Positions 1-64,000 of a DNA stretch of 64,000 nt are shown here, in pieces (position 1 is the first letter of the stretch; each line of letters opens with the position of its first letter). This stretch comes from Cetorhinus maximus (taxonomy: Eukaryota): the NCBI RefSeq assembly GCF_964194155.1, contig NC_135885.1:21514001-21578000 (forward strand), read 5' to 3'. Under the pieces are notes generated by a model. The model did not search any database. It was not told the DNA's origin and saw nothing but the letters and a program-made list of their open reading frames with translations. The translations under genes and the position numbers were made by a program.

Positions 1-390
1 TCTCTCCTGGAAAAGTATAGGAATGTCACTGTATTTGCATGACCAATTGTACTGTAAGCCAAGTCTTTCAGTATACAAACTGAAATGATTTTCTGATTGG
101 AAAGGTATTATGTTTATCACTTGTATATCATCAATCTAATGGCAACACTTGATATTGGTATTCACATTGACTAAACTAAGAAGGGTTCGGATAGCTAATA
201 GAAAGGGTCCAGCTTTGCTGCAATGCATGATTTCAGCTAAATTTCTTGACACTCAAGCCTATACTGCAATGAGCAATTAACTGCAGTCATAATTTCATGG
301 AGCTACATTTCCCATTGTAGAACAGATTTAGGCAATTAAATTTTTGATGCCTAGCATGTAGATTCAGACAAGATAATTTTTTTTTTAAAA

Positions 391-1120
391 ATTTGTTTGT
401 GGGATGTGGGCATTCCTGGCAAAGCCAGTATTTATTGCCTATCCCTAGTTGTCCTTGAGAAGATGGTGTAGGTACACCCGCTGTGCTGTTAGGATCGCAA
501 TTCCAGGATCTTGACCCAGCCGTCGTGAAGGAAAGGCTACGGTAGGCCCAAGTCAGGGTGGCGAGCGACTTGGAGGGGAGCTTGCAAGTAGTGGTGTCCC
601 CATGCACCTGCTGCCCATGTTCTTCCAGGTGCAGAGGTCATGAGTTTGGAAGGTTCTGTAGAAGGAGGCTTGGCGATTAGATGCAGTGCATCTGATAAAT
701 GGTACACAATGCTGCCATAGTGCACTATTTAAACTAGTCAATGGGGTACCAATGAAGCAGTTGTGTTGCCCTGGATGGTGGTGAGTTTCTTGAGTGTTGG
801 AGCTGGGCAGTATGCCATGACACTCCTGATTGGGATAGATTATTGACATGCTAGGCCATTTCACAGGGCAGTTAAGAGTCAACCACAATGCTGTGGGTCT
901 GGAGTCTCTGTAGGCCAGACCAGGTAAGGACAGCAGATTTTCTTCTTCTTTTATGACAATCTGAAATTTTTCACGGTCACCGTCACTGAGACAAACTTTT
1001 TATTTTATCCAGATTTATTTAAATAAATTGAATTTAAATTCCCCCTGTTGCCGTGGTGCGATTTGAGTTCGAGCCTCTGGATTAGTATTCCAGGAACGTT
1101 ACCGTTATGCTACAGAACCC
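391..1120 (-). mobile_element. Composite retroelement: tRNA-like SINE head and body fused to the 3' ~450 bp of a Crack/CR1-related LINE
   Basis: On the minus strand, 1120-848 matches the head and body at 16700-16990 and 1470-1740. The segment 840-391 matches the LINE 3' ends at 6067-6600 and 42180-42710. Confidence 0.75.
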
Positions 1121-1469
1121 ATTCGTGCCTATGCCAGTTTAGTGACAAGGCGGCGGATGAGAAACCCACAAGAACTGAGTCCGTATTGGGGGGAAAGGAG
1201 GGCTCAGAGTTTTGAAAAAAAATTGAGCCGTATATTTTAAAACCTCATGAATGCATTAAAAGATCCTTTATGGTTTGGATAAACTCTATGATCGTGTAGT
1301 TCATGGTATCTGGATTCAAAAGCCAGGGAAGATTTCTTCTGGCAAAATCATAAGTGCGTTCAGGAACTTGATCCTGATGTCTGGCAGTATCTTAAACGCA
1401 TTGCTTTAAACTGATGTTTATAACTAACAAAAAAGGGAGTAGAGGAAATTTTTCCTCCCAAAATAATGG

Positions 1470-2295
1470 GGGGGAGCTGGCGGTGGCAGCACATTGGCCA
1501 TGTCACTGGACTAGTAGTCCAGAGGCCCAGGTTCTGAGTATATGGGTTCAAATCCCTCCGCAGTAGCCGGTGGAATTTAAATTCAATTAATAAAAACTTG
1601 GAGTTAAAACTTAGTCTCAGTAATGGTGACTATGAAAACATTGCCGTTAAAAACCCATCTGGTTCACTGATGTCCTTACCCGGCCTGGCCTGCGTGTGAC
1701 TCCAGACCCACAGCAATTTGGTTGACTCATGATTGGCCTAGTTGTATGAAACTGCTGCGAAGTCTATAAGGAATGAAACCGGGTGGACCATTCAGCATCT
1801 ACTTAAGCACCAGAAGCTACAGTGGCAAGCCTAGCCCTGTCAACCCTGCAAAGTCTTCCTTAACTATGGAGGCTTGTGCCAAACTTGAGAGAGCTTTCCC
1901 ACAGAGTAGTGGCGACAGTCATATGCACCGAACCCTACCTTACAGATTATGTCCCAGACACTACCACCACCATCACTGGGTATGTCCTGTCCCCCTGGCA
2001 GGACGGACCCACGAGAGGGGGTGGCACAGCGGTATGGAGTCAGGAGGGAGTTGCTTCGAGTCCTCAACGTTGACTCCAGACCCAACGAAGTCTTATGGCA
2101 TCAGTTCAAACCTGGACAGGGAAACGTCCTACTGGTTAGCACCTACTGCCTCCCACCCGCATCCCCCTTCAGCTGATGAACACCATTTGGAAGGTGGCAA
2201 TGGAAAGACACAATGTCCTCTGGGTGGGGGCACTTCAACATCCATCACCCAGAGCGGCTCATAGCACCACTACTGACCAAACTGGCAGAGTCCAA
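1470..2295 (+). mobile_element. 5' part of a LINE: tRNA-like head followed by a decayed APE endonuclease N-terminus
   Basis: B-box GGTTCAAATCC at 1545-1555. ORF fragments include LRELSHR..TEPYLTDYVPDTTTTITGY....QD.PTRGGGTAVW and NVLLVSTY, which are APE motifs. Confidence 0.75.
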
Positions 2296-2499
2296 ATATG
2301 GCACCCGGGCATCCGACCCTGTAAGGTAACGGTGGAGCTGGCGAGTTCCTGCCTGTCCCCACCGCACGATTGTCCGGGGTTCTTGCCTCTGCACATTTAA
2401 CTAGCTGCCCGCTGCGTGATTGTGCATGGCCAGTCACTCAGTCTCCAAGCAGGAGCACTGCGGACTTCGCTTCTGCCATTGGGACCCTCGGCACGAGAA

Positions 2500-2920
2500 G
2501 AAGATTTCGTCCCAAGTTCCATTCACCCCTGTTCTTGCTGGCTTACATTAGCTCCTCTCCTGGCAATGCCTCAGTTTTTTTTGAAATCCTCTTCCTTGTT
2601 TTCAAATCTCCCCCATAACCTCGCTCCTCCCAGCTGAGTAACTTCCTTCAGCCCCGCAACCCTCTGGGGTATCGGCGCTGCTCTAATTCTGGCCTTTTGC
2701 GCATCCCCAGCTTCAATCACTGCCTCGTTGGCCTTCCGCTGCCAAAGCCCGAAAGCTCTGGGATTCTCCCCCTAAACACGTCGTCTTTGCCTCTCTACCT
2801 CAGGCACTCCATTAAAACCTACCTCTTTGACTAGGTTTCAGGTCACCTGTCCTTGTGCTGAATATTTGATAATGCTCCTGTGATGTGTTGAGGAAAGTTT
2901 TACTGCATTAAAGGCATCAT
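2500..2920 (+). mobile_element. L2-type LINE 3' end (degraded)
   Basis: cacccctgttcttgctggcttacatt...aaaacctacctctttgac...gctcctgtga is shared with copies at 14590, 57630 and 62590. Confidence 0.65.
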
Positions 2921-3205
2921 GAAAGTGTAAGGCACTCTTTGCCTTTTTATGGACCCTCTCCACCGTTCCTTAGCCAGAAATGTGTTTACAGTTAGGTCTT
3001 GAAAGTAGGTTCAAATGCATTCCTGTTAGTGAATTTTAAACTTTGTGCTTACGCAGTCATGCCGCATAAATGCTGTTAGTGCCCTTAGTGTAATGTAGCG
3101 GAAACCGATAAGAATTACCGGGCCACTTATATTTGTATTTAGTGGGACTGGAGGAGCTCGTGTGGGAGAAAAGCATTGGCTAATCGGAATTTTCTCTCGT
3201 TACAG

Positions 3206-3312
3206 AGTATACAAAAATGAAAAGAGAGCTGGACTTTCTAAAGACAACCTCTTACTTCGAGGCTGCACGATCAGAAATACAGAAGAAGTTGTGGGGATTG
3301 TCATCTATGCAG
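3206..3312 (+). CDS. ATP10A: P4-ATPase ATP10A-like internal exon (actuator domain, [36 protein letters not shown])
   Basis: tacAG acceptor at 3204-3205 and GTacgt donor at 3313. The LLLRGCTxRNT..G.VIYAG motif is typical of P4-ATPases. Length 107 bp, phase-compatible with the next exon. Confidence 0.93.
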
Positions 3313-5319
3313 GTACGTGGGTGCACGAGTGTGTATGTGTGTGTGTGTCTATGTGTGTTTGTGCAATATTCCTCTGAAGACCCAGGATGTTTCTCATTTC
3401 ATCCCCTACCCTAATTCAAGCACATCATTTGCTGTTAATGTACTTGTAGCCACCCAGAGCCTGCGAGACTGTATATCCATTTATTTTTTTTTAAAAAGCA
3501 TTAGTCAACAGAATATCTTCTGGTTTCCTGGTTCGTGTAACACAACCAGGGTTTCATTTCTGCCGCTCATAGTGGCAGAGTAGAATGGGGGAGGGGGTTA
3601 GCCGGGTTGTGGGGAGAGTTTGGGGAATGATAGCTGGGTTGGGGGGCTTTTGGTGGGTGGTTAGTCAGGTCAGGTGGGATGGGTAGTCTGATTGGGGCTT
3701 GCGATTGGGGCTATGGGTTGGCTTGACCTGTTAATCACTGAGTTACACCACAGATTAAACAGTGTAACAATTCTAGGGCATGCCTGGGTAAGTAGCCCAT
3801 ATCTAGCTCAAGCCTCTGACACTGAGATCAGTGTATAGACATTAGGAGAGGGTCCAGGGCAGCACAGGAAGTTTAAACTTCCCGGGCATTTAGCGTATGT
3901 GCGTGCATCAGGACTTCCTCAGGGCCCTGACCCACACCAGCAACACAAATTCAGCCCATTGCTGCTCCTGATACCAGAAGATCAGGCCCATTATCTTTTT
4001 TTTCTTTTGTTTTCCTTTATTTCTTTTTCTTCATTCCTTCTCTCACTCTTTTTAACCCCCTCTCCCTTTCTCTCTCTCATCCCCCTCTTCCCCCAGTTTC
4101 TTCACGCAGGTTACGCTTTTGAACGGTTGCTGTAATCTGCTGGCATTAATCAGCCTCTCGCTATTCCCAAACGTAGTTGTATTTTTTTACCGTGTATTTT
4201 CTATTTTCAGAGATCTCTGTGTTTTAAACTTATTGCTGCATCTCACCCCATAATCACGGTTTTGATAAGTCACAGGGCTTGTTGCTTCTAAGCTTACGTT
4301 TGATTGTCTTTAAATTTGTATTTATTCTAAAGTCAGACTTTGAAAAGCAAAGGACCATCATGTTTTGGCATTACTCTCTGAGTAAACCCATAACGTGCAG
4401 TCTGGTCCTGTTTTTCTTCCCTGTGTGAAGTCATAGTTCAGATCTCTAGGCTCAAGGATAAGGCTAGTGATGTAACGTCAACCAATGGAAATAAAAACCA
4501 CCAAGCATTGGACCGAATCAGCACATCATCAAAAGCATTGTGATTGTGATGCCTGAGCCCATTAAACCTGATTTAACGTGTTAATGTGCGTCAGGCATCA
4601 CTAAAACTGAAGGAGGGCAAAGCTGACTTGAAGATTTGCTTTGTTCAATCAAGCTATAACTCTTGGAAATAAGACGAGCTCCAAATTTGGAATGAAAAAT
4701 CCACGTGAGTTTGAAATAAAAACCTGAAATGCTTGACATTCAGATTGACGGCATCTAAAAGAGATTAAGTTTGAATGTGTGAATTCATAAGACTGGCCTG
4801 CCGTACATTTCCAGTCACTTCTGTTTCTGCTTATGGCTGACTTACGCACCTTTGGTACGAAACCAAGTGGTGTGCCAGTGGGGTGTATTTTAACGGGCAG
4901 GTAAGGGGGAGAACCACATTCTTTGCCATCCTGCCTGTACCAGCTCCATTCGGCTCAGAGTGCTTGCTGCTCACTGCCTTCAACACGCGAAAGATTCGTC
5001 TCTGATGAGCAGAAGGAGCTGACTGATCGATAAGCACCGTCCACTCATTAAAATGTGAATGGGAACACGTTGGGTCACCAGGGGGATTTTTCCATTTGCA
5101 GCTCTTGCTCTTCCAGCAGGTTTTGCACCAGCTGCCGCTAAGCTGCTGATGGTGCGCATTACTGCCTGTGCCTGGTATGGGCAATCCGGCAGAATTCAAG
5201 CACTAGAAATATACTTTCCCTTGTGCATTTGCGTCAACGCTCAAATGCACGAGACTTTGGCAGAACGGTGGTATGAAATCAACTTAATTTAAATACTTGA
5301 GATCATTAGCATGGTTGCC

Positions 5320-7235
5320 AGACGAGTCTCTTTGGATAAAGACATTTGCTCAGGCTCTCCACAAGAGATCATTAGCCAAAATGAAAGCACATATTATCGG
5401 AGGGAACTCTGGCATAGGTTGGTAATTGTTTCTGAGGTAGGGGGACTGAGAATAGTGATAAAGGGTCCATTATCTCGCTGGGATGCGATAAGTGGTATTC
5501 CCCGGGAACCCGTATTTGTGCCTCACCTTTTTTTCATATGCTAGCAGGGACCCACAAAACATTTTATGGTGAAATTGACATCATTATCGCAACAGTACTT
5601 TAAATCCTTGCCCTATGTCAACCCTGTCATGCCAGACCCATCCCATTCCTCTCATCCCTCTCACACCCCCATTCTGTCCCCCAACACACCACTTTTTTCA
5701 CATGCCATCAACATCCCTCCCATGCCACTCCCTCACCTTCCCATGCTGTGCACCCCTACCCCCTTTTAACCTTCAGGGAGTGCTTTATGTTCGGTGATGT
5801 TCCTCTGTACCTGTAAGATTATGATTGGTGGATTAGATATTTTTAAATTTTACTGTAACATTTTTGTATCCGGGCACCACCCACCAATAGATGCACCCCT
5901 TAAATTGACCAATTCAAACATTACAAATGGACAAAAATTGCATAGTATTATTATAATAGATTAACAACTTGGGTGAAGAAAGAGGGAGTTGCATATCCAA
6001 GTTTGCAGATAGCATTGTTAGGAGGTACAGTAATTTGTGGAGATGGGAACAGCAACTTTTAAAAAATCATTTACAGGATGTGGGTGTTGCTGGCTGGGCC
6101 AGCATTTATTGCCCATCCCTAATTGCCCTTGAGAAGGTGGTGGTGAGCTGCCTTCTTGAACTGCTGCAGTCCATGTGGGGTGTAGGTTCACCTACAGTGC
6201 TGTTAGGAAGGGAGTTCCAGGATTTTGATCCAGTGACAGTGAAGTAATGGCAATATATTTCCAAGTCAAGGTAGTGAGTGGCTTGGAGGGGAACTTCCAG
6301 GTGGTGGCGTTCCATGTATCTGTTGCACTTGTCTTTCTGGATGGTAGTGGTCGTGGGTTTGGAAGGTGCTGTCTGAGGAGCCTTGGTGAGTTCCTGCAGT
6401 ACATCTTGTAGATGGTACACACTGCTGCTACTGTGTGTCAGTGGTGGAGGGAGTGAGTATTTGTGGACGTGGTGCCAATCAAGTGGGCTGTTTTGCCCTG
6501 GATGGTGTCAAGATTCTTGAGTGTTATGGGAGCTGCACTCATCCAGGCAAGTAGGGAGTATTCCATCGCACTCCTGACTTGTGCCTTGTAGATGGTGGAC
6601 AGGCTTTGGGAAGTCAGGAGGTGAACTACTCGCTGCAGGATTCCTAGCCTCTGACCTGCTCTTATAGCCACAGTATTTATATAGCTAGTCCAGTTCAGTT
6701 TCTGGTCAATGAATACCCTCAGGATGTTGATAGGGGATTCAGCGATGGCAATGCCATTGAATGTCACGGGGTGATGGCTAGATTCTCTTTTGTTGGAGAT
6801 GGTCGTTGCCTGGCACTTGTGTGGCGCGGATGTTAATTGCCACTTGTCAGCCCAAGCTGACAACATGTATAGGGACAGGGACAGACAAACTGAGTGGGCG
6901 CATTTAGGACAGGTGGAGTTCAATGTGGCCATCCACTTTGGATCTGAGAGTTGAATCAGAATTTTTTCAAAGTGTCAAGAGTCATGGGGTTGTGGAGGAT
7001 CAAAAGGATTTAGATGCCTATGTGCACAAATTTGGAGGCGAAATGGTTCATGGATTGTTAGCCTTTATCTCAAGAGAGCAGGAATTTGGAACTGTACAAA
7101 ATCTTGGTCAAACCCACGTCTGAAGTACTGGCTTGGTCATTGTATGTTGGGGAAAAGTGCTTTGGATTTGGAAGAGCACCGTATAGATTCACCAGAAAGA
7201 TTCTGGGGCTTAAAGGGTTAAATTATGAAGACAGG
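5320..7235 (+). mobile_element. Old fragmented CR1 RT remnants (5320-5535, 5965-6020, 6865-7235) interrupted by younger insertions
   Basis: Degenerate CR1 ORF2 peptides such as ISKFADS and RFTRKILGLKGLNYEDR. Confidence 0.5.
6067..6860 (-). mobile_element. Crack/CR1-related LINE, 5'-truncated 3' end
   Basis: Encodes WADKWQ...IDQKLNWTSYIN...STIYKAQVRSAMEY...SLHH. The 3' tail is gggcaattagggatgggcaataaatgctgg. Confidence 0.85.
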
Positions 7236-7375
7236 TCACAATTCAACAGAAACTTAACTGGATCAACCCCATAAATGCTATGGCTACAAGAGCAGGTCAG
7301 AGGCTGGGTAACCTGTGACCAATATCTGACATCCTGACTTGCCTCAAACAGACTTGTTCGTAATATATATATATA

Positions 7376-8008
7376 GGCCAGGATTTTGCCCTCGTCGGGC
7401 GGACTTGGTGGGGGCGGTCGGGAAGCCGACGGCTGCCGTGATCGGGGCCTGACTGCAATTTCATGTTGGCGGGCCAATTAAGGCCCGCCCAGTGTGAAAT
7501 GTGCATGGCCGCGCTCGGCGCTGCCTGTGTGTGGTGGGAGGGGAGGGCGAGCAGTGAACTTCGTGAGTGTCCGCAGGAATAGCTCCGAGGCACAGAGCTG
7601 CCTCAGGGAGATGAAGATATAAAAAAATAAAAATAAAGGATTTTCAGATGTTTAAAAAAAACATGTCCCCTCTGTCACACGTTAGAAGTTAGTATGAAAA
7701 TTTTACATTTTTAACGAGGGATCAAAACCTCATCACTCCTGTGGATGAGGTTTCGCAAAGAATGCAAAGGCCGCTTGGCCTTTTCACCTGCCCGCCAACC
7801 GTAAGGTTGGATGGGCAGCGAAAAATTTAATTAAATTAGATTGTTAATGGCCTTAATAGTCCTGTTAATTGTTGGCGGGCGTGCCTGCCAACCGAAATAT
7901 CGCGCGAGTGCTTGATGACCTCGGGACGCTCGGCCGTCGTCATTGCGTGTCATTTTACGCTCTTTTGGGTTGGGCGCGTGCCCGCCCGACGAGATAAAAA
8001 TTCTGGTC
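7376..8008. mobile_element. PIF/Harbinger-type MITE
   Basis: TIRs GGCCAGGATTTT and AAAATTCTGGTC with a 3-bp ATA TSD. Internal motifs are shared with four other copies. Confidence 0.8.
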
Positions 8009-8074
8009 ATAGAGAAATGTCAGAAGGACTTGGACAAGCTTCAAGCATAATAGTATTTGAATATTGGAGACTAA

Positions 8075-8345
8075 GAACACAAGAAGTAGGAGTAGGCCAT
8101 TCAACCCTTGAACCTGCTCCACCAGTTAATATGATCATGACTGATCTGACTCTGGCCTCAGTTCCACATTTCCTCCCCATAACCCTTGACTCCCTTGTCA
8201 ACCAAAAATCTGTCTAACTCAGGCTTGAGTATATCCAATAACCCAGCCTCCACTGCTTGCTCATAAGACAACCCCTTCGATCCAGGAATCAGCCTAGTGT
8301 ATCTTCTCTGAACTGTTTCCAATATAAATATATCTCTCCTTAAGG
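8075..8345 (-). mobile_element. CR1 3' end
   Basis: Encodes LETVQRRYTRLIPG and ELDRFL, followed by a typical CR1 3' UTR. Confidence 0.75.
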
Positions 8346-8411
8346 TGGAAAGAAACATACGAATTAGGAGCGAGCGTAGGCTATTTGGCCCCTCAAGCCT
8401 GCTCTGCCATA

Positions 8412-11141
8412 GAACCATAGAAAAGTTGCAGCACAGAAGGATGCCATTCAGCCCATCTTGTCCATGCCAGCCTGAGGACACCCAGGTGCCCTTTCTAATC
8501 CCACCTTCCTGCACCCAGCTCATAGCCCTGCAGCTTACAGCACTTAAGGTGCAGATCCAGGTCCTTTTTAAAAGAGTTTAGAGTTTCTGCCTCTACCACC
8601 AACTTGGGCAGCAAATTCCGGGCACCCACTACCCTCTGCATAAAAAAGGTTCTTCCTCATGTCCCCGCTACACCTTCTGCCACTTATCTTGAATCTATGT
8701 CCCCTGGTTCTAGAATTCTCCACCAAGGGAAACAATTTTATCCTATCCACTCTATCCATTCCCCCCCCATAATTTTGTACACCTCAATCAAGTCACCTCT
8801 CAGCCTTCTTTGTTCTAAGGAAAATAACCCCAGCCTATCCAATCTCTCCTCGTAGCTACACTTTTTTAACCCTGGCAACATTCTTGTAAACCTCCTCTGC
8901 ACTCTCTCCAGAGCTATTATGTCCTTCCTGTAATGTGGTGACCAGAACTGCACACAATACTCCAGTTGTGGCCTCACAAGTGTTTTATACAATTTCAACA
9001 TTATATCCTTACTTTTATATTCTATACCTCTGCCAATGAAGGAGAGCATTCCATATGTCTTCTTTACAAAACAAAAACAGAATTACCTGGAAAAACTCAG
9101 CAGGTCTGGCAGCATCGACGGAGAAGAAAAGAGTTGATGTTTCGAGACCTCATGACCCTTCAGCAGAACTGAGTGAAGTTAGGAGAGGGGTGAAATATAA
9201 GCTGGTTTAAGGTTGGGGGTGGGGGGTGGGGATGGGGGGGAGAGAAGTTGTGGGTGGGGTGGGGTGGGGGGTTGTAGGGACAAGCAAGCAGTGATAGGAA
9301 CAGGGCAGAAGAGACAGGCGGAAATCCTGTCGGAGAGCAGAGCAATACTTCTTCAAGGTAGGCATTTCTTGAAGAGGAGTGGCAGTCAATTAAACACAGA
9401 GATAAAAACAAAAAACTACTGCGGATGCTGGAAATCCAAAACAAAAACAGAATTACCTGGAAAAACTCAACAGGTCTTCTTTATCTTTTGTCGTCTTTAC
9501 AACCTTGTCTACTTGAGCTGCTGCCTTCAGGGACCTGTGTACTTGTACGCCAAGATCTCTCACTTCATCTACCCCTCTTAGTATATTCCCATTTATTGTG
9601 TAATCCCTGTAACTGTTTGACCTCCCTAAATGTATGACCTCACACTTCTTTATGTTAAAATCCATCTGCCACTTTACTGCCCACTCCACCAACCCATCTA
9701 TATTGTTTTGGAGATTATGGCTATCCTCTATACTATCCACTGCTCGGCCAATCTTTGTGTCATCTGCAGATTTCCCAATTGTGCCCCCCACGTTCATGTC
9801 CAACTCGTTAATATATAACACAAACAGCAAGGGCCCCAAAACCGAGCCCTGTGGAGACAGCTTTCCATTCGCAAGGGCATCCATCAACCATTACCCTTTG
9901 TTTCCTGTTACAACGCCAACCTTTTATCCAGTTCGCCACATTACCCTGAATCCCATGGGCTTTTATTTTCCTGACCAATCTGCCATGTGGGACCTTGTCA
10001 AATGCCTTGTTAAAATCCATGTACACAACATCCACTGCACTACCTTCATCAACCCTTCTTGTCACTTCCTCAAAGAATTCAATCAAATTTGTGAGGCAAG
10101 ACCTTCCTTTAACAAATCCATGCTGACCATCCCTGACTAGTCCATGCCTTTCCACATGACAGTTAATCCTATCTCTCAGGATTGATTCTACTAATTTGTT
10201 CACCACCGATGTAAGACTAACTGGCCTATAATTGTTTGACATTTCCTTTGATCCCTTTTTAAACAATGGAACTACGTTTGCATTTCTCCAGTCCTCCGGT
10301 ACCTCCCCTGTATCTAGTGAAGATTGGAAAATCATCCTCAGAGCATCTGCTATCTCCTCCCTTACTTCCTTCAGCAGCCTCAGAAACAATCTATCTGGCC
10401 CTGGTGACTTATCAACTTTCAAGGATTTCAACCCTTCAAGTATTTCCTCTCTCTTTATGACTATCCCGTCCAATATCTCACAGTGTTCCTCCTGGACTAC
10501 TATATCTACATCCTCCCTTTCCTTTGTAAACAAGGAGACAAAATATTCATTCAAAACCCTTCCCACAGCCTCTGCATCTACACACAAGTTTCCATCTTAT
10601 CTCTGATAGGTCCCAATTTTTCCTTAACCAGCCTTTTAGCATTAATGTATTGGTAAAACATCTTTGGGTTATCTTTAACTTTACTTGCTAATCTTTTTTC
10701 ATGCCCTCCCTTTGATTTCCTCATTTCCTTTTTTACTTCGTCCCTGCACTTCCTATATCTGTCTAGGCTATCTGCATTGCTTAGTTCTTTGTGCCTATCG
10801 TATGCTTTCTTTTTCTGTTTGATCTTCCCCTGTATTCCTCTAGACAACCAGGGAGGTCTAGATTTGGCAGTACCACTCCTATTTTTGTAGGGGACATGTC
10901 TACTCTGTACAATTAGGATCTCGCTTTTTAGTGTTTCCCACTGGTTTTCCACTGTTTTATCCTCCAGCAGTGCTGTCCAGTCCACCAAAGCCAAGTCCCT
11001 TCTCATTTCAGCAAAATTTGCCTTCCCCAGTTCAAGACTTTTACTCCTGCGTTATCTCTGCCCTTTTCCTTGGTAATGCTAAATCTAACTGAATTGTGAT
11101 CACTGTCCCTAAGATGGTCACCAACTGTCACTTCACCCACT
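8412..11141 (-). mobile_element. 5'-truncated CR1 LINE (~2.7 kb, RT domain), nested in an older CR1 3' UTR (8352-8411 and 11142-11300)
   Basis: Consecutive ORF2 fragments: KSPGPD, NYRPVSLTS, YMDFNKAFDKVPH, QGSVLGPLLF, ADDTK. Flanked by a TGCCATA duplication at 8405-8411 and 11142-11148. Confidence 0.92.
9067..9477 (-). mobile_element. Penelope-derived non-autonomous element with 41-bp direct terminal repeats and a degenerate hammerhead
   Basis: caaaacaaaaacagaattacctggaaaaactca(g/a)caggtct occurs at 9067-9107 and 9437-9477. It interrupts the CR1. The segment resembles the Penelope pLTR pieces at 13140, 33850 and 38773. Confidence 0.75.
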
Positions 11142-12008
11142 TGCCATATGATAAGATCATGGCTTATCTGATTGTGGCCTGAACTTCCCTATCTACCCTT
11201 TACCCTTTGACTCCCAGGAGTGATCAGAACTGCACATAGTACTCCAGGTATAGTCTCACCAATGCCTTGTAGAGTTGTAGCAAGACCTCTGTACTTTTAT
11301 AATTCCCTTCTTTTATGCTTCATGTGCCACAGCAGAACCAAAAAATGTTGTTTTGAAGTTGACAAACCTACGTGTAAAGACAAGCTCCTAGCACAAAAGA
11401 CCGCTGATATTAGATTGGTTGAGAAGATGAGGTAAATTAAGAAATGGTCAGCAGCCAATGGGAAGCTCTTGTTGTACAATGACTGGAAATGCTGACTAAG
11501 GGAAGTGAGGTGTGCCCCCTCTTGAACCCCCAGGAGTTTCACTAAGCAATGAATTCAATATAATAAGGGTGCAAGGAGAACAAATACAGAATGGCATAGA
11601 AGGCTGTGAAGTCATTGCGCTAAATAAAATTGGCGCAGGCTAGGTAGTTTTCCATGCAATCAATGTGTAAATATATATTTTGTAACCAAACCCTGTAAGC
11701 ATTCACTTCTCCTACGAGTGATTGAGAAGGATAACTACAATGACATTTTTGGATGGAATTCGAATTCTGAGATCCCAGATCTGGATGGAAGGAACCAAAC
11801 TCCAGTTGGAAGGCTTCTGTTCCCATCTTGATAAATGTTTGAACAATTTTAGTTGCATGCTATTAATATAGTGACAACATTTGTACTAGTCTAGAACAGG
11901 CTTGCCAGTGTATGCCAGGAGTCTATGCTTCCATTCTACAGGGCTCCCAAGGGTCTAATGCTAGTCCAGTATTCTTGGTTCTCATCCATCTTTCTCCAAT
12001 CTTTTTAG

Positions 12009-12140
12009 GTCATGAGACTAAAGCTATGTTAAATAACAATGGACCACGCTACAAACGCAGCAAGCTGGAGAGACAAATGAATGTAGATGTCTTCTGGTGT
12101 GTGATCATACTTTTTGTGATGTGCCTTTTTTCAGCCATTG
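12009..12140 (+). CDS. ATP10A: ATP10A-like exon ([44 protein letters not shown]; TM3)
   Basis: tttttAG acceptor and GTaagt donor. Length 132 bp. [19 protein letters not shown] is characteristic of the ATP10 class. Confidence 0.95.
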
Positions 12141-13129
12141 GTAAGTTGTGATAAGTTGTATTGGTTTAGGCAAATATAATCAAACCTCTTTGAATCCAGA
12201 GTGGATCTAACAGATACATAGCTAAACAGTGCTGAAAAGCCACCAGAGGGGAAAAAAAGACTCCATTTAATCACCTTTAAATCTTATGGAATTAGATAGT
12301 TCTGTCACATTTGAGTTTGATCAGAGGACCAAGCTATGCAGCCTTTCTTAAAAGATGCTGCTGAAAGATTTTACACATATGCCTAACAGGAGAAACAAAA
12401 GACGAATCATTGTACACAACCATTTAGTAAGTGCTGTTTGCTTCTGAAACCTGTGTTGTTCGCAACACTGCCATGCGTTCCCCTCCTCCTGCCTCCTCTA
12501 CCTTACTCAATGATGGCTTTGCAAGGACACCTTTTATAATGCCTCAGTCAATCTCTGGCCTCTTGCACTTCTCCAATCTTTCGACATTGGTTGTATCCCT
12601 CCGGCCCTAGTTTCTCTCCGGTTTCTTTCTCACCTGTTGTTCTTAGTTGAGTCTCCCTTTCTCACTCCCCTGAACTTCTTTTCCCTCTCGGTCCACTTCT
12701 GGCTTTGGTTCCTTCCATTCGGTTACTAAGAGCAACTCACATAGGTCTTTCCCTGTAGAGTTGCATTTTGTTCCCATTGTCGCCTAGCTTCACAATGTTT
12801 AGGATGCAAATTTTCAAAGTCATCAAAATAGCTTGGGACACTGGAATTGTAAGCTTCAGAAGGAGTGTTACTGCTTAATTTTCACCCCTTGTTTCCCCTA
12901 TAAGGAGAGCTAAAAGAAAGAGGAGACCCTGATGGCCTGTGAATAAGTGCAGTCAATTGTCCATAATGTACAAATGAAAATAGACCCGTTTCTTCCTTTT
13001 CGGAGAAAGGATTAGGACAGGAAGCAGGAATAGGGAGTAGTGGCCACAAAGCAAATGGGAAGCGTACTAAGTAAGAGTTTGAAACTGGCGCAGACAGTTG
13101 AGGGAAGAGTTTGTCAGAGCAGTATCAGG

Positions 13130-13365
13130 AAAGCAGGAAGTGCTGGAAAATTCAGGAGGTCTGGCATCATCTGTGGAGAGATAAACTGAGATAACGTTTC
13201 GAGTCCACTAGGACTCTCCTTCAGAACTGTTCCGAAGAAGAGTCATACTGGACTCGAAATGTTAACCCTGTTTCTCTCCACAGATGCTGCCAGACCTGCT
13301 GAATTTTTCTGGCATTTTCTGTTTTTATTTCAGATCTTCAGCATCTGCAGTATTTTGCTTCTATT
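13130..13365. mobile_element. Inverted (palindromic) Penelope pLTR remnant with two hammerhead-like motifs
   Basis: Imperfect inverted arms of about 95 bp centred near 13228. Confidence 0.75.
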
Positions 13366-13789
13366 TCAGTGTCAGGAAAGGATGGAGCAGAATGGACAAT
13401 TATCCCAGGAATTAAAATCAGTTATCAACCGACCCAGTTTTAATGGAAATTGGAACTGGTCCAGTTGAGTTACTCCCTGTTGACCAATTGAGCTGTTCCC
13501 ACTTGGCTAGTTGAATTGTCTCCAGTTGGTAAGTGGAGCTTTGAGGAAAAGGAAGTTACTGATGGAAGATTAATCTCTTTTGCTCAAAGAAATTTCTTTA
13601 AAAATTGCGGTTGAACACTTTGGTATCCAAAACTTGGGCATTTTTAAAATAAAAATAATTCTGGTCAGAATTAATGTTGGAAGTTTGGTGTCCTTGAGTA
13701 AACCTTTAAAAAGAAACTGCCTGTCAAGAAGTGGCCCTTAACTTGAGTTTCATGTGAGTTTATACACCTTAAAACTGTAAAACGTCTCT

Positions 13790-14135
13790 GTGGCTGCAGG
13801 GTGAGCTGCAGTAACTCACCAAAATTTCTTCGACAGCAGTTTCCAAACCGGTGAACTCCGTCACCTAGAAGAGCAGCAAGTACATGGGGACATCACCTCC
13901 TCAAGTTCCTCTTCAAGCCGTGCACCATCCTGCCTTTGGCATGTACTGCAATTTCTTCTTCATTGCTGAGTCAAAAATCCGGGAACTCCCCGACTAATAC
14001 CATTGTGGGAGCACCTTAACAACACAGACTTCAATGATTCAAGATGAAAATCCATCATCACCTTCTCAAGGAGAATTAGAGATGGACAATAAATGCTGGC
14101 CTTATCAGCGACTCCCATAATCTCAAGAACGAATA
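13790..14135 (+). mobile_element. Crack/CR1-related LINE 3' tail (degraded)
   Basis: Matches 42370-42710. Confidence 0.7.
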
Positions 14136-14266
14136 ATTTGAAAAAAGAACATGTTATTGACTAATAGTTATGAGCAGGCTTAATACTCCTGAATAGCTAA
14201 GTCGAAAATGTACTTGATTTTGTTGGAAGTGTTTCTTAACATCATTTCTTTTTTTGCAATATGCAG

Positions 14267-14397
14267 GCCACGGTCTCTGGGTAGCTCAGTATGGTGATCA
14301 GCGACCAGTGTTTGACGTTCTCGGCAGCGATGGCACCTCCTTATCTCCTGCTTTATCTGGATTATATTTGTTCTTTACGATGATAATTGTCCTGCAG
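14267..14397 (+). CDS. ATP10A: ATP10A-like exon ([43 protein letters not shown]; exoplasmic loop to TM4)
   Basis: Polypyrimidine tract with tgcAG acceptor and GTaaca donor. Length 131 bp. Frame is continuous with neighbouring exons. Confidence 0.93.
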
Positions 14398-14589
14398 GTA
14401 ACACAGCTGAAACCTTTTAATTGCACAACAATTTTCGTTTTAGAATAGGACATTGTTCTTCCCAGTCGTGCACCAGGATTTTAGTGGGCTGAAATCTCGC
14501 CTTATTACATAAGCCAGTAATACCCGTCCTGTCTGATGGATCAAAGCTTCCAGACCCAAAAAAAAGAATTGTAACTTCCCCAATTTCCT

Positions 14590-14845
14590 CCGCTCCAGCA
14601 TTGGTGGTTATGCCTTTAGCTGTTTGGCCCCTAAGCTCTGGAATTTCCCTCCCTGAACACCTCTGGCTCTCTACCCTCCTTTTAAGACTTGCCTTAAAAC
14701 CTACCTCTTTAAACAAGATTTTACTCATCCGTCCTAATATCTCCTTACATGGCTCAGCATCAAGTTTTGCCTGATAGCGCTCCTGTGAAGCACTTTGGCA
14801 CAGACTACTACTGTTAACGGGGCTTAATAAATGCAAGTTGTTGTC
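14590..14845 (+). mobile_element. L2-type LINE 3' end
   Basis: ccctaagctctggaatttccctccc...taaaacctacctcttt...aaatgcaagttgttgt tail. Confidence 0.7.
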
Positions 14846-15584
14846 ATTTACATTTTGCATTGCACTTGTCTTCAGTCCTGTGTCTATGATATCATTACAA
14901 TTTAAACATAATACCTAAATATAAAGACTTCCAATGATCTGCTAGGTTCTATTATACACTTGGTGGGACAAGGTCTCCTGTCTTCCTTACTGTGAAGACT
15001 GGGGTTCAAAAGCAAGATGTTTCAGTGAGTGATAATAAATTTCCAGGGGGCAAAAACATTGCTACAGACCAATAGTTTTAATTTGCAGCTCTCAGATTCC
15101 AGACTTCTCAGATTTCTTTATTTCAGATCTTCAGCACCCGCAATATTTTGATTTTAGCCACCAGTTTTCTGTCCTCACCTACATTCTGACGCCTGCTGGA
15201 TATGGTTCCACAGGCTGTCAGCTTCCAGTACCTCCTGAAATAGACACTTTCCAAGTCTGCGCCTTGATAGGGAGTGTCAGCAGGCTTAGAAAGGTATTGT
15301 AGGCTAGCTCAATCCTGCCTTCACGGAAGCACTTTCCTGTCACCGAGTGGTAGCAGGAGTGAAATCTTTGACAGTTTCCTCCCCATTTCTCGCACAGGGA
15401 ACTATGTTCACAGTTCCAGCACCAAACAGCTGTTTTATTAAAATGCTCATTCGGGATCAGTTGGAGGAATTAATCAAAGTAAGCATCAGTCGTGGAAATG
15501 ACACGCAAGTTGAAGTCGGGAGTTAGAGTTTCTTTCTGGTTAATCTTTGTGAATCAGTGAGATATACCTGTCCCATCCCAAAGA

Positions 15585-15925
15585 CAGAAATCTAGGCTGA
15601 TGCTCCAGTATTGTGGGAGTACTGCGCTGTGTTGCAGCTGCCACCTACCAGATGAGGTGTTAAACTAAGGCCCCCCTCTGTCGTCTTAGGTGGATCTAAA
15701 AGATCGAAGAAGAGCAGGGAAGTTATTCCCCGGTGTCCTGGCCGACATGCATCACAAAAACAAGTTATATGGTCGTTTTCACATTGCTGTTTGTGGGAGC
15801 TTGCTATGCACAAATTTCTGCCATGTTTCCTGCATTACAACAGTGACCACATTTCAAAAAGCACTTCAATGGCTGTAAAGTGCTTTGGGGTCATGAAAGG
15901 TGCTATACAAATGCAAGTTTTCTTT
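15585..15925 (+). mobile_element. DeuSINE (SacSINE1/AmnSINE1-like), 5'-truncated
   Basis: Deu-domain-like text tctaggctgatgctccagta...gaagaagagcaggga...cacattgctgtttgtgggagcttgct, with an L2-like tail aaatgcaagt. Confidence 0.8.
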
Positions 15926-16118
15926 TAAAGTTGATCTATTCACTCTAACTGAACTTTGGTGATCTCTGTGTCTTTCATTAACCTTCAGTCAGCCGCACGC
16001 AGCAACACTGCTGAGATGGAAAATTGTTTTTCTGGAAATTGGGTTTCCACTATTCTAACGGTGGTATTGCTTTGTACGGGAACATGTTCATGTTACATTA
16101 TAATTTTTTTTAATGCAG

Positions 16119-16371
16119 GTGTTGATTCCGATCTCACTCTACGTTTCCATTGAGATCATTAAAATCTGCCAAGTATTTTTCATCCATCAAGACACAGACC
16201 TATATGATGAAGAGACAGACTCTCGGCTACAATGCCGAGCACTAAACATCACAGAAGATCTGGGGCAAATACAGTATATTTTCTCTGACAAAACTGGCAC
16301 ACTGACGGAAAATAAAATGGTGTTCAGACGATGTACTGTGGCAGGGGTTGAGTATTCTCACGATGCCAATG
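16119..16371 (+). CDS. ATP10A: ATP10A-like exon with the TM4 PISL motif and the P-domain phosphorylation motif DKTGTLT
   Basis: Encodes [12 protein letters not shown]...[30 protein letters not shown]. tgcAG acceptor and GTaagt donor. Length 253 bp. Confidence 0.97.
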
Positions 16372-16699
16372 GTAAGTCAGGCTCGCTGCTGGTGCTAATT
16401 ATAGTAACCCCTGTTTTAGCAAAGTGAAGCCTGTATGGAGAACGCCTCTGGCTCCATGTGTAACCTGCCAGATTGTGCAATGCAGACAAGTACAAGTAAG
16501 GGAGACTCTGAGCCCTGGTCTGTTCTGAATGAGCTGATTTCAGCATGGGGCAATGATGGGGGTTACACGCAGATGCGAGAGGTGGCAGGGATTGCGGTGG
16601 GGGTGGGGGGTGCAGTAAACGCTGCTATCACCAATGCTGACGTGTACCCCTGTATGGTGCTAAACCCACATGGAAAATAATCCTTTTTTTTTCAATTTA

Positions 16700-17060
16700 G
16701 GGAGGTGATGGCATAGTGGTATTTGCACTGGACTAGTATTCCAGAGAGCCAGGGTAATGCTCTGGGCACCAGGGTTCAGATCATACCTTGGCAGATGGTG
16801 AAATTTGAATTCAATAAAATCTGGAATTAAAAGTCTGCTGAGTCTGAGCATGAAACCATTGTCGCTTGTTGTAAAAACTCATCTGGTTCACTAATGTCCT
16901 TTAGGGAAGGAAATCTTCTGTCCTTACCTTATCTAGCCTACATGTGACCCCAGACCCACAGCAATGTGGTTGACTCTTAAATGCCCCCTGAACAAGGGCA
17001 ATTAGGGATGGGCAATAAATGCTGGCCTAGCCAGAGGAGTCCACATCCCATGAACGAATT
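16700..17060 (+). mobile_element. tRNA-derived SINE sharing its 3' tail with the Crack/CR1-related LINE
   Basis: A-box TGGCATAGTGG at 16709-16719, anticodon-like stem ctgga/tccag and B-box-like GGTTCAGATC at 16773-16782. The tail at 16993-17059 matches the LINE tail at 42643-42710. Confidence 0.85.
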
Positions 17061-17908
17061 TTTTTTTAAAAATTGTCTTCATTCAGATTTGTTTCAATAA
17101 TTCATTTTCCATATGTCAGTGCGTTCTGTACGTGGTTCGTTAGGATATCGTAACTACCCAGTCCCTGGCTTAAAAGCACCAACCGTAGGCTGTCATGTTG
17201 TAAAACCCATTGTGACTACCTTTATCATCTCAGTGAAGCCCCAAAGAGAAGATTTTACACTGGAATCGAGTTATCTGATTTACCCCTGCCACCACTGAAT
17301 GGAAGTGGTTATAAGATTGGAAGATTAATAAGGTGTCAGTGGTCTGTCCATCCGGCACAACCCACCACAGAAAAAGGGAGGGTGAGAAATGACCAATGCA
17401 GTGAATGTAGAGCAAGCAGCTCAAATTAACAATCCTACAATATCAATTCTAATTTAGAACAATTTGTGGAGAATGTTCAGTATCAGCTGGTTAAAACTGT
17501 AAAATCAAACATTCGCTGCAGTCCTGTAATCTCTTCTACTCTGTACTAGACACCTATTACCCATACAGAGTATGAATGTACCATGTATAAGAAGGGAATG
17601 CACATATTTTGAAGGTAAATTTCTTTTTAATTTGGGGGATTTGAACTCCATTCATCCGTGTCGGAGTTCAGGCTGAAGCTGTATGGTGATGCACTGATCC
17701 GATTGCACCTGGTTTACTGTGTTCTGGTCACCATGGCACTACATGTCCACTCAGGCCCTGGTTGTAATGTGGAGAAGAGCAAGAAGATTAACACACTGTG
17801 ATAGAGGGATAAGTGTTGAGAAATGTCTTGATAAACAAAGACTCTATCCAGCCTCAGTAAACCTGTCTGAGAGGACCTTTATAAGGGTATGCAAGATTTC
17901 TTTTTAAT

Positions 17909-19128
17909 ATTCATTCAAGGGATGCTGGCTGGGCCAGCATTTATTGCCCATCCTTAATTGCCCTTGAGAAGTTGGTGATGAGCTGCCTTCTTGAACTGCT
18001 TGCAGTCCATGCGGTGTAAGTACACTCACAGTGCTGTTAGGGAGGGAGTTCCAGGATTTTGACCCAGCGACAGTGAAGGAACGGTGATATATTTCCAAGT
18101 CAGGATGGCTTAGAGGAGAACTTCCAGGTGGTGGTGTTCCCATGTATCTGCTGCCCTTGTCTTTCTAGATGGTAGCGCTCGTGGGTTTGGAAGATACTAT
18201 CTAAGGAGTCTTGGTGAGTTTCTGCAGTGCATCTTGTAGATGGTACGCACTGCCACTACTGTGCATCAGTGGTAGAGGGAGTGAATATTTACGGATGGGG
18301 TGCCAATCAAGTGAGCTGCTTTGTCCTGAAAGGTGTCGAGCTTCTTGAGTGTTGTTGGAGTTGCACTCACCCAGGCAAGTGGAGAGTATTCCATCACACT
18401 CCTGACTTGTGCCTTGTAGATGGTGGACAGGCTTTGGGGAGTCAGGAGATGAGTTACTCGCCCTCGCCGCAGGATTCCTAGCTTCTGACTTGGTCTTGTA
18501 GCCACAGTATTTATATGGCTAGTCCAGTTCAGTTTCTTTTCAATGGTAACCCCTAGGATGTTGACAGTAGGGGATTCAGCGATGGTAATGCCATTGAATG
18601 TCAAGGGGCGATGGCTAGATTCTCTCTTGTTGGGGATGGTCATTGCCCAGCACTTGTGTGGTGCAAATGTTACTTGCTACTTGTCAGCCCAAGCTGGATG
18701 TTGTCCAGGCCTTGCTGCATTTGGACATGGACTGCTTCAGTATCTGAGGAGTCGCGAATGCTGCTGAACATTGTGCAATTATCAAACATCCCCACTTCTG
18801 ACCTTATGATGGAAGGACGGTCATTGATGAAGCAGCTGAAGATGGTTGGGACTAGAACACTACCCTGAGGAATCCCTGCAGAGATATCATGGGGCTGAGA
18901 TGACGGTCCTCCAACAACCACAACCACCTTCCTTTGTGCTAGGCATGACTCCAACCAGCAGAGAATTTTCCCCCTTATTCCCATTGACTCCAGGTTTGCT
19001 AGGGCTCTTTGATGCCACACTCTGTCAAATGCGGCCTTGATGTCAAGGGTAGTCACTTTCACCTTACTTCTGGAGTTCAGCCCTTTTGTCCATGTTTGAA
19101 CCAAGGCTGTAATGAGGTCAGGAGCTGC
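17909..19128 (-). mobile_element. Crack/CR1-related LINE, RT domain to 3' end
   Basis: Encodes LDIKAAFDRVWH and PQGSVLVPTIFSCFIND, with the same 3' tail as the other copies. Confidence 0.88.
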
Positions 19129-19189
19129 ATCATAATAGAATGAAGGTGACAAGGCTATTTTTTTTTAAAATGGGGATCCTAACCTTATA

Positions 19190-19800
19190 AGATGAGTCAC
19201 AGAGTACTAAAGTGAGGAATTTATGCTAACTCTTTATCAATCACTGGATTGGTCTCAGCTGGTGTATTGTGTGAAATTCTGGGCCTCTCACTTTAGGAAG
19301 GATGGCAAGGCCTTGGCGAGGGTGCTGAGGCGATTTACTATAATTATACCAGGGTTGAAAGATTTTGGTTATGTGGAGAAACTAGAACATCTGGGATTGT
19401 TTTCCTTAAAGCACAGAAGGTTAAGGGGAGATTTAATAGAGGTGTTCAAAATGATGAGGGGTCTTGATGGCGTAGGTAAGGAAAAAAACCTGTCCCCATT
19501 GGCAAGAACATCGATAACCAGAGTTAGGCAGATTTAAGGTAAATGATAAAAATCCAGGGAGGAAATTAGAATCTTTTCACAAAACATTTTGTAGTAATCT
19601 GGATTGCTCTAACCGAAAGGGTGTCAGAAACAGATTCAGTAATAACATTCAAATGGGAATTGGATAAACACTTGAAACGGATAGATTTGCAGGACTACGG
19701 TGAAAGAGCAGGTGTTTAGAGCTAATTAGGTTGCTCTTTCAAAGAGCCAGTACAGGCACAATGGACCGAATGACCTTTTTTTGTGCTGTATAATTTTATG
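19190..19800 (+). mobile_element. CR1 3' end
   Basis: Encodes LVYCVKFW...LGLFSLKHRRLRGDLIEVFK. Confidence 0.8.
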
Positions 19801-20264
19801 GCTTGGATTTCAACTTAAATGCAATGGCCCCACCTGCCCGTCCGGGAAGTCAGGGGCGAGCTCACCTCTGCCTGCCCTGGAAGTCATGACTCTATATTGT
19901 TCAGGCAATTAATTGCCTGAAGTCATGGCTTCCACCCTTCTTGATGCCCCACCTTCAAGAGCTGCCAGCCAATGAGAGGACCGGCAGCTTTTCAGTCCCA
20001 GCAGTAGCACCACCACCCAGAGCACTGGCCGCTGCTGGGATTGTGGAAACCCTTGGACGAACGACCCCAGAGCAGGCCCAGAAGAGAGGTAAGGGATTGC
20101 CAGAACCATTGAGGCTCACTGGACAATCCTCCGTGGAGCAGGTGGTGTCCGATCAGCTTCCCTCCTTGCCCGCCGCCCCACAGCTTGTGGGTGGACAGCA
20201 GACTTGTACTTGTTTTCCAACTTTTCTAATGCTGAGCCACACTTGGGGATTTCAAAGACAGAGT

Positions 20265-20516
20265 GTTGCTCATGTTACTGATGGTGTTGCTCATGTTACT
20301 GATGGTGTTGCTCATGTTACTGATGGTGTTGCTCATGTTACCGATGGTGTTGCTCATGTTACCGATGGCGTTGCTCATGTTACCGATGGCGTTGCTCATG
20401 TTACCGATGGCGTTGCTCATGTTACCGATGGCGTTGCTCATGTTACCGATGGCGTTGCTCATGTTACCGATGGCGTTGCTCATGTTACCGATGGCGTTGC
20501 TCATGTTACTGATGGT
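20265..20516. repeat. 21-bp minisatellite, 12 copies (GTTGCTCATGTTACYGATGGY)
   Basis: Directly visible tandem array, 252 bp. Confidence 0.97.
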
Positions 20517-20748
20517 GATGAAGGAAGTTGTGGAATGATACTAGAAAATGCTCTAGACAGTGTTTCCTGTTGGAGAAGGTAAGAGAGGGGGACAGAAAGA
20601 GGATTGGAAAAGAGCAGAAAATTGGGATTCAATAGTCTAAAATATTGTTTTATTTTAGTTTAAGCACAATTCAATTTTTCAGTAGTTTGATTTTATATCT
20701 TTGACATTTTAATGTGCAGTTAATGTAAATCTCTTATTCCTTGAACAG

Positions 20749-20966
20749 CAAAGAGATTGGCCATGTACCAAGAGCCTGACTCAGAGGATGAGGAATGTAC
20801 GTCTAAATCGGGAGCTATACCAAGGTGTGATAGCACATCCAGTCATCAGAGTGCCAAAATTGTTCACCGAACGCAAAGCACTAAATCTCATCGGCGGACT
20901 GGCAGTAGGGCAGAGGCTAAGAGGGCCAGCATTCTCTCCAAACACACTGCTTTCAGCAGCCCTATG
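20749..20966 (+). CDS. ATP10A: ATP10A-like exon ([16 protein letters not shown]...[34 protein letters not shown])
   Basis: aacAG acceptor and GTtagt donor. Length 218 bp. [22 protein letters not shown] matches my recollection of ATP10A rather than ATP10B or ATP10D. Confidence 0.93.
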
Positions 20967-21044
20967 GTTAGTATGCATACCATACTGGAGAGTGGCTCAG
21001 GATGCATTTTGTTTCATTTTAGTTAAGTTCCATGTTAAAACATG

Positions 21045-23145
21045 CCTCAAACTCAGAAGGTTGTGGGTTCAGGCTACATAAGACCATAAGACGTGGGAGC
21101 AGAAATTAGGCCATTCGGCCCATCGAGACTGCTCCGCCATTCAATCATGGCTGATAAGTTTCTCAACTCCACTCTCCCGCCTTCTCCCCGTAACCTTTGA
21201 TCCCCTTACCAATCAAGAACCTATCTATCTCCGTCTTAAATACACTCAATGACCTGGCCTCCACAGTCTTCTGTGGCAATGAATTCCATAGATTCACCAC
21301 TCTCTGGCTAAAGAAGTTTCTCCTCATCTCTGTTCTAAAAGGTCTTCCCTTTACTCTGAGGCTGTGCCCTCGGGTCCTAGTCTCTCCTACTAATGGAAAC
21401 ATCTTCCCCACGTCCACTCTATCCAGGCCTTTCAGTATTCTGTAAGTTTTAATCAGATCCCCCCCCATATCCTTCTAAACTCCATCGAGTATAGACCCAG
21501 AGTCCTCAAACATTCCTCATATGTTAAGCTTTTCATTCCTGGGATTATTCTCGTGAACCTCCTCTGGACCCTCTCCAGGGCTAGCACATCCTTCCTGAGA
21601 TACGGGGCCAAAAATTGCTCACAATATTCTAAATGTGGTCTGACCAGAGCCTTATAAAGCCTCAGCAGCACATCCCTGCTTTTATATTCTAGTCCTCTCG
21701 AAATAAATGCCAACATTGCATTTGCCTTCCTAACTACCGACTCAACCTGCAAGTTAACCTTAAGAGAATCCTGGACTAGGACTCCCAAGTCCCTTTGCAC
21801 TCCAGACTTCTGAATTCTCTCCCCATTTAGAAAATAGTCTATGCATCTATTCTTCCTACCAAGTGCATGACCTCACACTTCCCCACGTTTTATTCCATCT
21901 GCCACTTCTTTGCCCATTCTCCTAACCTGTCCAAATCCTTCTGCAGCCTCCCCGCCTCCTCAATACTACCTGTCCCTCCATCTATCTTTGTATCATCTGC
22001 AAACTTAGCCAGGATGCCCTTGGTTCCTTCATCTAGATCATTAATATATAAAGTGAAAAGTTGTGGTCCCAACACTGACCCCTGCAGAACTCCACTAGTC
22101 ACTGGCCGCCATCCTGAGAAGGACCCCCTTATTCCCACTCTCTGCCTCCTGCCAGACAGCCAATCTTCTATCCATGTTAGTACCTTGCCTCTAACACCAT
22201 GGGCTCTTATCTTACTGAGCAGCCTCCTGTGCGGCAACTTGTCAAAGGCCTTCTGGAAGTCCAAGTAGATAACATCCATTGGCTCTCCTTTGTCTAACCT
22301 ACTCGTTACCTCCTCAAAGAATCCTAACAGATTTGTCTGGCATGACCTCCCCTTGATGAAACCATGCTGACTTTGCCTGATTTTACCATGCACTTCCAAG
22401 TATTCTGAAATCTCATCCTTAATAATGGACTCTAAAATCTTACCAACGACCGAGGTCAGGCTAATCGGCCTGTAATTTCCCGTCTTTTGCCTCACTCCCT
22501 TCTTAAACAGGTGGGTTACATTAGCGATTTTCCAGTCCTCTGGGACCCTCCCTGACTCCAGTGATACCTGAAAGATCACCACTAACGCCTCCACTATCTC
22601 TTCAGCTATCTCCTTCAGAACTCTGGGGTGTAATCCATCTGGTCCAGGTGATTTATCCACCTTCAGACCTTTCATTTTTCCTAGCACCTTCTCCTTGGTA
22701 ATGGCCACCATACTCACCTCTGCCCCCCGACTCTCTTGAACTTTGGGGATGTCACTCGTGTCTTCCACTGTGAAGACTGACGCAAAGTACCTATTCAGTT
22801 CCTCCGCCATTTCTTTGTTCCCCACTACTACTTTTCCAGCGTCATTTTCCAGCATCATACACTCAAGCACCTAATCTAGAATCTAGGCTCATCTTTAATG
22901 CAGCACTGAAGGAGTGCTGCATTGTCATGGGTGGTATCTTTTGGATGCAATGCTAAAACTGGGACTAGTCGGCTTGTTCAGGTGGTTACAAATGATCCCA
23001 TGGCACTATTCAAAGAAGATTAAGGGGAGTTTGCCAAGTATCCTTCCCAACAGTTATCCCTTAACAAGCACCAGAAAAGCAAGTTAACTTGTTATTTATC
23101 TCATTTACTTGCTGTGGAACCTTCATGTATAAGTTGGCTAGGAAT
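21045..23145 (+). mobile_element. DeuSINE split by the CR1 (head 21045-21076, body 22851-23145)
   Basis: The head tcagaaggttgtgggttca lies before the CR1. The Deu body tctaggctcatc..gcagcactgaaggagtgctgc resumes after it. Confidence 0.65.
21077..22850 (-). mobile_element. Young 5'-truncated CR1 LINE (326-aa uninterrupted RT segment)
   Basis: Encodes KSPGPDGLHPRVLKE, YLDFQKAFDK, QGSVLGPQLF and KFADDTK. Has a short cataagac tandem tail. Confidence 0.93.
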
Positions 23146-23189
23146 TTTAAATCAACATGTCACCAGATTAACTCGTATTTGCAGTAACG

Positions 23190-24410
23190 AGTTGGACTCG
23201 GGAATGGGAAGAACAATTTCAGAATTTGTGGATCGCACCAAATTGGGGGTGTAGTTAACACAATAGAATGTGACAAATTGCAAGGGGATGTTAGAAATCT
23301 TGCATAAAGGGTTTGTAAATGGCAGATGAGTTTTAATACAGTAAATGTGAGATGGTGCATTTTGGTAGGGAGAATCTAAGGGCCGCATACTGTTTGGATA
23401 ACAAGAGATTAACCGGGATAGAGGAGCAAAGGGAAAGATGCAAAAATGGATGATACCAGAGCCAAGAGGATATACTTATCAGGAAAGGCTGGGGTTCTTT
23501 TGTCTAGAAAAGAGAAGGTTGAGGAGTGACTTTACAGAGGCCATTAAGCTAACGAAAAGATTTGATAGGGTAGACGTAGAGAAAATATTTCCAGCTGTGG
23601 GGCGGTCCAAAACTAGAGGTCAGAAATGGAAGATATTCACTGATAAATCCAACAGGGAATTCAGAAGAATTTTTTCTCAGGGAGTGGTTAGCGGGAGGAA
23701 CGTGCTACAACAAGTAGCAACAAGTTGTAACAAGCACAACAATATTTTAGGCAAACAAAACACAAATACATTATAGTGGAAGCTAAACAAAGATGTGAAG
23801 GAGAAAGGAATAGAGAACACAAGAGATAGGAGCAGGAGTAGACCACATGGCCCATTGGACCTGCTCCGTCATTCAATACAATCATGGCTGATCTTGGGCT
23901 TCAACTCCAATTTCCTGCACACTCCCCATATCCCTTAATTCCCTGAGAGACCAAAAATCTGTCTATCACAGCCTTAAACGTATTCAACAATGAAACATCC
24001 ACAGCCCTCTGGGGTAGAGAATTCCAAAGATTCACAACCCCGAGTGAAGTAATTTCTCCTCATCTCAGTCCTAAATGATTGGCCCCTTATCCTGAGACTG
24101 TGCCTCTGCGTTTTAGATTCCTCGACCAGCAGAAAGAATTTCTCAGCATCTACCCTTTCAAGCCCCCTCAGAAGTTTGTAGGTTTTAATGAGATCACCTC
24201 TCATTCTTTTAAACTCCAGAGAACATGCATCCAATTTACTTAGCCTTTCATTACAGGACAACACCCTCACCCAGGGACCAATCTGGTAAACTTTTGAAAG
24301 GATATGCTGATGAGGGTTGAATGAAAAGTAGTGGGAAGAGGCTTGTATGGAGTATAAATACCAGCAAAGACCAGTTGGGTTGAATGACCTGTTGCTCTGC
24401 TGTAAACATG
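23190..24410. mobile_element. Old + strand CR1 3' region with a - strand CR1 3' end (23815-24295) nested inside
   Basis: CR1 ORF2 C-terminal peptides on both strands (EKRRLRSD and RMRGDLIKTYK). Confidence 0.7.
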
Positions 24411-24601
24411 ATGGAACTTGATGCGGGTGATAACTTTTTCAGTTTAAGCTGTGTGGTAAGGCCGATGTGAGAGTTAGCCATATGTTTCCCTAGAACTACT
24501 TGCATTTGGGGAACAACCTATGAGCACGTTAGTACGCTACAGACATGAGCTGTAGCTTTGTCTCCCAGAGTGTTCCATGCCAAATGTTATTTATTTTCTA
24601 G

Positions 24602-49175: not shown

Positions 49176-51948
49176 TTGATCAACTTGTAAAAAGGCATGT
49201 AAATGACAAATTAATTTTGACATAGGGAAGTGTGTCGTGGTGTATTTTGATTGGGAGGATAGGAAGCCACAGGCTCCTTAGAAAATATAGTCTAAATGGG
49301 GTAGCGGAGCATTGGGATCTAGGGGTTTGCAACATTAAAAGACACAATGCAAGTTAAGGCCATAAATAATGCAAACAAAGCACTGGGGTTAATTTTTGGA
49401 GGAAGAATATCGAAAAGTAGGGAAGTTATGTTAACCTTGTGTAGATCCTTGGTTAGACCACACTTGGAACACTGTTGACAATTCTAGACTCCATAACCAG
49501 CCCTATTTATTTTCCCAGCCCTCTGAGAAGTAGGCTGCTCTCCTTAATTGGACGCCGGTCCTGGTGGCAGGCTCTTGATCAGCTGCCGCCACCGGTAAAA
49601 TCGTCCCCAAGGTCCTGCGCTGCTCGGTGACAGGAATGGAAGCAGGAGCCGTGTCCCCTTCGTCATTTTTAAACCCTGCCCTGCACACTGTGGCCCTGCA
49701 GCAGGATGGGAAAATCCAACCCCACGTTCACTGCCACATGTGACCGACTAGCCCCTACGAACTGCATCTCACCACTGGTCTGCGTCGGCTCGCCGACGAC
49801 ATGTGAGCAGTTTTGCCTGGAGCTAATTGGCGTCTGGCTACAGAACCAAAAACACCCATCACCTGAGCTCCGACACCAAATCTCAATGCTGTTCTCCTTC
49901 GCCACGTCACGGCATCGTGCCCAGAAGACTTTCAAACATGCAATTCCATTCGGGAAGTTTCCTCTTTAGCTAAGGGACCTGTGCTAATATTGTTTGGCTC
50001 CTGCACATCCAACTTCATTAAAGCTGCCAGGACTCACTGTATTTCGGGCTTCGGGCTCCTGGAAGTTTGACATTTAACTTGTGCTTCAGCCGCTCACTTT
50101 AATAACACTTAACGTTAGCGCAATATCAGCAAGAACTCGGTGGCACTGATCTTGTTCTTTTTTTTCCCTCAGCACTGCAGCCATCCAGTCTGTACCTTCA
50201 TTTTAGCGACTTTAGACTTGGCTAACTGTGTCTCATTTTCCCACCGGTCCATTCCACTCTGAATCAGATTGTTTGCTTCGTTCTGTTTTGGAAGCATTTT
50301 CCTCACCATATGGTTGGCATTCCTGTAGATTCCATTTTACCCAATAACTGAGTTATCAGAATTGTTCAAATGTTGCACATAAGGACATGACATAATCACA
50401 TTAACCAGAATCAGTGACGTACAGAGGGATTTCAAAACCCTGTTGTCTTTTTTCATGCCTCTTCTAGTGTCTATTTCACAGTCTGTCCCAAATGACCTTT
50501 TTATCTCATCTCGCACTTAATCACCTTTCTTCCAGTTCGAAGGACTCTCTCCATGTCCATTAAACCCATTAGCTGCTTTTCTGCGGTGACAGTAAGAATT
50601 TCTGACTCTTGGCATTCACCTCTGGCTCTCCGCTGGGTTTTATTTCGCTGCTTCCCATAATAGAGCTCTCTCGCCCTTTTCCAAAATGTTACTCAAATGT
50701 TAATCCAGCAAAAAGCAACGGGGGTAAAAAAAAAAGGATTGCGGTTGCTGGAAACCTGAAACAATAAAGTGAAAATGGTGAAAATGCTCAGCGGATCAGC
50801 CAGGGAACGCATGTTAATGTTTGAGGTGTCAGACAGGGTTATTTTAGTAAACTAGGTTTTAAGCACTTGCTGTTTAACTTGCCAGTCTCACACTCGTGTA
50901 CAGACAGGTGGGGGGGAGGGAGGGAGGGGGTAGCCATCTTGAAAATGTTTCTCATGGTGACTTCACAGCTGAATTTTCCCCTATACTGAAAAGGAGATTG
51001 GGGTCCTGAAGTTGGATAGCTCCATTTGTGGCATTTTTTCATAACCCCTTTTATCTACCAGGATGATAAAAGCCTCTTCCTTCGTTGACCGAGAAATGTA
51101 TTAGTTGCGTTGTTGTAAGAGCCACTCATTCAACTTGTACACCAAGTGCCCAACCAGCCAAGTATTTTAACACCCTGGTATGCAAGCTATTTCCTCGAGT
51201 TAGCAAACTTTAGAAAGCTCCATGTAGGTGTGACTCGTGAAGTCAGTTTTTTACAGCAGTTCAGTTGCGACTGTGAGACTCCAGAGTCTTGTGGCCTTGC
51301 CTAATATAAATCTTAATGGCAAGTGCTCCTCTAGGGAAGGGAAGTCGGTGCTTCTGGTAGAGATCTGATCACTGTGAACCCTTTGATTGCTGGGAAGTAG
51401 TCTGTACAATGTTGTGACGACACCCTCAGGATTTTGAAAGAAACTCCTGAGGATTTGCAATGTGACACAGGCAGCAATTAGACCAGTAGGCATGTTTTTT
51501 TTTTAATTCAATATTGTTGCTTTAGAAATTTACAAGTTAATGAGGTATGAGAATAATAAGCTTAAGAATCCTGTGAGAATCTCTGTGAGAAAAGAAATAA
51601 TGGTTGTGCACTGGCCCCAGCCTGCTCATTCGCTGTGTAAGAGTTTGTTTGGGGTCCTGTATGCGTTAGGCCTCCTCATTAATCAACTTTGCTTGTCCCT
51701 CTGAGAAATCAATATCAATCTTGTGTTGAGCAAATAGATTGTAAAACTCCCCAATCTAGTGTCTTGCAATCTTGATTGATAGCATTTTAAGAGTGTCCTC
51801 CACATATCTCCGCACTATCATTCCTCCTTTGAATATCACACGTTGGCGACAAACGTTTGAAGCACATTTAAAATGATTAAAAGCACTATTCCATTGTTGC
51901 TGCTGCCGCCCACAAGAAGATCTACAGCTATTGAACACCCCTGTCTTT

Positions 51949-54900
51949 GGATGGATTTTTCCGTGCCCACTGGCATCGGGCGTGTTCAGTGGCATGAGTG
52001 GACAATTTAGTGAGAAGGCCAAAAATTGGTTTCATAACATCGTAAAACCAGTTTGCGGCGATCGTCCGCTCAGCCTCTCGATGGTGGGCCATATTCCCCA
52101 CCCTCGGACATCGGGAACCTTGTTGTAATACATCAACGTATCGTTATAAAGCCAGCCCACCAGACTCATCCCTCCCCGCACCACCCCACCCCCGGCCTTG
52201 CTGGACCTTCTGCCCTCGTCGGCAGGAAAACACACTGGTGCAGAACACATCTCGACAAGTGTGATGTGCAGAAGTCGGGACTTACTGCCAGGGCCTCGCT
52301 CACGTTACGGACATCCGAGGAGCAGAAGATGCAGGAGTCTGACAGCAACAGTACACTGGAGGAACGTCCACGGCATGCTGAGTGGATTCTCATGGACATG
52401 GCTTTGCTGCGAAGCAGCTCACTGAAGTTGGAAAGTCACCGTTGATGCTCACAACAGATGATGGTCGAGAGGGTGTGAAAGGAAGGCCTAGGATTGACTG
52501 GGAGAGGAAGATGTGTCGGTGGGGGGAGGGAGAATGTAGGTGTCGGGGGTGAGGTTTGGGGGGAATGAAGGTGTTGGAGGGAGATAAGGTTGGGAGCGGG
52601 GGAGGGAGTACAGGGGGAGGGGGATAACTGGGAAGAAGATGGCAACAGGGGATGTAGGTGTAAGGAGGGTGGAAGGTGTAAGGGAAAGAGTTTAGAGGGG
52701 GGTGAAGGAGTGCAGCGAGGGGAGGGAGTAAGGGTGGGAGGAGGAGTCTGGAGTGGGGAAGGGCTAAGGAGCGGGACGGTGGGGGGGAGTACGGGGGGGT
52801 GGTGGGAGAGCTAAGGAGGAGGGAAGGGATTCCAGGGGGCAAGGGATCCAGGGGGAGGGTGGAGGAGTTTTGGAGGGGGGATATGTCCAGGTGAATGTGC
52901 TAGGGAGGGGTCTGATTGGTTCATGACTGCCTCCTGGGAAGTGAACTGAGTGTGGGTGTGGTATGAGGGAATGGTGAGAATGATCAAGGGCAGAGTGAGG
53001 TGGAAGTGTGAGGGTTCAATGGTAGCGGTAGAAGGGACGGCGAGGGTGGTTGGTGGGGATTTGGAGGCAGACACGGACCCTGGGGTGGGAAGGAGGAGGT
53101 CGGGAGGTTAAGTGGGATTTTCGGGATGGAAGGGAATTTGCGTGTTCACCAGCAGATCCCCGAAAGAAAAGGATTGTGGCTGCTGGATTGCAGAGGGGAG
53201 GTGGAAGATGATTCCGGGGGGGGGTTAACTGTCAGGGCGGGGGAAAGATATGGGTGACTGGGGGAGCGGAAAGGACGGGAGACGGAAAAGTAAAACTGAA
53301 TTAGCACCACACTGTCCAAATTGAAAGTGAAATGAGAGTCATGGTGGGCAAGATCAGTTGTTGTATGGAAGTGCAATCAGTGGGTGGGCAGAGATGCAGA
53401 TCAGCTCAGATGGACAACTGAAAGTGAACCCCAGCAGGCGGCATTGAAAATGCTCAGGACATTGAGTTGAGTATGATACAGGAAGGATCTGCGTGTGTGT
53501 GAGAGTGCTTGCACGAGGCTCCGAAAGGCCCTGCCACACACACACACTTCTCCCTCCAGAATCACTCATTGGCCAGCTGCTCCCTCTGCAGTGACAGAGG
53601 ATGAGGTTGAGGGGCTCACAGGCAAAGGGGACTTCAGAGGGAGTGGACAGCCTCTGAGATTCCTGAGTGGATGACCCAGGGGTGTCCAACTGCTGCTGCT
53701 CCTCCCTTCGGGTGCCTGAGGGCCCCGGCCTGACTCCTTGAGGGGAAGGAGCACCAGGAGTGACATTGAGGTGCCCCGTTTCCCCCTCGCATTGCCACTG
53801 CAGGAACTCACCCATGGCTGCCACAATGGAGTGCAGGTCTGCACAGATCTCCACTTTCTGCTGGACCAGGGTCTCCATGGCATCCACCATCCTCCCCATG
53901 ATACCTCCATACGCGCACATGTGGGCACCACTTCATCAGAGAGCAGGCGGATGTACTCTTCTGACATGTGAGCCACTCTATTGAAGGCTTCCAACAGCTC
54001 TGCGTGATGTTCCCTCGCCTTCTGCAGACTCTCCAGGATGAGTTGGAAGGCCTAACCCAGAGGTTTGTCATCTGAGTCTGATCTCACAGATGCCTCTTCC
54101 CCAGCAGTCCTGCGAGTGCCGGGGAGTTCAGCTGAACTTGCCTTCTGCTGCAGGTGTCTGTCTCTGCACTGGTGGGGGGTGTGGGTAAGCGCCGTGACAG
54201 GTCTTCCAGGCTGCTTATTTCCAGCTCTTCAATGGAGGAGGTGTCCTCTTGGCTGGAGGTGAGGACGTGGATGGAGCCGAACAGCTGGCTAGCTGAGGGT
54301 GTCAGTCGCTTGGCAGAGGCCCCTGTGAACCAAAGTAGAGATAATTAGAGCATGGCAACAGAGTCAATAGCAGGAGAGAGAGACCACTCACAGTTGCATT
54401 GATGGGGTGCAGGATCCTCATGTGGGTGTTTACCGCCGACATCACTGTCGCTGCAGGCAGAGTGCACATCCTCACCAGTCAGCACGATGGCATGCTCCTC
54501 AAAGTGGCCCACTCCACCCCTGGTCTGGGACCTCTCCCTGCTGATGTGAGCAGGCTTCTCCTGCATTGAAACAGCTGGAGTGTGTGAGAGCAGGACACAT
54601 GGCACTGCGTGGAGTGTGAGAGTTGAGAGTGATGAGAAGAGTGAATTACCCTGGCAGAACGGATGAGACCATTCATCCTTTAGTACTGGGTGGCTGTCCT
54701 CTTTTGCAGGGCATTGACGCTGACCAATACTGCCACCACCTCCTATGTTGGATTGGTGATGCCACTGCCCCTCCTCCGGCCAGAACTGGGGTAGTGGACA
54801 TCATGGCGAGCCTCCACAGCATCCAAACAGCGCTCGAGGGACACGTCGCTAAACCTGGGAGCTGCAGTCTTTTTGCCTTTCGGGGCCATGTCTTTCATGC

Positions 54901-55165
54901 AGCAGTCATGGGCTGGAAACAGAGAGGTGAGCACGCGGCTAGACTTCAAATGTGGCACCCGGCTTGATGAAGCGATGAGGTAATGGCGTGGCGGGCGAAT
55001 GAGAGACCCCCTGCCATGGAAACGGCATGGTTGGTGGGAATGCATAAGTAATGCGGTGGGTTTGGGATGATAGGGCGTGAGAAGCCGCCATTGCGGCCAG
55101 TATGTAAAGCGTCGTTTTACCCGTCCGCTACTGCACTCTAGCGCAAATCTGGGACAATTCTGCCT
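51949..55165. mobile_element. Harbinger transposon remnant carrying the Myb/SANT-like gene; no clear transposase
   Basis: Harbinger-like ends ggatggatttttcc and gggacaattctgcct with TTT on both flanks. The left boundary is uncertain. Confidence 0.55.
53566..54889 (-). pseudogene. Harbinger Myb/SANT-like (NAIF1/MSANTD-type) gene, three exons, with premature stops
   Basis: Encodes MAPKGKKTAAPRFSDVSLERCLDAVEARHDV...RTATQ..RMNGLIRSAR | EKPAHISRERSQTRGG. GT-AG introns at 54649-54561 and 54391-54323. Confidence 0.78.
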
Positions 55166-55224
55166 TTTGTTTCAAATTTGCAGTCTACAACCAAACAGCA
55201 TTGGGCCCATTGGTGGCCCGTAGA

Positions 55225-56040
55225 AGTATAGAACCTTATAGCATAGGAGGTGGCCATTTAGCTCATCAAGCGCTGTCCAATTTAGTCCCGTTTCCCTAGC
55301 TTTATCCTCATAACCTTACAAATTAGTCCTCTTCAAGTTCATGTCCAATTGCCTTTTATGTAGCACATCCGATTTCAGGCAGCGGTCTAGTTCTTAACAA
55401 TCCTCGTGTGGGGCATGGGTGGGTGTGGATGTGCGTATGTGGGTGTGGGGTGTGCGTATGTGGGTGTGGGGTGTGCGTATGTGGGTGTGGGGTGTGCGTA
55501 TGTGGGTGTGGGGTGTGCGTATGTGGGTGTGGGGTGTGCGTATGTGGGTGTGGGGTGTGCGTATGTGGGTGTGTGCGTATGTGGGTGTGGGGTGTGCGTA
55601 TGTGGGTGTGGGGTGTGCGGATGTGGGTGTGGGGTGTACGTATGTGGGTGTGGGGTGTGCGTATGGGGGTGTGCGTATGGGTGTGGGTTGTGCGTGTGTG
55701 GGTGTGGGTGTGCGTATGTGGGTGTGGGGTGTGCGTATGTGGGTGTAGGTTGTGCGTGTGTGGGGTGTGCGTATGTGGGTGTGGGGTGTGCGTATGTGGG
55801 TGTGGATGTGGGTGTGGGGTGTGCGTATGTGGGTGGGTGGGAATCACCCTCTTGTTCCTCTGGTAATTATTTTGAATTGACGACCTCTGATTACCGCCCC
55901 ACTTGTGGAGAAACAGCTTCTCCCTATTGGCTCTGTTCAAAAGAAAAAAGCCTCGCCATTTTGATCATCTCCTCCAGGTCCCCCCTTCATCTTCTCTCTG
56001 CACTAAAGAGAATAATCCCAGCTTCTCCAGTCTCATCCAG
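55225..56040 (-). mobile_element. CR1 3' end interrupted by a G-rich minisatellite
   Basis: CR1 3' UTR at 55225-55405 resumes at 55840 (cccctcttgttcctctgg...). Confidence 0.65.
55415..55840. repeat. G-rich 21-bp minisatellite (ATGTGGGTGTGGGGTGTGCGT)n
   Basis: Directly visible, about 20 units that decay toward the right. Confidence 0.95.
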
Positions 56041-57629
56041 TGGAAGGAGGTCCGCATTTTGCAGTTGGCGACTGCGCTGAGCACCGGGGAGGAGTTGGAT
56101 GAGTGGAACTTGCCTGTTTAATATCAATAACGTACCATTTGTGTCAGGAATATCTGACACCAGCTATTGATGATATATTACCCAATTGAAACAGTATTGT
56201 GCAATGTTTAGTACCAAACATGTTAAAGCCTTTGTTTGAAATCTGTCAAGGCATTTGCTCTTCTGGATCTGAACATGAAAATATTAAGGCTTTTAAATAG
56301 TAAATGGCTTTCATTTGCAGTGCAATGAATAGAGTATAGGATATGAGCGCAATAATGGAAGGGGAGGTGTGCAGTCATTTGATTCAATCGCACTTGTCAC
56401 CTTAATTCAGAGCACCTCGATTGGGTTTCTGCTTGATATCCTCTGTGTCTATTCTGATTTTTTTTTTTATTTTGTGGCTAACCCATTCTTTGCATACAAT
56501 ATTTATTTTGGGCATTATATTTGACTGTGTCTGGTGCGTCAGTTTTAAGTCGTCTTGAGGTGGAGGAGAAAGGAGAGCGCCAGCCTTAAATTGGTAGGTA
56601 GGATAGGGTTGAGTATCAAGTGCGGTTGCGCTGGAGCAGGTTGGTTGATGGATCTGGCAACGTCTTTGTGGTTAACCACAGAATTATAGCCTCATTAGGT
56701 TTGATTACAAACTGCCTATGATCTAATCATGCTGTGGTTTTAGTGTGCCTGCCACTAGCCATGTTGTATATGATATTCGTTCGAAGGTCCTGCACTCAAA
56801 GCCCAAACTCTTTCAGATTTCCTGGGTGAAATTTAATGTGTTTGATCGGGCAGGTGGGTGCGGGCAGGGACCCTGCCATCTTCCTGCTTCCACCTGATTG
56901 AGTATGGGGGCGGAAGCCTTACGGACAGGGTTCCGGCCTGGACGCTAATTGAGTTAATGCCCCCTTCAGGACTTTATCCTTCCACAACGTTGGTATTCAA
57001 CCAGTGGCAGGCAGGGGAGTCGCCATATGGGAAGCCCAAAGAGCAAACCCTGTTGAGTTTGCTTGCGGACTTACATGGGGGAATCCCTCGCTGTCCGACG
57101 TTCGGTTCTTGACCTAGGGACGTGGCAACGTGAAGGGTGCGGGGGTGGGTGGCCTGCTGAAAGCCATCTCCTGCCCTTGCCTCAGACAATCCTCCCCCTC
57201 CGTCTCCCGGGGCTCCCACCTGGCGATCCCCATCCTACCCAGCGCCCTCAATCTAGGAGAAGGCCCAATACTGGCCTTTTACGTGCCCGATGGGCATTTA
57301 ATATGGCGGGCCTTCACCAACAGGAGTGGTGCAGGATTCCCACCGGTTCTCCAACCGGCTGGCGTCTCGCCTTGTCTCTCCTGTCACCAACATTAAGTTC
57401 ATCCCATGCTTCTGATTTCATGAATTGCAGATTCCCAGTGGCTGATTTGCGCCACTCTGCCATTAGCTTCACAACATAATCTTTTACTTCACTTTCTTGT
57501 GATTTCCACGGACGGATTTGCATTAACTTAACACAAAGTAAACTCTAATAATTAACAGTCTAGGTATCCTTTTAACGACGTGACGTGTTAGTTACTGCTA
57601 GTCAACCTCTCTTGATCCAAAGCTTCATC

Positions 57630-57840
57630 AAAACTAGGCTGCCCGTGTCCTAACTCGCAGCAAGACTTGTTTAGCCATCCTCCTTTTAACTGCTCTTTAA
57701 AACCTACCTCTGAGCAAGTGTTTGGTCGCTTGCCCTAATGTCTCCTCCTTTGGTCGGGTGACAGTCTTCACCTAATTAGGCTCCTGTGAAGTGCCTTGGG
57801 ATGTTTTGCGATGTGAGAGGCGCTATATAAATGCAAGCTG
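57630..57840 (+). mobile_element. L2-type LINE 3' end (internally deleted)
   Basis: gctgcccgtgtcctaactcgc...aaaacctacctct...ggcgctatataaatgcaag. Confidence 0.65.
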
Positions 57841-58769
57841 CGGTTAAGCCTCAGAAGTTCTCCACCGTCTTGTTTGCCGGTTAAAGTGCGCGCTGACACA
57901 GCATAAAATTTATCATCAAAGTCGTACGGTAAAGATGTATCTGTAACATCAGAACAAAAAGCTGTATAAGCAACATTAAAACCAAATTTTAAAAAAGAAA
58001 GATGTATTGGCAACACTTAAAGCTGAAAAATAACCTCCTAATTGGACATAATCCAAGTCGCTGCACTCGCCTCCTGAAAGGCTGATGGATTTTTTTCATG
58101 TTGGTGCCGACAGTTCTCCCAGCCGCACATTAAATAATAAAAAACATTTGTGATTTGAAAAATGGGAAGAAGCTCCAGTGCTGCAGGAGATGCCAAATGT
58201 GGCGATTCTCCCTTCAGCTCGAACCAGCGAGTGAAACATTGGCACCGCTGCGTTAATTACAGCTGATTGCGTGTGAACCCATAGTTCATGGGACCTGGCG
58301 GGGAGCCCCTCATCTCGCTTGCGCGTTTGGAGTTGCACACCCCGTCGCTCGATGAGATCCATATGTCCTCAGCTGGGGTTGCTGGTAGGAGGTGCTGCCC
58401 TCGGGGCAACGGGAGGATAAAGCGACTTAAGGTGACCGGCCGCACTCCGCTAAAGGTGTGCTTCTCGTAGAACAATTGTGCGTCGAGGGCGTCGAAAGCT
58501 GTTTGAGCCCCAGGCTGCGATGACGCTCAGGCTGGAGGCAAATGCTGGATAACTGTATTAGATTGGGGGCTGCGGAAGCTCACCGAGGAGAGCGTTAACT
58601 TGTTCAGTTTGTGTGGCTTTGTCACGCGGGAACGACTCCGTCCAACAGTCACTTCACTACGACCTGCCTGAGCATCCAGTTATTTTTCTAACGTTTTCTC
58701 GGCAACTGTGCAGAATTTTCCTCACCAATTTAATTGGCTTTTTTTTTTCCTCTTTTTCCAACTTTTAAG

Positions 58770-58873
58770 AGAACAGCACCAGCAAGCGCACAAGGAAAAT
58801 CCGGAACAAAACGCAGAATTACCTAAACCAGTACGCCACAGATGGACTCCGGACACTCTGTATAGCCAAGAGG
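58770..58873 (+). CDS. ATP10A: ATP10A-like exon ([35 protein letters not shown]); absent from the ORF track
   Basis: Long polypyrimidine tract with taAG acceptor and GTgcgt donor. Its 104 bp restore phase after the 556-bp exon. Contains the GLRTL motif. Confidence 0.92.
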
Positions 58874-60827
58874 GTGCGTATTAGCTTAGAAGTTATGATT
58901 TATTCTGTGGTGGGTTAATATTGTTGTGCTTATAGCTCTCACTTGGTGTTTGTGTTTTTACACTTTCACCTTCCTTCCTTTAACCCGTATTTACAACCTT
59001 CCGCTGCTTTCAGTAAATTTAACTTAATTGAACCATGTTGAGGTCTGTTAAATCAAGCGGTAGGTGAGTGAAAATGTAAGGTGTGAGATGAGAATGGAGC
59101 AGCTCCCCATCGCAAGCCTTGTATGGTCTCCCCTACCATAGAGTCGACTCATCTATTTAAATGGCTGAGGAAGGCCTCACATAAGAACTGCCTGATATCT
59201 AGATATGCGTGAATAAAACTCCAAGATATGTATCCATCTCCTTCTCCATTCAACCCTGGCCTGCTATCCTACAAGAAAACGCTTACCGATCCATTGACCC
59301 ATAGCAAAGGAACTTTTGAGTTCTGTGAAGTATTTTATAGTACAGGGTTCCTTCCAACAGAGATCCTGCTGACCCCAGCGACCCTGTGGTATGAATAATT
59401 TGACGCTGTCGCTTTGAAGGCAGCAGATTCCTCCTGGAATAGGCTTTCCATTGGCCGTCTTCAACGTAAACTGCTGCCGCCAGCTGATTGGTAAACCCTG
59501 TTCGCTAACAGTCAGGTCCACCATTTTGGGGTGCATCCCGGGGTGTGTTGAACCGACCGCCCGCACTCTGAGCAGCCAAGCTGTTAATCAATATAATTTT
59601 ACCCCACCCCACCCCGCACCCCAGTCTAAAATTGACAAATGCACAGTTAGCAACATAGGATAAATCACACGTGCCTTTTGCCATTGTTGTTAAATTGTTC
59701 CATCGTGTAAACAGGATGGATTTGACTTAGCAGAAGCTAATGTAACTCCAGTCATGTAAAAGGACCACCAGGCGATGCTTCACTCTATTATCACCAGCCC
59801 CATACAGCTCCTCCCTAAAGTCAGTTCAAGCCATCGCTACTTTTGCAGAGAATCTATTATACGTAGGCTGTACTCCCGATTTATTTCTATTCTTCCTTAA
59901 AGCTTGTTCATTTTGCTCCTGTAACCTCTAGCCCCCTAGCCCAGTGACCAATCGGTTGTGGCAGAGGAAGTAGGCAGCTCAGCTTGTGAGTAGAAATCTG
60001 TAAGTTTATTGGGCAGGGAGTAATTTGGTAACCAGTTGGCAAGAAAGAACATTTCTAGTAAAGTGACTTTAAGAGATATTTTGTTTTTATGTTTGGTTTT
60101 TTTTTTTCAATAGCAAACCAGAGAAGAAACTGTAGAGATTAAACTTCAAAACTGCCATAATCCAAGGGAAAAGAAAAGCATGATTGGGAGACATACAATT
60201 AAGAAAGGGGATAAAGATAAGGAACAAAATAACAGTTTAAATTAGTTCTGTTTTTTTTTTAAAGTGGATAAGGAATATTCTTTTTTTCCATTCAGTTGGT
60301 ACCTTTCTCGTTTCCCTCTGTAACCTGCTCTAGAAAGCTGTCCAATTGCTAAAATCACCCTAGAAGAAAGAGTTTTTCAAAGATATTTTGTTTGGAAACC
60401 TGGCTCAAGAATGGCTCAGGTTCCAGAGCATTTCTGTAATGGAAAATTCCTTTTGCATGTAGTTTTGTACTGCTGTCCAGAATCAGTCTTTGGAGAATGA
60501 ATGGGTTGCTTTGCTTCCCAAGATACTGATTCATAAGGGAATGTCCCTAAAAAGCCAACCCTGGAACTTCCAACCAAGCAGTACCTTCACCACACAGACT
60601 GCAGTGGTTCAAGAAGACTGCCTATCGTCACCTTCTCGAGGGGAGCTAAGAATAGACACTGAATGCTGGCCTTGCTAATGAAGCTCATATCCTGAGAAGT
60701 TGTCTTTAAAAATTGCATACGTAAACTGGCATATTGACGGCATGGAAATCATCTATAAATGCCGATGTGTATCTGTCTAGCTGTTAGATATTAGCTAGAT
60801 TAAAAAAAAAACAAATCTAGAGAACAG

Positions 60828-61422
60828 GGGAAGAATTTTCCCATCGACGAGTGGGGGCGGGGCCGACGTGTAAAGTAACACTGTGACGTCGGGCGGGGGT
60901 CCCAATGCCACCACCACGCATCATTTAAACTGTCAGCCACATCAGCTACGCGCCCACCGAACTGTCAAAGGCCTATTAAGGCCATTAACAAAGTAATTTA
61001 AATTGTTAAGAATGTTGCCCGTCCAACCTTAAGGTTGGCTTCGAGCAGGCGAAGAGCCCAGGCGGCCTTCGCATTTTTCATGAAACCTCATCCACGGGTG
61101 GAAAAAGTTAATGGACATGTCCCAGCTCAAGTGACAGTTTCACACGAGGGGACATGTCCTTAAATTTTTTTTTTGCACCTTTATTAAATATTCCAGAACT
61201 TAAACTGATCTCCCTGAGGCACCTCCGTGAGAGAACACCGGCCCCGACACAGGGAATCCCTCCCCACCCACCCGCACAGGGAGCTCCTGGGTGTGCGTCA
61301 TGCTGGGTGGGCCTTAATTGGCCCGCCCATGTAAAATGGCGGCGCGTACCCAATCGGGACGCGGATCGGGTTCGTGCCCGCCCCCGCATAACTCCGCCCC
61401 CAAAGGGGGGGATATTTTCCCC
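60828..61422. mobile_element. PIF/Harbinger-type MITE
   Basis: GGGAAGAATTTTC start. Collinear with 44244-44936. CAG/GAG flanks. Confidence 0.8.
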
Positions 61423-61599
61423 GAGGTATAAATACGAACAGGAATAATGGAAGAGGAAATGAATGAAACTAAGATTGTGCCAGACAATTTGTGAGGGGAG
61501 AGAAACGGAATGGGAGTTGGGGATAAGTTTTATAAAGAATATCGAACGTGCAATGAGAATGACTTGAAGCAGAACCTTTTCTTGCAAGATAAGGCATTA

Positions 61600-62117
61600 A
61601 TTTTGCGTTGGAGGCGATTCAGTGGAGATTTACTAGATTGATACCTGGAATGAGCGGGTTGTCTCATGAGGAAAGGTTGGACAGACTGGGCCTGTTTCCA
61701 CTGGAGTTTAGAAGAGTGAGGGGTGACTTGATTGAAGCATATAAGATCCTGAATGGTCTCCACAAGGTGGACGTGGAAAGGATGTTTCCTCTCGTGGGCG
61801 AGTCCAGAACCAGGGGGCACTGTTTTAAAATTAGGGGTTGCCCTTTTAGGACAGAGATGAGGAGAATTTTTTTTCTCTGAGGATTGTGCGACTTTGGAAC
61901 TCTCTGCCTCAGAAGACGGTAGAGGTGGGGGTCATTGAGTATTTTTAAGGCGGAGATGGATAGATTCTTGTTAGGCAAGGGAATCAAAGATTATCAGGGG
62001 TAGTTGGAAATGTGGAATTCGAAGCACCAGCAGATCAGCCATGATCTTATTGAATGGTGGAGCAGACTTGAGGGGCTGAATAGCCTACTCCTGCTCCACT
62101 TTCTCATGTCCTTATGT
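61600..62117 (+). mobile_element. CR1 3' end
   Basis: Encodes RFTRLIPGMSGLSHEERLDRLGLFPLEFRRVRGDLIEAYKIL. Confidence 0.88.
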
Positions 62118-62589
62118 AATTTTGGGGCCTTTAGAGTTTGAAGTAGTTTGGATTTCTATTACTCATTTGTTTATTGGGTCTTGTCTGTCTGTACATGCGT
62201 GCCTTTTGCACACGAGAAAGAGGGAATACAGTTTCAGCAGCAAAGACCATCTCATTCTCAGTGCCTAATTCCCCTGCTAACAGCTGGTGCCTATACCACA
62301 GGGACTGCAGCAGTTCAAGAAGGCAGCTCATCACCTACTTCTCGAGGGCAATTAGGGATGGGCAATGAATACTGGCCTTGATCCCTCGTCCATGGATGCT
62401 CACATCCCATTAAAATAAAATTCTGAGCTTGTGCCACAGCTTCTCGAGTTTTACTCCAGAGTAAACACCAAAACGATTCCATGAGTGTTTAGAAGTTGGA
62501 TATAATCCTAGGGGTCATACTGCCATTCAATGAAGTTGTTAACTACTGCACTACTCGTGTAGCTTTTTTGAACTCTTAAAACGTAAAAT

Positions 62590-63025
62590 GACTAAGCCCT
62601 GCCTCAGCTCACCTGCTGCTGAAACCCTCATCGAGTCCTTTTTTACCTCTAAACTTGACTATTGTAACACACTCCTCACTAGCTCCTTATATTCTACCCT
62701 TCATATACTTGAGGTCTTTCAAAACTCTGCTTCCTGTACCCTAACTTGAACCAAATTCCATTCACCCATCACCTCTGTGCTAGCCGACCCTGGTTAAACA
62801 GCACCTTGATTTTAAAATAATCATCCCTGTTTCAAATCCCGCCCTGGCCTCACCCCTCCTTATCTCTCTAATCTCCTCCAGCCCCATAGACCCCCCCACC
62901 GAGGTAGCTACGTTTCCCAAATCCTGGCCCCTTGAGCGTCCCTGATTTTTAATTGCCACACCTTTGCTGGTCATTCATTCAGCCCTAAACTCTGGAATTC
63001 CCTCCCTCAACCTCCCCGTCCCTCT
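62590..63025 (+). mobile_element. L2-type LINE ORF2 C-terminal fragment
   Basis: AETLI.SFFTSKLDYCNTLL-like and SPIT.VL-like L2 motifs. Confidence 0.7.
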
Positions 63026-63214
63026 GTTGAAGTGTAGTCACTGTTGTATTGTTGGAAACACAGCAGCCCCACAGCTTTATCCCTCAAGCTACTTGAGATA
63101 ATGACCGGTTAATCTGTTTCACTGCTACTGGTTGATGGATAATTTTCACCAGGGCAGCAGGAAGATTTCACAGCTTTTCTTCAAATGCAAAACGCGAAAG
63201 AAAGAAAAAAGTTT

Positions 63215-64000
63215 TATTTATATTACCACCTTTTACAACTGCCTGGCGAACCAATTTCTTTACAGACAGCCGGCTACTTTTTGAGGCGTAGTCGCTTGTA
63301 ATGTTGGAAAAACTGCAGCCATTTTGCACAAAGCAAGCTCCTGCAAACAGCAATGTGATCATGACCTGATAAGCTAGCAACGTAGCAATAAGAGTAAGCC
63401 ACTTAGCCCCTCAAGCTTGTTCCCCAATTCAGTGAGATCATGGCTTATCTTTGACCTAACTCTATATAACCACCTTTGTGCCATATCCCTTGATATCCTT
63501 TGGATAACAAAAATCTATCCATCTCATTTTTAAAATTAACAATGGACATAGAATCACTTGCCATTTGCGAAAGAGCACTCCAAACCTGTACCATCCTTTG
63601 CTAGTATAAGTGTTTCCTAATTTCGTTCCTGAACACTCTGGCTCTAATTTTTAGATTACGCCCCCTAATCCTAGACTCCCCAACGTGTGGAAAATAGTTT
63701 CTCTCTATCTCTCCACCCTATCAGTTCCCCTTTAATATTTTAAAAACTTAAAGCAAATCATCCCTTAAACTTACCGATTCCAGGGAATACAGTCCTTGTT
63801 TGTGTAATCTCTCGTAATTTAACCCTCAAGTCCCAGAATCGTTCTGGTAAATCTCACCTGTTTTTTGTGATGATTGAGGGATAACTTCCCTGCTCTTCTT
63901 TGTAATGGTATCAAAGAATCTTTTACGTCCCCTGAGAGGGCAGATTACACCTCAGTTTAACATCCAATTTGAAAAAGGGACCCCCAGCAGTGCTGCACAC
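63215..64000 (-). mobile_element. DeuSINE split by a CR1 3' end (about 63385-63855)
   Basis: Deu tail at 63215-63372. The Deu body resumes at 63858-64000 with CR1 3' UTR in between. Confidence 0.68.

What the first reader, a model, noticed from the sequence alone, without database searches (positions are those of the whole stretch)
1470..2295. Possible tRNA-headed LINE with no ORF1
Seen: 1470-1740 is homologous to the head and body of the SINE at 16700-16990, with a B-box GGTTCAAATCC and a ctgga-CTAGTAG-tccag anticodon-like arm. It lacks the SINE tail. About 100-150 bp later it runs into the start of an APE endonuclease (PNLRELSHR, TEPYL, ITGY...RGGG). There is no room for an ORF1. Known: LINEs normally use Pol II 5' UTRs, and SINEs usually borrow only the LINE 3' tail. 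Inference: the autonomous partner of the abundant Crack/CR1-related LINE here may begin with a tRNA-derived internal promoter, making it a SINE-capped, single-ORF LINE. I cannot tell whether it is already catalogued.
Basis: partly seen in the sequence, partly recalled or inferred. Interest (0 to 1): 0.72.

Follow-up and report, generated by a model that had tools for sequence, protein, structure and literature searches.

The report
Shark LINE with tRNA promoter head
This is a dead front-end piece of an abundant shark jumping gene that codes for its own copying enzyme yet begins with the tRNA-type promoter of short non-coding repeats and lacks the T-runs that stop the tRNA polymerase, so it is likely a protein-coding element made by that polymerase (untested).

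Summary
Confirmed at family level. Window 1468-2296 is the first ~907 nt (73% identical) of a ~3.29-kb LINE: tRNA-Ser-like head with A/B boxes, SINE body, one endonuclease-RT frame, no ORF1, SINE-shared tail with poly(A). Searching with the endonuclease side alone, 28 of 29 other copies have the head/body directly upstream. The SINE at 16700 is the LINE's first 293 nt joined to its last ~76 nt. The family is already catalogued as elasmobranch Zenon (Stuart 2026, not Crack), and the published consensi carry the head, but 'tRNA' occurs nowhere in that paper's text or supplement. Coelacanth and hagfish Zenons lack it. The sense strand lacks TTTT (0.28/kb in 43 copies against 4.3/kb in CR1 of similar T content; TTT 4 against 12.9 expected). 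TTTT = 0 alone is not significant under codon shuffling (P about 0.08). The frame is under purifying selection, yet in most copies its only upstream in-frame AUG is followed by a stop. Best reading: Pol III-transcribed coding LINE (about 65%); no transcript evidence. The scan noted this family before on other DNA.

The parts
1468..1560 (+). tRNA-Ser-like head: decayed A box (1484-1497), anticodon-like arm (1506-1522), B box (1545-1555)
   Evidence: family head best matches genomic tRNA-Ser(GCT), z 10.5, among 33 distinct tRNA sequences of 9 anticodon labels tested
1561..1745 (+). SINE body (Deu-type by literature description), older-subfamily version, with a 24-nt deletion and loss of the AUG-GCC-UAG site
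   Evidence: Deu label from PMC5499810 and recall, not from a sequence comparison
1746..1855 (+). LINE-specific linker encoding a basic N-terminal extension in the endonuclease frame; contains an out-of-frame AUG
1856..2296 (+). APE endonuclease fragment, frameshifted; homology to the family ends at 2296
   Evidence: Pfam PF03372/PF14529 on other copies
16700..17062 (+). Short SINE: LINE nt 1-293 (16700-16992) joined to the last ~76 nt (16993-17062)
378..1110 (-). Second head-bearing copy with an internal deletion (head and body to about nt 305, then nt ~2816 to the tail); junction not found elsewhere
   Evidence: none of the 40 non-self matches spans the junction
6064..6857 (-). 5'-truncated 3' fragment of the same LINE (nt 2491-3286, 91%)
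17902..19127 (-). 5'-truncated 3' fragment of the same LINE (nt 2054-3290, 90%)
41660..42710 (+). 5'-truncated 3' fragment of the same LINE (nt 2236-3286, 93%)

Best explanation
The feature is a decayed 5' fragment of a single-ORF Zenon LINE of sharks and rays whose whole family begins with a tRNA-Ser-like head and SINE body, and which is likely transcribed end to end by RNA polymerase III from that internal promoter. Shown: head, body, one EN-RT frame, shared tail and poly(A) form one unit; the sense strand is depleted of T-runs; the frame evolved under purifying selection; local SINEs are the two ends of the LINE. Inferred: TFIIIC binds the A/B boxes and Pol III reads about 3.3 kb because internal terminators were purged; the uncapped RNA is translated by a non-standard route (most likely termination at the AUG-GCC-UAG mini-frame followed by AUG-independent restart, with a plain in-frame AUG in the youngest subfamily); the protein binds the tail and inserts a copy by target-primed reverse transcription. 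Inferred history: an ORF1-less Zenon gained head and body from an older Deu-type SINE in the elasmobranch line; since then any deletion that keeps both ends yields a complete SINE.
For: Head linkage: 28 of 29; of 65 endonuclease-bearing copies 50 reach into head/body, 34 to within 30 nt of the 5' end, and the 15 others stop at scattered points with no shared alternative 5' sequence. Copies L053 and L055 sit inside other repeats that continue on both sides. T-runs: 0 TTTT against 15 AAAA in the majority sequence; TTT 4 against 12.9 in synonymous-codon shuffles, 0 of 5000 as low; 34 TTTT in 121,424 nt of copies against 73 in 17,055 nt of CR1 frames at 21% and 23% T; 8 of 8 real frames under their shuffle mean for TTT, CR1 frames near theirs; all 50 long frames from related metagenome loci have 5 or more TTTT. 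Selection: shared variants 58 synonymous of 126 against 483 of 2041 singletons, P 1e-7; endonuclease part 13 of 25 against 120 of 496, P 0.004. Published shark and ray consensi all start with the head; coelacanth and hagfish ones do not (first 400 nt seen). Contigs from four organisms bridge body and LINE part.
Against: No transcript evidence: only contigs of runs guessed to be RNA were available, which show no start, strand or polymerase. TTTT = 0 alone has P about 0.08 under codon-preserving shuffles; part of the depletion is low T and C-ending codons. Only 4 of 29 copies are open from the AUG to the endonuclease, and no in-frame Met occurs until residue 291; no unusual RNA structure lies before the endonuclease. 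In a sample chosen by the Pfam endonuclease model only 3 of 8 copies reach the head (ordinary 5' truncation). No intact copy was found. Known Pol III RNAs are short and non-coding (PMC10498592, passages).
Confidence: 0.65

Rival explanations
1. The head is fixed to the LINE but the coding RNA is made by Pol II (from a promoter in the body or linker, or by read-through from host genes); T-run scarcity is a compositional or RNA-stability by-product.
For: Pol II gives a cap and is the rule for LINEs (PMC5786205, part 4). The element is T-poor (about 20%) and TTTT = 0 is not significant with codon usage held fixed. Copies are common in introns.
Against: CR1 frames of similar T content keep 4.3 TTTT per kb; TTT depletion survives codon shuffling; depletion is strand-specific (AAAA normal); A and B boxes are kept in consensi of five species while the spacer differs. 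Read-through transcripts would not put 34 of 65 5' ends at the head.
Confidence: 0.25
2. Head-bearing long copies are mostly non-autonomous Pol III passengers (a very long SINE-like RNA), mobilised in trans by a rare headless or open-AUG master.
For: Most copies have a stop two codons after the AUG and ten have a second in-frame stop; no intact copy was found.
Against: Shared variants are biased to synonymous changes across the frame; no alternative 5' end among 15 truncated copies; the stop is in the consensi of five species, too long for a passenger to keep an open 975-codon frame.
Confidence: 0.07
3. One-off insertion of a SINE upstream of an unrelated LINE fragment.
For: Both repeats are abundant; this copy is only 73% identical to the family.
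Against: 28 of 29 independent loci share the arrangement at the same spacing; five published consensi agree.
Confidence: 0.01

Closest known systems
Elasmobranch Zenon LINEs (CarCar_Zenon-1, RhiTyp_Zenon-1, ScyCan_Zenon-1, SquAca_Zenon-1/2/3, HypSab_Zenon-1; Stuart et al. 2026, PMC13343379)
   Same: Same family: the first 400 nt of CarCar_Zenon-1 read almost letter for letter like the majority sequence here (compared by eye), length 3288, no ORF1, poly(A) tail.
   Different: Nothing in the sequence; the paper does not mention the head ('tRNA' and 'polymerase III': 0 hits in the main text; 'tRNA': 0 in the supplement as held), the SINE link, T-run depletion or the start-codon problem.
SacSINE1 / LmeSINE1 DeuSINEs (PMC5499810; table in PMC3747384)
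   Same: tRNA head, conserved body and LINE-type tail in sharks; the SINEs here fit the description.
   Different: Described as non-coding and sharing only the tail with a LINE (L2-2_CM or CR1-4_DR-like); here a coding LINE shares head, body and tail. Sequence identity to SacSINE1 not tested.
Persaeus SIDE and lepidopteran CR1-Zenon (PMC6740152)
   Same: Single-ORF 3.3-kb Zenon giving repeated two-ended deletion derivatives.
   Different: Persaeus has no tRNA homology or Pol III promoter; here the derivative is a true tRNA SINE because the LINE carries the head.
Bipartite SINEs of RTE and Vingi LINEs (Kojima 2018, PMC5786205)
   Same: SINEs holding both 5' and 3' LINE sequence.
   Different: There the tRNA head is added to the non-autonomous derivative only, and no LINE similar to a conserved SINE body had been found in Repbase.
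L1 ORF2 AUG-independent translation (review PMC11485995, passage); R2 uncapped translation (recalled)
   Same: Precedent for a LINE frame translated after a stop or without a cap.
   Different: L1 is a capped Pol II RNA with a full ORF1; R2 is a Pol I co-transcript.

Membership tests
Elasmobranch Zenon LINE | Sequence identity to published consensi | tested here: met
   Exact motif hits and by-eye match over the first 400 nt; length 3288 against about 3290. Cells are cut at 400 characters, so the rest was not compared.
Elasmobranch Zenon LINE | Single APE-RT frame, no ORF1 | tested here: met
Elasmobranch Zenon LINE | Poly(A) tail | tested here: met
   Short A-rich ends in most copies, often with T-run before
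Elasmobranch Zenon LINE | RT phylogeny with reference Zenon sequences | not testable with these tools
   No Repbase/Dfam library; classification taken from PMC13343379
   No tree with references; the matching published consensus is classed Zenon
tRNA-derived SINE head | A and B boxes at tRNA spacing and similarity to a tRNA | tested here: met
   (best tRNA-Ser(GCT), z 10.5; Ser genes were fetched on purpose and only 9 anticodon labels were compared). ARAGORN and Rfam do not call it.
DeuSINE (SacSINE1) | Deu domain in the body | not testable with these tools
   No Deu consensus available: PMC1484453 not held, PMC5499810 supplement unreadable; label from description and recall
Pol III transcription unit | No internal T4+ on the sense strand | tested here: met
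Pol III transcription unit | T-run terminator at the 3' end | tested here: inconclusive
   About half of classifiable ends have 2-9 T before the A-run, half have one; may be post-insertion change
Pol III transcription unit | Pol III occupancy, uncapped start at nt 1 | not testable with these tools
   Only contigs available

The most novel reading that the evidence does not exclude
An autonomous, protein-coding retrotransposon transcribed over 3.3 kb by RNA polymerase III from a captured SINE promoter, translated without a cap and, for most of its history, without an in-frame AUG, with the conserved Deu body serving in ribosome recruitment; it has persisted since before the shark-ray split and makes its own SINEs by single deletions.
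Probability: 0.55. Interest if true: 0.9.

Novelty: new variant of a known kind. Interest (0 to 1): 0.72.

Why it matters
LINEs are taken to be Pol II elements and Pol III RNAs to be short and non-coding. A natural Pol III mRNA of 3.3 kb would break both rules and give a system for studying cap-independent translation. It also bears on two open questions in SINE biology: how SINEs arise (here one deletion suffices) and what conserved bodies such as Deu do (here one is the 5' leader of a translated frame). The tests are simple: 5' RACE, Pol III ChIP, and a reporter with inserted terminators.

Tried and rejected
One-off SINE insertion: rejected. Hidden ORF1: the longest AUG-started frame in the first 480 nt is 63 codons. 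Alternative 5' end: none among 15 truncated copies. Head in relatives: none in 80 metagenome loci by blastn, nhmmer or, for 41 of them, ARAGORN; viral contigs gave only 3 weak hits. Long target-site duplications: none scoring 7 or more in 19 copies, only a weak excess over mismatched flanks (mean 2.5 against 1.3, P 4e-4); L053 has about 11 nt, and the 11-nt overlap that blast gave for L055 is by eye 0-2 nt. IRES-like structure before the endonuclease: z about 0 or positive. Simple read-through of the UAG: unlikely, since 13 copies share a second in-frame stop. A conserved slippery site from the out-of-frame AUG: none seen by eye across published consensi. Per-copy conservation of A/B boxes reflects decay after insertion and was not used. 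Tree of 43 copies is star-like and the start-codon label is not significantly clustered. The 378-1110 deletion copy is not a family. Self-insertion avoidance as cause of T scarcity: does not explain normal AAAA counts (inference).

Full report
Observation. Window 1478-1738 aligns to the SINE at 16700 (score 190; best of 200 shuffles 41) and is followed about 115 nt later by endonuclease motifs in one frame. The window lies in introns of a P4-ATPase-type gene (exon-like peptides at about 3196-3313 and 16245-16371; label recalled) in a 4.0-Gb genome.

Is the join a family trait? I searched the genome with 1740-2295 only, so hits were chosen without regard to the head. Forty matches were scored and 30 fetched; of the 29 non-self loci, 28 have SINE head or body directly upstream on the same strand (one with only 33 nt), and L029 is a 5' inversion. 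Extending 20 of them and searching with a full copy gave many ~3.2-3.3-kb elements running from head to the SINE's tail. Over 65 endonuclease-bearing copies from three searches (one biased to full length), 34 start within 30 nt of the 5' end, 16 more inside head or body, and 15 at scattered points from nt 345 to 738, with no shared upstream sequence apart from a tandem repeat in two. In the set chosen by the Pfam model alone, 3 of 8 reach the head or body. L053 (in a CR1) and L055 (in another copy of the family) interrupt host repeats that resume after the tail, so head to tail inserted as one unit. The window copy covers nt 1-907 at 73% and then stops; its head has older-type diagnostic bases.

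Anatomy. A majority sequence of 43 copies has a head with A box and B box, a body to about nt 310, one frame of about 975 codons (one stop at a CpG-decay column), a stop inside the last 76 nt, an AATAAA and a short A tail. Pfam finds the APE endonuclease and RVT_1 in real copies. The head is closest to genomic tRNA-Ser(GCT) (z 10.5) among 33 distinct tRNA sequences; Ser genes were fetched on purpose and many isotypes were not tested. ARAGORN and Rfam do not recognise it. There is no ORF1. The nearest proteins outside sharks are 950-983 aa at 35-41% identity; the nearest locus with DNA, L111, also has no upstream frame and no head.

SINE relation. The majority of 30 SINE copies equals LINE nt 1-293 plus its last 76 nt, with 8 differences in 292 nt and 5 in 76; the join falls at the LINE's AUG. 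A longer SINE form joins about 23 nt further on, and one copy has a third join; the longer join also dominates loose ends in four other runs. Old-type head bases occur in 3 of 5 long SINEs and in LINE copies at window 1470, L024 and L015; young-type bases in short SINEs and most LINE copies (many sites unscored, tree poorly resolved). Heads of SINE and LINE thus appear to change in step, as expected from repeated deletion or exchange.

Pol III signature. The majority sequence has no TTTT in 3.28 kb but 15 AAAA, 11 CCCC and 9 GGGG. With codon usage fixed, TTT runs are 4 against 12.9 (0 of 5000 shuffles as low), while TTTT is 0 against 2.1 (P 0.078); base shuffles give 4.4 (P 0.011). One CR1 control has 10 TTTT in 1,713 nt. 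Ten frames of a second CR1 family at 23% T have 73 in 17,055 nt; the 43 copies at 21% T have 34 in 121,424 nt; over whole elements the commonest site (11 copies) is a TTT-CG decay position. Eight of 8 real frames lie under their shuffle mean for TTT; the CR1 frames and L111 are near theirs, and L115, a low-T relative, is somewhat under for TTTT (6 against 10.8). Of 80 metagenome loci, 50 had a frame of 450 aa or more (46 matching this protein) and all have 5 or more TTTT. About half of classifiable 3' ends show a T-run before the A-run, which could be terminator relics or later mutation.

Coding and start. Variants shared by 5 or more copies (CpG-type excluded) are 58 synonymous of 126, against 483 of 2041 singletons (P 1e-7); the endonuclease part upstream of the first in-frame Met (residue 291) shows the same (13 of 25 against 120 of 496, P 0.004). 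So the endonuclease was translated, though the only upstream in-frame AUG reads AUG-GCC-UAG in most copies and 13 copies share a second stop. Four of 29 copies are open from the AUG to the endonuclease. The seven labelled copies with the shortest branches (0.027-0.040) all have a sense codon there and all stop-bearing copies are at 0.044 or more, but the tree is star-like and the label is not significantly clustered. Restart after a stop without AUG has precedent in L1 ORF2 (PMC11485995, one passage); this is my preferred, untested route.

Other species. Contigs from four organisms cover all 30 bins, and each of four runs has at least one contig bridging body and LINE part with 31 or more letters on both sides. 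These runs are only guessed to be RNA and show no strand or start.

Literature. I read its outline, passages and supplement searches: Zenon lacks ORF1, has poly(A), and among vertebrates is found in elasmobranchs, coelacanth and hagfish. The consensi of five shark and ray species begin with the head and contain the AUG-GCC-UAG site; in two of five its spacing to the endonuclease frame differs by a non-multiple of three (by eye). Coelacanth and hagfish Zenons lack the head in the 400 nt shown. PMC5499810 (parts 1-3 of 6) describes head-Deu-tail SINEs in sharks, chimaera and coelacanth; with headless outgroup Zenons this favours capture of the SINE front end by the LINE, then repeated deletion. 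PMC5786205 (passages and part 4) found no LINE similar to conserved SINE bodies. PMC6740152 (passages) describes headless Zenon deletion derivatives. Also seen as passages: PMC7245038, PMC11481361, PMC3747384, PMC10498592 and 10.1101/443036. Ten searches listed no paper describing a tRNA-headed or Pol III-transcribed LINE; Repbase, Dfam, subscription journals, Nishihara 2006 and the PMC5499810 supplement were not seen and could bear on novelty and on the Deu label.

Verdict. The structure is established and the family is catalogued; the head, SINE relation, T-run depletion and start-codon puzzle appear unremarked in print. Pol III transcription is the best-supported mechanism (about 65%) and is directly testable. 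The scan has reported the family repeatedly (17 notes by words, 30 in this genome); those are not independent support.

Noticed in passing
window 378-1110 (-) and 1468 (+): Two head-bearing copies sit back to back about 360 nt apart; the left one is an internally deleted two-ended copy whose junction was not found elsewhere.
   Followed up: yes
3' ends of LINE and SINE copies, e.g. window 17049-17062, L021, L033: About half of the ends have 2-9 T before the A-run, with longer T-runs going with shorter A-runs; terminator relic or quasi-palindrome conversion.
   Followed up: partly
L041, L044, L047, L050, L052, L057, L058: Young subfamily with a 12-nt deletion just before the AUG and a sense codon in place of the UAG.
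   Followed up: partly
runs X10 and X18, L053 1797 to 4575: A further two-ended join that keeps a longer 3' part, at high depth in one run.
   Followed up: no
window 3196-3313 and about 16245-16371 (+): Exons of a P4-ATPase-type gene ([36 protein letters not shown]).
   Followed up: no
window 36783-37200, 20263-20520, 55406-55839: Tandem repeats with units of about 60, 63 and 140 nt; a run of N follows at 37201-37688.
   Followed up: no
window 47968-49249 (-) and related pieces: Canonical CR1 fragments, used as control; a second CR1 family with long open frames occurs at L311-L321.
   Followed up: partly
   Followed up: no
L145 about 395-430: A related invertebrate-type LINE locus has a B-box-like motif at the start of its frame, but the frame has 16 TTTT.
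   Followed up: partly
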